IMG/VR virus record: IMGVR_UViG_2695420380_000007 | Length of the DNA stretch: 25,520 bases | Source of the DNA: a virus | Lineage: Duplodnaviria; Heunggongvirae; Uroviricota; Caudoviricetes | Strand: one strand, 5' to 3' | Part shown: positions 1 to 25,520 of the stretch, piece by piece | Layout: each line of letters begins with the position of its first letter | How positions within the stretch are numbered: position 1 is the first letter of the stretch | Notes under the pieces: model-generated | What the model was told of the DNA's origin: nothing | Database searches by the model: none | Seen by the model: only the letters and a program-made list of their open reading frames with translations | Made by a program: the position numbers and the translations under genes

Positions 1-25
1 ACCTCGGTTTACAGGAAACGGTAAA
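1..25. repeat. Left inverted repeat of tail-fibre inversion switch (putative crossover site, truncated by window start)
   Basis: acctcggtttacaggaaacggtaaa is the exact reverse complement of 3196-3220; it sits in-frame at the 5' edge of the alternate tail-fibre cassette. Confidence 0.75.
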
Positions 26-1028
26 CAAGGCTGGTAACGCCGTGCAAAAAAATGGCGATACGTTGTCCGGTGGACTTACTTTTGAAAACGACTCAATCCT
101 TGCCTGGATTCGAAATACTGACTGGGCAAAGATTGGGTTTAAAAATAATTCGGATGCAGACACCGATTCCTACATGTGGTTTGAAACAGGCAACAACGGC
201 AATGAATATTTCAAATGGAGACACCGCATCATTGGCACCCGGCCTAAAGACCTGATGAATCTTAAATGGAATGCTTTGTCTGTTCTTGTTGAAGCCCTTT
301 TCAGCAGTGAAGTGAAAATATCGACAGTCAATGCACTGAGGATATTTAATTCATCTTTTGGTGCCATTTTTCGTCGTTCTGAAGAATGCCTGCATATCAT
401 CCCTACACGAGAGAATGAAGGGGAAAATGGTAATATAGGGCCACTACGCCCCTTTACGCTTAATCTCAGAACTGGCCGGATAAGCATGGGGCATGGTCTT
501 GATGTTACAGGGGATATATTTGCAAACCGTTTTGCAATTAACAGTAGTACCGGCATGTGGATTCATATGCGTGACCAGAATGTTATTTTGGGACGTAATG
601 CGGTATCCACTGATGGTGCTCAGGCTTTGCTCCGTCAGGACCATGCCGACCGCAAATTTATGATTGGCGGTCTGGGAAATAAGCAATTTGGCATCTACAT
701 GATTAATAACTCAAGGACAGCCAATGGCACCGATGGTCAGGCGTACATGGATAATAACGGGAACTGGCTTTGCGGCTCGCAAGTTATTCCCGGCAACTAT
801 GGCAATTTTGATTCCAGATATGTGAAAGATGTTCGACTTGGTTCACAGCAATATTATGGAGTGAACAACTGGCAAACATGGAATTTTCAGTGCCCGTCAG
901 GCTATGTACTGACGGGGATTAACGTACAGGATACCGGAAAAAACTCTGCCGATAATATTGCAGGCGTTCATTACAGGCCAGTGCAAAAGTATATAAATGG
1001 CACTTGGTATAATGTGGCGAGTATTTAA
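1..1028 (+). CDS. Alternate tail-fibre C-terminal (receptor-binding) cassette, promoterless in this orientation; reading frame open to window start
   Basis: ORF 42-1028 (GTG at 42, frame open back to nt 3). N-terminal residues [11 protein letters not shown] match the H segment [12 protein letters not shown]; C-terminus [11 protein letters not shown] parallels [12 protein letters not shown]. Opposite strand to H. Confidence 0.7.
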
Positions 1029-1029
1029 T

Positions 1030-1557
1030 ATGATGCACTTAAAGAACATAAAAGCAGGTAATGCTAAAACAGTGGAGCAGTATGAGTTAACAAAGAAGCA
1101 CGGAGTCATCTGGCTTTACTCTGAGGACGGAAAAAACTGGTATGAGGAAGTGAAGAACTTTCAGCCAGACACAATAAAGATTGTTTACGATGCAAATAAT
1201 ATTATTGTCGCCATCACCAAAGATGCCTCCACGCTTAACCCTGAAGGTTATAGCGTCGTTGAGGTTCCTGATATTACAGCTAATCGTCGTGCTGATGATT
1301 CCGGTAAGTGGATGTTTAAGGACGGAGCTGTGGTTAAACGGATTTATACGGCTGACGAACAGCAACAACAGGCCGAATCACAAAAGGCCGCATTGCTTTC
1401 CGAAGCTGAATCAGTCATCCAGCCGCTGGAACGCGCTGTCAGGCTGAATATGGCGACGGACGAGGAACGCACACGACTGGAAGCATGGGAACGCTACAGT
1501 GTTCTGGTCAGCCGTGTGGATACGGCAAAGCCAGAATGGCCACAAAAGCCTGAGTAA
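1030..1557 (+). CDS. Tail-fibre assembly protein, alternate copy (G')
   Basis: ATGATG at 1030-1035 two nt after the cassette stop. [11 protein letters not shown]...[14 protein letters not shown]...[12 protein letters not shown] closely parallels the minus-strand G protein. Confidence 0.8.
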
Positions 1558-1562
1558 AAATT

Positions 1563-1582
1563 AAGGCCCGATATCGGGCCTT
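1563..1582. terminator. Bidirectional stem-loop between convergent tail-fibre assembly genes
   Basis: Perfect palindrome aaggcccgatatcgggcctt, flanked by aaaaatt on one side and gtttcatt on the other; sits between the stops at 1557 (plus) and 1586 (minus). Confidence 0.6.
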
Positions 1583-1585
1583 GTT

Positions 1586-2256
1586 TCATTCTGGTTGTTC
1601 GGGAAACGTTACTGGCAGGCTGGAGGTGTCTGTGGATTCGACCTTCTGCGCATAGAGCATCCACTCGGTTAATTTTTGTTTATTCTCGTCGGAAATAATG
1701 CCCAGCCGTAGCTGTGAGTCCCATAGCTGGGTTTTATCCCTGACGAGCTGTAGCAGGCTTTGCTTTTCATTTTCCGCTTGTTGCCTCTGCTCTTCCCCGG
1801 TATAAGTTCGCTTTATCACTACGCCATCTTTGAACATCCATTTACCTGAAATATCAGCCCGGCGATTTGCTGTAATATCAGGAACCTCAACGANNNNNNN
1901 NNNNNNNNNNNNNNNNNNNNNNNNNNNNNNNNNNNNNNNNNNNNNNNNNNNNNNNNNNNNNNNNNNNNNNNNNNNNNNNNNCCTGAAATATCAGCCCGGC
2001 GATTTGCTGTAATATCAGGAACCTCAACGACGCTTGCGCCTTCCGGATTAATTGCTGAAACATCCTTTTCAATACAAATAATAACGCCGTTGTGGTCATA
2101 GACCATTTTCAACGTATCAGGCTGAAAGTTCTTTTGTTCCTCATACCAGTTTTTCCCATCCTCTGTATAAAGCCATTTGATGTTAAATTGTTTCGTTAGC
2201 TGGTATTGCTCTTTTGTTTCAGGATTACCAGCAGAAATGTTTTTTAAGTGCATCAT
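1586..2256 (-). CDS. G: Tail-fibre assembly protein G (intact gene split by an assembly-gap artefact)
   Basis: ATG at 2254-2256 three nt after the H stop. The ORF track splits it (1819-2256 and 1586-1837) only because of N-run 1894-1981 plus a 49-bp duplicated flank; removing 137 nt restores one 177-codon frame. Confidence 0.8.
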
Positions 2257-2258
2257 CG

Positions 2259-4229
2259 TTAAATACTCCCCGCGTTATACCACGTCCCATTAATGCAATA
2301 CTGAATTGGCCTTGCCTGAGTTGTATCAATTAGTTCATCTCTGTTTGAGTTAACGGAACCGGTAACAACATAACCTGACCTGTCAGACCATCCGGGACCA
2401 TTCCATGTCTGAACAGATAACAGACCACCAAGGCGAATACCTGTAATAAACCTTGAGTTACATTCTGCCTGCGTATATGCACCAACATCTCCCGCAGAGG
2501 GTTTGCGGGTTGTGGTGTAAAACTCTGACCAGTCAGCTTCAAAGCCATAACCATCACGCGCTGAACGATAAAAAATACCGCCGTTCCTGTAATTCACGCG
2601 GAACTGTACAGCAGGGCAGCTCCCCGTATTCATATTGAAGTGGAGGATTAATGTCGATGCGCCACCAATGTTTGCGTTATAGACCCCGCTATTCCAGTTC
2701 CAGCCAACAGCTTTATCATTTCCGACAGTGCTTCCTGTTTGCCCTAAAGCAAATGCAGGTTGTTGATTTTTCGTGTTGTAGTCTCGTCGCCAGCCAGGAG
2801 CGTAAGCATCACCATGATTAATATAAGTGAATTGAGCGTTAGTAATTCCGCCACCGCTGGACGTGCTCGGCGTGGTAACGCGTATGGTCATTGCGCCGCG
2901 AGTGCCAATAACTTCCACCACAGCACCTGCAAGACAAATATTTCCGCAACCTGTATCTGTAATGACCTTATTATTTGCATAAGCCCATGAGCCTTTGCAC
3001 ATCCAGTAAGGATGGTTAAATGCTCCCTGACTCTCCAGCCACGAAATAAATTGCGCGGTTGTCCAGACCTGACTATCGCCACCAATATTCAGCCATGAGC
3101 TATATGCGCGGCAGGCACCAATATTTTTGGTGAAGGTATCTTTCCCCGGAATATCTGCGCCGTTCTGGTTTTTCTGTAATGCGCCAGAAGCCTGATTTAC
3201 CGTTTCCTGTAAACCGAGGTATTCGATAACGGCGGCAACGGTCGATTTCGCAAGAATATCCCGCCCGACTTTTGTCAGGGTTGCCAGGCTGGCGACATCA
3301 TTCCCCGTAAAATACGGAAACCTGTCTGCCGCAGTAGCAAGCCCCGCCAGCGCCGTCAGAGTGGCATCTTTCGGTTGCTTACCCGCAAGCGCGTTAGTCA
3401 TGGTGGTCGCAAAATTCGGGTCGTTGCCCAGCGCCGCCGCCAGCTCGTTCAGTGTGTTCAGTGCATCAGGCGAAGAGTCTACAAGTGCGGCAATCGCAGC
3501 CATAACGAAAGCCGTGCTTGCGATTTGGGTATTATTCGTTCCCTGTCGCGCAGTTGGTGTTGTTGGCGTTCCGGTCAGTGCCGGGCTGTTTAATGGGGCT
3601 TTCTTGTTCGTTTCATCCATTACTGCCTTAACGGCTTTTGGTGTCGCTGCCAGCGTTTCAGACGTGCTGTTGGTGGCGTTGCTGAGCTGGACAAGGCCTT
3701 TTGCGGTCAGCGAGGCGTCCGGGTGACGTCGTGACTGTTCATGCTCTTTCAGTTTGTCATCCACGTAATTCACTGTGGCCATCACCATGGTGTTATCCAC
3801 GGTAAGCGCCACAGTGGCAGTGCTGGATACGGTCAGAATGGTGCGAAATGTTTGTGCACGTCCGGATCCTTCGGCAACGGTTGGCTTGTAACTTTCGGCA
3901 GTATTGCCTACCGCGATCAAATCGCCGTGCTCATCAAACACACCAATTTCCCGGATCCAGAATCCGCCCGTTTCAGGAGGAATAACCAGCTCCGCAATAA
4001 TGTGGTTCTGATGTGTTGCGTCCAGGGTGACGCGATTAACGGTATGTCGCCACACCTCATGCACAAGACGGGTCTGCTTACTGTCTGGCGTGGGTAAAGT
4101 ACCGCCGCCGTCACCCACGGCCATATGTGTCAGGCGGACAGGTTTCCCATCTGGCGCGGTTGCCTGCGCTAATTTTTTTGCACCCGTATCGGTGATAATG
4201 GTTTTAAATTTTCGTGTTGTGGTACTCAT
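2259..4229 (-). CDS. H: Tail fibre protein H (constant N-terminal part plus the currently expressed variable C-terminal domain)
   Basis: 656-aa ORF, ATG at 4227-4229; position between I and G; Ala/Thr-rich repetitive middle; C-terminus shared with the alternate cassette. Confidence 0.85.
3196..3220. repeat. Right inverted repeat of tail-fibre inversion switch, inside H coding sequence
   Basis: tttaccgtttcctgtaaaccgaggt is the reverse complement of 1-25; encodes the LGLQETVN junction between constant and variable H parts. Confidence 0.75.
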
Positions 4230-4231
4230 GC

Positions 4232-4762
4232 TTAATCGTCCGGATAAATGGTAATGACTTCACCGTCGTAAGTTGCTGCTGCCGCGAAAATATCTCCCTG
4301 AATCTCCTGAATGATATTCAGCCCTGTCATGTGGCGGCTGACCGGGCGGGCATCAGCAATCAACCGCTCCATTTCCAGATACATTTCCTCCGTCACGCCA
4401 CTGTCCAGCGTGCCAACATCAATCTTGAATGTTCCGGGTTCGCCGTTGAACTCCCACCACTCAGACACGCGAATGAGGTATCCCAGCGGCTCAATGGCCC
4501 GTCGCAGGGCGCTGATGGTTCCTTTGTGTCGGTGTATCAGCCATGCATCACGAATCACCTGTCGCTTTGTCTCTTCCGGCCAGTTGCGATCCCAGCGGTC
4601 AACGGAAAACGCCCAGGCGAGATAAGGCAGCAGATGCACCGGGCAGGTGTCCGGCGACCACAGCGTGTTGAGGTCTGCCGGAATGTCTGTAATGCGTGTT
4701 CCGACGGCTTCGGCACAACGCATGAAATTGCTGGCTGATGGTGGTAACAGTGAATTACTCAT
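4232..4762 (-). CDS. I: Baseplate assembly protein I
   Basis: ATG at 4760-4762 gives 176 aa (P2 gpI length, from memory). The ORF track start is a GTG at 4795 that would overlap J by 41 nt. Position between J and H. Confidence 0.75.
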   Translation of the reverse strand: MSNSLLPPSASNFMRCAEAVGTRITDIPADLNTLWSPDTCPVHLLPYLAWAFSVDRWDRNWPEETKRQVIRDAWLIHRHKGTISALRRAIEPLGYLIRVSEWWEFNGEPGTFKIDVGTLDSGVTEEMYLEMERLIADARPVSRHMTGLNIIQEIQGDIFAAAATYDGEVITIYPDD

Positions 4763-5651
4763 TACGCCCACCTTCGCTGATGGTGAATGACTCACAGCGC
4801 GCCGCCTGTATGTCGCTGATGGCCATATTCTGTGTGGGTTCGATTATCTCCACGCGTTGCACACCGTGCACATGCAGTGCGGCAGCAATGGCGGACAACG
4901 CCACGTCCTGACCGATAAGCCCCTGCTCAGCCAGCCACTTCCTGAACGACGATTCAGCCGCAGCCAGAATAGGTTCGGATTCCGGACCGGGGTAAAAGTA
5001 CAGTTTTGCATTCAGCCGCCATGTCACGATTCTGGCACTCTGTACGGTCAGGCGGTCGGCCACCGGGCGGGTATCCTCTGCATTCAGAACGGCGCGAACG
5101 GTATTAAGCAACGCCTCCGTTGCTGTGCCGTCGCCCTCAGTGGACAGGATGGAAACCGTCACATTTGCCGGAGACGGACTGATGGCCCGCGCATCGCGCA
5201 CCAGACCGCTGGCGCTGCGGGCAAAATACTCGTATGCGCCTGACGGGCCTGCAACACTCAGGCCGTCATACGCCCGCTGCGCCCGCAGTCTCAGCGAGGT
5301 GTCGTTCTCCATCACCACGTCGGTGGTATCCGTTGCCGGAGTGATAACCAGGCGCTTTGTGTTCATATTGCCCGCGAGGTTGTCCAGGTCTGTTCCGGCG
5401 CTGTGGCTCAACATGCAGGCGCGTGCGGCCTCATTGACCCGCTGGCGTAACAGCATTTCACGAAACGACATGGTTTGAGCGATAACGTTCAGGGGTTCCG
5501 ATTCCAGTTCCAGTGCGGCGGAGACGACTTCACGCTGTTCGGCGGGATAAGCTGCAATCATCATGGCCTTTGTGTCAGCCAGAATTGCCTCAAAGTCAGG
5601 CTCCGCGATGATGGCGGGTTCCGGTAACTGGGAAAGGTCAACGGCAGGCAT
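4755..5651 (-). CDS. J: Baseplate assembly protein J
   Basis: 298-aa ORF, ATG at 5649-5651; size and position match P2 gpJ. Confidence 0.8.
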   Translation of the reverse strand: MPAVDLSQLPEPAIIAEPDFEAILADTKAMMIAAYPAEQREVVSAALELESEPLNVIAQTMSFREMLLRQRVNEAARACMLSHSAGTDLDNLAGNMNTKRLVITPATDTTDVVMENDTSLRLRAQRAYDGLSVAGPSGAYEYFARSASGLVRDARAISPSPANVTVSILSTEGDGTATEALLNTVRAVLNAEDTRPVADRLTVQSARIVTWRLNAKLYFYPGPESEPILAAAESSFRKWLAEQGLIGQDVALSAIAAALHVHGVQRVEIIEPTQNMAISDIQAARCESFTISEGGRNE

Positions 5652-5654
5652 GAT

Positions 5655-6005
5655 TTACTCCCTCAGCGTGATGGTTAATTCAACATTCTGCATGGTCTGC
5701 ATGACAGTGCCCGACAGCGTCACCCCGGCGTGGCCTCCTGCCTTCCAGACAACGTCGATGGCGTTCAGGGCAATGCGTGGTTCCCATCGTGTCAGTGCAA
5801 TCACGGTAGCACTCATGCATTGCAGACGCGTGGTGTTATTCATGGGTTCGTCAATCAAATCAGGCACAAGGCTGCCATATTCCCGTCGCATAACCCGGCT
5901 TGCCAGCGGGGTGGTCAGGATGTCCCTGACTGACTGTTTCAGGTGCGCCATATCGTTCAGGTTTCCCGTCCCGTCCGGGTTCATTCCTGTGTAGCGGGTT
6001 GTCAC
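5655..6005 (-). CDS. W: Baseplate assembly protein W (gp25-like)
   Basis: 116 aa; GTG start preceded by AGGAGG with 6-nt spacing; overlaps the V stop. Confidence 0.8.
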   Translation of the reverse strand: MTTRYTGMNPDGTGNLNDMAHLKQSVRDILTTPLASRVMRREYGSLVPDLIDEPMNNTTRLQCMSATVIALTRWEPRIALNAIDVVWKAGGHAGVTLSGTVMQTMQNVELTITLRE

Positions 6006-6583
6006 TGCGGGCCTCCTGTCGAATCGCTGCCACCTTTAACGCCACCGTGCTTATGCGTATGCACTGTGATGCCGTTTGAGGTGAAATCGCCGCCGCTGTG
6101 CGTGATATTGCCGCTCATCGTTCCCCCTTTTGTGACGTCAAGCGTCGCTGTTCTCAGAAGGTCTGTGCATTCCACGACAGGCGTGTTCAGTGTCACGCTG
6201 ATGGATGCCTGCAAAGTGGCCGTTTTCATGCCGCTTGCGCTCAGTGCGCCTGCGTCCGCGTCGTAGCGGAACACCGCGCCGTCCGGCGCGCTGACCACGA
6301 TTTCTTTCAGGCTTTTGCCGGGTGCCGGAATGGCATCACTCCACAGGCTGCCGATTATCATGGCGGTTTCCGGGTTGCCGCCGATGCAGGCAATTGCCAC
6401 CTGTTCGCCTGGTGATGGCGGAAACCACACGTTGAAGTCTCCCGCGCGCGTGGTGTTCCAGCGCAGCCAGCCTGTTTCCAGTTCGCCGCTGCGAACGCGC
6501 ACGCACCAGGATTCCTCATCAACTTCAGAGATGATCCCGGTGCGGATGATATTGCTCAGCAGTCGCATGAGTTCTGCGCTCAT
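6002..6583 (-). CDS. V: Baseplate spike protein V
   Basis: 193 aa, ATG at 6581-6583 in an ATGA overlap with the upstream gene; position upstream of W. Confidence 0.8.
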   Translation of the reverse strand: MSAELMRLLSNIIRTGIISEVDEESWCVRVRSGELETGWLRWNTTRAGDFNVWFPPSPGEQVAIACIGGNPETAMIIGSLWSDAIPAPGKSLKEIVVSAPDGAVFRYDADAGALSASGMKTATLQASISVTLNTPVVECTDLLRTATLDVTKGGTMSGNITHSGGDFTSNGITVHTHKHGGVKGGSDSTGGPQ

Positions 6584-7215
6584 CGTACAGCCTCCGCAAT
6601 CCGGCCCAGCACCGTGTTATAAATCAGGCGCTCATCTGCCTGGCTGATACCCAGCAGCTCACGTACCGGGTAATCGGTGAAAATGCCCGGCGCAACCTGA
6701 TCGCGCTCACCGAACTGATGAACGCGTGCAATACGTGCGGCCACGCCGCTGTAACCCACCGTCACACCGGAAGCATCTGCACGGGCTTTCAGGTAGCGGG
6801 CGGTGCGCAGTTTTACGAACATGGAGACGCGCCTGGTGCTGTCCTGGTTGATGCGCCGGGTGCGTATTTCCAGAAAACGGTCGATGTCATCCCGGTAAAA
6901 CGTGCGGATATTGTTTTTATCCTCATCCCACCCGGTGATGGTTCGCCCGTATTTCCCCGTGTCGTGATGCCAGTTTTTCAGCGTGCGTGCTTCGTTATTC
7001 CAGATAAAGCGAATGCGCTCCTGTATCCGGGTTACGCGGCGTCTGCGTGGTGTCCATGCGGTCCCGTCCGGCGCTTTCTGTGACCGGATACGCGCCTGCT
7101 GGGCGCGGCGTAAATCCTGTGCCAGCTTTCTGGCGATGTTATTAATGGCCTGCTGATTCAGGCTGTCGCGGATAGCCTCAAAGGTTTCATCCACGCGGGT
7201 GAATGCCTTATCCAT
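6580..7215 (-). CDS. S: Virion morphogenesis / tail completion protein (gpS-like)
   Basis: 211-aa ORF, ATG 7213-7215, overlapping the R stop; position between R and V. Longer than P2 gpS (about 150 aa, from memory), so the start may be internal. Confidence 0.65.
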   Translation of the reverse strand: MDKAFTRVDETFEAIRDSLNQQAINNIARKLAQDLRRAQQARIRSQKAPDGTAWTPRRRRVTRIQERIRFIWNNEARTLKNWHHDTGKYGRTITGWDEDKNNIRTFYRDDIDRFLEIRTRRINQDSTRRVSMFVKLRTARYLKARADASGVTVGYSGVAARIARVHQFGERDQVAPGIFTDYPVRELLGISQADERLIYNTVLGRIAEAVR

Positions 7216-7700
7216 CGCTTTCCCCCCACGTCACATCCTGGAATACATGCGACCAGTCGCCTTCGGAAGAGGGCAGGCGGGGTTTTGGCTCCGGCAGGTG
7301 TTCTGCCTGCGGTGTGCCCTGACTGCTGCGCGTGATGCGAACGCGTTCCCGCAGGGGGAGCGTAAACAGGAGATCGGCGCTGTCATCGTCATTGATAACG
7401 GCGGAAAATTTGATGTCCTGATTACGCTCCGGATTGAGCAACAACTGTGGCTGATTTTCGGATAACCACGCCAGCAGCGGCAGCGTGAGGTCGTCCAGCT
7501 CTCCGGCGTAATCCATGACAAACATCACTATCTGATANNNNNNNNNNNNNNNNNNNNNGATAGCGGTAAACAAACGATGGGGTTTCTCCGGTCGTTTCAA
7601 TGTTGCCGCTCTCCACGAAAATGGTGAATTTTTCCGGGTTGGCATGACACCACCGGCATGAACGGGTCATGGCTTCACGCAGGGAATCAGTTTTCAGCAT
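7208..7700 (-). CDS. R: Tail completion protein R (frame interrupted only by N-run 7538-7558)
   Basis: ATG at 7698-7700 (MLKTDSLREAM...); C-terminal part is ORF 7208-7645; the two join in frame if the N-run plus a 4-nt duplicated flank (gata) is removed. Confidence 0.7.
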
Positions 7701-8007
7701 GGTTGTTGTCCTCGTTGTTCAGTCNNNNNNNNNNNNNNNNNNNNNNNNNNNGTCGTTGCAGCCTGCGCTGTTCCAGTAATTCAATGGCCCGCTTATCGGC
7801 GTTACAGGTTTCCAGTGCGTCCATGAGGCTGTCGCTCCATATCCCGATGTTTCCCCATGATGGCGTCACCGGAAACGGCGGGGGAAGTACGGGGGCGGTC
7901 AGCCCTTCCGGGATGAAACGGAACGACGGCGGCGGCGCGGACGCGTTCTGCGTGCTGGTGCAACCGCTCAGTAAAGCGAGCGTCAGGAACAGCGCGGGCA
8001 CATGCAT
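7687..8007 (-). CDS. lysC: Outer-membrane spanin lipoprotein (Rz1/LysC-like), partly embedded in lysB in another frame
   Basis: ATG at 8005-8007 gives MHVPALFLTLALLSGC (lipobox LLSGC) followed by a proline-rich segment; starts inside the i-spanin gene and runs past its end. 3' end uncertain because of N-run 7725-7751. Confidence 0.6.
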   Translation of the reverse strand: MHVPALFLTLALLSGCTSTQNASAPPPSFRFIPEGLTAPVLPPPFPVTPSWGNIGIWSDSLMDALETCNADKRAIELLEQRRLQRXXXXXXXXXXLNNEDNNHAEN

Positions 8008-8275
8008 CTGTCGTGATATCGTTGCGTAGCTGTTCACGTCGGATTTCCCCTTCCTGTTGTCGGTTCTGGCGCGCTGTCATGACGTCACGCAGTACACCGG
8101 ATGCGGTGCTGATGATGGTGCCGGCCTCTTTCAGGGTCCGGCTGTAATCGTCCAGTTGCGCCTGTGTATAACGGTTGTGTCCGTCTTCCTGCCCCAGTCT
8201 GAATGTCTGCCAGAGTGTTATGGTCAGCAGCGTGAGGACGGTCAGTGCCATCATCAGGATGTAACGCACTTTCAT
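7802..8275 (-). CDS. lysB: Inner-membrane spanin (Rz/LysB-like)
   Basis: 157 aa; N-terminal transmembrane segment ILMMALTVLTLLTITLW then a charged, helix-prone periplasmic domain; ATGA overlap with the endolysin stop. Confidence 0.7.
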   Translation of the reverse strand: MKVRYILMMALTVLTLLTITLWQTFRLGQEDGHNRYTQAQLDDYSRTLKEAGTIISTASGVLRDVMTARQNRQQEGEIRREQLRNDITTDACARAVPDARFTERLHQHAERVRAAAVVPFHPGRADRPRTSPAVSGDAIMGKHRDMERQPHGRTGNL

Positions 8276-8820
8276 GACTGGCCTCCGGTGTCACGTAAGC
8301 ACCATGCACGAAAATCAGTACGACGGTTAACCAGTCCCTGTGAGCGTTCGCCGCCGCTGTTCACGAAGTCAGTCAGTCTGTTGCACATGTCAGGCCAGTT
8401 GTGCGCCTGTGCATGTTTCCAGATAGTGGTGCGGTGGTAGTTACGGTTCTTATCCCTGAACCACATAAGATTTCTGCATCCAAGATTAAAGGCGGCATCT
8501 GTCATTGCCTCAAACGCGGACTGTGGCATGGCGTTGCCGCTGAAGTTCTGATTTATGCAGTTTTCTGCATGTTGCATATCATTAACCCAGCGCCCGGCGA
8601 CTTCCGTTTCGGTGTACAGACGATTTTCCACATGCCCGGTCGAGCCGCACCCCACGGTCATTACCCCGGCAATATCCCGGTAAGGCGTTGCGCGACAGTC
8701 CTCCCATGTGGCAATGCGGATTTGCGCTTCCGGGCTGGTCCGGAGTTTGTGAGGGGCAATGGAGAACCCCAGCGCCACAATGGCGGCTACGGCGTAACGT
8801 TTAACGGGCAGCTTTATCAT
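8272..8820 (-). CDS. K: Endolysin, T4-lysozyme-like (GH24), probably signal-anchor-release (SAR) type
   Basis: 182 aa; N-terminal KRYAVAAIVALGFSIA resembles SAR domains; TWEDCRATPYRDIAGVMTVGCGSTGH resembles the P21 R catalytic region (from memory). Confidence 0.75.
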   Translation of the reverse strand: MIKLPVKRYAVAAIVALGFSIAPHKLRTSPEAQIRIATWEDCRATPYRDIAGVMTVGCGSTGHVENRLYTETEVAGRWVNDMQHAENCINQNFSGNAMPQSAFEAMTDAAFNLGCRNLMWFRDKNRNYHRTTIWKHAQAHNWPDMCNRLTDFVNSGGERSQGLVNRRTDFRAWCLRDTGGQS

Positions 8821-9103
8821 GTGTATCGTTATCCCGCAGAATGTTCAGAGCCTGACGCTCACTGTCGTGAAGTGGCCGTGCGTCTGACTGCGCCAGGATA
8901 CTGGCGATGAGTTCATTGCGACGCTGCATGGCGGTTTCCATCAGGCGGCGATGTCGCCAGGCATGTAATGCAGACAGAGAACCGAGTAACAACCCGGCAA
9001 GGGCGATTTTTTCACTGATGGTCATCACGCCTATTGTGGTGGCTGTGACTGATGCCCAGAAGGTGATCCAGTCACTCACCCGCTGAAAAAAACCTGTTAC
9101 CAT
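8801..9103 (-). CDS. Holin (two predicted transmembrane segments, pinholin-like)
   Basis: ATG at 9101-9103 (internal to ORF 8801-9310) gives a 100-aa protein: WITFWASVTATTIGVM and IALAGLLLGSLSALHAW followed by a charged C-terminus; sits just upstream of the endolysin. Confidence 0.6.
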   Translation of the reverse strand: MVTGFFQRVSDWITFWASVTATTIGVMTISEKIALAGLLLGSLSALHAWRHRRLMETAMQRRNELIASILAQSDARPLHDSERQALNILRDNDTHDKAAR

Positions 9104-9294
9104 AGCTGTATCATCTCTCGTTGTTTTTTCTTCTCCGGCTCCGGCATTTCCACCTCCTGTCCGGCTTCCAGAAATACCTGTCGGCAGAGTCCGGGGTTGG
9201 CATCCAGCACCTTTTCGGTGACGCCCTGCGTCGTGCCGTAGTACCGGAAACAGAGCGAATCCACGGTGTCGCCTTCCAGTGTCTTCACTTTCAT
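9097..9294 (-). CDS. X: Tail protein X (LysM-like)
   Basis: ATG at 9292-9294; MKVKTLEGDTVDSLCFRYYGTTQGVTEKVLDANPGL resembles P2 gpX (from memory); 65 aa. Confidence 0.8.
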   Translation of the reverse strand: MKVKTLEGDTVDSLCFRYYGTTQGVTEKVLDANPGLCRQVFLEAGQEVEMPEPEKKKQREMIQLW

Positions 9295-9333
9295 CAGCAC
9301 AACTCCGCAAAGATTCGCGGGCGGCACAGAATG

Positions 9334-9966
9334 TCAGAGATGGCCCAGCTCACATCGCGCCACAAATCCGATGTCTGTATATCCAGTGCGTCCGCNNNNN
9401 NNNNNNNNNNNNNNNNNNNNNNNNNNNNGGCGGTCGCCCTTGTCCGTTGTGTCCGCATCGCGGTAACGCTCCAGAATCAGGGCGCGTGTGGCGGTATAAA
9501 CAGCATTGCGCCAGTGCCAGAGATTGACGCTTTCTCCGTTAATTACAGGTGCCGGAACATCGGCCAGCNNNNNNNNNNNNNNNNNNNNNNNNNNNNNNNN
9601 NNNNNNNNNNNNNNNNNNNNNNNNNNNNNNNNNNNNNNNNNNNNNNNNNNNNNNNNNNNNNNNNNNNNNNNNNNNNNNNNNNNNNNNNNNNNNNNNNNNN
9701 NNNNNNNNNNNNNNNNNNNNNNNNNNNNNNNNNNNNNNNNNNNNNNNNNNNNNNNNNNNNNNNNNNNNNNNNNNNNNNNNNNNNNNNNNNNNNNNNNNNN
9801 NNNNNNNNNNNNNNNNNNNNNNNNNNNNNNNNNNNNNNNNNNNNNNNNNNNNNNNNNNNNNNNNNNNNNNNNNNNNNNNNNNNNNNNNNNNNNNNNNNNN
9901 NNNNNNNNNNNNNNNNNNNNNNNNNNNGTGCGCGGTGTAAACGGTCACGGAGCCAAACCGGAACAC
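9334..9966 (-). CDS. L: Head completion/stabilisation protein L (largely hidden by N-runs 9397-9428 and 9569-9927)
   Basis: Position between M and X; the visible middle segment 9429-9568 encodes a clean peptide on the minus strand (LADVPAPVINGESVNLWHWRNAVYTATRALILERYRD...). Boundaries approximate. Confidence 0.5.
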   Translation of the reverse strand: MFRFGSVTVYTAHXXXXXXXXXXXXXXXXXXXXXXXXXXXXXXXXXXXXXXXXXXXXXXXXXXXXXXXXXXXXXXXXXXXXXXXXXXXXXXXXXXXXXXXXXXXXXXXXXXXXXXXXXXXXXXXXXXXXXXXXLADVPAPVINGESVNLWHWRNAVYTATRALILERYRDADTTDKGDRXXXXXXXXXXXXGRTGYTDIGFVARCELGHL

Positions 9967-9997
9967 CGCGCACGCCGCCCGCTGACGGGGTCAGTCG

Positions 9998-10798
9998 TTA
10001 ACCGCGCTTCGCCTTCTGCGTCGCGGTGGTTTTTCGTGTTGCAGGCTTCCGCGTTGTCTTTTTACTTTCGCTGCTTTCGTCCTGCGCCTGCTGTGCGCTG
10101 GCGTCTTCTGGTGCGGCTGCGGAATCGGCTTTTTTCAGGGCGCGGGAAAGGGTTGCAATCTCGCGTTTCACACCTGCGTTCTGGTTCAGATGCATCGCTT
10201 CGCGCAGCAGCTTCAGTGATGAGGCCATGCTGTCCGCATCGCTCAGGCCACGGCGGGCAAAGGCGCACGCCTTGCATAATTTGGCGCGCACTTCGTCCGG
10301 CATATCCTGGTTGGCGACAATTTCCCAAAGTGTGTCCAGTGGTTCGATAAAGACGGACAAATCCGCGTCGGCATCCGTCCCGGCCTGCGTCAGTACCGGA
10401 TTGCAGATTTCTTCGGTCAGCACTGTGGCAGCAGTACGGCCAAAGTTATCCGGCATGATGAGGTTGTGACGGACCGCATACGCACCAATACGCAGCGCAA
10501 GCGGAAGATCGCCGCAGTCAATCGCCCACACCATCAGCGTGGCAATCACTTCGTCCTGTTGCCCGCCGTCAGCCTCCAGCGTTCCCTCAATCCAGCCGGA
10601 AAAGTCCGGCAACAACGCTTTTTTGATGTCGGCTTTCGCGCTTCTGGCCTGTACGCCCTTAAGCCGGGCCTGTGCCAGACGCAGACGATACAGCACCTCT
10701 TCATGCGCGGTACGCGCGGCGTGGTCCACACCTTCATTCGCCCGGCCTGCGCGCTGTGCCATCACGTTCTGCCAGTGTTGCTGTGCAGGAGTAATCAT
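9998..10798 (-). CDS. M: Terminase small (endonuclease) subunit M
   Basis: 266 aa, ATG 10796-10798 preceded by GGAGAG; position between N and L; basic Ala/Lys-rich C-terminal tail. Confidence 0.8.
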   Translation of the reverse strand: MITPAQQHWQNVMAQRAGRANEGVDHAARTAHEEVLYRLRLAQARLKGVQARSAKADIKKALLPDFSGWIEGTLEADGGQQDEVIATLMVWAIDCGDLPLALRIGAYAVRHNLIMPDNFGRTAATVLTEEICNPVLTQAGTDADADLSVFIEPLDTLWEIVANQDMPDEVRAKLCKACAFARRGLSDADSMASSLKLLREAMHLNQNAGVKREIATLSRALKKADSAAAPEDASAQQAQDESSESKKTTRKPATRKTTATQKAKRG

Positions 10799-10815
10799 TT
10801 TTTCTCTCCGTTACA

Positions 10816-10834
10816 GGCGGGCATGATGCCCGCC
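10816..10834 (-). promoter_or_regulatory. Intercistronic stem-loop between capsid gene N and terminase gene M
   Basis: Perfect palindrome ggcgggcatgatgcccgcc between the N stop (10844) and M start (10798); no U-tract, so more likely an attenuator or mRNA-stability element than a full terminator. Confidence 0.45.
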
Positions 10835-10843
10835 GTGAGTTGA

Positions 10844-11896
10844 TTAGCTGTCGGCGAACTTCAGGCCAGTGACCATCGCGCACTTGCCATAGTCTTCAAC
10901 GACATAAGCGTCATTGATGGACTGGTAGGTGGCGATGCGGTTGTATTCCGGTTCGTCTTTCATCAGACGACGCATTGAACCTTTCTGCCAGTAAATCGAC
11001 AGGTTGTTGAATGAGGTGATCAGCATCGTTGCATCCGGGAAGAACGGTGCAAGGAACACACCCAGCCCGCCAATGGTGCGCGATGACAGGATGAGCTGCC
11101 CGGCAAGTAATTCCGCATTGGGATTCTGGCCGCTGATGCTGTTCAGCACTGGCAGACGCAGCGAGTTAAACAGGTTGCGCCCCATAATCACCACGAGGTC
11201 GTCAGCTTCCTTGTGCCATTCATCCAGCAGAGATGAGCGCGCGTCCTGTACCAGTGCATCAGGGTTCGCGTATTTACCCGCGTGCGCCACGGTGTTGTCC
11301 ATGTTGCGGGAAGTCAGCGTCACGTCATTCATTACGCGCTCGCTGGCATTGGTTCTGATGTGCTCCAGCCACCCCACGTTAACGTCCTGAAGCAGCTTGT
11401 TGGTGCTGAAGTTGGACTCATCCGCGTGAGATGTGCCGTTGAAACCGATCATGATGCGGTCAAGTGCCACCTGTCGGGCAATCTGTGCGCTGATGCGGGA
11501 CTGAAAATCGCTGTGTGCCGACCAGGCATCAAGCTGCGGATACGAAATAAACGTGTCGTAGTTCACCTGTTCGCACTGGTATTTGCGGTTTTTCAGATCA
11601 ACCACGTTATTCGGGTTACGGCGTTTTGTTCCGTCATAACTGGTATTTGTGCGTGCAATCGGTCCTGTGGTGTCCAGGAGGATTTTTTCGCCTTTCTGGT
11701 CGGTCACGCCGATCACGTTAATTTTTTTTGTAAGTTCGGTGCTATCCTTTGAGGCGTTTTCAAAACGTTGCTGCACCGCAGGTTCCACGGTAAATCGCGA
11801 TACCAGTGCAGAAACCGGGATATTGTTAAGCGACGCCTGCTGCGCCATATAGCAACCCAGCTTGTTGCGGGTAATATCTGACATCACCAGATTCAT
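10844..11896 (-). CDS. N: Major capsid protein N
   Basis: 350 aa; FTVEP...GEKI...NLSIYW...YVVEDY resembles P2 gpN (from memory). AAGGAG lies upstream of ATG 11894-11896; an alternative ATG is at 11882-11884. Confidence 0.85.
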   Translation of the reverse strand: MNLVMSDITRNKLGCYMAQQASLNNIPVSALVSRFTVEPAVQQRFENASKDSTELTKKINVIGVTDQKGEKILLDTTGPIARTNTSYDGTKRRNPNNVVDLKNRKYQCEQVNYDTFISYPQLDAWSAHSDFQSRISAQIARQVALDRIMIGFNGTSHADESNFSTNKLLQDVNVGWLEHIRTNASERVMNDVTLTSRNMDNTVAHAGKYANPDALVQDARSSLLDEWHKEADDLVVIMGRNLFNSLRLPVLNSISGQNPNAELLAGQLILSSRTIGGLGVFLAPFFPDATMLITSFNNLSIYWQKGSMRRLMKDEPEYNRIATYQSINDAYVVEDYGKCAMVTGLKFADS

Positions 11897-11919
11897 AAAA
11901 AATTTGCTCCTTTGTCTTA

Positions 11920-12756
11920 TCAGAAGTCAGCCAGCTGGTCGGAGGCTGCGCCCGTTGCGGTGAACCGGTTCTGCGGATCGCCGTCCTGCGTGCGCAGTTT
12001 TTCCTTCAGTGCTGTCAGCTCCGTGGTCAGTAAAGTGATTTTCTGGCTGTCCTGCTGATGGCGTGTTTCCAGCGCATTAAAACGGTCGATAATGTCGGCC
12101 TGTGACGTTGCGACGCTTTCCACCGCTTCCTGAATACGGGAGAAACTGGCGTCATCCGCTTTGCGGCCACGACCAATAATCCCCATTACGCGGTTAAACC
12201 ACTGGGTGCCTTCTTCCTGGCGTTGTTCTGCCATTTCGATGATTTCAGACTCGATGGCTTCGGAGATAAGCGGTGCTTCACCCTGGATACTGTTGAACGT
12301 CATCACCGCCTGACGTTGCTGTGCCGTGAATTTCAGGCGCTCAGTGCCCAGGCTTGCCGGGGTGTCGGTCATCGCCAGCCCGACCAGATAGGCGCGCCCG
12401 TTAACGGAGAACTGCGGGTGCAGTTCGATACTGGAATAGATTTTCTTGCCGTCCGCGACAAGCTGCTTCATGCGCTCGGTCGGTTCGATTTCTGCATACA
12501 GCGCAGTACGTCCGGCCAGCGGACCTTCCGTAATGTCTTCCGTACTCAGTGCGGTGACATCGCCCATTGCGGAAAATTCGCTTGACGGGCATGGCGAGAG
12601 ATAGTGCTCAACGTTCACGCGGGCAGCGTAAACATCCGGGTTGAAGTTCTCGGCGGCTTCACGCAGATGCACCGGACTGATTTCACGGCCATCAACAGTT
12701 GATCCGGAGACAGCCACGCGAAACTTTTTGCGGGATGTCTTTTTTTCATTAGCCAT
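11920..12756 (-). CDS. O: Capsid scaffolding protein O
   Basis: ATG at 12754-12756 (MANEKKTSRKKFRVAVSGSTVDGREISPVHL...) preceded by GAGGGG; resembles P2 gpO (from memory). The 838-aa track ORF 11920-14436 is an N-run read-through artefact. Confidence 0.85.
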   Translation of the reverse strand: MANEKKTSRKKFRVAVSGSTVDGREISPVHLREAAENFNPDVYAARVNVEHYLSPCPSSEFSAMGDVTALSTEDITEGPLAGRTALYAEIEPTERMKQLVADGKKIYSSIELHPQFSVNGRAYLVGLAMTDTPASLGTERLKFTAQQRQAVMTFNSIQGEAPLISEAIESEIIEMAEQRQEEGTQWFNRVMGIIGRGRKADDASFSRIQEAVESVATSQADIIDRFNALETRHQQDSQKITLLTTELTALKEKLRTQDGDPQNRFTATGAASDQLADF

Positions 12757-12787
12757 AGTTTTTGCCCCTCTGACTGGTTCTTCAGTC

Positions 12788-14766
12788 ATGATGGCAAAGC
12801 GTAACAGGCTGATACAAAGGGCTTTTGTTGTAAGAAAACGGCCAGANNNNNNNNNNNNNNNNNNNNNNNNNNNNNNNNNNNNNNNNNNNNNNNNNNNNNN
12901 NNNNNNNNNNNNNNNNNNNNNNNNNNNNNNNNNNNNNNNNNNNNNNNNNNNNNNNNNNNNNNNNNNNNNNNNNNNNNNNNNNNNNNNNNNNNNNNNNNNN
13001 NNNNNNNNNNNNNNNNNNNNNNNNNNNNNNNNNNNNNNNNNNNNNNNNNNNNNNNNNNNNNNNNNNNNNNNNNNNNNNNNNNNNNNNNNNNNNNNNNNNN
13101 NNNNNNNNNNNNNNNNNNNNNNNNNNNNNNNNNNNNNNNNNNNNNNNNNNNNNNNNNNNNNNNNNNNNNNNNNNNNNNNNNNNNNNNNNNNNNNNNNNNN
13201 NNNNNNNNNNNNNNNNNNNNNNNNNNNNNNNNNNNNNNNNNNNNNNNNNNNNNNNNNNNNNNNNNNNNNNNNNNNNNNNNNNNNNNNNNNNNNGATGCGA
13301 CGGCCACAGGAAAGAAAGGCCGGGCGAAAAAACTCAAAAATCATTTCACGCCGGAACAGATTGCCGCACTGCGGGAAAAAATCATCAGCAGGCTGGAGTG
13401 GCATCAGCGGGGCTGGTTTGACTCCCTGACGCTTTGCAGGGAAGCCGGGATACGTAACAGGATGATCCTGAAATCCCGACAGATTGGGGCGACCTGGTAT
13501 TTTGCACAGGAAGCACTGCTGATGGCGCTGCGTGACGATGTGGCACAACCTTACCAGCGTAACCAGATTTTTTTGTCTGCGTCGCGTCGTCAGGCGTTCC
13601 AGTTTAAAAGCATTATTCAGAAGGCCGCGGCTGAAGTCGATGTGGAGCTGAAAGGGGGCGATAAAATCATCCTCTCCAACGGCGCAGAGATGCATTTTCT
13701 CGGCACTTCTGCTGCGACGGCGCAATCTTACACGGGCAATTTTTATTTTGATGAATTTTTCTGGGTCAGTCGCTTTGCTGAACTGCGCAAGGTGGCTGGC
13801 GCTATGGCAACCCTCAGCGGACTGCGGCGCACCTGCTTCTCCACGCCATCCACCGAAACGCACGAGGCATACGCCTACTGGAACGGCGACCGCTGGAACG
13901 AGAAAAAGGCCGCGCATAAACGCCAGCGTTTTTCTGTGGACTGGAAAACGCTGCATAACGGGCTTATCTGCCCTGACCGGACGTGGCGGCAAATTGTCAC
14001 GCTGGAAGATGTGGTTAATCACGGCTGGAAACACACCGATATTGATGAAATTCGTGATGAAAACACCGAAGACGAGTTCCGCAATCTCTATATGTGTGAG
14101 TTTGTCCGCGAAGGGGAATCGGCATTTAACCTGAATATCCTGATTGGCTGCGGTGTTGACGGATACGACGACTGGAAAGACTGGAAACCCTTTGCCCCCC
14201 GCCCGATGGGGAATCGTCCGGTATGGATTGGGTATGACGCAAACGGCAGCAGTGGTAACGGCGACAGCGGCGCTGTGTCCGTGGTGGTTCCTCCGGCTGT
14301 TCCTGGTGGTCGTTTCAGAACGGTGGAGACGCGACGCGTTCAGGGGCTGGAATTTGAAGAGCAGGCCAGAGTTATTGAAGAGTTCACGTATCGCTACAAC
14401 GTGGAACACATCGGCATTGATGCGACGGGCGGGCACGGGGATGCCGTCTATCAGATAGTGAAACGGTTTTTTCCCGCCGCCATCCCTTACACCTTCACGC
14501 TGTCATCAAAACGGTCGCTGGTACTGAAAATGCTGCAAATAATGCGTGCCGGGCGGTGGGAATACGATCGCGCCGAACGCGAGCTGGTTGCGGCCTTTAA
14601 CGCCGTGCGTAAGGTGAAAACACCGGGCGGTTTTATCACTTACGAAACGGACCGCGCGAGGGGGATCAGCCACGGCGACCTTGCGTGGGCAACCATGCTT
14701 GCTGTCATTAACGAACCGATTGGCGGCGAAGGAGAAAACGAGCGTTTCACGGTTATGGAGTTCTGA
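12788..14766 (+). CDS. P: Terminase large (ATPase) subunit P; 5' end uncertain because of N-run 12847-13293
   Basis: Unambiguous coding from 13294 (KSRQIGATWYFAQEALL... to stop at 14766). If the N-run is an artefact with a 2-nt overlap (ga), the frame joins ATGATG at 12788. ATGA overlap with Q. Confidence 0.7.
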
Positions 14767-15812
14767 TGAGCAGAAAAAATAAAAAAGTGCGCATGAGTTC
14801 ACGCATTGATCTCGCTGATGCGCTCAGGAAAGAATCGTCGCTCAGTGCATTCACATTTGATGGTCCTTACCGCCTGACCGGGCATGACCTGCTGGACAAT
14901 ATGTACTGTGCTGATAACGGGCGGTGGTATGAAACCCCGGTGGACTGGTACGGTCTGGCAAGAGCTGCCCGGCAAACGTCCTGGCATCAGTCTGCGCTTT
15001 ACTTTAAGCGCAATGTATTGCTCGGCTGCTATATTCCGCACCCGCTGCTTTCCCGGCAGGATTTCTCGGCGCTGGCGCTGGACTGGTTTGTGTTCGGTAA
15101 CGCATTCCTTGAGCTTCGGAGCAATATGCTCGGCGAACCGCTTAAATTACGGCACGCCCTGGCGAAATACATGCGACGCGGAAGCGATCTTGAATCATGG
15201 TGGTATGTGCAGGATGGCAAGGATGCGTTTCAGTTTCGTCCTGGCAAAGTGTGCCACCTGATGAATCCGGATATTAACCAGGAAATCTACGGCATGCCGG
15301 AATATCTTGGCGCATTACTCTCGGCCAGCCTTTCTCATTCGGCGGACATGTTCAGAAAACTGTACTACGACAACGGATCCCACGCCGGGTGCATCATCTA
15401 CATCGGTGCAGCGCAGGTAAACCGCGAAAGCATGGACTCCCTGAAAGAAACGCTACAGGGGGCACGTGGTGGTGGTGCGTTTAAAAACGTGCTCATTCAT
15501 GCGCCCAACGGGGGCAAAGAGGGGGTGCAAATTTTGCCGTTCCAGCAGATCACCGCAAAGGATGAGTTCATGAATGTTAAGGCGGCATCCCGTGATGATG
15601 TGCTGGCTGCGCACCGCGTTCCGCCGCAACTGATGGGGGCGATGCCGGGCGAAAAAAGTGCGTTTGGTGATGTGGAGAAGGCCGCGCGGGTTTACGCAAT
15701 TAACGAGCTGATGCCCGTCATGGAGGCCATGAAGCACATCAATGACTGGCTTGGCGAAGAGGTGATCCGCTTTAACCCTTACGCACTGTTAGACACCCAG
15801 CCCACATCCTGA
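14766..15812 (+). CDS. Q: Portal vertex protein Q
   Basis: 348 aa, ATG 14766-14768 overlapping the P stop; size and position (last gene before the presumed cos region) match P2 gpQ. Confidence 0.8.
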   Translation: MSRKNKKVRMSSRIDLADALRKESSLSAFTFDGPYRLTGHDLLDNMYCADNGRWYETPVDWYGLARAARQTSWHQSALYFKRNVLLGCYIPHPLLSRQDFSALALDWFVFGNAFLELRSNMLGEPLKLRHALAKYMRRGSDLESWWYVQDGKDAFQFRPGKVCHLMNPDINQEIYGMPEYLGALLSASLSHSADMFRKLYYDNGSHAGCIIYIGAAQVNRESMDSLKETLQGARGGGAFKNVLIHAPNGGKEGVQILPFQQITAKDEFMNVKAASRDDVLAAHRVPPQLMGAMPGEKSAFGDVEKAARVYAINELMPVMEAMKHINDWLGEEVIRFNPYALLDTQPTS

Positions 15813-15839
15813 CGCGCTTCGCTTGTCTGCTGCTTCGCC

Positions 15840-15862
15840 GGGGCATAAAAAATTTATGCCCC
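15840..15862. other. Perfect 10-bp-stem hairpin downstream of Q
   Basis: ggggcataaa-aaa-tttatgcccc; no U-tract on either strand, so not a canonical intrinsic terminator. Confidence 0.5.
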
Positions 15863-16303
15863 GACTCTCCAGCTCCTGTATCAGTCAGATAATTTCACGA
15901 CGCTTTCCTGCTGATTGCCATCATCGACAGTCAGACTCTTACGCAATCCCACCTCGTTGACTGCATATTCTCGCCGTCTCAGTGCGATTTTGACGGCCTT
16001 ACCTTTCACCCCATCAAATCAAAAGCCCTCACGTCTTTTTCACGCTCAGCGTGAGAAATACAGCCATTCTGTTGTATCTCTGCGACATCGTTCAGGGAAT
16101 GCTATTTACCCCCTGAAACGCGGGCTGTTCCCCCGTCACCTGCGCGCAGAAAAAACGCGTTTTTTTGTGCATGCACGGATCCTTGACGGATCCAGCCGCC
16201 ACGCGGGCCGGAAGGGCAAAAAGTCGTTCAAAAAAATTGTGCAAATTTGTGCACTATTGTGCATTTATAAAATCAACTAAAAAACACCTAGTGTGACTTA
16301 CCT
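15863..16303. other. Non-coding, palindrome-rich region between Q and the cargo operon; candidate cos/packaging region
   Basis: No credible ORF. Palindromes at 16040-16054, 16150-16165 and 16167-16176; CGGATCC direct repeat at 16176-16182 and 16187-16193; G-rich 19-mer 16122-16140. P2 cos lies next to Q (established knowledge). Confidence 0.4.
16237..16263. repeat. Three direct TTGTGCA repeats at exact 10-bp phasing
   Basis: TTGTGCA at 16237-16243, 16247-16253 and 16257-16263, immediately downstream of the stop of the last cargo gene. Confidence 0.6.
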
Positions 16304-16489
16304 CTACCACTCGATCGGCACGTAGTCATTAAGTTCCGGAGACCAATTGCACTTTTCACATCTGTGTTTTCCATTCTGGCAGATACATAAACGATAACGG
16401 CCACAATGCGGGCACCCATTTTCACCATTATCATAATCACCGAGCGACCATTCCTGCATAAGCAGCTCTTCTTCATCATCATTTAGCAT
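16304..16489 (-). CDS. Small Cys-rich (zinc-ribbon-like) protein, function unknown
   Basis: 61 aa; ATG 16487-16489 preceded by AAGGGGGA; CPHCGRYRLCICQNGKHRCEKC gives a CxxC...CxC...CxxC pattern; acidic N-terminus. Confidence 0.55.
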   Translation of the reverse strand: MLNDDEEELLMQEWSLGDYDNGENGCPHCGRYRLCICQNGKHRCEKCNWSPELNDYVPIEW

Positions 16490-16503
16490 TAATCCCCCTT
16501 GAG

Positions 16504-16743
16504 CTATTTACTCTTCTCGGCCCTCAAAATCATACGAGAACCATCATCCAGCTCCCAATTAATTTCACCGCCTTCTGCCATGACTAGATGCCAAACGAGT
16601 TGAGCGGCCTCGTTGGTTACATCGCGACCGCGATCATTTCCTACGCGGCGTTTTGTTCCGTCTCCTAAGTCACGCATTTTTGCCAATACGATGGTTTTTG
16701 ATAGCGGTGAAAAACCAAGCTGTAGTCGTGCTGAATTACTCAC
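16504..16743 (-). CDS. Hypothetical protein (79 aa)
   Basis: GTG start preceded by AGGGGG with 6-nt spacing; overlaps the stop of the upstream 174-aa gene (GTGA), suggesting translational coupling. Confidence 0.5.
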   Translation of the reverse strand: MSNSARLQLGFSPLSKTIVLAKMRDLGDGTKRRVGNDRGRDVTNEAAQLVWHLVMAEGGEINWELDDGSRMILRAEKSK

Positions 16744-17264
16744 TGGCTGCCCCCTTTGTACTGTGTTAACTCTTCCTGCTCCTGCATCATGCGATTGACC
16801 TGAACGCGTGTGCGTCGAACGGCAAAATTAAATTGAAACATGAGCCGGAACATTTCTGATGCTTCCGTGTGAGCATCACGGATAGGTGACAGGCGGTACA
16901 GTTCTGCCTCCGTAGCTTGTTGAATCAATGACAGATCAAATTGAAGTGCGGGTCTGGTACATTTTGCACATCTGGCAGCAAGCTCCGGTATTAGTCTCTT
17001 AACGAAGGTGTTTTGCACCGCTTTGTTGATTTGTGTCTGCATCCAAATCGCAAATTTCAGCGAACGCATAAGTTTGATAGCCTCGGGCAGCGGCAGATAG
17101 ATCATGCTGGTAGATTTGGGTGGTTGGTGAACCATCTTCACGGATACGCGATTTCGCAGCGTTCGGAAAATCGTGTTCCCAACAACAGCTTCTACGGATA
17201 CAGGACAGGGAGCCAGACCAGCCCGCAGTGCTTCTTTCATTAGCATGTATTCGTATTTTTTCAT
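16740..17264 (-). CDS. Hypothetical protein (174 aa)
   Basis: ATG 17262-17264 preceded by GAGGAA; 60 nt downstream of parR; no family recognised from the sequence. Confidence 0.55.
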   Translation of the reverse strand: MKKYEYMLMKEALRAGLAPCPVSVEAVVGNTIFRTLRNRVSVKMVHQPPKSTSMIYLPLPEAIKLMRSLKFAIWMQTQINKAVQNTFVKRLIPELAARCAKCTRPALQFDLSLIQQATEAELYRLSPIRDAHTEASEMFRLMFQFNFAVRRTRVQVNRMMQEQEELTQYKGGSQ

Positions 17265-17324
17265 CGTGTTTTCCTCGTGCGGGGCGACAGTGCACCCCGA
17301 TAAAATTAAAAGCCGTCAAATTCG

Positions 17325-17636
17325 TCATTCAGGAAATAATGCCCGGATATTCCCTGCTATCTGACTGGTTATCTGTGCGGTTGGTACTGGCTGTGGCACG
17401 GGGCGTTCTGTCCTGGTTTGTGTCACCGATAACGCCTCATCGTCAGCCCATGCAGCCAGTCGGTAAGCCTCTGCTGGATTCATTTTCAGAAGTGCCAGCC
17501 CGGCCAGAAAAGCCACGCGTTGGCCGCTTTTGCGGGCTTCTGGTGTAAGGCTGCCCAGCCAGGCGCATGCTTCGCTTTCGTTCTTGACGGCCGCAGGCTT
17601 CAGATAGAAACTTATCCGTCTGGTTGGTGTCGTCAT
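17325..17636 (-). CDS. parR: ParR-like centromere-binding protein (ribbon-helix-helix partition adaptor)
   Basis: ATG 17634-17636 preceded by AAGGAG, 4 nt after the parM stop; 103 aa; RRISFYLKP...EARKSGQRVAFLAGLAL resembles R1 ParR/StbB (from memory). The longer track ORF 17325-17771 overlaps parM. Confidence 0.65.
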   Translation of the reverse strand: MTTPTRRISFYLKPAAVKNESEACAWLGSLTPEARKSGQRVAFLAGLALLKMNPAEAYRLAAWADDEALSVTQTRTERPVPQPVPTAQITSQIAGNIRALFPE

Positions 17637-17640
17637 TGGT

Positions 17641-18600
17641 TTACTCCTTGTCCATTGCGTACAGCCCATTAACCAGAGCAAACTGTGGCACCCCGTCCGC
17701 GATGAAAGTCGCATTAACTCCGCAGGCTTCGCGGATAGCGGGTGCCACAATCTCCGCCCCTCCACCGACAACCATCACCCGCCCGTAACCCGAAAAACCC
17801 GCCAGCGCGCGGATCACGCGTTGTTTCAGTGTTTCTTCCTTTTCACGAATAACCGCCATCAGGCTGGCGTAATGCGCGTCATTGTGGATGTGCTGGCGCA
17901 GCCAGGCTTCATCATGGCGATGTTCGATAATGGTATTGGCGATGTGGTGACTGGTGCGCATACCGTTAGTGGCCATCACCGACAGTACGGCATCGGCCAT
18001 CAGAGAAACGCCTACGTGTGGATCGCAAAACACCTGGCTGATACCTGCCAGTTGCCCCTGAACCTTTGCCACATCCAGCGTGGTTCCGCCCAAATCCACA
18101 ATCAGCAGGGATTCAAACGGACTCATGTCAGCCAGTGCCTTAAAGCCAGCCGGAATGGATTCAGGCATAACCCGCACGTTACGGATAGTGAATGCTTCGC
18201 CGTTCTGGTACTCCACCGGGCGCATAACGTTCGCTTTTTTGCGGTTGATGTTGGCCATGTCCGGCTGTGCGTTTGTGTCGAAATACTCGCTCAGTGGCAG
18301 GGTGACAACCACATCCACCTCCTGTGGCGTGATGCCTGATTTGACCAGCGCGTGATGAATGGCAATGACATTTACATCGCTGTACTGGTATTGCGTGTCG
18401 GTTGTCTGGACAAAGCGATCGCTGACCGGATCAAAACCATAGCGCACGCCATCAAGCATGTAGTTCGCGGGCTGCATGCCACCGAACGGCGCAGACCATT
18501 CCGACTTGAAGCTGTTCGGGCTGATGGCGTTGCGGCGTTCGCCGTTCTCAGTCCATGCCAGCTTGATGTTGGTGGAGCCGTCGTCGATACAAATTTTCAT
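17641..18600 (-). CDS. parM: ParM/StbA actin-like segregation ATPase
   Basis: 319 aa, ATG 18598-18600 preceded by AAGGA; shared motifs with R1 ParM recalled from memory: IDDGSTNIKL, ISPNSFK, YSDVNV, NRKKAN, VMPESIPAG, LLIVDLGGTTLD, VMVVGGGAE. Confidence 0.85.
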   Translation of the reverse strand: MKICIDDGSTNIKLAWTENGERRNAISPNSFKSEWSAPFGGMQPANYMLDGVRYGFDPVSDRFVQTTDTQYQYSDVNVIAIHHALVKSGITPQEVDVVVTLPLSEYFDTNAQPDMANINRKKANVMRPVEYQNGEAFTIRNVRVMPESIPAGFKALADMSPFESLLIVDLGGTTLDVAKVQGQLAGISQVFCDPHVGVSLMADAVLSVMATNGMRTSHHIANTIIEHRHDEAWLRQHIHNDAHYASLMAVIREKEETLKQRVIRALAGFSGYGRVMVVGGGAEIVAPAIREACGVNATFIADGVPQFALVNGLYAMDKE

Positions 18601-18630
18601 GTCGCTTTTCCTTATGTTGATTAATTAATC

Positions 18631-18743
18631 GTTTACGGGATTCTGAAATCCCGTTTTTGCCTGTTTTGTGCGCGCTTCATATATCGCTGCGCGTTTTTTG
18701 CTCATTTACGGGATTCGTGAGTCCCGTTTCTGTCTGTTTTTTG
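18631..18743. promoter_or_regulatory. Pair of about 40-bp direct repeats, each with a hairpin-forming palindrome, flanking a candidate parM promoter
   Basis: tttacgggattctgaaatcccgttt (18632-18657) and tttacgggattcgtgagtcccgttt (18705-18729), each followed by a T-rich CTGTTTT tract. Between them, on the minus strand, candidate -35 TGAGCA and -10 TATATG with a 16-nt spacer. Confidence 0.5.
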
Positions 18744-21558
18744 TTTCCACTGGTCAGGCCACCCCGCAGCAGGTCTGCTTTGCGGCGGGCGCGTTCAGTG
18801 GTTTCACTGATTCTCTGTGCGTGCTCTGCGTCGCGGATGGCGCGCAGCATGTCAGAAAGCACGGTAACGGGTGTTTTCATGGTGTTCTGGTCCTGCTGAA
18901 GTGTGGATGCCAGGCGTGCGGCGGCTTCAGGGTCTGATGCCCCCAGCTGTGTCAGATAGCTGGCGACCGGGTTATGGCGGATCTCCGTGCTGCTTACGCC
19001 ATGATTACGGCTCAGGCGCTGCCAGAGCTGCGTGATTCGGCTGTCCGGGCGGGTATCCGGTTTGCGTACAATTTCAAATCCCTGCGGTGCAATGATGCTG
19101 CCGTCAACGTACAGACTGCCGCCCCGTAACAGGTGCTGCATCTGTTGTTCACCGATATGCAGGCCGAGAGATTCAGCAGACTCCCGCCATTCTTTAGCGA
19201 GTAATTCGTGGTTATCAGGCAAAGGCCGCTGCTGTTTGCGGCTCTGTGTCCAGCTCTGCATTTCATCACTGCTGTTTTTTGCCTGTTTGTCACGAAGCGA
19301 ACGCATCAGCGCCCGGCGTTCGTGCCGTTTCAGTGAGCGCATCCATTCATCCACATCAACGCCGTCAGGGAGCTGCGGCCACGGTGCTGGCCGTTCTTCC
19401 GGCTGTTCTGTCCCGTTGTTGTCCGTTTCCTGTACACGGGGACAGTTATTGCCACGAGTCCAAGGGGCGGCAGGGCCGCCCTGAAGGTCAAAACCATTTT
19501 CGCGGGCGCTGTCTTCCGCTTCCGGTTTGCGTCTTACCAGCTTCCAGTTATCCGGATGCGTGCACACACGGNNNNNNNNNNNNNNNNNNNNNNNNNNNNN
19601 NNNNNNNNNNNNNNNNNNNNNNNNNNNNNNNNNNNNNNNNNNNNNAAATCTGTACGCTCTGTTCGCCGTAATCGTTCAGCTCATCGGCGAGGTCGTAGGC
19701 GGTGCGAATCAGGTAGTCTTTGCGTGGAACAAGTACGCCGCCCTGTTTCTCTATGTAGGTGNNNNNNNNNNNNNNNNNNNNNNNNNNNNNNNNNNNNNNN
19801 NNNNNNNNNNNNNNNNNNNNNNNNNNNNNNNNNNNNNNNNNNNNNNNNNNNNNNNNNNNNNNNNNNNNNNNNNNNNNNNNNNNNNNNNNNNNNNNNNNNN
19901 NNNNNNNNNNNNNNNNNNNNNNNNNNNNNNNNNNNNNNNNNNNNNNNNNNNNNNNNNNNNNNNNNNNNNNNNNNNNNNNNNNNNNNNNNNNNNNNNNNNN
20001 NNNNNNNNNNNNNNNNNNNNNNNNNNNNNNNNTCGATGCCATCCACGGCGCGGCTGTCCAGGTTTTTCCCGATGTAGGTGGCGATGTAGCTGGTTGGCGT
20101 GCCTTTTGAGCCGTCTACATACTCCGCCTTAAAGCGCGGAGTTATGTCATCGCCCAGCTCGTGACGATCTTCCTGAATGGCAATATCGCGGGTGTGGGAC
20201 ACAATGGTGTCGATTTCTTCCGGATGAGCAAAGACCATCATATGCCAGTGCACGGTGCCGTCATGGTGAGGCTCCGCCGTGCGGATGCCATACCAGCGCA
20301 GGCCGTCGCGGTTCAGTTTTTTGCGGACCGTCGCAAAAAACGTGTTAACCAGGTAATCGCTGGAGTCGCGCATTGTGGCCCCGTTCCATTTGGGATTCGG
20401 ATGACCGTTCTCCGTTGTGGCGTGGTATTTTGACGGGCAGGTGACAGTCAGAAACACCGCTTTGTCGCCACGGGCTTCGGCCAGAAGTTCCAGCCCCTTC
20501 ATGGTGGCCATCATTTCTGCCTTACGGTGAACCGGGTTACTTACTCCCGCGTAATACACCGTCTCGAGATCAATCGTGAACCCGTCTTCATTTTCCAGCA
20601 TGAAACTTTTCAGGAAATCGCGTGTTTTCTCGCGCTGTGCGCGAAACTCGCTTAACGCGTCCTGGCTCAGATAGGGCGATGTTTTTCTGGAAACCAGACA
20701 GGCGGCGCGAAGTTGTTCTTCTCTCCACTCGCAACGTAACAGCCACAGTTTGCGTTTCCACCATTCCGCACAGGTCAGGCGAAGGATTGCGCCCGGCAGC
20801 AGTTCTGTGTCCGGTTCGTGCCTCCGGTCTTTGTCTGTTGTCAGTGCGTCATAATGCGGAGGCATGGCGTGTAAGTGTAACGCCATGCGGGCCAGCATCT
20901 GATACGCCTTCAGCGTTACATCCATGGTCAGCTCGCCATCAGTCGCGCCAAAACCATCGCAGAGTTTTTCGAAGGTGCTGCTGAACATCGCCGCCGTCAT
21001 GGTGGCCAGCGTCTGTATCTGGTGTTTGTTGAGTTGCGGCAGGTAAAGCAAATCGTCCAGGCGTTCACGTCCGGCAAGGGAGCGATAACCCGGTGTCAGC
21101 CAGTGTCCGTCAGTGCGATCCAGACGTTCGAATATTTTGCGCAGGGTTCCGCGTGCATAGCGTTCCGCCTGCCAGCTCTTTTTGCCTTTCCGGCGATCGG
21201 CTTCCTGTTTTTTGCGCAGGAAGGAGAGGTGGCGAATAAGCGGATCGCGCAGATAGGACGGCAGCAGGCGCAGCGAGGCCATGGCTTCATCCACCGCGCC
21301 GCGTGCCTGTTTTCTGGCGTCTCCTGCCAGTGTGATGGTTTTGTCCTGTTTTTCCTGTGCGTCCAGGCTTTTATTAATCAGGTTGCCCAGTGGCGTGGCG
21401 GAGAACGCCGCATCAGCCATTTCCTGGCGGCGCTCGTTCTCTGCCCGGTGGGCATCCAGCCAGGAGGAAAGCGCGGATTCAGGAGCGGGGATCCCCGTTC
21501 CTTCACGCCCCACTGCGTGGCGCGGTTGTTGCCAGTCCCTGATGTACTCTGCCGTCAT
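18677..21558 (-). CDS. A: Replication initiation endonuclease A (rolling-circle HUH type), interrupted by N-runs 19572-19645 and 19762-20032
   Basis: N-terminal ORF 19681-21558 (ATG 21556-21558) has the HUH motif HWHMMVF. Segment 19646-19761 encodes a clean peptide that joins the N-terminal frame if the 271-N run is removed. Assignment of ORF 18677-19567 as the C-terminus is inferred. Confidence 0.75.
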
Positions 21559-21564
21559 AGTGAT

Positions 21565-21930
21565 TTACTTCGTCATGCCATTCAGGGTGTCGCGGCAGAC
21601 TGTAGCCAGCCGCTGAATTTCCAGCACGGTGTCTTCTGTGTCGGCATGGCGATGTGTGATGCGGATGCTGTCGGCAATCACATCGACGATTGCAGAGGAT
21701 GGGCGCTGGTAAATGCCAATAACGGACGGGGTGCCACCTTCAATGCGGTAAAGCCTGTAATTTCCCTCGTGGCTGTCAATCATGTAGCGACCATCAATAA
21801 CAATCTTTCCGTCAGCGAGCTGCGGTACAGGCAGGGATTTCAGGTACATGTCATAACGATCACGCACGCGAGCGGCAAGATCACGCTCTGTGTTGAGCAG
21901 GTATTCAAGAAAGTCGTTGGCGAGAATCAT
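21565..21930 (-). CDS. Hypothetical early protein (121 aa) immediately upstream of A
   Basis: ATG 21928-21930 preceded by AAGAGGA; ends 7 nt before the A start. Confidence 0.55.
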   Translation of the reverse strand: MILANDFLEYLLNTERDLAARVRDRYDMYLKSLPVPQLADGKIVIDGRYMIDSHEGNYRLYRIEGGTPSVIGIYQRPSSAIVDVIADSIRITHRHADTEDTVLEIQRLATVCRDTLNGMTK

Positions 21931-22071
21931 TGCGGCAATCCTCTTGTTACAGATGTGCGAAGGCCTCCCGCCGCAAGGTGCAGGAAAGGCCCGGAACAGG
22001 AATTAATGGAGTTTGTTTTGCTGCCGGATGAGCTGCTGAAGCCCGACGTGGTTTCCGGCAGTTGGAGGTGC

Positions 22072-22317
22072 TCATGCTCTGATTTCCCTCAGTAGCTGGT
22101 TGAACATCTGGGTTAGTGGGTTGCTACACCCAAACGGCATCAGGTTTACCTGATAAGAAAAGCGACCGCCTGTTTTGCGCTCTTTTCTTGTGACTAAACC
22201 GCTGCGCCAGAGACGGCGTAGCTCCGCATTAATGGTTGTGGTTGGTGTATTCAGTGCTGCGGCGATTTCTCCACTGCTACAACCCGGATTGGCAGCGATG
22301 TAGTCCAGAATGGTCAT
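22072..22317 (-). CDS. Small winged-helix-like DNA-binding protein (81 aa)
   Basis: ATG 22315-22317 overlaps the upstream stop (ATGA); SSGEIAAALNTPTTTINAELRRLWRSGLVTRKERK looks like a helix-turn-helix plus wing. Confidence 0.5.
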   Translation of the reverse strand: MTILDYIAANPGCSSGEIAAALNTPTTTINAELRRLWRSGLVTRKERKTGGRFSYQVNLMPFGCSNPLTQMFNQLLREIRA

Positions 22318-22517
22318 CTGCGTGACTCCTGTACCTGTCTGATAAGATTCACCTGCACCACGTTGGTGGCGCAGAAGTAAGTGCCGTCAGTGAGATAGAT
22401 ATGATGTGCATCCTTTTCTGAACGGTGTTTGTCGATTGTGGTAATCAGGCGTTCGTCAACTTCGTATTCACGTCCTCTGGAGGTGAAACGAACGACAGGA
22501 AAATGCTTAATTGCCAT
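22314..22517 (-). CDS. Hypothetical protein (67 aa), translationally coupled to the downstream wHTH gene
   Basis: Internal ATG 22515-22517 preceded by AAGGAGG; the 84-aa track ORF starts further upstream without an RBS. Confidence 0.5.
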   Translation of the reverse strand: MAIKHFPVVRFTSRGREYEVDERLITTIDKHRSEKDAHHIYLTDGTYFCATNVVQVNLIRQVQESRR

Positions 22518-22603
22518 TACGCCTCCTTGGCGTGTGCGAATACCTCCGCGAATGCGGATTGTTTTCACATTTTCTTATTTAACCTAGGGTCTTATTTGCG
22601 CGG

Positions 22604-22720
22604 TTATTCTTCAGTGAAAAAGCGTTCAATCTTTTTTACTGAATTAATAATTCGCATAATCCCAATGGCGCAGACCACCGAAATAATCANNNNNNNNNNN
22701 NNNNNNNNNNNNNAAGCCAT
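22604..22720 (-). CDS. Possible small hydrophobic protein; interrupted by N-run 22690-22713
   Basis: Hydrophobic C-terminal peptide IISVVCAIGIMRIINSV; start ambiguous. Confidence 0.2.
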   Translation of the reverse strand: MAXXXXXXXXXIISVVCAIGIMRIINSVKKIERFFTEE

Positions 22721-22792
22721 GAAATAAATATACTCATGCGATATTTCCCAGCTTATACGGTTCAATATGTTCCCCGCATTCTGCGGCACAGA

Positions 22793-22999
22793 TCAGCTCG
22801 GAAAGTTCGTTAAGTGCATCCAGATCATCAGCGTAAAAAGNNNNNNNNNNNNNNNGTAAAAAGCCACGTCATACAGACTTCGGATTGCTCTGGTCAATGA
22901 GTCACGGGCCGCACGTTCAGCATGAGCGCCTGATGCACTTAAGCGAAAATAAAAACGCTCAAGTGCTTTGTTAATGAGAGTTTTATATTCTTTGCCCAT
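22793..22999 (-). CDS. Hypothetical early protein; interrupted by N-run 22841-22855
   Basis: ATG 22997-22999 (GTG at 23002 also possible) preceded by AAGGG; the N-run is flanked by an 8-nt duplication (gtaaaaag). Confidence 0.35.
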   Translation of the reverse strand: MGKEYKTLINKALERFYFRLSASGAHAERAARDSLTRAIRSLYDVAFYXXXXXLFTLMIWMHLTNFPS

Positions 23000-23010
23000 C
23001 ACAACGCCCT

Positions 23011-23298
23011 TTAATCTGCTTTCTGTATTTCAGCTTCTGAATCCATACAAATAATTTCGATATAGGGTTCATCGCCATTAACCTGGCGTGCCTTTTCATC
23101 TTCGCTGATGATTTCTCGTACGGTCTGGTACGGAAGTTCCACAAGCAGTCGCGTGCCGTTCAGATAAACGTAAGTGGCTTCGTCGGCTCCGTTTTTACCC
23201 GCCGGAGTCACTCCGTCAATAGCGGATGCACGTAATAACAGTTCACCGCGAAAATCAATAAAACGGATAAATACACCTTGTGCATTGTCTTTGGTCAT
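23011..23298 (-). CDS. Hypothetical early protein (95 aa)
   Basis: ATG 23296-23298 (internal to track ORF 23011-23412) preceded by AGGTG; avoids a 100-nt overlap with the upstream gene. Confidence 0.5.
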   Translation of the reverse strand: MTKDNAQGVFIRFIDFRGELLLRASAIDGVTPAGKNGADEATYVYLNGTRLLVELPYQTVREIISEDEKARQVNGDEPYIEIICMDSEAEIQKAD

Positions 23299-23308
23299 AA
23301 AGCACCTG

Positions 23309-23647
23309 TTATAAATCAGCCTGTTTAATAAAACTTTGCCCGCGAAGCAGACGATCAACCGTGCGAAGTGCTTCGTATAATGTGAAATCCTGCCCGAACT
23401 GATTGTCGCCACAGCTCAGTGCAAAAATGCGGTTTCCGGTAAACGGATTGCGTGGGCATTTGTGGATCACGATTCCAGCTTTCTCAATCAGCCAGGCGTG
23501 CTCGCCGATTTGTTTTACTGGGTAGCCATCCGGCGTTGCGTGTGTATCACTCAGGCTGTAGCGGATGTTGCTGCGTGATGCACTGGTAGTGAAACGGTTA
23601 GCGTGGCGTTCTGTTCCGGTACAAAAATTACGGCGTTGCTTCAGCAT
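23309..23647 (-). CDS. Hypothetical early protein (112 aa)
   Basis: ATG 23645-23647 preceded by GAGGTG with 7-nt spacing; second gene of the early operon. Confidence 0.55.
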   Translation of the reverse strand: MLKQRRNFCTGTERHANRFTTSASRSNIRYSLSDTHATPDGYPVKQIGEHAWLIEKAGIVIHKCPRNPFTGNRIFALSCGDNQFGQDFTLYEALRTVDRLLRGQSFIKQADL

Positions 23648-23661
23648 AAAATGACACCTCG

Positions 23662-23940
23662 TTATTTTGTCATCTGCACGTATTTCTCTGCGTTTCTGAT
23701 GGTTTTCAGGAAAATTGCGAAGAGATTTACTTTGCGTTTTGTGTTTCTTCCTTCTTGAGTAACGGGAATTACCGATCTATCAGCCTGCCTTCTTACAGCG
23801 AGAATGCTTTGATTTGTGCGTTTCGCATAATCCTCTAGGCTTTCTTCAAGTACCGGTAGCCCATGTTCATTACGGTATGGGTAGAACGCCGCCAAACGCT
23901 CAAAATCCGCTTGTTCGTATGTGTTAAGGACTTTTGCCAT
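23662..23940 (-). CDS. Cox-like early regulator (putative excisionase / repressor of the lysogenic promoter), divergent from C
   Basis: 92 aa, ATG 23938-23940; first gene of the early leftward operon, 95 bp from and divergent to the repressor gene; helix-turn-helix-like LEDYAKRTNQSILAVRRQADRSVIP. Called by position and size, not sequence identity. Confidence 0.4.
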   Translation of the reverse strand: MAKVLNTYEQADFERLAAFYPYRNEHGLPVLEESLEDYAKRTNQSILAVRRQADRSVIPVTQEGRNTKRKVNLFAIFLKTIRNAEKYVQMTK

Positions 23941-24035
23941 GGTGTGATAACCTATTCAATCTGGTGCTATTTGTGGCTCTTTGTAGCGTCAAGTGGTACT
24001 CAACTGATAACCAATATAGTATTCAGGTGCACACC
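23941..24035. promoter_or_regulatory. Divergent early/lysogenic promoter-operator region (Pe/Pc equivalent)
   Basis: 95-bp gap between divergent starts; tandem 10-bp repeats ctatttgtgg/ctctttgtag (23967-23986); TGATAACC direct repeat at 23945-23952 and 24006-24013; candidate -10 TATAGT at 24015-24020 close to the C start. Confidence 0.5.
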
Positions 24036-24347
24036 ATGTCAATAGAGATATCAAAGAAGCTAAAAGCAATTCGAGAATCTGAGGGGCTTAGTCAGGCAAA
24101 GTTCGCGGATTCAATAGGTATTGCGGTTGGTACGGTTAAGCAATACGAGACTGGTATTCGAGGTGTGGGAACGGAGGTTTTACTGAAAATCACAATGCAC
24201 CCGGAATTTAAAAAATACACTACGTGGTTGATGAGTAACGAAACAAATGAGGCTGCTGGGCAGATCAGTCCTTCTCTCTCCCCTGATGGGCCAGAAAACA
24301 CATCGTCTTCTCAAAAATCCCGCAAGACTGGCACACAGCCCGGCTAA
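24036..24347 (+). CDS. C: Immunity repressor, P2 C-type
   Basis: ATG 24036-24038; 103 aa; LSQAKFADSIGIAVGTVKQYETG (HTH) and PEFKKYTTWLMSNE...AAGQISPSLS resemble P2 C (from memory). Confidence 0.8.
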   Translation: MSIEISKKLKAIRESEGLSQAKFADSIGIAVGTVKQYETGIRGVGTEVLLKITMHPEFKKYTTWLMSNETNEAAGQISPSLSPDGPENTSSSQKSRKTGTQPG

Positions 24348-24396
24348 TCATGGAACGCTGGGGGCATGGTGGTCTTGTAACGCTGGGGCTTCACGA

Positions 24397-25374
24397 ATGA
24401 GCATAAAATCAATTCCGGGAGGGTATCTTCTTGACATGCGTCCTGAGGGGCGTAAAGGCAAACGCATTCGCAAAAAATTTAAAACGAAATCGGATGCAGT
24501 TTTATATGAGCGGTGGGTGCTGGCGCAACAGCATAACAATGAGTGGAAAGGAAACTCCATTGATCGCCGTCCGCTGTCAGTGCTTATTGACTTGTGGTGG
24601 AAATACCACGGCCAGCTAATGAAGTCAGGGCATAACACGCGCCTTAAATTGCTGCGCTTGAGTGAGGCAATGGATGACCCGTGCGTGCATAAACTTAATA
24701 CAACGATGCTCACCGAGCTACGTGTGTCCAGGATAGAGCAGGGGATACAGCCCAGCACCATAAATCGAGAGATTGGGGCGTTAAGCGCGATGTTTACCGC
24801 ACTCATCTCATCCGGCCATTTTCTTAACGATAACCCCGTTCAAGGCCTTAAAGGAATGAAGGTTAACGAGCGTGAAATGGGATATCTGAGTAAGTCTGAA
24901 TGTGTTCAGTTGCTGGATGCACTGGCTGAAAATCCCGATGAACGGCTGGCCGTCGAAATCCTTCTGTCGACCGGGGCGCGATGGGGCGAGGTAGCGGCAC
25001 TGGAGCAGCGCCGTGTTCTTCATTGTCGAATCACTTTTTCAAAAACGAAGAACAGCAAAAACCGTACCGTTCCTATTTCTGAAAGCCTGTTTGAAAAGAT
25101 CAAAAAACGGGGCGGGAAACTGGTGTTTCCGACGCTGGATTATTCATTGGTTCGCGATGTCATCAAAACGGTCGCACCTGATGTTCCTGACGGCCAGGCT
25201 GTTCATGCGCTGCGCCACACCTTCGCCAGTCATTTCATGATGAACGGCGGCAATATTCTGACGCTCCAGAAAATTCTGGGGCACGCAAAGATTCAGACAA
25301 CGATGATTTATGCCCATCTTGCGCCGGATTACTTGCAGGATGCGGTGAGGTTTAATCCCTTGGGAGGAATGTAA
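24397..25374 (+). CDS. int: Tyrosine integrase (P2 Int-like)
   Basis: ATG 24397-24399 (internal to track ORF 24247-25374); GRKGKRIRKKF, LSTGARWGE, HALRHTFASHFMMNGGNILTLQKILGH and TMIYAH resemble P2 Int including the C-terminal Tyr region (from memory). Confidence 0.9.
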   Translation: MSIKSIPGGYLLDMRPEGRKGKRIRKKFKTKSDAVLYERWVLAQQHNNEWKGNSIDRRPLSVLIDLWWKYHGQLMKSGHNTRLKLLRLSEAMDDPCVHKLNTTMLTELRVSRIEQGIQPSTINREIGALSAMFTALISSGHFLNDNPVQGLKGMKVNEREMGYLSKSECVQLLDALAENPDERLAVEILLSTGARWGEVAALEQRRVLHCRITFSKTKNSKNRTVPISESLFEKIKKRGGKLVFPTLDYSLVRDVIKTVAPDVPDGQAVHALRHTFASHFMMNGGNILTLQKILGHAKIQTTMIYAHLAPDYLQDAVRFNPLGGM

Positions 25375-25376
25375 CT

Positions 25377-25437
25377 ATGGAAATAAAAAAACCTACAAAA
25401 AAAGAGTTATATGACTATTTACTATCGAAATATATAG
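25377..25437 (+). CDS. 5' end of an AT-rich ORF beginning 2 nt after the int stop; truncated by N-run 25438-25512
   Basis: ATG 25377 (MEIKKPTKKELYDYLLSKYI); composition is far more AT-rich than the prophage genes; could be a flanking or cargo gene, or chance. Confidence 0.2.
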
Positions 25438-25520
25438 NNNNNNNNNNNNNNNNNNNNNNNNNNNNNNNNNNNNNNNNNNNNNNNNNNNNNNNNNNNNNNN
25501 NNNNNNNNNNNNCATAAAGA

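Follow-up and report, generated by a model that had tools for sequence, protein, structure and literature searches.

The stretch of viral DNA analysed here (25,520 nucleotides of IMG/VR record IMGVR_UViG_2695420380_000007, referred to below as the window) opens on two tail-fibre modules that face each other. On the minus strand, the tail-fibre gene H reads as an open frame of 656 aa (2259..4229). It consists of a constant N-terminal part of 336 codons of the P2 gpH type (3221..4229; PF12571, 2.4e-54; PF03406, 1.6e-20; 77% identity to H of phage P88) and an expressed variable C-terminal cassette (2259..3220), which is homologous to S', the G(-) cassette of D108, with a protein identity of 98.4% to D108 S' and 99% to the silent cassette of P88. 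On the plus strand lies a silent alternative C-terminal cassette of 341 codons (3..1028), without a start codon of its own, which shares 98.2% identity with the silent cassette of SfMu and 80% with the C-terminus that P88 expresses; the GTG at position 42 is not a genuine start. When aligned, the two cassettes are alike only in their first ~60 and last ~75 residues. An NCBIfam search returned no model naming H, the silent cassette or the adjoining gene U.

Each cassette is followed by its own tail-fibre assembly gene, as the first-pass annotation had stated, and PF02413 is matched by both. The chaperone paired with the silent cassette is U (1030..1557, plus strand, 175 aa; Caudo_TAP PF02413, 2.5e-37; phrog_136), which is 93% identical to U of D108, SfMu and P7, and that of the expressed cassette is U' (1586..2256, minus strand, 177 aa after removal of an artefact), which is 100% identical to U' of SfMu and 97% to those of D108 and P7; U and U' are 57-58% identical to each other's counterparts in D108, SfMu, P7 and P88. 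The two sets converge on a bidirectional intrinsic-terminator hairpin, AAGGCCCGATATCGGGCCTT (1563..1582), also anticipated in that annotation and recovered by a terminator scan of both strands, with folding energies of -22.7 and -19.0 kcal/mol (z = -5.6 and -4.5). At the equivalent place, the annotation of D108 has rho-independent terminators on both strands.

The reading frame of U' is broken at 1894..2030 by an assembly artefact with no biological content, namely an 88-N gap (1894-1981), after which the 49-mer at 1845-1893 recurs (1982-2030), and relatives read straight across without the duplication. Deleting these 137 nt restores an intact 534-nt gene of 177 aa, and U' was therefore rejected as a pseudogene. 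The window as a whole is a gapped scaffold whose 11 N-runs have unreliable lengths; masked biology was also rejected as their source, since these lengths disagree with relatives (for example, runs of 21 and 27 N where relatives are missing 0 bases), which marks them as scaffold gaps.

Upstream of H are the P2-type baseplate genes I, J, W and V (4232..6583, minus strand), identified by Tail_P2_I, Baseplate_J, GPW_gp25, Phage_base_V and Phage_spike and by the annotation of relatives. On the P2 model, these genes would form a late operon whose promoter reads into the facing cassette. Pfam and collinear E. coli prophages together place P2-type late genes and proteins across the window (V, W, J, I and H; R and S; lysis; capsid; terminase; portal; replication endonuclease; integrase), and phage P88 matches 4300-25520 at 96.4% nucleotide identity over 75%. 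The switch is thus carried by a P88-like prophage (Xuanwuvirus, P2 family, Peduoviridae). In P88, the C-terminus of the fibre determines host range, and the paper reporting this makes no mention of an invertase or of inversion (PMC5285337).

Crossover sites and the invertase

A repeat search of the window finds a perfect 25-bp inverted repeat with arms at 1..25 and 3196..3220, which reaches 52 nt imperfectly (81%). At up to three mismatches, the two arms are the only copies in the whole window, and none such arose in 100 shuffles of it, the chance expectation being none; the repeat described in the first-pass annotation is accordingly real. A third crossover site, as in the shufflon-like prophage of E2348/69, was sought at the same threshold in the window, and none was found. 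Both copies encode LGLQETVN, and the repeat lies in frame within H and at the 5' edge of the plus-strand open frame 3-1028. The fixed N-terminal part of the fibre fuses in frame with either of the two divergent C-terminal cassettes, a trait of the Mu G type: H is open as read, inversion in silico gives an open H of 678 aa, and this predicted protein equals the annotated H residue for residue in four assemblies of the opposite orientation. These matches bear out the proposal of an in-frame repeat with an oppositely oriented alternate C-terminus, and the silent cassette is expressed only once inversion has made it the C-terminus of the 678-aa H.

The repeat arms overlap two inverted 26-bp sites with imperfect 12-bp half-sites and a 2-bp core, the layout of the Din family (Gin/Cin/Pin/Hin). 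The right site is whole (3204..3229; TTCCTGTAAACC GA GGTATTCGATAA) and lines up with the crossover annotated at cixR in P7. The left site is truncated by the window edge (1..17), coordinate 1 being 3 nt left of its crossover dinucleotide, and comprises 3 nt of the outer half-site (ACC, 1-3), the core TC (4-5) and the inner half-site GGTTTACAGGAA (6-17). The core dinucleotide is the same in both sites, as TC at 4-5 and as GA (TC on the opposite strand) at 3216-3217, and a base-by-base alignment matches both sites to the inverted repeat annotated in D108 and to the crossover dinucleotide annotated at P7 cix. The left site is complete in L004, a public contig with 100% identity to window 1-6000 that runs on leftwards; there it reads TTATCTAAAACC TC GGTTTACAGGAA and is identical at 26/26 positions to the D108 site adjoining gin. 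These alignments confirm that the window opens inside the left crossover site, and they move the limits of the segment, which had been put at 26-3195, to exchange points at the core dinucleotides 4-5 and 3216-3217.

The invertase itself lies outside the window. A serine invertase had been predicted just left of coordinate 1, to be sought upstream as a Gin/Hin/Pin/Cin recombinase of about 190 aa, and in L004 a 195-aa protein with Resolvase and HTH_7 domains does start 63 nt left of that coordinate. Compared with the Mu Gin chains of known structure, 4m6f and 3uj3, it scores E = 4e-101, differs from 4m6f by one substitution in residues 1-103 and keeps the catalytic-serine motif VRVSTNDQ. Its identity is 85% to D108 Gin and 74.6% to Cin, and it matches the Hin DNA-binding domain at E = 2e-12. 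Its divergence from Mu Gin is concentrated in the last ~70 residues (from about 125), which include the DNA-binding domain. NCBIfam gives matches to generic serine-recombinase models only, all below their cut-offs. The same protein adjoins the segment in E. coli MSI001 and FDAARGOS_943. As in Mu and SfMu, transcription of the invertase gene leads away from the segment, unlike that of cin in P1 and P7, which leads towards it. The first 100 nt of the invertase gene in L004 are identical to gin of D108 and SfMu and span the part of P7 cin to which an enhancer is assigned (nt 19-86 of the gene); by homology, a Fis-bound enhancer in the 5' part of the gene probably assists inversion.

Orientation among relatives

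Ten related loci divide evenly, with five in each orientation. The clearest pair is formed by L004, which has the window orientation, and L008, which has the opposite one and is Shigella sonnei 53G (HE616528.1; strain name from PMC5447701): the 3083-bp segment is identical, as are 4474 nt of flank on both sides, and inversion is the sole difference. The swap of flanks is placed within the 25-bp repeat. Among complete E. coli genomes, the window-type junction occurs in 126 and the predicted inverted junction in 321 (one at 100.0% identity), and genomes with matches hold a median of 2 such places. Both orientations, which the first-pass annotation had suggested looking for, are therefore present across public assemblies, the window itself showing one of them. 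A search of public species-representative genomes for the first 62 nt of the window and for the 25-bp repeat gave no match.

In six of the ten related loci, the outer half of the left site contains a 1264-bp IS3-family element, inserted one base from the core, so that AACC is all that remains of the original 12-bp half-site. The element shifts the invertase gene and enhancer 1.26 kb further from the segment. Both orientations are nevertheless present even among the copies that carry it, and two loci, L006 and L010, which have the common left-site element and a second identical element inside the segment, are in opposite orientations and otherwise virtually identical. This might suggest that a Gin-type switch still inverts after an insertion sequence has landed in its left crossover site, a tentative proposal, slightly on the doubtful side of even, that draws on the relatives and not on the window. 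On the invertase side, a contig ending in ...TTATCTAAA would carry the intact site, and one ending in ...GTACACCTCAA the end of the insertion sequence. The window could come from a copy bearing the insertion sequence, which would offer one reason for the contig to stop at the site.

Relation to known switches and the proposed mechanism

Judged from sequence, the segment is homologous, and not merely analogous, to the G and C segments of Mu, D108, SfMu and P7, with nucleotide identities of 95.7% to SfMu, 91.7% to D108 and 91.6% to the annotated P7 C-segment (68% of the query). The assignment to the architecture of Mu gin/G, P1 cin/C and e14 pin/P made in the first-pass annotation is upheld by this homology to Mu-type G/C segments, by the sites and by the invertase. 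With the Gin/G systems of Mu, D108 and SfMu, the locus shares the order of two S cassettes and two U chaperones, the two-way terminator, matching 34-bp inverted repeats, the side on which the invertase lies and its outward transcription, with cassettes 95-98% and invertase 85% identical. However, those are transposable Mu-like phages, whereas the present phage is P2-like and has a constant fibre part of the P2 gpH type; the similarity to SfMu ends about 16 nt past the right repeat, a repeat motif of 35-40 aa is all of the constant part that resembles the Mu-type S protein, and P2-type tail genes adjoin the switch in place of the Mu-type neighbours com and mom.

The Cin/C systems of P1 and P7 share the mechanism and homologous cassettes and chaperones (U 93%, U' 97%), but the direction of cin in P7 is towards the segment, with cixL overlapping its 3' end, and the C segment of P1/P7 is longer (about 4 kb), has a core of TT rather than TC and differs in the inner half-site. 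P88 shares the order H, U, U', silent cassette and DNA invertase, although its record holds the segment in the opposite orientation and its constant part is longer (424 aa aligned versus 336). The e14 element, which carries Pin/P, is a defective lambdoid element, and Hin of Salmonella flips a promoter and not a coding cassette; both systems have the same recombinase family, site type and mechanism as the locus described here. Inversion in e14 likewise fuses alternative C-termini to a tail fibre, and in E. coli E2348/69 sequencing has revealed inversion in P2-like prophages (PMC4272514). One prophage of E2348/69 has three repeats and four isomers, whereas the window has only two sites.

Taken together, these features lead us to read the locus as a site-specific inversion switch of the Gin/Cin/Pin family and of the Mu G-segment type in a P88-like prophage of the P2 family, a reading to which we give a probability of roughly 93%, and the switch is almost certainly active. 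In the mechanism that we propose, a segment of ~3.07 kb (window 6-3215 minus the 137-nt artefact) would be flipped between the two inverted 26-bp sites with the same core, through pairing of the sites by the Gin-like invertase and strand exchange at the cores. Because the constant part of H and the upstream late operon stay fixed, transcription and translation would enter whichever cassette faces them. In the window orientation, this would give the 656-aa H with a tip of the D108 S' type and chaperone U', and in the inverted orientation the 678-aa H with an SfMu-type tip and chaperone U, the central two-way terminator presumably keeping transcripts from running into the silent pair in antisense. 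A phage population mixed for two receptor specificities is the expected result.

The strongest of the alternatives is that the switch in the source strain is a fossil, an inherited architecture frozen by loss of, or damage to, the invertase or the left site, for example by the insertion sequence. The window does stop 3 nt left of the core, leaving the outer half-site and the invertase beyond its edge, the 1264-bp element occupies the left site in those six relatives, and the authors of the SfMu report suspected that their own copy does not invert (PMC4406740). Yet in L004, the contig identical to window 1-6000, the site and the invertase are intact, both orientations occur even where the element is present, and the matching E. 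coli genomes typically hold two such places. Invertases of the Gin/Cin/Pin/Hin family complement one another in trans, which also counts against a frozen state. We consider a fossil unlikely, at odds of about one in ten or so.

It is far less probable that general homologous recombination of the RecA type across the inverted repeat, and not the invertase, made the two orientations. The exchange can be located only to within 25 bp of identity, so the data alone do not identify the enzyme. However, 25 bp lies at the lower limit for RecA-dependent exchange, and the inverted repeats formed by U and U', which are longer and only 75-78% complementary, show no sign of use. A Gin orthologue adjoins the site, the sites line up with gix and cix base by base, and it is textbook knowledge that Gin and Cin invert the homologous G and C segments. 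The idea that the inverted repeat at the window edge is itself an assembly artefact, such as a chimeric join or a misassembled scaffold, draws on the 11 N-runs and the duplicated 49-mer and is refuted by finished genomes and an independent draft contig that read the same base for base through both sites.

The preferred reading, an invertase-driven switch, describes a textbook host-range device in a phage group in which it is already annotated, and since inversion in P2-like E. coli prophages has been experimentally shown before, the switch is already known; it carries little weight as a discovery. Its use lies partly in annotation: such prophages have two legitimate forms of the tail fibre, here of 656 and 678 aa, the silent cassette is routinely labelled "hypothetical protein" with a false start codon, and draft assemblies tend to break or mis-join at such crossover sites. 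Apparent inversion after arrival of the insertion sequence is the only mildly new point here; if the adjacent invertase did invert the copies that bear it, the need for the outer half-site in vivo would be much looser than the consensus suggests. The window also shows clearly the gin-G module travelling as one unit among Mu-like, P1-like and P2-like phages.

Architecture of the tail-fiber segment

The tail-fiber gene H (2259-4229, minus strand) is a 656-codon open reading frame made up of a constant part, Sc (3221-4229), and an expressed cassette, Sv (2259-3220), and it contains the right arm of an inverted repeat whose left arm opens the oppositely oriented silent cassette, Sv', a plus-strand frame spanning bases 3-1028, with its stop codon at 1026-1028. 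Window 1-25 (ACCTCGGTTTACAGGAAACGGTAAA) and 3196-3220 are perfect reverse complements of each other, and weaker similarity of the two arms extends up to 52 nt (81% complementary). At up to three mismatches, the 25-bp repeat has two copies only in the window, and none of 100 dinucleotide-preserving shuffles of the window gave any copy. Both arms encode LGLQETVN, in agreement with the first-pass annotation, which had placed a perfect repeat in frame within H and at the 5' edge of the opposed cassette.

The same annotation had described a promoterless alternate cassette, an assembly gene after each cassette, and two gene sets converging on a bidirectional hairpin, and all of these features were recovered. 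A scan of the 5' edge of the silent cassette for a promoter-like site returned none. The chaperone genes U (1030-1557, plus strand), paired with the silent cassette, and U' (1586-2256, minus strand), paired with the expressed one, both match the tail-fiber assembly protein family PF02413 (Caudo_TAP). Between them lies the hairpin AAGGCCCGATATCGGGCCTT (1563-1582), which a terminator scan scored on both strands and which folds much better than shuffles on each (z = -5.6 and -4.5). Aligning the two cassettes, as had been proposed, revealed similarity confined to the first ~60 and last ~75 residues. The silent cassette is a gene fragment without promoter or start, despite public annotations that treat the equivalent of window 63-1028 as an independent gene starting at an internal codon, named "hypothetical protein" or "tail fiber protein" (related loci L001, 6063-7025, and L003, 1752-2717).

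Domain matches assign the fiber repeat PF03406 and the P2 gpH N-terminal domain (PF12571) to the constant part of H, and they place genes I, J, W, and V of P2 type upstream of it. The length of H differs among relatives, being 656 aa in the window, 700 aa in E. coli MSI001, and 764 aa in P88 (other orientation), and the constant part varies; the MSI001 alignment overlaps itself at window 3625-3705, pointing to the gain or loss of a repeat unit in the fiber shaft.

On sequence homology, the window is ~25 kb of a P2-family prophage with a Mu-type gin-G module built in. The Mu gin/G-type architecture claimed earlier is borne out by nucleotide identity of the segment to those of SfMu (95.7% over window 1-3236), P88 (93.1%), D108 (91.7%), and P7 (91.6%, annotated C-segment). 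The expressed cassette has 98.4% protein identity to the D108 S' variable part, and the silent cassette is 98.2% identical to that of SfMu, 80% to the expressed end of P88 H, and 64% to D108 S. Similarity to SfMu ends ~16 nt past the right repeat. Outside the segment, the window is 96.4% identical to phage P88 (Xuanwuvirus, Peduoviridae) over three quarters of its length, and it holds lysis, capsid, terminase, portal, replication, and integrase genes. The G segments of SfMu and D108 are closest to the module and P88 is closest to the carrier. In the portal-to-replication interval (16740-18600), the collinear E. coli prophage L017 has ParM and a plasmid-partition-family protein, ParM is also listed in P88 and further relatives, and one relative, strain 6883, has an S8 peptidase and an AAA ATPase instead; the interval may be a site of variable cargo in this phage group.

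The possibility that U' is broken was rejected, as its apparent disruption consists of an 88-N run (1894-1981) and, directly after it, a 49-mer (1982-2030) that exactly duplicates the one before the run (1845-1893). Deleting these 137 spurious nucleotides yields a 534-nt gene with a 177-aa product 100% identical to SfMu U', and relatives continue through this point without a break. Ten further N-runs occur at 7538-7558, 7725-7751, 9396-9428, 9569-9927, 12847-13293, 19572-19645, 19762-20032, 22690-22713, 22841-22855, and 25438-25512. The first four are reached by alignment to the E. coli relative L001, which has no missing bases at the 21-N and 27-N runs; because the run lengths disagree with the relative, they are scaffold gaps. 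The window is therefore a fragmented scaffold, with capsid, terminase, and replication among the genes interrupted by gaps.

Crossover sites, invertase, and the start of the window

The right crossover site (3204-3229) reads TTCCTGTAAACC GA GGTATTCGATAA, or TTATCGAATACC TC GGTTTACAGGAA from outside inwards. The left site is complete in L004 (GCA_013902205.1), a locus 100% identical to window 1-6000 whose position 4972 is window position 1; it reads TTATCTAAAACC TC GGTTTACAGGAA and is identical at 26/26 positions to the site within the annotated D108 repeat beside gin. The outer nine bases match at 7/9, and with these added the repeat becomes the 34-bp inverted repeat known from G segments of the Mu type (PMC4406740). 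The TC core, the same in both sites, aligns with the annotated crossover dinucleotides of cixL and cixR in phage P7, so the window starts 3 nt left of the crossover dinucleotide, inside the left site as first proposed. The exchange points lie at the core dinucleotides, 4-5 and 3216-3217, rather than at 26 and 3195 as originally placed.

The window contains no invertase gene. Searching for exact copies of U returned many assemblies, and in L004 the invertase expected left of coordinate 1 is indeed present: a 195-aa Gin orthologue with Resolvase and HTH_7 domains (4321-4908, opposite strand), starting 63 nt left of the window and transcribed away from it. It matches solved Mu Gin chains (4m6f, E = 4e-101; 3uj3, E = 2e-100), residues 1-103 differ from 4m6f by one substitution, and the catalytic-serine motif VRVSTNDQ is kept. 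From ~residue 125 the protein diverges from these chains over its last ~70 residues, the DNA-binding domain included. D108 Gin shares 85% identity with it and P7 Cin 74.6%. Over its first 100 nt, the gene is identical to D108 and SfMu gin, and this stretch aligns with the annotated P7 cin recombinational enhancer. Two complete E. coli genomes have the same protein (WP_000905057.1) beside the segment. The invertase and its putative enhancer are seen only beyond the window, in identical copies.

The two alternative left flanks (...TTATCTAAA/ACC and ...TTATCGAAT/ACC) become identical at window base 1, the first position that they share. This is suggestive of a contig end at an assembly-graph branch, arising from reads with both orientations or from a second cassette copy elsewhere, but the right junction (3220/3221) was assembled through unbroken. 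A repeated insertion sequence (IS) next to the site, of the kind present in six relatives, is also suggested as a possible cause; in those relatives, the IS end would fall one base further left than the window start.

Both isomers occur in nature

Joining the reverse complement of 3221-4229 to window 1-1028 in silico gives an open 678-codon gene. Its product equals, at every residue, the called protein of three loci (L005, L008, and L011) and the annotated protein of E. coli FDAARGOS_943. Both orientations, which the first-pass annotation had predicted, were found between assemblies: of the ten loci that U retrieved, five (L004, L006, L007, L012, and L013) are arranged as in the window, with an H of 656 aa, and five (L005, L008, L009, L010, and L011) the opposite way, with an H of 678 aa. 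Between L004 and L008 (the latter from Shigella sonnei 53G, HE616528.1, a strain named in PMC5447701), the 3083-bp segment and each 4474-nt flank are identical in sequence; their sole difference is the inversion, with flanks swapped within the 25-bp repeat. Of 5426 complete E. coli genomes, 126 cover the Sc-Sv junction of the window and 321 the predicted Sc-Sv' junction, one of these at 100.0% identity.

Six loci (L005, L006, L009, L010, L012, and L013), found in both orientations, carry a 1264-bp IS3-family element that interrupts the outer half of the left site a single base away from the core (TTATCTAAAAC/IS/AACC TC GG) and has a 3-bp target duplication, AAC. In L006 it occupies 3707-4970, immediately left of the equivalent of window position 1. 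L006 and L010 have in common this element and a second identical insertion in the segment (duplication GTG, window 1714-1716). Their segments are identical (4350/4350), as is one flank (3207/3207), and the other flank has one mismatch and one gap. Because their orientations are opposite, inversion appears, on the simplest reading, to have continued after the left site was damaged by the IS.

The arrangement is already annotated in P88, and the switch is already known, inversion having been detected by sequencing of clonal cultures in other P2-like prophages, those of E. coli E2348/69 (PMC4272514). In P88, swapping fiber residues near the C-terminus altered host range (PMC5285337).

Proposed operation of the switch

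The structure belongs to the Gin/Cin/Pin/Hin inversion systems, each testable defining feature having been found. The Mu, P1, and Hin systems are the source of the invertase, Fis/enhancer, and cassette-expression steps proposed here. With inverted sites of the same core, alternative in-frame fusions, cognate chaperones, a two-way terminator, and an adjacent Gin orthologue in identical copies, invertase dimers would bind both sites and assemble with Fis on the enhancer, the active-site serine would cut the 2-bp cores, and the subunits would rotate before the ends are rejoined. The late operon through V-W-J-I-H would then express the cassette and chaperone facing it, and the other pair would stay silent because it is without a start codon, constant part, and promoter. 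By analogy with these systems, the two fibers would recognize different receptors.

Follow-up and report, generated by a model that had tools for sequence, protein, structure and literature searches.

A predicted cos site in a P88-like prophage of the P2 family: layout homologous to P2, 186 and P4, with a sequence type of its own

The region downstream of the portal gene Q was analyzed in a viral sequence of 25,520 nucleotides (IMGVR_UViG_2695420380_000007, the whole of which is called the window below). Sequence comparison makes it very probable that positions 16104-16263 are the cos site of this P88-like prophage. An initial annotation had proposed the entire interval between Q and the cargo genes (15813-16303, about 490 bp) as a candidate region for cos and packaging signals. 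The presence of cos in this interval is supported by the layout of its elements, by bridged profile matches, by conservation and by sharing with a satellite. Only about 160 of the flagged bases (16104-16263) appear to behave as cos; the first 290 bp (15813-16103) consist of a terminator-like hairpin and a lineage-specific spacer, both outside the shared block. The comparisons support a P88-type cos whose layout is homologous to that of P2, 186 and P4 and whose sequence type is its own, conceptually as the P2 model predicts.

The prophage in the window belongs to the P88-like group (genus Xuanwuvirus) of the P2 family. Its nearest phage records, at 93-98% identity, are Escherichia phages 500465-2, P88, Chuche and 520873 and Citrobacter phage phiSM. 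The records of P88 and phiSM, which are reported as active phages (PMC6456863), contain the same cos block. As in other P2-like phages, where the gpA-gpQ interval is a cos-proximal hotspot (PMC9122126), the block is located downstream of Q and before the cargo hotspot on the gpA side. The portal gene (gpQ homologue, 14766-15812, plus strand) matches Pfam Phage_portal (E = 4e-18) and its product is 47% identical to P2 gpQ. Both cognate terminase genes are found in the same element. The small terminase (gpM homologue, 9998-10798, minus strand) matches Pfam Phage_term_smal (PF05944, E = 1e-36) and is 36% identical to P2 gpM. The large terminase (gpP homologue, 13462-14766, plus strand) is visible over its C-terminal 434 aa, with Pfam Terminase_6N and Terminase_6C domains and 47% identity to residues 164-589 of P2 gpP; its N-terminal third is masked by an N-run (12847-13293). 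A P2-family capsid protein gene (gpN) lies at 10844-11896 on the minus strand. Eleven N-runs are present in all: besides the one just mentioned, they cover 1894-1981, 7538-7558, 7725-7751, 9396-9428, 9569-9927, 19572-19645, 19762-20032 (in gene A), 22690-22713, 22841-22855 and 25438-25512. Since they affect the large terminase gene and gene A, intactness of the prophage and of its terminase is not a property that can be judged from the window.

On the other side of the block, beyond 16264, all genes are on the minus strand: small cargo genes, a ParM-like gene and the replication gene A (19681-21558). The ParM-like gene (17641-18600, minus strand), a cargo between gene A and cos, encodes a full-length ParM/StbA-type plasmid segregation ATPase (Pfam E = 3e-82). 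An integrating P2-like phage would not usually carry such a gene, which might reflect a plasmid-like stage or a defence role. A distance of 25 bp separates the cos block from the end of the last cargo ORF (16288-16482, minus strand). In P88, 503458 and phiT5282H a G+C-rich hairpin terminator is found just past the third TTGTGCA of the block, and none is present at the corresponding place in the window (16264-16290); with the cargo ORF ending so close, cargo transcription may enter cos.

The limits of the block (16104-16263, plus strand) are those of the stretch common to distant phages and to the satellite. The satellite match, obtained by BLAST on E. coli genomes, covers 16104-16263 with 80% identity, the match to phage phiT5282H covers 16119-16283, and the nhmmer profile match covers 16110-16261 with an envelope starting at 16102. 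In all close relatives similarity ends at about 16263, which is the edge of the variable cargo. Reading from the Q side, the predicted cohesive-end 19-mer GGGCTGTTCCCCCGTCACC (16122-16140, plus strand; reverse complement ggtgacgggggaacagccc), the putative cosN equivalent, is followed by a TGCGCGC flank (16141-16147, plus strand). This flank, which was not fixed by the search, has a mean identity of 0.98 in 33 distant relatives, and is also found in the satellite copies, in Klebsiella phage 3LV2017 and in an E. coli locus (L132). A T-run with a proximal GTGCAT element (16161-16172, plus strand) is the counterpart of TTTTAATGCA in P2, 186 and P4, and its positions 16162-16171 are invariant among distant relatives. 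Further out come a G-rich block GGGCCGGAAGGGCAAAA (16205-16221, plus strand), with identities of 0.8-1.0 in distant relatives and kept in all three satellite copies, and an A-run followed by three TTGTGCA at 16237, 16247 and 16257, i.e. with a 10-bp period (16229-16263, plus strand; mean identity 0.94). By analogy this last array would be a cosB-like binding array for the small terminase. TTGTGCA occurs seven times in the window, and four of these occurrences are within 16165-16263.

The palindromes, the CGGATCC pair and the 19-mer of the initial annotation are all present as it described them. Those on which it laid stress are mostly not conserved, and the array of three TTGTGCA, which it omitted, is among the conserved parts, together with the 19-mer and TGCGCGC, the T-run/GTGCA element and the G-rich block. 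In addition to the palindromes TGCGCGCA (16141-16148) and TGCATGCA (16168-16175), the block contains AAAAAACGCGTTTTTT (A6CGCGT6, 16150-16165), which is confined to the Xuanwuvirus subgroup, only its T-run half being conserved; the mean identity of 16148-16159 in distant relatives is 0.23. The CGGATCC pair consists of two copies of ACGGATCC (16175-16182 and 16186-16193, plus strand) with a spacing of 11 bp. The first GATCC, with its GATC, is conserved among distant phages and the second CGGATCC varies. The A6CGCGT6 palindrome and both GGATCC are absent from the satellites, and are therefore probably not needed for packaging. The pair also carries two GATC (Dam) sites (16178-16181 and 16189-16192), flanked by the proximal terminase-type repeat on one side and the distal ones on the other.

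The initial annotation had based its comparison on a resemblance between the 19-mer and the P2 cohesive end. The P2 sequence that it gave is exact (GGCGAGGCGGGGAAAGCAC, positions 1-19 of NC_001895, annotated cosL), and the count of 13 identical positions out of 19 is correct. As evidence for cos this identity was rejected, being at chance level by itself: 17 positions of the window match the P2 or the 186 19-mer (GGCGTGGCGGGGAAAGCAT) at 13/19 or better, compared to a mean expectation of 10.6, and better matches exist elsewhere in the window (one of 15/19 and one of 14/19). Expectations for the 19-mer matches, as for the TGCA layout below, were obtained from first-order Markov simulations. A search with the P2 19-mer allowing up to three mismatches gave no match.

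The ends of the P2, 186 and P4 records were joined into circular junctions, oriented as the window, and aligned by MAFFT. This alignment to known cos regions, a check that the initial annotation had proposed, places the P2, 186 and P4 19-mers on 16122-16140 (the P2 and 186 records carry an annotation of their cohesive ends), so that the 19-mer of the window is their positional homologue in spite of a direct identity of only 13/19. The cargo-side elements follow the same layout. In P2, 186 and P4, TGCA is found at +26, +98 and +108 after the 19-mer; in P4, TTTTAATGCA begins 20 bp past the 19-mer and ATGCA repeats stand further out. In the window the T-run also starts at +20 and TGCA occurs at +28, +100, +110 and +120. 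The internal spacing of 72 and then 10 bp is therefore identical, and the whole array lies 2 bp further out. A TGCA triple with this spacing is present only once in the window, both strands considered, at 16168 (0.02 expected per window), and none of 3000 simulations placed such a triple beside a 19-mer match of at least 11/19. It is the whole layout, and not the 19-mer alone, that goes beyond chance.

The direct similarity to the known sites is below detection: an nhmmer profile built from P2, 186 and P4 alone has no match at the site, nor any significant match elsewhere in the window, and the link depends on intermediates and on the layout. The main intermediate is Klebsiella phage 3LV2017 (Reginaelenavirus), which has a related Q gene and gives no blastn match to the cos arm of the window. 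Its cos region (L135, 1820-1980) is a hybrid, in which GCGCGCTTGCTCCCCCGCCTCGCC is followed by TGCGCGC: the right half of the 19-mer, CCCCGCCTCGCC, is of P2 type, and the TGCGCGC flank and TGTGCA repeats are of window type. Once 3LV2017 is added to P2, 186 and P4, the profile has a single match in the window, at 16110-16261 (E = 3.1e-6); 3LV2017 alone matches the window with E = 1.1e-10 (nhmmer). The search also works in reverse. A profile made exclusively of window-type sites finds the junctions of P4 (E = 7e-5) and 186 (E = 0.002), and with 3LV2017 included it finds P4 (E = 3e-8), 186 (E = 2e-6) and P2 (E = 0.0055). The P4 match to the window-type-only profile starts exactly at base 1 of the P4 19-mer, at profile position 26, which is window position 16122; the remaining reverse matches begin 5-11 bases before the known 19-mer and run across it. 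The E. coli locus L132 (GGGCTTTCCCCCCGTCACC) is a second intermediate. The published end of Ralstonia phage RSA1, GGTGAGGCGGGGTCCAAC (PMC5694545), opens with GGTGA as does GGTGACGGGGG in the window. Compared to 3LV2017, the C-run of the window is shifted by 2 nt within the 19-mer, and the distance between the flanking GCGC motifs is unchanged; this constancy despite the shift hints at a constraint on overhang length.

Conservation was examined in viral contigs and in bacterial genomes. The exact 19-mer is present in at least 120 IMG/VR viral contigs, with Q upstream wherever enough upstream sequence is available; these loci were collected by the exact 19-mer, the invariance of which in this set is therefore by construction. 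P4-like satellites were sought among them, and none was found where the upstream sequence sufficed. About one third of the contigs are distant, with 71-76% DNA identity in the 3' end of Q and no match to 15813-16100. Among 33 representatives of these, the flanks have an identity to the window of 0.32, both left of 16100 and beyond 16263, compared to 0.89 for the T-run with GTGCAT and 0.94 for the A-run with its three TTGTGCA; the intervening spacer is at about 0.5, with islands at GATCC (16178-16182) and GGGC.G.AAGGG (16205-16216). Distant relatives retain the cos block as an island, with unrelated sequence on either side. Loci found by BLAST, which are unbiased with respect to the 19-mer, have an identical 19-mer in phiT5282H and in one satellite copy (L136), one base off in the two other satellite copies (L131 and L137) and two bases off in L132. 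Of 5426 complete E. coli genomes, 1150 carry the block, in most cases with 95-99% identity; a single genome may have as many as four copies, and their location is nearly always chromosomal.

Record ends were also inspected. Among the 18 phage records matching the cos arm, none has the 19-mer at its start or end, and none of the viral contigs with the 19-mer ends exactly there, the nearest ends being 5 and 16 nt away. Record LR595891 begins within cos, at the position corresponding to 16218, a start point that is probably arbitrary.

The weakest long BLAST match (H107, 80% identity) led to a 12.5-kb island of E. coli inserted between gcd and hpt, which has the features of a satellite (NZ_AP042483.1, about 141.6-154.1 kb; L131 1-12160 and L133). 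Two further copies in other strains (L136 and L137) have the same gene content, and at least 47 complete E. coli genomes hold the element. Both the island and a P88-like prophage are present in strain ETEC1732, in which cos occurs in four copies. It encodes two tyrosine recombinases, an HTH regulator, an Icd-like protein, a full-length P4-alpha-like primase of 889 aa (phrog_1139), an Ogr/Delta zinc-finger protein, a MazEF pair and a P2-family major capsid protein of 423 aa (PF05125). The latter is 35% identical to gpN of the window and has about 120-130 extra N-terminal residues compared to the helper type. The satellite annotation contains no terminase, portal or tail gene, and no Sid or Psu. 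The satellite and the window are similar from about 16104 to 16263, the sequences on both sides being unrelated, and one copy contains the exact 19-mer. The presence of the block in an element devoid of packaging genes, which points to its use in trans, is the strongest sign that the terminase reads it. In the same manner, the cos core is the sole region shared by P2 and P4 (PMC9122126). A dense array of GGTTAC/GTAACC repeats is located between the satellite cos and an integrase-like gene (L131, about 6400-6850), and looks like an iteron-type origin, cf. P4 ori/crr. In place of the size-determining Sid and Psu of P4, the satellite has a divergent major capsid gene of the P2 family; a literature search found no description of a capsid-encoding satellite of P2-family helpers. 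It is conceivable, though we hold it as a tentative idea on the doubtful side, that the P88-type cos defines a separate packaging-specificity group within the P2 family, which this gcd-hpt satellite family exploits; if so, cos type would decide which helper each satellite can parasitise.

In the part of the interval next to Q, a perfect hairpin with an 11-bp stem (CGGGGCATAAA/TTTATGCCCCG, 15839-15863, plus strand; RNA fold -22.2 kcal/mol, z = -5.5) lies without a U-run at the position of the P2 terminator tQ, which is annotated 6-27 bp past the Q stop, and is probably the terminator of the P-Q operon. It is followed by a noncoding spacer (15864-16103) with 84-100% identity in close relatives, nearly all at 90% or more; distant relatives sharing the 19-mer give no blastn match to this spacer, and the satellite lacks it. 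The spacer contains a palindrome, TTTTTCACGCT.AGCGTGAGAAA (within 16033-16061, z = -2.6). The initial annotation had seen no credible ORF in the interval, and this holds insofar as the one mechanical ORF (15915-16280, plus strand, TTG start, 121 aa) is unmatched and not conserved: it has no Pfam or PHROG match, at least 12 close relatives have its frame interrupted only 9 codons before the 19-mer, and distant relatives do not preserve the frame, so that it was rejected as a gene.

Other functional categories were considered for the region. No Rfam covariance model scored above its gathering threshold, the only two matches being gyrA RNA (22 bits, threshold 45) and snR97 (22 bits, threshold 100), and a sigma-70 scan gave no promoter match. 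An origin of replication is disfavoured: the origin of P2-family phages is within gene A, and the block is common to a satellite with a putative iteron region of its own.

By homology with P2, 186 and P4, packaging would proceed as follows. The small terminase gpM (9998-10798) would recognise the cargo-side arm of cos, i.e. the T-run/GTGCA (16161-16172), the G-rich block (16205-16221) and the A-run with three TTGTGCA (16229-16263). The exact 10-bp spacing of these three repeats behind an A-run suggests that an oligomer binds bent DNA on one face. Positioned by gpM, gpP would then nick the two strands at either edge of the 19-mer. The predicted cuts, between 16141 and 16140 on the minus strand and between 16121 and 16122 on the plus strand, are modelled on the annotation of the 186 record ("top strand cut at 5' end and bottom strand cut at 3' end"). 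Both ends would carry 19-nt 5' overhangs, the Q-side end being predicted as 5'-GGTGACGGGGGAACAGCCC on the minus strand. Cleavage itself, the nick positions (to within about 2 nt), the overhang length and the binding of the TGCA repeats by gpM are all put forward by analogy with the known systems. P2 terminase prefers monomeric circles as substrate, and the absence of a conserved Q-side element beyond about 18 bp fits this preference.

Some doubt concerns the exact place of the nicks. The register of the 19-mer appears uncertain by about 2 nt, since sequence alignment favours 16122-16140 and the distance to the TGCA elements favours 16124-16142. The cut could be shifted (e.g. to 16124-16142), be of a length other than 19 nt, or be centred on the TGCGCGCA palindrome, with cos still in the block. 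We regard this as unlikely, while giving it appreciable weight. The distance from the 19-mer to the TGCA elements exceeds that in P2, 186 and P4 by 2 bp, the C-run is displaced by 2 nt compared to P2 and 3LV2017, one MAFFT run required a 1-nt gap within the 19-mer, and related Ralstonia phages have differing ends (PMC5694545). The register 16122-16140 is nevertheless favoured by the ungapped and profile alignments, both of which set base 1 of the known 19-mer on 16122, by the distance between flanking GCGC motifs, which is that of 3LV2017, and by the T-run found at +20 in the P2 type and the window type alike.

Other readings touch the function of the block. According to one of them the TTGTGCA repeats and palindromes are transcription signals of the flanking operons, such as an operator, a promoter or the terminator of the cargo operon, and do not bind terminase, packaging recognition being limited to a core of about 55 bp, the published size of the conserved core of P2-family cos (PMC5694545). 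On the minus strand GTGCACAAATTTGCAC followed by the T-run does score as terminator-like, with the cargo operon running into it, and the P2 old-tin transcript starts near the ATGCA repeats. We consider this reading improbable: the repeats keep their sequence and their spacing to the 19-mer while the adjacent cargo is wholly different in every lineage, they are retained in P4 and in satellites amid different flanking genes, the promoter scan was negative, and the minus-strand fold is no better than shuffled sequences (z = -0.17); moreover, transcription and packaging roles are not mutually exclusive. The last reading, that the resemblance is due to chance or is the relic of a dead cos in a defective prophage, seems to us very remote indeed. 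It would account for an identity at chance level, for the silence of the P2/186/P4-only profile and for an intactness that the N-runs leave undemonstrable. It agrees poorly with a block carried by about one fifth of complete E. coli genomes with little divergence, standing as an island amid unrelated flanks, common to a satellite, matched specifically in both directions by the bridged profiles and present in two phages reported as active (PMC6456863). A cos site at 16104-16263, with nicks at or close to the edges of 16122-16140, remains the reading that we prefer.

This assignment would locate the start and end of the virion genome in a very common E. coli prophage type, the block being carried by about one fifth of complete E. 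coli genomes. For cosmids or delivery vectors of P88 type it offers a candidate packaging signal of 160 bp, and it sets 16263 as the exact conserved edge at which the defence/cargo hotspot begins. Cos type, besides gene content, could be used to pair P2-family helpers with satellites. On the whole the result is a useful annotation and not a surprise, and a literature search found no paper defining cos for P88 or Xuanwuvirus.

The known cos of P2, 186 and P4 has 19-nt 5' cohesive ends and a 55-bp conserved core, described by Ziermann and Calendar in 1990 as relayed in PMC5694545. The predicted site resembles these in many respects: it is just downstream of the portal gene and beside a variable hotspot, its G+C-rich 19-mer is asymmetric and includes a C-run, and after the 19-mer come a T-run with TGCA at some 26-28 bp and then TGCA repeats 72 and 82 bp past the proximal element; homologous gpM and gpP genes and sharing with a satellite complete the likeness. 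It differs from P2 at 6 of the 19 cohesive-end positions, in its cargo-side flank (TGCGCGC, compared to CGCCCGC in P2), in its repeat unit (TTGTGCA, recurring strictly every 10 bp behind an A-run, compared to ATGCA at 10 and 12 bp in P2) and in the length of the spacer between Q and cos (309 bp compared to 167 bp). Phage 3LV2017, for which a literature search found no experimental definition of cos, is like the window in its TGCGCGC flank, its TGTGCA-type repeats and its A-run with a triple repeat; it is unlike the window in the right half of its 19-mer (CCCCGCCTCGCC) and in its distal TGCA at +98, +108 and +118, both as in P2. The comparison can be extended to the cos of lambda, composed of cosQ, cosN and cosB. 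In both cases a nicking site is flanked on one side by a repeat array for the small terminase. Lambda has no sequence relationship with the present site, and differs by its 12-nt overhang, its R-sites with an IHF site and its cosQ for cutting concatemers, of which no counterpart is evident in the window.

Follow-up and report, generated by a model that had tools for sequence, protein, structure and literature searches.

Three copies of the heptamer TTGTGCA, spaced exactly 10 bp apart, lie between a phage portal gene and a hotspot of variable cargo genes in a prophage of the P2 family. We propose, with a probability of roughly 0.7, that these boxes are a distal, position-locked recognition element for terminase within the phage's cos site, similar to cosB of phage lambda. 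That terminase binds them is deduced from sequence comparison: the boxes lie at a fixed distance from the putative cohesive end across the P2 family, and the block of DNA that phages have in common with their satellites ends at the boxes. A cosB-like terminase site was among the candidates of the original prediction, and these two observations favor it. (By "the window" we mean the whole stretch of DNA that was analyzed, 25,520 nucleotides long, and coordinates refer to it unless stated otherwise.)

The phased array and its surroundings

The window is a P88-type prophage (genus Xuanwuvirus, P2 family), and a near-identical prophage with RefSeq annotation is present in E. coli FDAARGOS_943. The gene order in that copy is gpM, capsid, and scaffold on the minus strand; large terminase and portal on the plus strand; an unannotated stretch of about 700 bp; minus-strand cargo (DUF7446, a ClpX-type zinc finger, a ParR-like gene, and ParM); and the replication endonuclease. 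In the window itself, Pfam matches were found for gpM, the portal, DUF7446, the ParR-like protein, and ParM. The small terminase subunit gpM (9998..10798, minus strand; PF05944, Phage_term_smal, E = 1.3e-36) is 36% identical to P2 gpM, and the portal protein, the homolog of P2 Q (14766..15812, plus strand; PF04860 and RefSeq annotation), is 47% identical to P2 gpQ, so the window represents a well-diverged branch of the P2 family.

The array lies between the portal gene, which is on the left side of cos and ends at 15812, and the cargo, which begins at 16264; gpA is further right, and the layout of P2 is identical. The start of the cargo hotspot (16264..17264, minus strand) has only background conservation from its first base, and it bounds the cos element from outside. 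The original prediction put the array directly after the stop codon of the final cargo gene. This is roughly right, but the nearest open reading frame (16288-16482, minus strand), which encodes a 64-aa CxxC protein without a Pfam match, has no annotation in the near-identical RefSeq copy. There, the annotated cargo starts with DUF7446 (16504-16743, minus strand; Pfam and RefSeq annotation). Runs of masked N in the window affect the calling of open reading frames elsewhere and leave the region of the boxes untouched.

From 16230 to 16266 the sequence reads AAAAAAA, TTGTGCA, AAT, TTGTGCA, CTA, TTGTGCA, and TTT. On the plus strand, TTGTGCA starts at 16237, 16247, and 16257, so the predicted exact 10-bp period was verified. 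The heptamer per se is not enriched in the window (7 copies, with 6.4 expected). It is the phased triple that is unusual: the array is the only triple of any 7-mer at a constant period of 7-15 bp in the whole window, 400 simulations of the window under a first-order Markov model gave no such triple at periods of 8-12 bp, and the analytic chance expectation is about 5e-4 per window. (In metagenomes, exact TTGTGCA-N3 triples are mostly unrelated 10-bp tandem arrays, and only 51 of the 197 triple matches that we examined, from the metagenome scan and from further viral-contig loci, had a cos context.) A fourth TTGTGCA, which the original prediction does not list, is at 16165-16171, 72 bp upstream of the array, and is part of the same system as the distal boxes.

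To guard against circularity, we sampled relatives of the window by a 16-mer from the left block, which is independent of the repeats. Viral contigs were searched with the 16-mer alone, and one genome per species was searched with the 16-mer plus a proximal-box GTGCA 17-20 bp later. This gave 130 usable loci, which reduced to 72 representatives that were less than 90% identical. The phased motif, whose presence in related prophages had been proposed as a check, was found across these diverged representatives: conservation is 80-99% at the positions of the boxes and lower in the two 3-bp spacers between them, and the array has no indels in 70 of the 72. A score for the phased triple averaged 20.0 out of a maximum of 21 at a period of 10, as compared to 11-13 at periods of 8, 9, 11, and 12. 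Also, box 1 begins 96 bp from TGCGCGC in 115 of 137 distinct sequences (range 94-97). In one natural derivative of P88, L076, a deletion from box to box has removed the spacer and box 1.

Conservation drops to about 30%, which is the background level, at 16264. The same edge appears if the stretch from 16120 to 16275 is compared by BLAST to complete E. coli genomes: the region is present in about 1140 of 5426 genomes, and the alignments typically stop at query base 144, or window position 16263, which is the last base of box 3. Phage P88 shares all three boxes, and its sequence departs from that of the window directly after them. Across loci, box 3 is followed by 39 distinct junction sequences.

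A fixed distance from cosN across the P2 family

To relate the boxes to the site of cleavage, we aligned 12 sequences, including P2, P4, 186, the window, four other phage lineages, and two satellites (alignment A1). The putative cosN of the window (16122..16142), which we aligned with the known overhangs of P2, P4, and 186, is a homolog of the 19-nt cohesive end of P2 and 186. It reads GCTGTTCCCCCGTCACCTG at 16124-16142 if aligned by MAFFT or GGGCTGTTCCCCCGTCACC at 16122-16140 if aligned by eye. Without gaps, its reverse complement, GGTGACGGGGGAACAGCCC, agrees with the P2 overhang, GGCGAGGCGGGGAAAGCAC, at 13 of 19 positions. The region can be aligned column by column with the overhangs that were determined by experiment in P2, P4, and 186, it includes invariant C/G columns, and it is 90-99% conserved in the 72 representatives. 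One lineage (L172/L178/L179/L180) reads GCGCGC-GCTTGCTCCCCCGCCTCGCC-TGCGCGC-hairpin-TTTTTGTGCA. The middle segment is the cohesive end of P2, in the orientation of P2; L172/L180 has this near-P2 overhang at the position of cosN. From this comparison we infer that the cut is made at cosN.

Two other placements of the cut were considered. One, at 16153-16171 beside GCGCGCA, has a superficial match to P2 CCGTCAGCGCGCA. The other, at 16201-16219, was suggested by the break in P88_4B11 and by a likeness to the overhang in inverted orientation. Both were overruled by L172 and L180 and by the full alignment. P88_4B11 is the only linear record of this phage type, and it breaks at 16218|16219, away from the putative cosN. 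If this break were a real end, then the cut would be about 76 bp to the right of our placement, and the boxes would still be 18 bp away. Contig ends did not pile up at cos in the viral and metagenome collections.

Further parts of the region can also be matched to P2. An inverted repeat after cosN (16141..16165) consists of TGCGCGCAG followed by the palindrome AAAAAACGCGTTTTTT (16150-16165), and alignment A1 pairs it with the P2 hairpin CGCCCGCTTCACGGGGCGG. (Other lineages keep the stem with a different sequence, such as GCGCG..CGCGC or CGCAG..CTGCG.) The proximal TTGTGCA box (16165..16171, plus strand) is preceded by a run of T that begins at 16160. Together they form TTTTTTTGTGCA (16160-16171), which corresponds to P2 TTTTAATGCA, the end of the published 55-bp core of P2/P4 cos, and the TTTT..TGCA columns are invariant in alignment A1. 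The window matches the 55-bp core in its GCGCGC-like left edge, its overhang, its hairpin (with a different sequence), and its counterpart of TTTTAATGCA.

Beyond the core is a spacer (16172..16226) whose length is conserved and whose sequence is poorly conserved. It holds the semi-conserved GGGCCGGAAGGGCA (16205-16218) and a lineage-specific direct repeat, ACGGATCC, at 16175-16182 and 16186-16193. An A-tract, TTCAAAAAAA (16227..16236, plus strand), abuts box 1; it is seen only in P88-type sequences and is 80-90% conserved in the 72 representatives. The three distal boxes follow on the plus strand, at 16237..16243, 16247..16253, and 16257..16263, and the last base of box 3 is the right end of the conserved cos block.

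If positions are counted from the last base of the known overhang, with each box given by the start of its TGCA core, then the proximal box of the window is at +26 and the distal boxes are at +98, +108, and +118. Alignment A1 is almost gapless over 190 columns, and all 12 sequences have TGCA at +26, +98, and +108. The last core varies: it is at +120 in P2, +121 in P4, +117/+121 in 186, and +118 in the window, its relatives, and the satellites. The BLAST homology of close P2 relatives to the right arm of P2 stops at +29. From the table of BLAST matches to P2 relatives, we picked seven phages with unrelated sequence from +30 to +95. L-413C, STYP1, Kp4852-2, pro483, and Ralstonia phage RSY1 have boxes at both +98 and +108, while pro147 has TGCG at +98 and ATGCA at +108 and +118. 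In the seventh, fiAA91-ss, a degenerate pair that is displaced by 1 bp is all that is present.

For an unbiased survey, we used the P2 overhang as the probe and obtained 61 P2/P4-type lineages that differ from each other in +31 to +95. TGCA was found at +26 in 56 of the 61 lineages, at +97 to +99 in 50, at +107 to +109 in 49, and at +116 to +121 in 42. On the opposite flank, which served as a control, TGCA was found at any one position in at most 1 of the 61 lineages. The spacing between boxes 1 and 2 in the survey was 10 bp in 51 of 56 cases. The third box of P2-type sequences comes 9, 10, or 13 bp after box 2, and 14 of 51 lack it. For P2-type boxes the consensus reads (C/A)ATGCAAAnT(C/a)ATGCA, and the flanks of the core depend on the lineage: TTGTGCA in P88-type sequences, (C/A)ATGCA in P2-type sequences, and TTATGCA in RSY1. 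Judging by these positions, the window's TTGTGCAAATTTGTGCAC is the same element as the P2-type boxes, with different flanks and a regular third copy. The expectation that the repeats adjoin cos and resemble phased protein-binding sites was borne out; their position is fixed relative to the putative cosN across the P2 family.

The cos block is also found in islands that resemble satellites. An E. coli island (L007/L354) of 12.5 kb, located between hpt and gcd, matches the cos block at 78% identity. It encodes two integrases, AlpA, an Icd-like protein, an Ogr/Delta zinc finger, an 889-aa Toprim protein (primase-like), a 236-aa protein of unknown function, and a capsid protein of the P2 family with 35% identity to gpN of the window, but no portal or terminase was found in the island. 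Cos blocks without an upstream portal gene were also found in Izhakiella, Ca. Erwinia dacicola, Klebsiella indica, Apirhabdus, and one MAG. (Gene content was read in the E. coli island and in the Izhakiella island L163, where genes for an integrase, a capsid protein, and Ogr/Delta are present.)

We compared six islands to seven phages within ±1.5 kb of the site. Each pair had one block in common, with the match split in two for one pair. The common block runs from −22/−43 to +122 relative to TGCGCGC, which corresponds to 16119-16263 of the window, and so it ends on box 3. The satellites have kept all three boxes intact and in exact phase, with a diverged spacer. Taken as a deletion experiment done by nature, the end of the common block at box 3 suggests that box 3 is the limit of what a satellite must copy from its helper.

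Other explanations for the boxes

The boxes might belong to cos and yet be read by a host DNA-bending or nucleoid protein, which would bend the distal DNA toward cosN. Phased boxes beside a conserved A7 tract would suit a bending element (the third candidate of the original prediction), gpM has no obvious DNA-binding domain in its predicted fold, and phages of hosts that range from E. coli to Ralstonia retain the boxes. Nevertheless, a host protein seems unlikely, because the IHF consensus WATCAANNNNTTR (with up to 1 mismatch) is absent from 16100-16280 and because the flanks of TGCA differ by phage lineage, which fits a phage-encoded reader better. Also, we know of no host protein with a TTGTGCA-type site. 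It is quite unlikely that the array is a transcription signal at the border between the phage backbone and the cargo, as base-pair-exact distances to cosN would then be needless, and cargo genes point either way relative to the boxes across lineages. Such a signal might be a minus-strand terminator that guards cos, and a scan did report GTGCA-loop-TGCAC followed by T7 at 16254-16239 on the minus strand. But this hairpin has little stability (z = −0.67 at −6.1 kcal/mol, with 48 of 200 shuffled sequences folding as well), its stem is broken in about a quarter of the lineages by variants at 16253/16254 that are uncompensated at 16239/16240, and P2, 186, and P4 have the boxes without a hairpin and T-run. 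The signal might instead be part of a hotspot promoter, as the third ATGCA box of P2 overlaps the inferred −35 hexamer of the old promoter (about 30 bp upstream of the annotated transcript starts at 33424/33426). However, a scan of the window shows no promoter-like site that overlaps the boxes.

The original prediction also named ParR or another cargo-encoded regulator, for which the boxes would be a centromere or operator. Phased direct repeats are typical of parC sites, and a ParM/ParR-like pair (Pfam) lies about 1.1-2.4 kb from the boxes, at 17325-18600 of the same prophage, two features that recall a type II ParR-parC system. This explanation does not hold up, and we give it almost no weight: the boxes are present whatever the cargo, with 39 different junctions after box 3; they belong to the conserved backbone block and not to the variable cargo; ParM was found in only 33 of the 77 box loci with at least 3 kb of downstream sequence; and P2, 186, P4, and the satellites keep the boxes without ParMR. 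Also, the boxes are on the wrong side of the par operon (beyond its 3′ end and not upstream of parM), and there are only three 10-bp copies. It is very unlikely, although less so than a site for ParR, that the boxes have no function of their own in the phage and are either a homology anchor for the exchange of cargo or an array bound by some helper regulator (Cox, for instance) with an effect on satellites. The recombination boundary of the hotspot falls exactly at box 3, as expected for an anchor, but boxes that were merely hitch-hiking would not recur at +98 and +108 beside non-homologous spacers in about 50 of 61 independent lineages. Cox of P2 binds phased direct repeats at other sites, but the boxes are unlike the Cox box TTAAAGNCA or the Ogr site TGT-N12-ACA, and their position is tied to cosN and to no promoter. 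We also rejected CRP, Ogr, and Cox-box sites in general, as their consensuses do not fit the sequence, and a DnaA box: TGTGCAAAT matches the consensus TGTGNAWAA at 8 of 9 positions, but P2-type boxes lack TGTG.

A model for terminase recognition and its implications

We return to the proposal that the boxes are part of the packaging signal. The fixed distance to cosN, along with a spacer that is constrained in length and free in sequence, suggests that a single assembly touches cosN, the proximal box, and the distal boxes. As the boxes also seem to be required of satellites that use the helper's packaging enzyme, terminase (gpM + gpP) is the obvious candidate. The cos unit would extend from about 16122 to 16263 and would comprise the homolog of the cohesive end, the hairpin, the proximal T-run with its TGCA, a spacer of about 65 bp, and the three boxes, which would lie on one face of the DNA. 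A P2-type terminase would contact the proximal and distal boxes together, and the spacer would be bent or wrapped so that the nuclease is set on cosN and the genome is marked for packaging. Under this model the boxes are needed in cis, which would explain why satellites that parasitize the phage must carry them and why the swapping of cargo in the hotspot never crosses box 3. Several observations weigh against the model: the fold predicted for gpM, the floating or missing third box of P2-type phages, the degenerate pair of fiAA91-ss, the end of BLAST homology at +29 among close P2 relatives, the break in P88_4B11, and the loss of box 1 from L076.

A related question is which part of terminase reads the boxes. 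In its AF2 model (pLDDT 82), gpM is a TPR-like protein built of alpha helices, and its basic tail is disordered; it contains no HTH or other recognizable sequence-specific DNA-binding domain, and we found no solved homolog of gpM. The boxes could be read by gpM in some unfamiliar way, by gpP, or by the two in complex. Going further, we suggest tentatively, as a possibility that we consider less probable than not by a good distance, that cos is bipartite throughout the P2 family and its satellites, with the box at +26 and the set at +98, +108, and about +118 read jointly by a TPR-like small terminase that has no HTH. If so, terminase would recognize DNA in a way unlike that in lambda, P22, or SPP1, and the flanks of the boxes (TTGTGCA or ATGCA) would set which helpers and satellites are paired for packaging and would fix the inner border of the defense-gene hotspot.

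In phage lambda, cosB consists of the gpNu1 sites R3, R2, and R1 and the IHF site I1, and it is needed in cis for the assembly of terminase. Its repeats are short and lie about 50-170 bp away on one side of the nicking site. The window is similar in that several repeats (at +26, +98, +108, and +118) are on one side of cosN within about 200 bp. In contrast to lambda, the window's boxes are all direct repeats with a 10-bp period, and the region has no IHF consensus site (16100-16280). The terminase proteins are also unrelated, as gpM is a PF05944 protein whose predicted fold is TPR-like and not a winged helix.

The cos sites of P2, 186, and P4 are much closer to that of the window. They are homologous and collinear with it, have the same location between the portal gene and the hotspot, and have the homologous, G/C-rich 19-nt overhang, the hairpin, and TTTT(AA/TG)TGCA at +20 to +29. 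The distal TGCA cores at +98 and +108 agree to the base pair, and the signal is common to satellites. The window differs from P2 in its diverged overhang and its AT-rich hairpin, and where P2-type sequences have two ATGCA boxes and a floating third, it has three perfect copies of TTGTGCA at 10-bp spacing after A7. The P2-family cos and accessory terminase sites were already known; what is new here is the putative P88-type cos itself, along with the distal boxes.

A 55-bp core has been described for the cos of P2, 186, and P4 (Ziermann & Calendar 1990, cited by PMC3931495, PMC5694545, and PMC9122126). Two of these papers treat this core, which ends at +29, as the conserved cos (PMC3931495; PMC5694545). 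The position-locked distal boxes outside of the core appear to be undescribed: in the literature that we searched, we found neither a description of them nor a printed TTGTGCAAATTTGTGCA, although the deletion mapping of Ziermann & Calendar 1990 may already imply a longer site. For P4 cosmids, longer flanks around the 55-bp core are reported to improve transduction by about 2000-fold (0.035 vs. 1.7e-5; PMC9594776), which fits the model with distal boxes.

If the model is correct, then the working definition of P2/P4 cos would change: in place of the 55-bp core, the unit would be about 145 bp long and would include a distal element whose distance is fixed. Such a unit may account for the far better transduction of P4 cosmids with extended cos flanks (PMC9594776), and it would be relevant to gene-delivery particles that are based on P2 or P4. 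The variable hotspot has been placed "adjacent to cos," with its border at box 3 undefined (PMC9122126). The last base of box 3 would give a precise inner boundary for this hotspot of defense genes in P2-like phages, and the signature of the boxes may be usable for pairing satellites with helper lineages.

Satellite-like islands that carry a P88-type cos

A P88-type cos region is also present in seven satellite-like islands of about 12.5 kb (loci L354, L163, L141, L144, L147, L159, and L167). We read the gene content of L354 and L163; the other five were classed as islands because they share the cos block and have no portal gene upstream. L354 is an E. coli island (NZ_CP148349.1, 2561275-2573786) for which we read every gene, and it has a P4-like gene set: an integrase, AlpA, an Icd-like protein, a Toprim primase-like protein, and Ogr/Delta. 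Where P4 has sid/psu, L354 instead has two other genes. One is for its own homologue of the P2-family major capsid protein, and the other is for a protein of 236-264 amino acids with no assigned function. The capsid homologue is 423-432 amino acids long, has an N-terminal extension, and is 35% identical to the capsid protein gpN of the window. Among the surveys of P4-like satellites that were searchable, we found no mention of a capsid gene.

The cos spacer, its right flank, and the small terminase

Within the cos spacer, the direct repeat ACGGATCC occurs at 16175-16182 and again at 16186-16193, with a period of 11 bp. This repeat is confined to the E. coli P88 lineage; at the same site, other lineages have CAGACCGCGCC...GGCG, like P4 and 186. 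Further right, phage P88_4B11 has a linear GenBank record (NC_049391.1; loci L002 and L004) that both begins and ends at 16218|16219. This point lies between GGGCA and AAAA, and the overhang homologue (16122-16142) is 76 bp to its left. Immediately to the left of this point lies CACGCGGGCCGGAAGGGCA, which is similar to the P2 overhang but in inverted orientation. The record may end where the phage DNA itself ends, or it may have been opened at an arbitrary point.

Beyond the third distal TTGTGCA box (at 16257), the minus strand has an open reading frame for 64 amino acids (16288-16482; MLNDDEEELL...CPHCGRYRLCICQNGKHRCEKCNW...). Its cysteines form a zinc-ribbon-like pattern, it has no match in Pfam, and it is not annotated in a near-identical RefSeq prophage. 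The junction seen here was found again in L012, L205, and L233. TTGTGCA also occurs within long tandem arrays of 10-bp units in unrelated environmental metagenome contigs (L271, L283, and L234, among others). These arrays do not lie in a cos context and are distinct from the boxes described here.

For the P2-family small terminase gpM (9998-10798), the predicted structure is that of a TPR-like helical repeat protein whose C-terminal tail is basic and disordered. This fold would be unlike those of the solved small terminases, which are winged-helix or ring-forming, and no homologue of gpM was found in the PDB by sequence. Some reading frames of the window are broken because it contains N-masked runs (about 1894-1960, 9396-9900, 12847-13266, 19572-20005, and 25438-25485, and others); for example, the large terminase has 434 amino acids, versus 583 in the RefSeq copy.

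Variant cos regions

The P88-type derivative L076 (IMGVR_UViG_2648501669_000002, near oriented position 1613) has a cos shortened by a deletion that lies between the proximal TTGTGCA (16165-16171 in the window) and the second distal box (16247). An Ogr-like gene directly adjoins cos on its left side, so the block of genes from portal to tail is missing. ParR, ParM, and the replication endonuclease gpA are retained, at 96% identity. L076 could be a mini-element that arose from a phage, or else a prophage in decay. The cos regions of two other loci, L223 and L267, are chimeric: they are P88-type to the right of TGCGCGC and have a different overhang homologue, GCGCCCTTCCCTCGTCGCC, which suggests recombination inside the cos region at TGCGCGC.

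Follow-up and report, generated by a model that had tools for sequence, protein, structure and literature searches.

The closest described setting for the genes studied here is the cos-proximal hotspot between gpA and gpQ of P2-like phages, which carries old-tin and several new validated systems (Rousset et al. 2022, PMC9122126). Defense-associated genes occur in 49% to 81% of P2-like elements (PMC13586616). In about one in four P2-like phages, this position is occupied by a putative partition system, for which Rousset et al. suggest plasmid-like maintenance, and one entry in their Table S5 consists of StbA, Plasmid_stab_B, a hypothetical protein (WP_000759755), and Ead_Ea22 (PMC9122126). A second point of comparison is the exo-xis “ea” region of lambdoid and P22-like phages (orf60a, orf61, orf63, orf73, ea8.5, ea22, and ead), where Ea22 has been reported to be pro-lysogenic (PMC3824215, PMC7093339, PMC9239242).

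Here we analyzed a DNA stretch of 25,520 nt (the window; IMG/VR virus record IMGVR_UViG_2695420380_000007), in which three small genes encode proteins of 174, 79, and 61 amino acids, referred to below as p174, the DUF7446 protein, and p61. In strain A0 34/86, the p174 homologue is annotated as the hypothetical protein WP_000759755. The element that carries the trio is a P2-family prophage of the P88-like type (Xuanwuvirus, Peduoviridae) and not P2 itself.

Like the exo-xis region, the trio is made up of small co-directional genes with frequent stop/start overlaps, and both have frequent, here putative, zinc-binding motifs and no enzymatic domains. The likeness extends to gene content. In a Lederbergvirus and in Salmonella phage 29485, the DUF7446 gene itself occupies the early region, with erf/bet on one side and ead/ea22 genes on the other; p174 is usually paired with an Ead_Ea22 protein; and in relatives, Ead_Ea22 and ClpX-type zinc-finger proteins are encoded among the cargo that follows parR. 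No trio protein itself matches Ead_Ea22 (PF13935) at E <= 1, and the location differs, in that the trio occupies a cos-proximal position in a P2-family genome, after A-parMR, and not between exo and xis. With the P2 hotspot systems (old, tin, and those of Rousset et al. 2022), the trio shares the gpA-gpQ position and the high turnover, but it has no similarity to old, tin, or PADLOC entries, the validated systems have much larger proteins, and its components belong to phage early-gene pools rather than to defense islands. We favor, with a probability of roughly 60%, an explanation in which the locus is a mosaic of accessory cassettes that encode small binders of the early-gene kind.

Prophage context and cargo turnover

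Along the minus strand, the gene order runs from a cox-like gene through A, parM, parR, p174, DUF7446, and p61 to a terminator, and a cos-side spacer of ~490 nt separates this terminator from the portal gene Q on the plus strand (Table 1). The initial annotation had placed the trio between A and cos/Q, where P2 has tin and old, and the locus does occupy this cos-proximal hotspot (PMC9122126, PMC13586616). The P2 cos sequence GGCGAGGCGGGGAAAGCAC is absent from the window even when 3 mismatches are allowed. A 296-aa open reading frame at 18677-19567 is the C terminus of A (matches to phrog_6857 and phrog_91). Upstream of parM there are only two 42-nt palindrome-containing repeats, compared with the repeat array of a type II parC. 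A scan of genome contigs with ParM returned only 3 loci. An SOS-controlled antirepressor resembling Tum of phage 186 was considered and rejected, given that no LexA box lies near the cargo and that the immunity region is of the P2 C/Cox type.

Swapping of cargo at this site had also been anticipated, and it is evident in the relatives: among 67 ParMR-bearing loci, the interval between parR and the portal gene ranges from 1.0 to 4.2 kb and is hypervariable after parR, with at least 34 arrangements. Most of the cargo in these relatives consists of small genes (Ead_Ea22, a ClpX-type zinc finger, a ~104-aa family, and an Rrf2-like regulator). Some relatives carry larger cargo that is defense-like or counter-defense-like, including a pair of 360-aa and 734-aa proteins (AAA+/peptidase S8), an HTH-IrrE protein together with a 183-aa protein, and a Mom-like protein.

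Table 1. Features of the A-Q region, in coordinates of the window
Feature	Coordinates	Strand	Description
Portal Q	14766-15812	plus	Other border of the hotspot; phage portal protein in relatives, with a Pfam Phage_portal match in one of them
Terminator-like hairpin and T-run	16239-16254	minus	Closes the cargo transcription unit; from terminator scan, repeat search, and sequence
p61 gene	16304-16489	minus	61 aa; ATG start; SD AAGGGGG 4 nt upstream
DUF7446 gene	16504-16743	minus	79 aa; GTG start; SD AAGGGGG 6 nt upstream
29-nt recombination junction	16736-16764	minus	3' tail of p174 (..YKGGSQ, stop), SD AAGGGGG, and GTGA overlap
p174 gene	16740-17264	minus	174 aa; ATG start; SD GAGGAAAA upstream
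GC-rich hairpin CGGGGTGCACTGTCGCCCCG	17280-17299	minus	In the 60-nt parR-p174 spacer; without U-tract; from sequence
ParR	17325-17636	minus	103 aa; Pfam Plasmid_stab_B, E 5e-23; phrog_2515; 312-nt gene in relatives
ParM actin-like segregation ATPase	17641-18600	minus	Pfam StbA_N and ParM C-terminal domain, E 1e-68 to 3e-82
Replication endonuclease A	18677-21558	minus	Split by masked N runs; upstream border of the hotspot; so annotated in relatives

Gene layout and expression

Three minus-strand open reading frames with ribosome-binding sites had been called here, and the sequence agrees. Their proposed translational linkage holds for the first two genes, in which the TGA stop of p174 and the GTG start of the DUF7446 gene share the tetranucleotide GTGA, but not for the third, which begins 14 nt past the TAG stop of the DUF7446 gene. 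All three are confirmed as genuine coding genes by homologues of conserved length and by dN/dS ratios, which in comparisons with diverged relatives were 0.18 to 0.42 for p174, 0.08 to 0.16 for DUF7446, and 0.04 to 0.11 for p61. Purifying selection thus acts on all three genes (0.04 to 0.42 overall).

A scan of the minus strand from A to position 16254 revealed no strong promoter and no credible terminator, and neither the parR-p174 spacer nor the sequence ahead of the trio contains a promoter-like site. The sole promoter-like match lies within the DUF7446 gene, and one match is fewer than expected from shuffled sequence. Because no terminator or clear promoter intervenes, the cargo is probably produced together with the replication and partition genes. 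The hairpin that ends the unit lies inside a TGTGCA-repeat palindrome. A ParR-regulated promoter upstream of parM could drive the cargo in lysogens, in the fashion of defense genes.

The three protein families

None of the three proteins had been recognized in the initial annotation. This stands insofar as no function can be given for any of them, whereas the 79-aa and 61-aa proteins do belong to catalogued families.

The 79-aa protein is a member of Pfam DUF7446 (PF24233), with a score of 61 bits against a cutoff of 24.1 (E 9.7e-17, profile positions 2 to 67 of 70), and it also matches phrog_1578 (E 2e-32). Its homologues fall into at least 372 protein clusters, most of them 78% to 96% identical to the query, and the carriers include P22-like and related temperate phages, other tailed phages, and phage-like plasmids of ~90 kb. 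In addition to the early regions described above, the gene is found in the small-gene arrays of Bas82, SopranoGao (which encodes an integrase), and STGO-35-1; on a 93-kb phage-like plasmid, it neighbors an ead/Ea22-like gene. Overlaps of 4 nt with the neighboring gene are frequent around DUF7446 (55 of 85 loci on the upstream side and 38 of 85 on the downstream side), and the overlap seen in the trio therefore reflects a general property of such arrays and is not the sign of a dedicated module. A literature search for DUF7446, PF24233, the PHROG identifiers, and the WP accessions found nothing.

The 61-aa protein, p61, aligns with positions 1 to 60 of 60 of phrog_24897 (E 2.6e-46) and has homologues in 36 protein clusters with conserved cysteines. 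An acidic N terminus is followed by a putative C4 zinc ribbon with the pattern CxxC-x14-CxxC (C26, C29, C44, and C47); across 19 aligned relatives, C26 is present in at least 90%, and C29, C44, C47, and an extra C35 are invariant. The match to Pfam Zn_ribbon_IS1595 (17.1 bits) is below the cutoff of 25.4. Distant relatives of p61 sit within small-ORF arrays of unrelated phages. The occurrence of both the DUF7446 and p61 families in co-directional small-gene arrays of many tailed phages is thereby shown.

For p174, no match was found in Pfam, PHROGs, NCBIfam, or PADLOC, by tblastn against 50,697 phage records, or in a profile search of the PDB at E <= 10. The family comprises only 8 clusters among 5.8 billion proteins, and a profile search of 1.84 billion representatives recovered only 3 family members. 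The protein is an enterobacterial ORFan that is basic and, according to a low-confidence prediction, largely helical. Of 5426 complete E. coli genomes, 29 carry the gene; the next gene is ead/Ea22-like in all 29 and DUF7446 in none. The same succession is found in a 70%-identical metagenomic relative, the downstream gene in relatives matches Ead_Ea22 (PF13935) with an E value of 1e-31, and the two genes overlap by 4 nt in both E. coli loci inspected (n = 2). Wherever a full-length locus was recovered, p174 follows parMR. Its role is probably that of a helper restricted to certain lineages, most often paired with an Ead/Ea22-like protein.

Assortment and probable mosaic structure

The exact trio was found in five other records, of which one is Shigella sonnei GCA_900160585.1 and the remaining four are IMG/VR contigs. 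Over 3.9 kb, four of these records are 99.9% to 100% identical to the window, which points to one recent lineage; in the fifth, an otherwise near-identical prophage, p174 is split by an IS3-family element. The trio is restricted to these near-identical Shigella/E. coli prophages, and elsewhere each gene has other neighbors: p61 or p174 accompanies DUF7446 in 4 of 86 DUF7446 loci, all of them the trio contigs. Among the 5426 E. coli genomes, p61 is found in one (FDAARGOS_943, where it is unannotated by PGAP), following DUF7446, with a 75-aa protein and a ClpX-type zinc-finger protein encoded farther upstream. In Salmonella P2-like prophages, p61 is 90% to 97% identical and is the last gene before cos, as it is here, 430 to 530 nt from the portal stop; these prophages have a portal of ~73% identity, no parMR, and cargo encoding a 136-aa or a 532-aa protein. 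Co-occurrence across unrelated elements, by which a co-inherited system can be recognized, was not found for the trio. Independent assortment of the three genes is thus shown, and we judge it likely that each of them is an accessory cassette in its own right rather than part of a three-gene defense system.

The limits of DNA homology locate the breakpoints. A prophage with the order parMR-p174-Ead (L001 type) is homologous to the window from 17700 to 16736 and again from 16263, and FDAARGOS_943 is homologous from 16764 to 15700, its homology stopping also at 17324 on the parR side. Homology to the Salmonella P2-like prophages is confined to 16519-16110, which covers p61 and the terminator flank (88% identity). 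The resulting breakpoints at 16736/16764, ~16263, and 16519 fall on gene boundaries. The hairpin at 17280-17299 belongs to the p174 cassette, since the L001-type homology spans it and that of FDAARGOS_943 stops at 17324. The 75-aa protein encoded upstream of DUF7446 in FDAARGOS_943 is unrelated to p174, yet it ends in ..QHKGGNQ followed by the stop, which is the tail of the p174 family. Such a shared C-terminal-tail linker would promote cassette exchange.

We propose that 16304-17264 may be read as the distal end of an A-parM-parR-cargo string in the A-Q variable region of a P88-like prophage, assembled as a mosaic of independently mobile cassettes joined by short conserved junctions at gene boundaries. 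One cassette would consist of p174 and its upstream hairpin, and the other of DUF7446, p61, and the terminator flank, with p61 and its flank also moving alone.

Possible functions of the cargo

Structure prediction gave no usable fold for these proteins, and so we infer the mechanism. The proteins are small and free of known domains, and DUF7446 and p61 are strongly conserved across many phages of Enterobacteriaceae, which favors single proteins that bind host targets. We speculate that the three products are small nonenzymatic binding proteins, each probably acting singly on a conserved enterobacterial target. The effects could include host takeover, counter-defense, or tuning of the lysis-lysogeny decision, for which the lambda exo-xis genes offer a precedent (PMC3824215, PMC7093339), as does the binding of RNA polymerase by Orf73/TraR (PMC9239242). 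A mechanism based on host- or defense-modulating binders is tentative, its odds being somewhat short of even.

A more specific version of this idea, possible although we hold it to be unlikely, is that DUF7446 and/or p61 represents a widespread but unrecognized early phage protein with a conserved enterobacterial target (either RNA polymerase, much as for TraR/Orf73, or a component of a defense system, in which case it would be a new anti-defense factor) or that p174 and its downstream partner form an exclusion pair. Lambda Orf73 and F-plasmid TraR are small C4 zinc-finger proteins that bind the secondary channel of RNA polymerase. p61 is similar to them in size, in having an acidic N terminus ahead of a putative C4 zinc motif, and in being carried by mobile elements, and among PDB profiles it has weak, nonsignificant similarity to the zinc ribbons of TFIIB, L37ae, and RpoM (E 0.14 to 0.36), of which RpoM and TFIIB are RNA polymerase-associated. 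Unlike TraR, p61 has a 14-residue spacing between its cysteine pairs and only ~24 residues before the first cysteine, with no long helix of the TraR type. Furthermore, p61 has no Pfam match to zf-dskA_traR at E <= 1, and no trio protein has a TraR/DksA domain.

The initial annotation had proposed that the trio, alone or with ParMR, forms one undescribed defense or exclusion module. This proposal is not supported, in view of the independent assortment of the genes, the lack of PADLOC matches, and the presence of the families in the early arrays of other phages. There is a weaker form of it, in which at least one of the genes provides a lysogen with anti-phage defense or superinfection exclusion, expressed, for example, from the parMR promoter and blocking incoming phages like tin and old of P2. 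The site itself, with its validated old-tin and new systems (PMC9122126), the share of P2-like elements that carry defense-associated genes (PMC13586616), the defense-like cargo after parR in relatives, and the fast cargo turnover all argue for it. Against it, searches of PADLOC-DB 2.0.0 at E <= 1 gave no match for p174, DUF7446, p61, ParR, ParM, or the C terminus of A, and no enzymatic or defense domain, of the kind expected in an effector, was found in the three small proteins with Pfam, NCBIfam, or PADLOC. OLD combines an ABC-ATPase with a TOPRIM domain, and P2 Tin has ~250 aa. Neither fits the trio, in which there is no ATPase or TOPRIM and the proteins have 61 to 174 aa (tin was judged by size). 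The “hp + hp + hp” system of Rousset et al. (E. coli E1114, pFR109; anti-P1) was likewise rejected, on the basis of length, because its proteins in Table S2A are several times longer. In P22-like and lambdoid phages, DUF7446 genes also belong to the early-left operon, which is repressed, and in other tailed phages to small-gene arrays. No promoter of its own was detected for the trio, the genes assort independently, and the IS insertion noted above inactivates p174. We therefore regard a defense role for any of the three genes as doubtful.

It is improbable that the trio is an accessory to ParMR partition or to A-dependent replication, such as a centromere-binding adaptor or a copy-number regulator of an episome. 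Its position directly downstream of parR, the probable cotranscription, and the location of p174 after parMR in every full-length locus are consistent with such a role, as are the deposition of the P88-like genome H23 as a 34.5-kb plasmid and the plasmid-like maintenance suggested by Rousset et al. (PMC9122126). However, ParMR is found in ~1300 E. coli genomes (95% to 99% identity band), compared with 29 for p174 and 1 for p61, so that ParMR, being common, does not depend on the rare trio genes, and DUF7446 and p61 are widespread without parMR. In plasmid R1, ParM, ParR, and parC suffice for type II partition, and a system of this type requires these three alone.

A role of p61 as a packaging or cos-associated accessory is very improbable and was rejected: p61 is cos-proximal in two P2-like lineages, where its flank is co-conserved, and one diverged relative has likely terminase and portal genes immediately downstream, but the ~8 portal and 6 terminase genes within 3.5 kb of 31 diverged p61 loci (several of them P2-like themselves) are close to chance by estimate for a ~40-kb genome and show no clear enrichment, p61 is absent from most P88-like and P2-like phages, and it has no HNH or terminase motif.

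Implications for hotspot cargo in P2-family phages

The mosaic of accessory cassettes that we favor calls for caution in defense discovery based on hotspots, as the cargo of the A-Q hotspot is not all defense. In the ParMR-bearing P88-like branch, the cargo appears to be drawn largely from an early-accessory pool that is common to lambdoid phages and phage-like plasmids and to be reshuffled at short junctions on gene boundaries. The trio is uncharacterized accessory cargo, and both its kind and its hotspot are already known; there is nothing surprising in this for a phage specialist, and no long-standing question is made testable by it. Nevertheless, DUF7446 (at least 372 clusters, dN/dS of ~0.1) and the putative zinc-ribbon family are under strong constraint and recur widely among phages of enterobacteria, and both are reasonable low-cost candidates for anti-defense or host-takeover screens.

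Variable cargo at the post-parR site

Several relatives carry other cargo at the post-parR site that holds p174 (the 174-aa ORFan following parR), the DUF7446 gene, and p61 (a 61-aa zinc-ribbon-like protein) in the window. A Mom-like protein (L104), a pair of AAA+/peptidase S8 type (L080), and an HTH-IrrE protein with its partner (L071) occupy this same position, and the site thus mixes defense-like with counterdefense-like genes.

Upstream of the DUF7446 gene, two unrelated proteins, p174 and a 75-aa protein, end in a common C-terminal tail (QHKGGNQ or QYKGGSQ, followed by the stop), which is accompanied in both by a Shine-Dalgarno sequence and GTGA (window, 16736-16764; L003, 3541-3600). At the sequence level, this combination looks like a conserved linker that would mediate cassette swapping. 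In one relative (L107), p174 is broken after approximately codon 54 by an IS3-family element, while the remainder of the prophage is near-identical to that in the window; as read from this insertion, prophage carriage does not need p174.

Coordinates of features in the window and in the compared loci
Feature	Location	Remarks
TGTGCA-repeat palindrome	window 16233-16258	AAAATTGTGCAAATTTGTGCACTATTGTGCA; directly 3' of p61; overlaps a terminator-like hairpin
64-aa ORF	window 16288-16482 (-)	alternative frame; near-complete overlap with p61
Direct repeats (n = 2)	window 18629-18670 and 18702-18743	42 nt each; 81% identity to each other
N runs (masked sequence)	window approx. 12790-13330, 19570-19650, 19760-20040, 22690-22720	
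IS3-family element, ~1.26 kb	L107 3131-4388 (IMGVR_UViG_2850808358_000008)	100-aa OrfA and 300-aa OrfB
HTH-IrrE (Peptidase_M78) protein and 183-aa partner	L071 6421-8074	
360-aa and 734-aa pair	L080 8655-11938	AAA+/peptidase S8 type
Mom-like protein	L104 8947-9477	Pfam match below threshold (22.7 bits vs 27.1)

Conservation and annotation of p61

The p61 gene of Escherichia coli FDAARGOS_943 (L003, 3108-3290; NZ_CP065615.1, 21547-21754) is 100% identical to that in the window, and RefSeq/PGAP annotates no gene under this match. Annotation probably overlooks this conserved small gene systematically. A greedy ORF caller picks the overlapping 64-aa ORF over p61 on account of its greater length; conservation and dN/dS favor the 61-aa frame, and the longer ORF is an artifact. 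The TGTGCA-repeat palindrome downstream is kept along with p61 in Salmonella P2-like prophages and may be a protein-binding site in addition to a terminator.

Sequence quality and the A-parMR region

N runs in the window break the terminase gene, the replication endonuclease gene A, and some early-region ORFs, and A is listed as two ORFs because of these interruptions. One compared contig (L023; NZ_JBQPOM010000071.1, 226 kb), labeled "Vagococcus sp. WN89Y," includes a locus from a P88-like prophage; the ParM encoded there shares 98% identity with that in the window, and one Ead_Ea22 gene makes up the cargo. Vagococcus is a Gram-positive genus, and the label on this assembly probably reflects contamination or mislabeling.

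Of the two direct repeats, one falls in the spacer between A and parM and its counterpart within the 3' end of A, and both contain a palindrome with an 8-bp stem (ACGGGATTC..GAATCCCGT). These repeats are candidates for a parC centromere or ParR operator on either side of the parM promoter. A-parMR is also present on a record deposited as a plasmid (NZ_CP148288.1; E. coli from a cat), whose 34,461 bp correspond to a P88-like genome size. An episomal, ParMR-supported state has been suggested for these phages (Rousset et al. 2022, PMC9122126), and this plasmid record fits such a state.

Follow-up and report, generated by a model that had tools for sequence, protein, structure and literature searches.

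Why should a prophage that integrates into the chromosome carry a partition cassette of a type otherwise found on low-copy plasmids? We address this question for the parM-parR pair (parMR) in a stretch of phage DNA of 25,520 nucleotides, here called the window, which is a P88-like (Xuanwuvirus) P2-like prophage. A sequence-only reading of this DNA had presented the cassette as surprising in an integrating prophage. The surprise does not hold, because the pair is fixed in the lineage, has long been annotated, and the idea of plasmid maintenance is already in print.

GenBank and RefSeq name both genes, for instance as stbA in the O157 Sakai prophage Sp13, and Rousset et al. 2022 remarked in passing that roughly one P2-like phage in four carries a putative partition system, perhaps for plasmid maintenance (PMC9122126). 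Annotation of the genes goes back to the O157 Sakai genome, and they have PHROG families of their own. parMR is a known, annotated and published feature of P88-like prophages, and its sighting is of little weight in itself. For experiments on parMR in any P2-like phage the literature search found none; it returned annotations and that one speculative sentence. What is added here is the position of the pair at the flank of a hotspot, its far-reaching synteny, the purifying selection on it, a candidate two-box centromere and its chromosomal residence.

The two genes and their setting

The first gene, parM (17641..18600, minus strand, ATG start), encodes an actin-fold partition ATPase of 319 aa. 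It matches the Pfam families StbA_N (2.7e-82) and ParM C-terminal domain (1.3e-68) as well as PHROG 691, the ParM family, described as 'partition protein'. Crystal-structure chains of R1 ParM (including 1mwk) align with residues 2-316 at an E-value of 8.5e-93. The ATP-binding residues are intact: in 11 phage-type sequences the phosphate-1 motif (D6 D7 G8 S9 T10), E147, the phosphate-2 motif (D169-L-G-G-T-T174) and the adenosine motif (G279 G280 G281 A282) are all invariant, the catalytic residues of R1 ParM being E148 and D170. Further, parM is full length in 86 of 86 close copies and has a dN/dS of 0.049, indicating that the gene is under strong purifying selection. The phage ParMs group together in 107 of 200 bootstrap replicates, which gives modest support to a single ancient origin.

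Directly downstream lies parR (17325..17636, minus strand), the gene for a centromere-binding adaptor of the StbB/ParR family. It starts inside a longer open reading frame (17325-17771), at the ATG at 17636, which gives a protein of 103 aa. The parM stop codon TAA is followed by ACCA and then by the ATG of parR, so that the gap between the two genes is 4 nt, and AAGGAG stands 7-8 nt upstream of the parR start. Positions, sizes and gap are as the sequence-only reading had described them, and its assignment of both proteins to the R1 type is borne out as well. In addition to the alignments of ParM, ParR matches Plasmid_stab_B (PF10784, 2e-23) and PHROG 2515, and in a BLASTP comparison it shares 32% identity with R1-type ParR over the N-terminal 56 aa (E 2e-7).

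The N-terminus of ParR (R6-R7-I-S-F-Y-L-K-P14) and a C-terminal motif (N96-I97...F101-P102) are conserved. The linker, residues 65-93, is hypervariable, and among the many alleles of ParR the N-terminal DNA-reading segment is invariant. This pattern suggests that selection keeps the N- and C-terminal parts and leaves the linker alone free to vary. An AlphaFold model of the ParR monomer, made from a 15-sequence alignment, is of low confidence (mean pLDDT 56.8). In it helices are predicted at residues 20-29, 32-52 and 54-61 and, at the C-terminus, at 86-100, and residues 1-17 are unstructured, which is compatible with a strand that would pair in the dimer alone (ribbon-helix-helix). A sequence search of solved ParR structures with the phage ParR gave no match. 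Distant phage ParRs end in ..KNAASLFPR and R1-type ParR in ..KKNAMKLIN, a tail which we take to be the ParM-binding peptide (PDB 4a62).

The surroundings are those of an integrative P2-like prophage, as had been recognised: an integrase and an HTH repressor (23934-25374), the rolling-circle replication endonuclease gpA (18677..21558, minus strand; Pfam Phage_GPA 2.5e-131) and a portal gene (14766-15812) are all present. The window and P88 (Peduoviridae) have the gene order int-C-cox...gpA-parM-parR...portal in common. Of 16200-19570, 69% can be matched between them, at 98.4% identity, and the rest is variable cargo. With parM starting 76 bp downstream of the end of gpA, parMR follows the rolling-circle initiator gene A directly, at the far end of the early replication operon. 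An Rfam scan of the entire window gave no match.

In the window gpA is interrupted by N masks (19572-19645 and 19762-20032). The 296-aa reading frame at 18677-19567 is labelled in some records as a third partition protein, a candidate that we rejected. It is the C-terminus of gpA and not a separate gene, because it is covered by PHROG 91 ('nicking at origin of replication'), gpA is a single annotated gene of 2823 nt (940 aa) in P88, and N-masked runs break up the window copy.

Taken together, homology, intactness, selection and position indicate that parMR is a genuine and intact type II (ParM-ParR-centromere) cassette, in which the centromere is a candidate one.

The region upstream of parM

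Two dyad boxes precede parM. The proximal box, ACGGGATT-N4-AATCCCGT (18635..18654), has the core GGGA-N8-TCCC and spans -54 to -35 from the parM ATG, and the distal box, ACGGGACTCACGAATCCCGT (18708..18727), lies 73 bp further upstream, inside the 3' end of gpA. Both are parts of a 42-nt direct repeat whose copies are 81% identical and 73 bp apart: copy 1 (18629..18670) holds the proximal box and, in the minus-strand reading, its A-rich 5' flank, and copy 2 (18702..18743) holds the distal box. Closer to the gene, a conserved leader (18609..18630, minus strand) contains the palindrome GATTAATTAATC (18619-18630), followed by the Shine-Dalgarno sequence AAGGA of parM (18609-18613). The leader motif ATTAATCAA..TAAGG is common to the window and its relatives in Plesiomonas and Hafnia.

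The boxes are found at about -125 and -52 in the window. Plesiomonas has an equivalent of the proximal box at -59 and Hafnia one at -55, and the two boxes are 73 bp apart in E. coli and Hafnia and 72 bp apart in Plesiomonas. Boxes of the form GGG-N10-CCC are thus kept in position and spacing across three lineages whose flanks no longer align. In 200,000 shuffles two boxes 70-75 bp apart arose at frequencies of 7e-5, 1.5e-5 and 0. In a complete 34.4-kb relative GGGA-N8-TCCC occurs just twice, both times upstream of parM, and in Enterobacter the repeats remain at parM although two genes part it from gpA.

Searches upstream of parM found neither an R1-like iteron array nor a sigma-70 consensus promoter, those near parMR no further repeat families, and that of the gpA-parM interval no terminator on the coding strand. 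Three plasmid relatives (L124, L132 and L133) do carry iteron arrays. From the conservation of the two dyad boxes we infer that they are candidate ParR sites, which would form a centromere unlike that of R1 in architecture. The proximal box is also a possible operator, and, with only two candidate sites against the ten iterons of R1, the boxes could be a mere operator.

Could the boxes instead act as RNA? They might be hairpins for processing or stability of the gpA-parM RNA, or antisense terminators, the ParR site being elsewhere or lost. The 160-nt leader RNA folds unusually well (z -4.3), the E. coli boxes form hairpins of -8.7 and -10.7 kcal/mol, and on the plus strand a T-run follows each box and is scored as a terminator. 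However, the coding strand has no T-run after the boxes, and in Plesiomonas and Hafnia, where GGG-N10-CCC alone is kept, the stems are 3-4 bp (-4 to -5 kcal/mol) and two of the four are no better than shuffles. Since these hairpins are weak, what has been conserved is the distance between GGG and CCC, which would be expected if a protein contacts the DNA. Further, the [A/T]CCC half-sites are reminiscent of the ACCC cores in R1-type iterons, and no other repeat family lies near parMR. We therefore regard an RNA role in place of a centromere as unlikely.

Distribution, hotspot and residence

The cassette occurs in 1308 of 5426 complete E. coli genomes, about a quarter. It is not fixed in every P2-like phage: the phage database has the ParM family only in Xuanwuvirus records and in the P1-like phage D6. 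Plesiomonas, Hafnia, Serratia and Enterobacter, with ParM identities of 63%, 62%, 58% and 54%, respectively, all show the order gpA-parM-parR-variable genes-portal. In a scan of species representatives gpA stood upstream of every ParM of at least 58% identity and of none at 53% or below. The cassette is best seen as a core module, inherited vertically, of the P88-like branch (Xuanwuvirus and relatives) of P2-like phages. A prophage lineage that is very common in E. coli has kept an actin segregation cassette intact while its ParM diverged to about 55-60% identity.

The pair borders the gpA-portal hotspot. In 75-81 close loci there are 21 kinds of DNA after parR against essentially one upstream, which indicates that parMR is a conserved flank of the hotspot and not cargo. 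The suggestion that the adjacent cargo genes have co-opted the pair finds no support on the same count, since what follows parR differs so much from locus to locus while parMR stays the same.

As parMR borders a hotspot of defence genes (PMC9122126), it might itself be a weapon or a means of exclusion, with ParR and ParM disturbing the way in which R1/IncF-type plasmids, or superinfecting P88-like phages, are partitioned; an arms race could then be the cause of the many ParR alleles with their hypervariable linker. We consider this very improbable. The variation of ParR is in the linker and not in the invariant segment that reads DNA, and parMR is fixed whereas true hotspot cargo turns over. 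PADLOC defence models gave no match to ParM, ParR or the three downstream genes. Centromere competition with R1 plasmids, as once proposed for this pair, also finds no support, as the A/C-rich 11-bp iterons of the R1 type are unlike the two dyad boxes and the DNA-binding N-terminal parts of the ParRs are 32% identical.

parMR is found at 1454 chromosomal places in complete E. coli genomes and at 2 on plasmids. Neither P88 nor a relative (L002) has a plasmid replication initiator; the sole replicase is gpA, in an early operon under repressor control. P88-like phages differ from phage-plasmids of the P1, N15 and SSU5 type in all three respects, with an integrase present, Rep absent and a chromosomal residence.

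The cassette type and the remark of Rousset et al. would nevertheless suit phages that are kept by parMR as low-copy plasmids for many generations, for example when the attachment site is missing. A circular record of 34,461 bp, deposited as an E. coli plasmid, is an entire P88-like genome with int, gpA, parM and parR. We discounted this record as a sign of plasmid life. A single P88-like circle is not specific evidence, because a phage-sized circular record, Enterobacter soli pENTAS02, also exists for an integrase-bearing P2-like phage without parMR. A true P2-like phage-plasmid, Arsenophonus paPv10, has RepA and a ParA-like ATPase; it has no integrase and no ParM. With the chromosomal counts and the lack of an initiator also against it, long-term plasmid life appears quite improbable. 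Of the episomal maintenance proposed at the outset, the stable form is unlikely on these data, and a role on a transient excised or infecting circle is plausible.

Proposed role and relation to known systems

Monomeric circles are the product of P2 replication and the substrate for packaging. We consider it the likeliest reading, and a little more probable than not, by analogy with srpMRC and AlpAC, that parMR separates or positions the transient phage circle replicated by gpA. In the integrated prophage the early promoter would be repressed and the cassette silent. Upon infection, or upon derepression and excision, parMR would be made together with gpA; we infer this timing solely from the absence of consensus signals. 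The two GGG-N10-CCC boxes that precede parM would next be occupied by ParR dimers, and ParM filaments, captured by the predicted C-terminal helix of ParR, would push or position the monomeric circles that arise from gpA replication. Extrachromosomal copies would in this manner spread to both cell halves and to the daughter cells, where the circles would stay replication-competent until integration or packaging. If so, parMR would serve a transient episomal phase and not long-term plasmid lysogeny.

The Sakai prophage Sp13, which has parMR with a ParM 98% identical to that of the window, is excised, circularised and amplified about 30-fold on treatment with mitomycin C, and its early region is induced (PMC2669165). 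Expression values for the individual genes ECs2634/2635 were not found in the supplements of that study.

The data fit daughter-cell inheritance and the organisation of lytic replication alike. ParM filaments might act as a viral cytoskeleton in the lytic phase only, positioning replicating DNA for replication or packaging with no role in inheritance. This would agree with the position of parMR in the replication operon right after gpA, with its strong conservation in the inducible lytic phages P88, phiSM and Sp13, and with the precedent of AlpAC, whose adaptor binds upstream of its own early-induced operon (PMC4446434). However, most P2-like phages, P2 included, replicate and package without such a system, and among phage-database records the gene is confined to Xuanwuvirus. 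We see a purely lytic function as the less probable course, though worth serious consideration. It overlaps with the transient-circle role, the difference being which phenotype matters.

A bolder proposal is that the R1-family actin motor and a two-site centromere turn the excised or newly injected genome of P88-like phages into an actively segregated, heritable episome for some generations, or provide a cytoskeleton that organises P2-type rolling-circle replication in E. coli. This we consider doubtful. Were the episome to exist, it would amount to a facultative carrier state lying between infection, integration and lysis; in either form the phages would offer a tractable E. coli model of actin-driven positioning of viral DNA and a natural minimal parC. 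The more modest role on the transient circle, if true, would account for the inheritance or organisation of rolling-circle P2-type genomes before integration or packaging. The two-box site, if it is a centromere, would be unusually small.

The nearest copies are the same genes as those of the window: gp17/gp18 of P88, parM/parP of Citrobacter phiSM and stbA (ECs_2634/ECs_2635) of Sakai Sp13, annotated also as PHROG 691/2515. The P88, phiSM and Sp13 copies stand in the same place after gpA, with 97-99% nucleotide and 98-99.7% ParM identity, and differ from the window only in the cargo downstream of parR and in the allele of the ParR linker.

Among plasmid systems, ParMRC of R1/NR1 (StbA/StbB/parC) is alike in its full-length ParM homology, with about half of the residues identical and the nucleotide-binding motifs kept, in a parR of the same Pfam family directly downstream, and in repeated sites upstream of parM. 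The N-terminal segments of the ParRs are similar too (RRISFYLKP in the phage, RRTIAFKLNP in the R1 type). However, the phage ParM belongs to an old lineage of its own, and no true plasmid ParM comes closer to it than 52.6% identity. In R1, parC is made up of two clusters of five 11-bp A/C-rich direct iterons that flank a strong promoter; the phage region has no consensus promoter, and a pair of dyad boxes at a distance of 73 bp takes the place of the iterons. The replicons differ as well: R1 is a low-copy theta plasmid, the phage an integrating rolling-circle one.

The StbA-type partition system of D6 gives the only other ParM match in the phage database (47.8% identity), but D6 is a genuine 91-kb plasmid prophage and its ParM groups with plasmid-type sequences. 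AlpAC with alpS, in the Corynebacterium glutamicum prophage CGP3, resembles parMR in that an integrated prophage carries an actin-like ATPase together with an adaptor whose binding site lies upstream of the operon that encodes it. The operon is early-induced, and its products act on circular phage DNA, whose efficient replication depends on them (Donovan et al. 2015, PMC4446434). In contrast to parMR, AlpAC belongs to another actin-like family, a Gram-positive host and another gene order, and its demonstrated phenotype is that of efficient replication.

A further parallel is srpMRC, which stabilises the excised, rolling-circle-replicating form of SXT/R391 ICEs (Carraro et al. 2015, PMC4489591). 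Like parMR, it is an actin-type partition cassette in a normally chromosomal element. SrpM is distant from R1 ParM and SrpR has no recognisable similarity to ParR, whereas the phage pair are clear members of the R1 family; in turn, the function in the ICE has been shown by experiment, and the phage cassette is known from sequence. If the phage circle is indeed stabilised or positioned by parMR, the principle that integrative elements also partition would extend from ICEs to tailed phages.

An intact ParM/ParR pair behind gpA

Both genes lie on the minus strand: parM is a 319-aa ORF at 17641-18600, and parR a 103-aa ORF at 17325-17636 whose ATG is internal to a longer mechanical ORF. Between them lie 4 nt (TAA-ACCA-ATG), and the ribosome-binding site reads AAGGAG, in agreement with the sequence-only reading, which had described these two ORFs, the gap and a strong ribosome-binding site. 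That reading had also proposed an R1-like ParM with actin-fold ATPase motifs, and the likeness is present in both proteins: R1 ParM crystal-structure sequences align to ParM residues 2-316 (E 8.5e-93), and ParR is 32% identical to R1-type ParR across its N-terminal 56 residues (E 2e-7). The nucleotide-binding motifs are intact, and aligned phage-type homologues show no variation in the phosphate-1, catalytic Glu, phosphate-2 and adenosine motifs. Further, Pfam assigns both of its ParM domains to ParM (2.7e-82 and 1.3e-68) and Plasmid_stab_B to ParR (2e-23). Full-length ParM is encoded in 86 of 86 close copies, where the median dN/dS of parM is 0.049.

ParR occurs in dozens of alleles. Among them the N-terminal segment (R6-R7-I-S-F-Y-L-K-P14 and the next helices) and the extreme C-terminus (N-I-x-x-x-F-P) are invariant; the linker, residues ~65-93, is hypervariable, with more non-synonymous than synonymous differences. 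In distant phages ParR ends in ..KNAASLFPR or ..RQNASNLFPG, and the R1-type protein in ..KKNAMKLIN, which we take to be the ParM-binding helix. A low-confidence AlphaFold monomer model (pLDDT 57) predicts that residues 86-100 form a helix behind a disordered linker. This anatomy fits an adaptor whose head would bind DNA and whose tail, on a flexible tether, would bind the motor. The alleles are 51-93% identical beside a nearly invariant ParM (98-100%); in E. albertii a 99% ParM is paired with a 52% ParR. The variation may reflect either a hotspot recombination boundary running through parR or diversifying selection on the linker.

The window is a P2-like prophage of the P88-like kind and also carries an integrase, an HTH repressor, gpA (the rolling-circle replication endonuclease) and a portal gene. 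On the minus strand, the early operon passes through gpA, parM and parR to three cargo genes and stops at a terminator-like hairpin (16239-16254). Against phage P88 and Citrobacter phage phiSM, the region 16200-19570 gives matches of 97-98%, and the part left unmatched is the DNA downstream of parR. In the P88 record a 2823-nt replication endonuclease gene is immediately followed by genes annotated as "plasmid segregation protein ParM" and "partition protein". Since P88 has this single gene there, a 296-aa ORF upstream of parM (18677-19567) was rejected as a separate gene and is the gpA C-terminus (PHROG 91 and 6857). In the window gpA is broken only by N-masked runs. There are eleven such runs (1894-1981, 7538-7558, 7725-7751, 9396-9428, 9569-9927, 12847-13293, 19572-19645, 19762-20032, 22690-22713, 22841-22855 and 25438-25512), and they cause spurious ORF boundaries, notably the gpA split, as well as what look like low-GC dips in the profile of composition. 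In P88-like phages gpA is long, 940 aa. The length of its C-terminal part differs by lineage: Plesiomonas has 789 aa, Serratia 907 aa, and Hafnia 835 aa alongside a separate ORF of 167 aa.

A lineage module beside variable cargo

Among close relatives taken from IMG/VR and genomes, essentially one type of DNA fills the 600 bp before parM, while 21 unrelated types occupy the 600 bp after parR. The cassette (parM plus parR) is a fixed module of the lineage, and hotspot cargo is excluded as its class. Because the cargo turns over, the suggestion that the cassette was co-opted by adjacent cargo genes is not borne out, and a cargo link is excluded. In the window the cargo (16304-17264, minus strand) encodes three proteins, one of 174 aa without family match, a DUF7446 protein of 79 aa and a zinc-ribbon protein of 61 aa, a type common to only 7 of 75 close loci. 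No PADLOC defence model matched ParM, ParR or the three cargo genes. Sited in the variable P2 gpA-portal hotspot, the cargo is for that reason a candidate for a defence or accessory system not yet characterised.

In the phage database, ParM matches only Xuanwuvirus (P88-like) records and the P1-like phage-plasmid D6 (48% identity); the closest genuine plasmid ParM is 52.6% identical. The order gpA-parM-parR-variable genes-portal is retained in Plesiomonas (63% ParM identity), Hafnia (62%) and Serratia (58%), and the neighbourhood is also kept in Enterobacter (54%), with two extra genes between gpA and parM. In a scan of species representatives, gpA was always upstream when ParM identity was at least 58% and never when it was 53% or below. 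In a neighbour-joining tree one split, with a bootstrap of only 107/200, sets the phage-context ParMs apart, and there are two clear subclades. A 226-kb contig labelled "Vagococcus sp. WN89Y" (NZ_JBQPOM010000071.1) holds a P88-like prophage with ParM 98% and portal 100% identical to the window; in this Gram-positive assembly it is most likely enterobacterial contamination.

Of 5426 complete E. coli genomes, 1308 contain the 1.4-kb module. RefSeq already names both genes, PHROG has "partition protein" families for both, and in O157:H7 Sakai prophage Sp13 the module is stbA (ECs_2634) plus ECs_2635, its ParM 98% identical to ours. The phiSM gene is listed as a "fitness" factor (Magaziner et al. 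2019, PMC6456863), and roughly one in four P2-like phages has been noted to bear a putative partition system that might permit maintenance as a plasmid (Rousset et al. 2022, PMC9122126). Given these annotations, families and papers, the sighting and its main interpretation are already in print. Our literature searches found no experiments on the cassette, which is real but ordinary: known and annotated. What is new here is the lineage-fixed status of the module, the domain picture of ParR and a testable two-box centromere candidate.

Candidate ParR sites

Plasmid relatives have classical iteron arrays around a promoter, whereas no iteron array and no consensus promoter were found upstream of parM. 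Instead, a 42-nt direct repeat is present in two copies 73 bp apart, each containing a 20-nt palindrome ACGGGATT-N4-AATCCCGT: a proximal box at 18635-18654, and a distal box at 18708-18727, inside the last codons at the 3' end of gpA. The core GGGA-N8-TCCC has only two occurrences in a complete 34.4-kb relative, both of them at box position. GGG-N10-CCC boxes lie at -131/-59 in Plesiomonas, -128/-55 in Hafnia and -125/-52 in the window (spacing 72, 73 and 73 bp), and the first two pairs are kept although the flanking DNA is no longer alignable. In shuffles of these two independent sequences (200,000 each), two boxes 70-75 bp apart appeared at 1.5e-5 for Plesiomonas and 0 for Hafnia. The E. coli boxes would also fold as RNA, terminator-like on the opposite strand; in Plesiomonas and Hafnia the RNA hairpins are only weak, so the conserved feature is the GGG-CCC spacing.

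From these patterns we infer that the two boxes are ParR sites. Their [A/T]CCC half-sites recall the ACCC cores of R1-type iterons. The proximal box may double as an operator beside a conserved ATTAATCAA..TAAGG leader. In the Serratia/Enterobacter subclade the N-terminus of ParR differs slightly, and the subclade carries different inverted repeats, which adjoin parM even where gpA is 1.2 kb away. In the defective Sakai Sp13 (L139, 9880-9905) a proximal box arm is mutated (GCGGGATTTAAAAATCCTGT) and IS629 directly follows parR; ParM is intact.

Possible role on the phage circle

Episomal maintenance, one use offered by the sequence-only reading, is unlikely in a stable form, as is long-term plasmid life of P88-like phages, because copies in complete E. 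coli genomes are almost all chromosomal (1454 places versus 2 on plasmids) and the only replicase is gpA, in a repressed early operon. A true P2-like phage-plasmid also argues against it: Arsenophonus nasoniae paPv10 (NZ_CP123514.1, 33.8 kb), a plasmid that consists of a complete P2-like phage genome, has its integrase swapped for replication initiator protein A (RepA) and an AAA (ParA-like) ATPase, without ParM. With several similar Arsenophonus records of 33-36 kb it appears to form a P2-like phage-plasmid group. On the other side stands a single 34.5-kb circular P88-like "plasmid" record (NZ_CP148288.1), which we discount because an integrase-bearing P2-like circle without parMR also exists. 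This record has a Hok/Gef family toxin gene (1291-1431) and a Com-regulated DNA methyltransferase (110-1076) beside attP, further plasmid-like or addiction-type accessories of the lineage. Competition with R1 plasmids finds no support, since both the sites and the ParR DNA-binding domains differ.

The gene arrangement fits a machine that would be made together with gpA and would act on the extrachromosomal phage circle. P2-type replication yields monomeric circles, which are physically plasmid-like substrates. The pay-off could be either that both daughters inherit the circle or that lytic replication is organised. Sakai Sp13, which has lost the head genes, still has int, the early region, gpA and parMR; its excision is spontaneous, and mitomycin C raises the circular form ~30-fold and induces early-region transcripts (PMC2669165). 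The cassette can be likened to two experimentally studied systems. In SXT/R391 ICEs, srpMRC, with four 13-bp repeats, is expressed upon activation alone and keeps the excised form, which replicates by rolling circle, stable (PMC4489591), and in prophage CGP3 the early-induced actin-like system AlpAC is necessary for the viral DNA to be replicated efficiently (PMC4446434).

Follow-up and report, generated by a model that had tools for sequence, protein, structure and literature searches.

In a P2-like prophage of E. coli, two direct repeats, each containing a palindrome, lie just upstream of the actin-like partition gene parM, one of them in the parM leader and the other inside the end of a replication gene, and the question raised by this locus is what such a pair of sites is for. 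The original prediction had left three readings side by side: a ParR-bound centromere flanking its own promoter, tandem intrinsic terminators on the plus strand, or a replication origin. ParMRC is the textbook actin-like plasmid spindle and, to our knowledge, its occurrence in integrating P2-like prophages has been annotated only and never examined. A search of a library of papers found no study of the P88-type par locus.

The window, which here means the whole 25,520-nucleotide stretch of DNA that was analysed, corresponds to a P88-like prophage (Xuanwuvirus, P2-like), and its region 17300-19700 is 98.4% identical to phage P88. Of 5426 complete E. coli genomes, 1437 carry a match to this prophage, at 1631 chromosomal and two plasmid places. 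On the minus strand, the order of the genes is gpA, parM and parR:

18677..21517, minus strand: gpA replication endonuclease (Pfam Phage_GPA, 4.4e-131), with a start coordinate inferred from relatives
17641..18600, minus strand: parM, actin-like segregation ATPase of 319 aa (Pfam StbA_N, 2.7e-82; ParM C-terminal domain, 1.3e-68)
17325..17636, minus strand: parR, predicted ribbon-helix-helix centromere-binding adaptor of 103 aa (Pfam PF10784, 5e-23; annotated as a CDS in relatives)

Both partition genes are intact and clearly belong to the R1/pB171 families, with ParM matching the structure of R1 ParM (1MWK) at E=8.5e-93. The ATG of parM is located at 18600 and the TGA of gpA at 18679-18677, on the same strand, which leaves a gap of 76 nt between the two genes. 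In two relatives (L001 and L002) gpA is a continuous CDS of ~940-947 aa, and in the window it appears as two ORFs of 625 and 296 aa in different frames. Of the eleven masked N runs of the window, two fall within gpA (19572-19645 and 19762-20032), and their lengths of 74 and 271 nt differ from those of the matching stretches in the relatives (34 and ~252 nt), so that the apparent split is not readable as a frameshift. A frameshifted gpA pseudogene was considered; the split is explained by the masked runs, and it speaks neither for nor against a frameshift.

The parMR pair is also found between gpA and the portal gene in P2-like prophages of Hafnia (L086), Plesiomonas (L089), Serratia (L090 and L095) and Enterobacter (L093), whose ParM proteins are 54-63% identical. 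By this shared gene order, the parMR module is ancestral to a clade of P2-like prophages. The cargo encoded downstream of parR depends on the lineage, and includes a HicAB toxin-antitoxin system in Serratia (L090, L095 5450-6084), a KAP NTPase in Enterobacter (L093 5411-6757) and assorted ORFs of no known function in the E. coli variants. It seems that the interval from parR to the portal gene serves as a hotspot where accessory or defence genes are inserted.

From the perspective of their anatomy, the repeats agree with the original description of paired, hairpin-containing direct repeats 73 nt apart with T-rich tracts, and the coordinates likewise place one copy in the parM leader and the other inside the 3' end of gpA. 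The repeat search recovered a single direct-repeat family of two 42-nt copies (18629-18670 and 18702-18743), which are 81% identical, start 73 nt apart and share the palindrome ACGGGATT-N4-AATCCCGT, followed in each case by a T-rich tract on the plus strand. The proximal palindrome (18635-18654, ACGGGATTCTGAAATCCCGT) forms eight perfect pairs around a 4-nt loop, and the distal one (18708-18727, ACGGGATTCGTGAGTCCCGT) forms eight pairs on the plus strand, including one G-T pair that corresponds to a C-A mismatch on the minus strand. On either strand, the palindromes have folding energies of ~-10 kcal/mol and z-scores between -2.4 and -3.6, and both are flagged by a terminator scan. Read in the direction of parM transcription, the elements of the region are the following:

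18702..18743, minus strand: distal 42-nt repeat, within the last ~22 codons of gpA (repeat search, motif match and alignment)
18726-18709, parM-sense strand: distal 18-bp dyad CGGGACTCACGAATCCCG, 126 nt upstream of the parM ATG
18654..18708, minus strand: spacer of 55 bp between the dyads, rich in A-tracts and containing the gpA stop codon (18679-18677)
18629..18670, minus strand: proximal 42-nt repeat, in the gpA-parM intergenic leader (repeat search, motif match and alignment)
18653-18636, parM-sense strand: proximal 18-bp dyad CGGGATTTCAGAATCCCG, 53 nt upstream of the parM ATG
18601..18635, minus strand: parM leader 3' of the proximal dyad, with the flank TAAACG, the block TTAATCAA (18624-18617) and the Shine-Dalgarno sequence AAGGA (18613-18609)

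There is no tandem iteron array in this region, which holds two 18-bp dyads, that is, four half-sites. The motif YGGG-N10-CCCR occurs at two places only in the 25.5-kb window, and these are the two repeats. Two matches anywhere in the window are not unusual by themselves, as 44 of 100 shuffles contain them; what exceeds chance is the pairing, the spacing and the position of the dyads, and not the number of motifs. Across 18601-18760, AA dinucleotides recur with a periodicity of 10-10.5 bp (p ~0.007-0.016, uncorrected for the six periods tested). Midway between the dyads, a short GC-rich inverted repeat with A-tract flanks (CGCGC at 18693-18689 and GCGCG at 18675-18671) spans the gpA stop codon, and it varies among haplotypes without obvious compensation. 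In the leader, the block TTAATCAA (18617-18624, minus strand), with ATAAGG (the Shine-Dalgarno sequence) a few bases later, is kept in the window and in the Hafnia (L086) and Plesiomonas (L089) loci; candidate roles for this block are those of a weak -10-like element, an additional protein-binding site or an enhancer of translation.

The comparison with these last two loci is the most informative one. Their ParM proteins are 62-63% identical to that of the window, and each of the three lineages carries exactly two YGGG-N10-CCCR dyads upstream of parM:

Window (E. coli): dyads at -126 and -53 from the parM ATG, spacing of 73 nt
Hafnia (L086): dyads at -129 and -56 from the parM ATG, spacing of 73 nt
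Plesiomonas (L089): dyads at -132 and -60 from the parM ATG, spacing of 72 nt

According to mononucleotide shuffles of the two independent upstream regions, those of Hafnia and Plesiomonas, two or more such motifs are expected within 260 nt with a frequency of no more than 4e-5, and none of 200,000 shuffles produced a pair with a spacing of 70-76 nt. In the rest of the 9-kb Hafnia and Plesiomonas loci, the motif is absent or present once. The consensus of 12 sites is YGGGWY-N4-RA-AWCCCR-nAArYG, in which the outer GGG and CCC with their neighbours and the right-hand flank are kept across lineages, whereas the inner stem and the A/T tract are not. The two Plesiomonas sites (CGGGACAACAAAAACCCG and CGGGACAACACTAACCCA) retain just three to four outer pairs around a 10-nt loop. 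The spacer between the dyads keeps its length (54-55 bp) but not its sequence.

The protein context upstream of parM differs among these loci. The C-termini of the gpA proteins of the window, Hafnia and Plesiomonas are unrelated, and in Hafnia the distal dyad is overlaid by an unrelated 167-aa ORF in another reading frame; that this ORF could be a detached gpA C-terminus was considered and ruled out. A mosaic junction is present in an IMG/VR locus (L044), where the par module is preceded by a different 3' part of gpA and the join coincides exactly with the left edge of the distal repeat. Since the dyads are kept while the upstream protein context differs, they are, judged from these alignments, a DNA-level feature that travels with parMR and not with gpA. 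No gene other than parMR was found to be constantly linked to parMR across the three lineages.

A search of other ParMR loci for the same repeat found the twin dyads in Hafnia and Plesiomonas, and the motif proved specific to these lineages in that none of 31 other ParM loci (ParM at most 53-58% identical) carries it in the 300 nt upstream. The dyad is likewise absent from P2 (26500-33593), and no further twin-dyad lineage emerged from viral contigs with Hafnia- or Plesiomonas-type ParM, from metagenome contigs or from the genome collection, which gave three near-identical loci. Instead of twin dyads, prophages of Serratia and Enterobacter (L090 3868-3950, L093 and L097) contain a single palindrome of ~66 bp, GGGAACGAWATAGAAAAAT...ATTTTTCTRTTTCGTTCCC, with GGGAAC...GTTCCC ends, a half-site similar to that of the twin dyads and the same CAAAAA tract before it. 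This palindrome probably represents a different parC architecture with a similar half-site. A second palindrome, TTTAAACGGC, follows it in these prophages.

Within the E. coli lineage, the dyad arms are no more conserved than their flanks (pi 0.03-0.06 versus 0.035-0.05), and about one locus in four has CCTG in place of CCCG at the proximal site. In one of 146 loci (L148, a metagenome contig of 171 kb), a precise 73-bp deletion between the direct repeats, ~150 nt upstream of parM, has left one hybrid repeat and a new C-terminal tail of gpA.

The variation of the stems allows hairpins to be distinguished from duplex sites. Among 71 distinct E. coli-lineage haplotypes, 16 variant base-pair types were recorded in the two stems, none of them compensatory. 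On the parM-sense strand, four of these 16 keep pairing via G-U and 12 break it, while on the plus strand nine keep pairing and seven break it. None of the 71 haplotypes shows a change in the central GG/CC pairs. Both copies may be altered alike and without compensation, as in L044 (CAGG, and not CGGG, in both) and L108 (CCCA in both), and in Plesiomonas a concerted change has given GGGAC/AACCC in both copies. A frequent haplotype, GCGGG...CCTGT, has two A-C mismatches in the plus-strand stem. The dyad region has no match in Rfam at E<=1. Taken together, the lack of compensatory change in the stems, the concerted copies and the lack of an Rfam match point to sequence-specific recognition of double-stranded DNA, and not to a hairpin of RNA or DNA under selection on one strand or the other.

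Regarding transcription, the original prediction had placed a candidate parM promoter between the repeats. A promoter scan of the window finds no sigma-70-like promoter between or near them on either strand, and the same scan finds no such site in Hafnia or Plesiomonas, while it recovers the R1 par promoter (TTGACT-16-TAAACT) as a positive control. Of the idea of a ParR-bound centromere flanking its own promoter, the promoter is thus not supported in any of the three lineages, and what stands is a pair of dyads conserved together with parMR. Inspection by eye gives a weak ATGAGC-16-TATATG in the spacer and, further downstream, hexamers like TATATT or ATTAAT; the former is not conserved in distant relatives, the latter are not conserved either, and all of them fail the scan. 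No Ogr/Delta late-promoter box was found near parM, and the dyads are unlike TGT-N12-ACA. The terminator scan detects no minus-strand terminator between gpA and parM. A terminator-like minus-strand hairpin with a T-run is located at 16254-16239 and probably ends a transcription unit comprising gpA, parMR and the accessory genes; close to it, at 16070-16087 on the plus strand, lies one of the only two TGT-N12-ACA (Ogr/Delta-type) boxes of the window. Because there is neither an embedded promoter nor a terminator between gpA and parM, parMR is probably transcribed by read-through from gpA, that is, as part of the early lytic operon.

Known parC sites are located immediately upstream of parM (PMC2241845, PMC5016525). 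This canonical position, together with a co-occurring invariant strand in ParR, the match of the ParR profile to 2JD3 and the similar half-site in Serratia and Enterobacter, makes ParR the parsimonious candidate for the protein that binds the dyads. The N-terminal MTTPTRRISFYLKPAAVK of ParR is nearly invariant among relatives, with variation only in residues 2-5 and 15-16. Its strand region TRR(I/V)SFYL is invariant in every twin-dyad lineage, even among E. coli prophages in which the C-terminal half of the protein is down to ~51% identity, and the dyads occur strictly with that parMR clade; the ParR proteins of Serratia and Enterobacter have a near-identical strand, NRKISFYL, yet a different site layout. 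The family profile of ParR matches pB171 ParR (2JD3) at E=1.4e-17, and the ParR sequence alone gives no match against the PDB with phmmer. An AlphaFold2 model of the monomer was of low confidence (pLDDT 57), with a disordered N-terminus, and was set aside. The C-terminal LFPE tail is conserved.

Other features of ParR concern its C-terminal half. Among E. coli prophages ParM is 98-99% identical, and ParR ranges from 93% down to ~51%, all the divergence being found in the C-terminal half (the linker and the ParM-binding tail). The tail reads NIRALFPE in the window, and NIQAFFPK or NINYFFPE in others, and residues 6-14 (RRISFYLKP) are invariant. This divergence is suggestive of diversifying selection or of exchanged modules, and incompatibility between prophages in the same cell may be the reason. 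The P88-type ParR, of 103 aa, is also without a segment of ~25-30 aa that is present in the ParRs of Hafnia, Plesiomonas, Serratia and plasmids and whose place in the alignment suggests that it corresponds to the helices that follow the ribbon-helix-helix core.

A resemblance to R1 is seen at the sites themselves, as the 12-mer AAACCCAAAAAC occurs both in R1 parC and in the right half-site of the Hafnia distal dyad, and the window sequence AATCCCGTAAAC matches 9 of its 12 positions; R1 parC carries phased iterons of the AAACCCAAAAC type (R1-type locus L101). This likeness of the right half-site and its flank to the R1 iteron is suggestive only and may be coincidental, since the two proteins, R1 ParR and the phage ParR, have different residues on the strand that faces the DNA. 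The core of the R1-type parC (L101 1113-1144) also includes a perfect 9-nt inverted repeat, AAATGGGGT-N14-ACCCCATTT, which overlaps the -10 element and recalls the GGG...CCC dyads.

Several other functions could be assigned to the repeats. That they are a P2-type origin with the gpA nick site was suggested by the P2 origin, which lies inside the 3' part of gene A, and hairpins are common at rolling-circle origins. The P2 nick site is annotated at P2 position 29892, inside gpA, and its codons align with residues ~677-694 of the P88-type gpA; the P2 nick context (GCCGCGCCTCGGAGTCCTGTCAATAACTGT) and the sequence at the equivalent codons of the window (GCCGCCCCTTGGACTCGTGGCAATAACTGT) are strikingly similar. 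This adds one element to the map of the locus:

19440..19480, minus strand: predicted origin, homologue of the P2 gpA nick site (GCCGCCCCTTGGACTCGTGGCAATAACTGT), with the nick expected near 19461

This homologue lies ~720-830 nt from the repeats, the repeats occupy a part of the gpA tail that is unrelated between lineages, and P2 lacks the dyads. An origin at 18631-18743 was rejected on this basis, and it is hardly conceivable that the repeats serve as one. A better case can be made for intrinsic terminators on the plus strand, acting against transcription antisense to parM either as the main function or as a second role specific to one lineage; for example, when the phage DNA is circular, they could keep transcription of the convergent terminase-portal late operon from reading through into gpA. 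Both sites pass the plus-strand scan, the proximal one with its eight pairs, 4-nt loop and TTTTT tail, the stems have energies of ~-10 kcal/mol, and no stronger plus-strand terminator was found by scan between the end of the portal gene (15812) and the repeats. This likeness holds in the E. coli lineage only, because the stems and the T-tracts are absent from the homologous sites of Hafnia and Plesiomonas, where the scan finds no terminator. In addition, no plus-strand gene or promoter-like site is present upstream, ~2.8 kb separate the sites from the point where the late operon ends, and the plus-strand stem is weakened by the two mismatches of the GCGGG...CCTGT haplotype and broken, without compensation, by the seven variants mentioned above. 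By this comparison, plus-strand termination is not the conserved function of the repeats, and termination in either of the two roles is given a low probability.

On the opposite strand, the palindromes could form RNA hairpins in the gpA-parM transcript and take part in its processing, its stability or translational coupling. The sense-strand folds of -10.7 and -9.0 kcal/mol (z of -3.6 and -3.2) and the location of the proximal hairpin in the parM 5' leader would fit such a role, which is nonetheless quite improbable given the 12 of 16 uncompensated variants that break sense pairing, the lack of an Rfam match and the few outer G-C pairs (three to four, with a 10-nt loop) that Plesiomonas and Hafnia retain. 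If the sites are recognised as duplex DNA, their ligand could instead be a host factor or a phage regulator other than ParR that controls gpA-parM read-through or expression, as a conserved duplex dyad does not by itself name its binder. The dyads, however, co-occur strictly with the parMR clade whose ParR carries TRR(I/V)SFYL, independently of the upstream gene, they do not match the Ogr/Delta box TGT-N12-ACA, and no other gene is constantly linked to parMR in the three lineages, so that an operator of this kind is regarded as unlikely, if still worth bearing in mind. Finally, the repeats could be a neutral local duplication with chance palindromes, in keeping with the loss of one copy in L148 and with arms whose conservation in the E. 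coli lineage does not measurably exceed that of the DNA around them. Nevertheless, the pair is found again, as an independent occurrence, at the same position and spacing in lineages whose surrounding DNA cannot be aligned, and an absence of function is thus very improbable.

The reading that we favour, with reasonable though far from complete confidence, is that the two repeats form a minimal cis-acting centromere of the parC type, belonging to a type II ParMRC system, which would be bound by ParR and is probably expressed by read-through of the early operon. This reading combines features computed directly (the anatomy, the conservation, the co-occurrence with parMR, the lack of hairpin covariation and the origin homologue elsewhere) with a binder, a stoichiometry, a ring geometry and a transcription route that we infer from them. 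In the proposed mechanism, the core of each repeat would be the 18-bp dyad YGGGWY-N6-RWCCCR with the conserved flank nAArYG, acting as a duplex-DNA site and not as a hairpin. Each dyad would bind two ribbon-helix-helix ParR dimers, its GGG and CCC cores being ~13 bp apart, and at a separation of 73 bp, or seven helical turns, the two dyads would face the same side of a helix that is phased by A-tracts and probably curved. A stretch of ~115 bp (18629-18743) could in this way be organised into a ParR ring or a U-shaped complex, which would capture or cap the growing ends of ParM filaments, as at R1 parC. If parMR is expressed with the early lytic operon, the machine would be made only in the extrachromosomal phase.

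In the ParR centromeres known so far, 4-10 or more iterons are arrayed in tandem, as opposed to the two dyads found here, and an embedded, ParR-autoregulated promoter of the R1 type is not universal among parC sites. The phage site shares with R1 parC its place upstream of parM-parR, a homologous ParM, a ParR of the PF10784 family, ParR sites (putative in the phage) arranged in two blocks around a spacer, A-tract-rich and probably curved DNA, and a right half-site with flank that resembles the AAACCCAAAAAC iteron; R1 parC has been reported as curved (PMC2241845). They differ in that R1 has two sets of five tandem 11-bp direct iterons on either side of a 39-bp core that holds a strong promoter (PMC2241845; Dam & Gerdes 1994), whereas the phage site consists of two 18-bp dyads 73 bp apart, has no detectable promoter, carries its distal site in the end of a replication gene and resides in an integrating phage. 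The ParR proteins of pSK41 and pB171 (2Q2K and 2JD3) are ribbon-helix-helix proteins that form dimers of dimers, with ~12 dimers and ~120 bp per superhelical turn (PMC5016525). The 115-bp span of the phage repeats is close to one such turn, although those centromeres are made of contiguous tandem repeats of 10 or 20 bp and a ring geometry at the phage site is only conjectured.

Other mobile elements offer further parallels. In the ICEs of the SXT/R391 group, the centromere srpC lies in the leader of srpM and is made up of just four short repeats, both direct and inverted, which shows that such a number can suffice, and the genes are switched on by the activator of the element (PMC4489591). As in the phage, srpMRC is a type II actin-type module of a normally integrated element, with a centromere of few repeats and an expression coupled to activation of the element (putatively, in the phage, through its early operon) and not to a classical, autoregulated par promoter; the two differ in that SrpR is without recognisable similarity to ParR, while the phage ParR is a bona fide PF10784 member, and the repeat sequences are unrelated. 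The AlpAC/alpS system of the Corynebacterium prophage CGP3 is similarly prophage-encoded and consists of an actin-like filament and an adaptor that binds repeats beside the operon, and it acts on the excised, replicating CGP3 phage DNA (PMC4446434, PMC5539076). In that case, however, the adaptor gene comes first, the site is formed by 24 short TTAAnnG repeats, and the proteins are unrelated to the R1-family ParM and ParR. As for P2 itself, which belongs to the same phage family and has a homologous gpA, its origin also lies inside the gpA coding sequence, but the homologue in the window is at ~19461 and not at the repeats.

The kind of element, a ParMRC centromere, is therefore already known. 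What would be new in its details is the two-dyad architecture with a fixed spacing of 72-73 bp, the absence of an embedded promoter, the overlap with the coding end of a replication gene, and its home in an integrating P2-like phage carried by about a quarter of complete E. coli genomes. For annotation, the dyad site is now separated from the predicted gpA origin (~19461), and the DNA of the putative centromere doubles as the coding sequence for the last ~22 codons of gpA. A small site of two dyads, with a defined consensus and a spacing of 73 bp, asks how few ParR sites are needed to nucleate a segrosome. It also asks what a partition machine does for an integrating phage, the candidates being the positioning of replicating genomes, the stability of the excised form and incompatibility between related prophages. 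A tentative answer, which we hold to be possible but rather doubtful, is that this promoter-less minimal centromere in the 3' end of a replication gene belongs to a machine whose ParM is made only when the early lytic operon fires, and which positions or segregates excised, replicating phage genomes and does not serve plasmid-like maintenance. If this is true, few cytoskeletal systems that move DNA would be more widespread in E. coli, as about one in four complete genomes carries it.

What the first reader, a model, noticed from the sequence alone, without database searches (positions are those of the whole stretch)
21565..23647. Early operon between cox and A is a string of small ORFs with no obvious gpB-sized gene
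Six to seven small genes (61-121 aa) lie between the Cox-like gene and A, including an ATGA-coupled pair of a 67-aa protein and an 81-aa winged-helix-like protein. I could not place any of them as the roughly 166-aa P2 B protein. Early-operon small genes in P2-like phages often include host-takeover or anti-defence factors, so these merit structure-based annotation.
Basis: inference. Interest (0 to 1): 0.45.

Follow-up and report, generated by a model that had tools for sequence, protein, structure and literature searches.

The report
Ordinary P88-type prophage early operon
This is the normal early (lytic) operon of a P88-type (Xuanwuvirus) P2-like prophage that sits in about a quarter of sequenced E. 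coli genomes; it lacks the P2 B gene because B occurs only in P2's closest relatives, and what its seven small conserved genes do is still unknown.

Summary
The string of small genes on the minus strand between the Cox-like gene and gene A is real, and there is no gpB. The region is 99.9% identical to many E. coli chromosomes and 88-97% identical to Xuanwuvirus (P88-like) phages with the same gene order.

The real set is seven genes plus one deletion scar:
- DUF4761, 112 aa
- an orphan, 95 aa
- DUF4754, 80 aa
- a 37-aa membrane peptide
- an orphan, 67 aa
- a minimal winged-helix protein, 81 aa
- a 121-aa protein, then A (940 aa)

All seven show dN/dS below 1. P2 B is found in only 76 of 50,697 phage records, all at least 85% identical, so its absence is expected. 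186, Senquatrovirus and Novemvirus lack it too.

The 121-aa protein is a distant DUF5405 member, like P2 Orf81/Orf83 and 186 Orf83, and sits directly before A as they do. DUF4761 also follows cox in two other genera. The other four are genus-specific.

Structure prediction and fold searches on two proteins gave no functional assignment. The finding is ordinary and already catalogued. A host-takeover or anti-defence role is untested, not excluded.

The parts
24013..24042 (-). Pe-like sigma-70 promoter (TTGACA, 18 nt spacer, TATATT) for the early operon. It overlaps the 5' end of the divergent C-repressor gene.
   Evidence: Consensus scan, 11 of 12 matches. The position matches P2 Pe and 186 pR as annotated. 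Function is inferred, not shown.
23662..23940 (-). Cox-like first gene of the operon, 92 aa (probable excisionase and Pc repressor).
   Evidence: phrog_11533 E 4e-53; phrog_575 'Cox-like' E 0.008. Its HTH segment aligns with the P2 Cox HTH (blastp E 2e-4 in a 9-sequence set). No Pfam or PDB hit. The assignment rests mainly on position and size.
23309..23647 (-). DUF4761 protein, 112 aa. Basic, disordered N-terminus followed by a five-strand sheet and a C-terminal helix.
23011..23298 (-). 95-aa orphan (phrog_3800).
   Evidence: PHROG E 3e-60. Only 22 representatives at E<=1e-3 among 1.84 billion proteins. Found only in the 14 Xuanwuvirus-type phage records. dN/dS 0.10-0.35. No PDB relative.
22734..22999 (-). 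DUF4754 protein, 80 aa in relatives. It is interrupted in the window by the N run at 22841-22855.
   Evidence: PF15946, 104.7 bits on the truncated ORF. phrog_2549 E 3e-38 on the full length. Amino-acid sequence is 100% identical in four related phages, with 2-6 synonymous and 0 non-synonymous differences. Frame restored from L001.
22604..22737 (-). 37-aa single-pass membrane peptide, ATGA-coupled to DUF4754. It is interrupted by the N run at 22690-22713.
   Evidence: RefSeq CDS in L001 and 'membrane protein' in P88. Hydrophobic residues 2-21 are followed by a basic tail (read from the sequence). dN/dS 0.09-0.66 on few sites. No family hit.
22518..22603 (.). 86-nt intergenic gap, the only sizeable gap in the operon. 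Relatives carry an extra 136-aa gene here.
   Evidence: Sequence. L006 and L007 have a 136-aa CDS at this position. No minus-strand intrinsic terminator was found.
22314..22517 (-). 67-aa orphan (phrog_3459) with a strong RBS (AAGGAGG), ATGA-coupled to the winged-helix gene.
   Evidence: PHROG E 3e-45. 63 homologues, nearly all Escherichia, none a genuine fusion (two weak partial hits carry head-gene Pfam domains). Found only in Xuanwuvirus-type phages. dN/dS as low as 0.04. No PDB relative.
22072..22317 (-). 81-aa minimal winged-helix-turn-helix protein, annotated as MarR family.
   Evidence: MarR_2 35.8 bits (cut-off 27) and HTH_24 34.1 bits. phrog_1687 E 1.5e-30. dN/dS 0.23-0.38.
21927..22075 (-). 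Deletion scar at a variable cargo slot: the last 39 codons of an ash-family regulator gene, plus a 42-aa ORF left at the old ead/Ea22 start.
   Evidence: PGAP pseudogene in L001. About 795 bp are missing relative to P884B11 (L005 2147-2941). Relatives carry ead/Ea22, ash-like, DNA-binding, lipoprotein and derepression genes here. Phage 520873 has the same short form.
21565..21930 (-). 121-aa protein directly upstream of A. It is a distant DUF5405 member with a 40-residue N-terminal extension.
   Evidence: phrog_3237 E 3e-55. hhalign against P2 Orf81/Orf83 and 186 Orf83 gives probability 85.7%, E 5e-6. 7 of 9 family members hit PF17399, best E 8.7e-6. The family HMM ranks exactly the three DUF5405 proteins next. 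The BFVD fold search returns a DUF5405 protein at probability 1.0.
18677..21558 (-). Gene A, the rolling-circle replication endonuclease. It is 940 aa in relatives and is interrupted by two N runs in the window.
   Evidence: Phage_GPA 438.8 bits. 35% identical to 186 A and 31% to P2 A over about 600 aa. phrog_91 'nicking at origin of replication'.

Best explanation
The region is the standard early lytic operon of a Xuanwuvirus (P88-type) member of the P2-like family Peduoviridae, integrated in E. coli.

How it most likely works (inferred unless marked):
- It is transcribed on the minus strand from a Pe-like promoter at 24042-24013, face to face with the C repressor gene.
- It is silent in the lysogen and switched on after derepression.
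- It is read as one polycistronic message. Genes are 6-14 nt apart or overlap by ATGA, and there is one 86-nt gap (shown by the sequence).
- The message runs through the Cox-like protein and seven small proteins into A, the rolling-circle initiator.

The small proteins are conserved accessory early proteins, not a disguised gpB. One is a minimal winged-helix DNA binder. One, immediately before A, is a diverged DUF5405 protein like P2 Orf81/Orf83 and 186 Orf83. DUF4761 is shared with two other P2-family genera. A 37-aa membrane peptide and three soluble orphans (95, 80 and 67 aa) are genus-specific.

gpB is missing because it is a gene of P2's own genus only. As reported for 186, which also lacks B, lagging-strand helicase loading is most likely left to the host DnaC. 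That last step is inferred from established knowledge and was not tested here.
For: Identity: 99.9% to E. coli chromosomes, with matches in 1,414 of 5,426 complete genomes. 88-97% to Xuanwuvirus phages over 21400-23614.

Synteny: the same backbone occurs in P88, P884B11, phiSM, PV468777 and 520873.

Real genes: dN/dS is below 1 for all seven, with strong PHROG or Pfam matches for six of them.

Promoter: 11 of 12 consensus matches, in the position of P2 Pe and 186 pR.

B is genus-restricted: 76 of 50,697 phage records, all at least 85% identical. It is absent from 186, SEN5 and phiT5282H. Peduoviridae hallmark genes are structural only (PMC13100340), and P2's replication and immunity genes are not shared by P2-like Burkholderia phages (PMC3091744).

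DUF5405 link for the 121-aa protein.

DUF4761 directly after cox in two further genera.
Against: Nothing contradicts the identification.

The functional part is thin. No transcript, terminator or operator was demonstrated. The Cox assignment is weak (E 0.008 to the PHROG Cox family, no Pfam hit). Reliance on host DnaC comes from what is known of 186 (my own knowledge; the paper could not be retrieved) and not from any test on this phage. The window protein itself scores below the Pfam DUF5405 cut-off (13.9 against 21.6 bits). Five of the seven proteins still have no biochemical hint at all.
Confidence: 0.85

Rival explanations
1. One of the genus-specific small proteins (95 aa, DUF4754, 67 aa or DUF4761) is a non-homologous functional replacement of gpB. 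It would bind host DnaB and load it for lagging-strand synthesis.
For: Phage helicase loaders are often replaced by unrelated proteins (title and abstract of PMC11087808). DUF4754 and the 67-aa protein are under very strong purifying selection (0 non-synonymous against 2-6 synonymous differences; dN/dS 0.04). DUF4754 gave a weak blastp hit to P2 B residues 115-155 (E 0.008 in a 30-sequence database).
Against: The DUF4754-B similarity is not reproduced by the Pfam or PHROG HMMs. 186 lacks B and, by established knowledge, uses host DnaC, so no replacement is needed. Senquatrovirus and Novemvirus lack B and also lack the Xuanwuvirus orphans. No fold or sequence link to any loader was found.
Confidence: 0.07
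2. Some of the small proteins are host-takeover or anti-defence factors, analogous in role to 186 Fil and Dhr. They would be expressed early to inhibit a host process or an immune system.
Confidence: 0.25
3. Several of the small ORFs are not genes, only chance open frames in a leader before A.
Against: All seven retained ORFs have dN/dS below 1 across five phages. Stop/start junctions are tight or overlap by ATGA. Six have PHROG or Pfam families at E between 3e-38 and 1e-68.
Confidence: 0.02

Closest known systems
Early operon of Escherichia phage P88 and other Xuanwuvirus (P884B11, 520873, Citrobacter phiSM)
   Same: Same order of homologous genes: DUF4761, the 95-aa protein, DUF4754, the 37-aa peptide, the 67-aa protein, the winged helix, the 121-aa protein, and a 940-aa A. 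Protein identity is 69-100% and DNA identity 88-97%.
   Different: The C/Cox immunity module (above about 23614) matches none of the 14 phage records. This copy has lost the cargo between the winged-helix gene and the 121-aa gene (ead/Ea22, ash-like regulator, derepression protein and others), leaving a scar. Phage 520873 has the same short form.
Bacteriophage P2 early operon (cox, orf78, B, orf80-83, A)
   Same: Divergent C / Pe-cox layout. A Cox-type first gene. A DUF5405 gene immediately before A. An A protein of the Phage_GPA family.
   Different: No homologues of orf78, B, orf80 (DUF2732) or orf82 (DksA-like zinc finger). Instead it carries DUF4761, DUF4754, three orphans and a winged-helix protein. 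A is 940 aa against 761 aa.
Coliphage 186 early operon (apl, cII, fil, dhr, orf80-84, A)
   Same: It also lacks P2 B. It has small early genes followed by a DUF5405 gene (orf83) near A. Its A is the closest characterised A (35% identity over 596 aligned positions).
   Different: No cII, fil, dhr, DUF2732, DksA-like or PAPS-reductase homologues in the window. 186 has a CI/Apl switch and the SOS-controlled Tum.
Senquatrovirus SEN5 and Novemvirus phiT5282H early operons
   Same: cox is followed two genes later by a DUF4761-core protein (42% identity over residues 46-102). There is no gpB, and the operon ends in A.
   Different: Their DUF4761 is 68 aa without the basic N-terminal extension. It is followed by a Fil-like gene and DNA methyltransferases, none of which is present here.

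Membership tests
Xuanwuvirus (P88-type) early operon, Peduoviridae | High nucleotide identity to classified Xuanwuvirus genomes across the operon | tested here: met
   96.8% to P884B11, 93.8% to P88 and 88.1% to 520873 over window 21400-23614.
Xuanwuvirus (P88-type) early operon, Peduoviridae | Conserved order of the small genes, ending in a 940-aa Phage_GPA replication endonuclease | tested here: met
   Annotated tables of five relatives. Pairwise protein identities 69-100%. Phage_GPA 438.8 bits.
Xuanwuvirus (P88-type) early operon, Peduoviridae | Divergent repressor / Cox switch with an early promoter between them | tested here: inconclusive
   The HTH repressor gene and a promoter-like site (11 of 12) are in the right place. 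The Cox assignment is weak (phrog_575 E 0.008).
P2 gpB (phrog_235; DnaB-binding replication protein) | Sequence homology to P2 B | tested here: not met
   Best tblastn E-value on the window is 0.2. No window protein hits phrog_235 or its relatives. P2 B matches no Pfam family shared with them.
P2 gpB (phrog_235; DnaB-binding replication protein) | A gene of about 166 aa between cox and A | tested here: not met
   The largest gene in the interval is 121 aa.
P2 gpB (phrog_235; DnaB-binding replication protein) | Binding to host DnaB and a requirement for lagging-strand synthesis | not testable with these tools
   Needs biochemistry or genetics. The reference is Odegrip et al. 2000, seen only in a reference list; the paper is not held in the library.
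DUF5405 (PF17399; P2 Orf81/Orf83, 186 Orf83), for the 121-aa protein | Pfam score above the gathering cut-off | tested here: not met
   The window protein scores 13.9 bits against a cut-off of 21.6, E 0.074.
DUF5405 (PF17399; P2 Orf81/Orf83, 186 Orf83), for the 121-aa protein | Profile-level and fold-level similarity to bona fide members | tested here: met
   hhalign probability 85.7%, E 5e-6 over 75 columns. 7 of 9 close homologues hit PF17399, best E 8.7e-6. The family HMM ranks P2 Orf81, P2 Orf83 and 186 Orf83 as the next three of 30. The BFVD fold search returns a DUF5405 protein at probability 1.0, E 3e-3.
DUF5405 (PF17399; P2 Orf81/Orf83, 186 Orf83), for the 121-aa protein | Position at the distal end of the early operon, next to A | tested here: met
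   Its stop codon lies 6 nt before the A start codon. P2 orf83 overlaps A, and 186 orf83 is one gene away from A.
DUF4761 (PF15958) | Pfam score above the gathering cut-off over the full profile | tested here: met
   225.4 bits against 27; profile positions 1-105 of 105.
DUF4754 (PF15946) | Pfam score above the gathering cut-off | tested here: met
   104.7 bits against 27 on the part before the N run. The full-length relative matches phrog_2549 over 1-80 of 80, E 3e-38.
MarR-family transcription regulators, for the 81-aa protein | Winged helix-turn-helix domain | tested here: met
   MarR_2 35.8 bits (cut-off 27) and HTH_24 34.1 bits (cut-off 21.9).
MarR-family transcription regulators, for the 81-aa protein | Full MarR architecture (about 140-150 aa, with N- and C-terminal dimerisation helices around the winged helix) | tested here: not met
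   The protein is only 81 aa. It matches only positions 69-149 of the 162-position phrog_1687 profile. It is better called a minimal winged-helix protein. The size of canonical MarR proteins is from my own knowledge.
186 Fil / Dhr host-takeover proteins | Sequence homology | tested here: not met
   No Phage_186_Fil hit for any window protein. blastp and family HMMs against Fil and Dhr give only E>1.
Known anti-defence proteins | Homology or fold similarity to a characterised inhibitor | tested here: inconclusive

The most novel reading that the evidence does not exclude
At least one of the genus-specific, strongly constrained small early proteins (DUF4754, the 67-aa partner of the winged helix, the 95-aa orphan, or DUF4761) has a specific host target. 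It could be an unrelated substitute for gpB that recruits DnaB, or an inhibitor of a host process or immune system. It would define a new family of early effectors carried by about a quarter of E. coli genomes.
Probability: 0.25. Interest if true: 0.45.

Novelty: already known. Interest (0 to 1): 0.15.

Why it matters
It matters little as a discovery. The locus is a near-identical copy of an operon already present and annotated in described phages (P88, P884B11, 520873) and in more than a thousand E. coli genomes, and the missing gpB is normal outside the genus Peduovirus.

The useful results are corrections and small additions:
- Two reported ORFs are masking artefacts.
- The gene before A belongs to the DUF5405 family of P2 and 186.
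- DUF4761 recurs after cox in three genera of Peduoviridae.
- The operon has defined cargo slots, one of which carries a deletion scar here.

Four very common, strongly conserved prophage proteins still have no function. They remain reasonable but unremarkable candidates for wet-lab screens.

Tried and rejected
1. Hidden or split gpB. tblastn of P2 B gave only E>=0.2. A 120-residue hit at 23176-22856 runs in the DUF4754 frame across the 95-aa gene and is an artefact of extension. The DUF4754 hit to B residues 115-155 (E 0.008) is not backed by Pfam or PHROG HMMs. Rejected.

2. Paralogy among the small proteins. I thought the 67-aa and 95-aa proteins shared a motif. Smith-Waterman scores are no better than shuffles (z 0.5). 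Rejected.

3. Fusion of the 67-aa protein with the winged helix, suggested by the 246-position phrog_19053 profile. The 63 homologues are nearly all 50-90 aa and none is a fusion with the winged helix. Not supported.

4. Sequence search of the PDB with seven proteins. Nothing significant.

5. NCBIfam and PADLOC. Only generic winged-helix hits.

- Neither gave a functional assignment.

7. Exhaustive HMMER search with the 95-aa protein. Only 22 representatives. The hits to giant adhesins fall in MucBP, Big_9 and cadherin-like repeats and look compositional.

8. Rfam and tRNA scans of the whole window. Nothing found.

9. Intrinsic terminator in the 86-nt gap. None on the coding strand.

10. Literature. 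No paper in the library mentions DUF4761, DUF4754 or the RefSeq accessions. The P88 paper deals with tail fibres only.
Full report
**What is there**

On the minus strand, downstream of a divergent pair, lies a tight run of small ORFs that ends at gene A (start 21558). The divergent pair is a C-type HTH repressor on the plus strand, followed by the integrase, and a 92-aa Cox-like gene at 23662-23940.

The 3-kb stretch 21400-24400 is 99.5-99.9% identical to chromosomal prophages of many E. coli strains. It matches something in 1,414 of 5,426 complete genomes. From 21400 to about 23614 it is 88-97% identical to phages classified as Xuanwuvirus in the Peduoviridae: P88, P884B11, 520873 and Citrobacter phiSM. 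The window is therefore a P88-type P2-like prophage.

**Correcting the ORF list**

I used the 99.9% identical E. coli O26 RM8426 locus (L001) as a guide. The N runs in the window do not keep their true length. All five that can be checked are 13-40 nt longer than the homologous sequence. One is flanked by a duplicated 8-mer.

The sequence on both sides encodes an 80-aa DUF4754 protein (22734-22999) whose TGA overlaps the ATG of a 37-aa membrane peptide (22604-22737). The 133-aa ORF is really 95 aa (23011-23298).

The gene list, in order of transcription:
- Cox-like, 92 aa
- DUF4761, 112 aa
- 95-aa orphan
- DUF4754, 80 aa
- 37-aa membrane peptide
- an 86-nt gap
- 67-aa orphan
- winged-helix protein, 81 aa (ATGA-coupled to the 67-aa gene)
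- a deletion scar
- 121-aa protein
- A, which is 940 aa in relatives

Gaps between genes are 6-14 nt or 4-nt overlaps.

**Are they genes?**

Yes. Against five related phages, every one of the seven has dN/dS below 1. DUF4754 shows 2-6 synonymous and no non-synonymous differences in four comparisons. The 67-aa protein reaches dN/dS 0.04. Six of the seven match a PHROG or Pfam family at E between 3e-38 and 1e-68; the 37-aa peptide matches no library family.

**No gpB, and why that is ordinary**

P2 B finds nothing in the window by tblastn (best E 0.2). No window protein hits phrog_235 or any other PHROG that B matches.

A tblastn of P2 B against 50,697 phage records finds only 76. All are at least 85% identical, and 75 are at least 95% identical. 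They are P2 itself, WPhi, L-413C, fiAA91-ss, pro147 and similar phages. B is thus a gene of P2's own genus.

Other P2-family early operons lack it too:
- 186 has no B homologue; its 'B' is the Ogr homologue.
- The five Xuanwuvirus records have none.
- Senquatrovirus SEN5 and Novemvirus phiT5282H have none.

Published comparisons agree. The Peduoviridae hallmark genes are seven structural and packaging genes (PMC13100340). P2's replication, immunity and lysogeny genes are not shared by P2-like Burkholderia phages (PMC3091744).

From my own knowledge, P2 B binds DnaB and is needed for lagging-strand synthesis (Odegrip et al. 2000, seen only as a reference). Also from my own knowledge, 186, which lacks B, depends on host DnaC. 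The simplest inference is that P88-type phages also use the host loader.

**What the small proteins are**

1. *The 121-aa protein before A.* It is a diverged DUF5405 protein with a 40-residue N-terminal extension.
   - On its own it scores below the Pfam cut-off (13.9 against 21.6 bits).
   - A profile of its family aligns with P2 Orf81, P2 Orf83 and 186 Orf83 at hhalign probability 85.7%, E 5e-6.
   - 7 of 9 close homologues hit PF17399, best E 8.7e-6.
   - Its HMM ranks exactly those three proteins next among 30 P2, 186 and P88 early proteins.
   - A Foldseek search of its AlphaFold model against viral structures returns a DUF5405 protein at probability 1.0.
   - It keeps the family's position at the A-proximal end of the operon.

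3. *The 81-aa protein.* It is a minimal winged helix. It clears the MarR_2 and HTH_24 cut-offs but is half the length of a MarR regulator.

4. *DUF4754, the 95-aa protein, the 67-aa protein and the 37-aa peptide.* They are found only in the same 14 Xuanwuvirus-type phage records and in enterobacterial prophages. They have no PDB, NCBIfam or PADLOC relatives.

**Variable slots**

Relatives carry extra genes at three places:
- just after cox;
- in the 86-nt gap, where some have a 136-aa gene;
- between the winged-helix gene and the 121-aa gene, where they carry ead/Ea22-like, ash-like regulator, DNA-binding, membrane or lipoprotein and 'derepression' genes.

Here the last slot is empty. About 795 bp present in P884B11 are missing. 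What remains is the last 39 codons of the ash-family gene and a 42-aa ORF at the old ead start. Phage 520873 has the same short form.

**How it most likely works**

A promoter-like site with 11 of 12 consensus matches (TTGACA, 18 nt, TATATT) lies at 24042-24013 on the minus strand. It overlaps the start of the C gene, as P2 Pe and 186 pR do.

I infer that C represses it in the lysogen. After derepression a single message would carry the Cox-like protein, the small proteins and A, with translational coupling at the overlaps. No minus-strand terminator was detected. These steps are inferred from layout and from the P2 and 186 paradigms. None was shown here.

**Rivals**

- A non-homologous B substitute among the orphans is possible but unsupported (confidence about 0.07).
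- Non-coding ORFs are excluded.

**Verdict**

The interpretation that it is unusual is not supported. The locus is an already sequenced, annotated and very common prophage operon. Novelty: already known. Interest: 0.15.

Noticed in passing
window 19572-19645, 19762-20032, 22690-22713, 22841-22855, 25438-25512: All five N runs that can be compared with a 99.9% identical relative are 13-40 nt longer than the sequence they replace. One is flanked by a duplicated 8-mer (GTAAAAAG). Reading frames across N runs in this window cannot be trusted. Genes A, DUF4754 and the 37-aa peptide only look disrupted.
   Followed up: yes
window 16740-18600 (- strand): Between A and the portal gene, the P2 defence hotspot described by Rousset et al. 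2022, lie a ParM-like actin gene (17641-18600; StbA_N and ParM_N, E 1e-68 to 3e-82) and a 174-aa ORF with no Pfam or PHROG match (16740-17264). GC content there is lower (0.46-0.50). A plasmid-partition actin is an odd cargo for an integrated prophage.
   Followed up: partly
window 21927-22075: A deletion scar at a cargo slot. It holds the 3' remnant of an ash-family regulator gene and a 42-aa ORF that is ATGA-coupled to the winged-helix stop. About 795 bp present in P884B11 are missing. Relatives also carry a 'derepression protein' here, which this prophage lacks.
   Followed up: yes
window 18677-21558 (- strand): Gene A encodes 940 aa in this lineage, against 761 aa in P2 and 694 aa in 186. 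The C-terminal extension of about 200 residues (from about residue 745) has no Pfam domain. Its function is unknown.
   Followed up: partly
window 23614-24400: There is a mosaic boundary. The C repressor and Cox-like immunity module matches none of the 14 related phage records, although the rest of the operon is 88-97% identical. It is present in 87 E. coli genomes at full length.
   Followed up: partly
window 23931-24045: A 16-nt inverted repeat (88% complementary) places 'CACACCATG' at the start codons of both divergent genes, C and cox-like. A direct repeat TGATAACC(T/A)AT occurs at 23945 and at 24005, and the second copy overlaps the -10 of the Pe-like promoter. These are possible operators, but two-copy repeats can arise by chance.
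   Followed up: no
window 25377-25520 and L001 6935-7973: Downstream of the integrase, before btuC in the relative, lie a 166-aa Cys-rich ORF (CPSCG...CLNCG, zinc-ribbon-like, no Pfam hit) and a 145-aa coiled-coil protein annotated as DUF1640. These are probably cargo at the prophage end.
   Followed up: no
window 42-4229: The tail-fibre gene (2259-4229, minus strand) and a 145-aa ORF face a plus-strand 328-aa ORF with no Pfam match and a plus-strand tail-fibre assembly gene (997-1557, Caudo_TAP). The region has low GC (0.40-0.45). The layout resembles alternative or invertible tail-fibre cassettes. No invertase gene is seen within the window.
   Followed up: no
window 23011-23298 (95-aa protein): In an exhaustive HMMER search, residues about 30-88 weakly match many repeats in giant surface adhesins (MucBP, Big_9 and cadherin-like repeats; 5-11 stretches per protein, E 4e-7 to 3e-4). 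This is probably compositional, but it could hint at a small beta-sandwich-like fold.
   Followed up: partly
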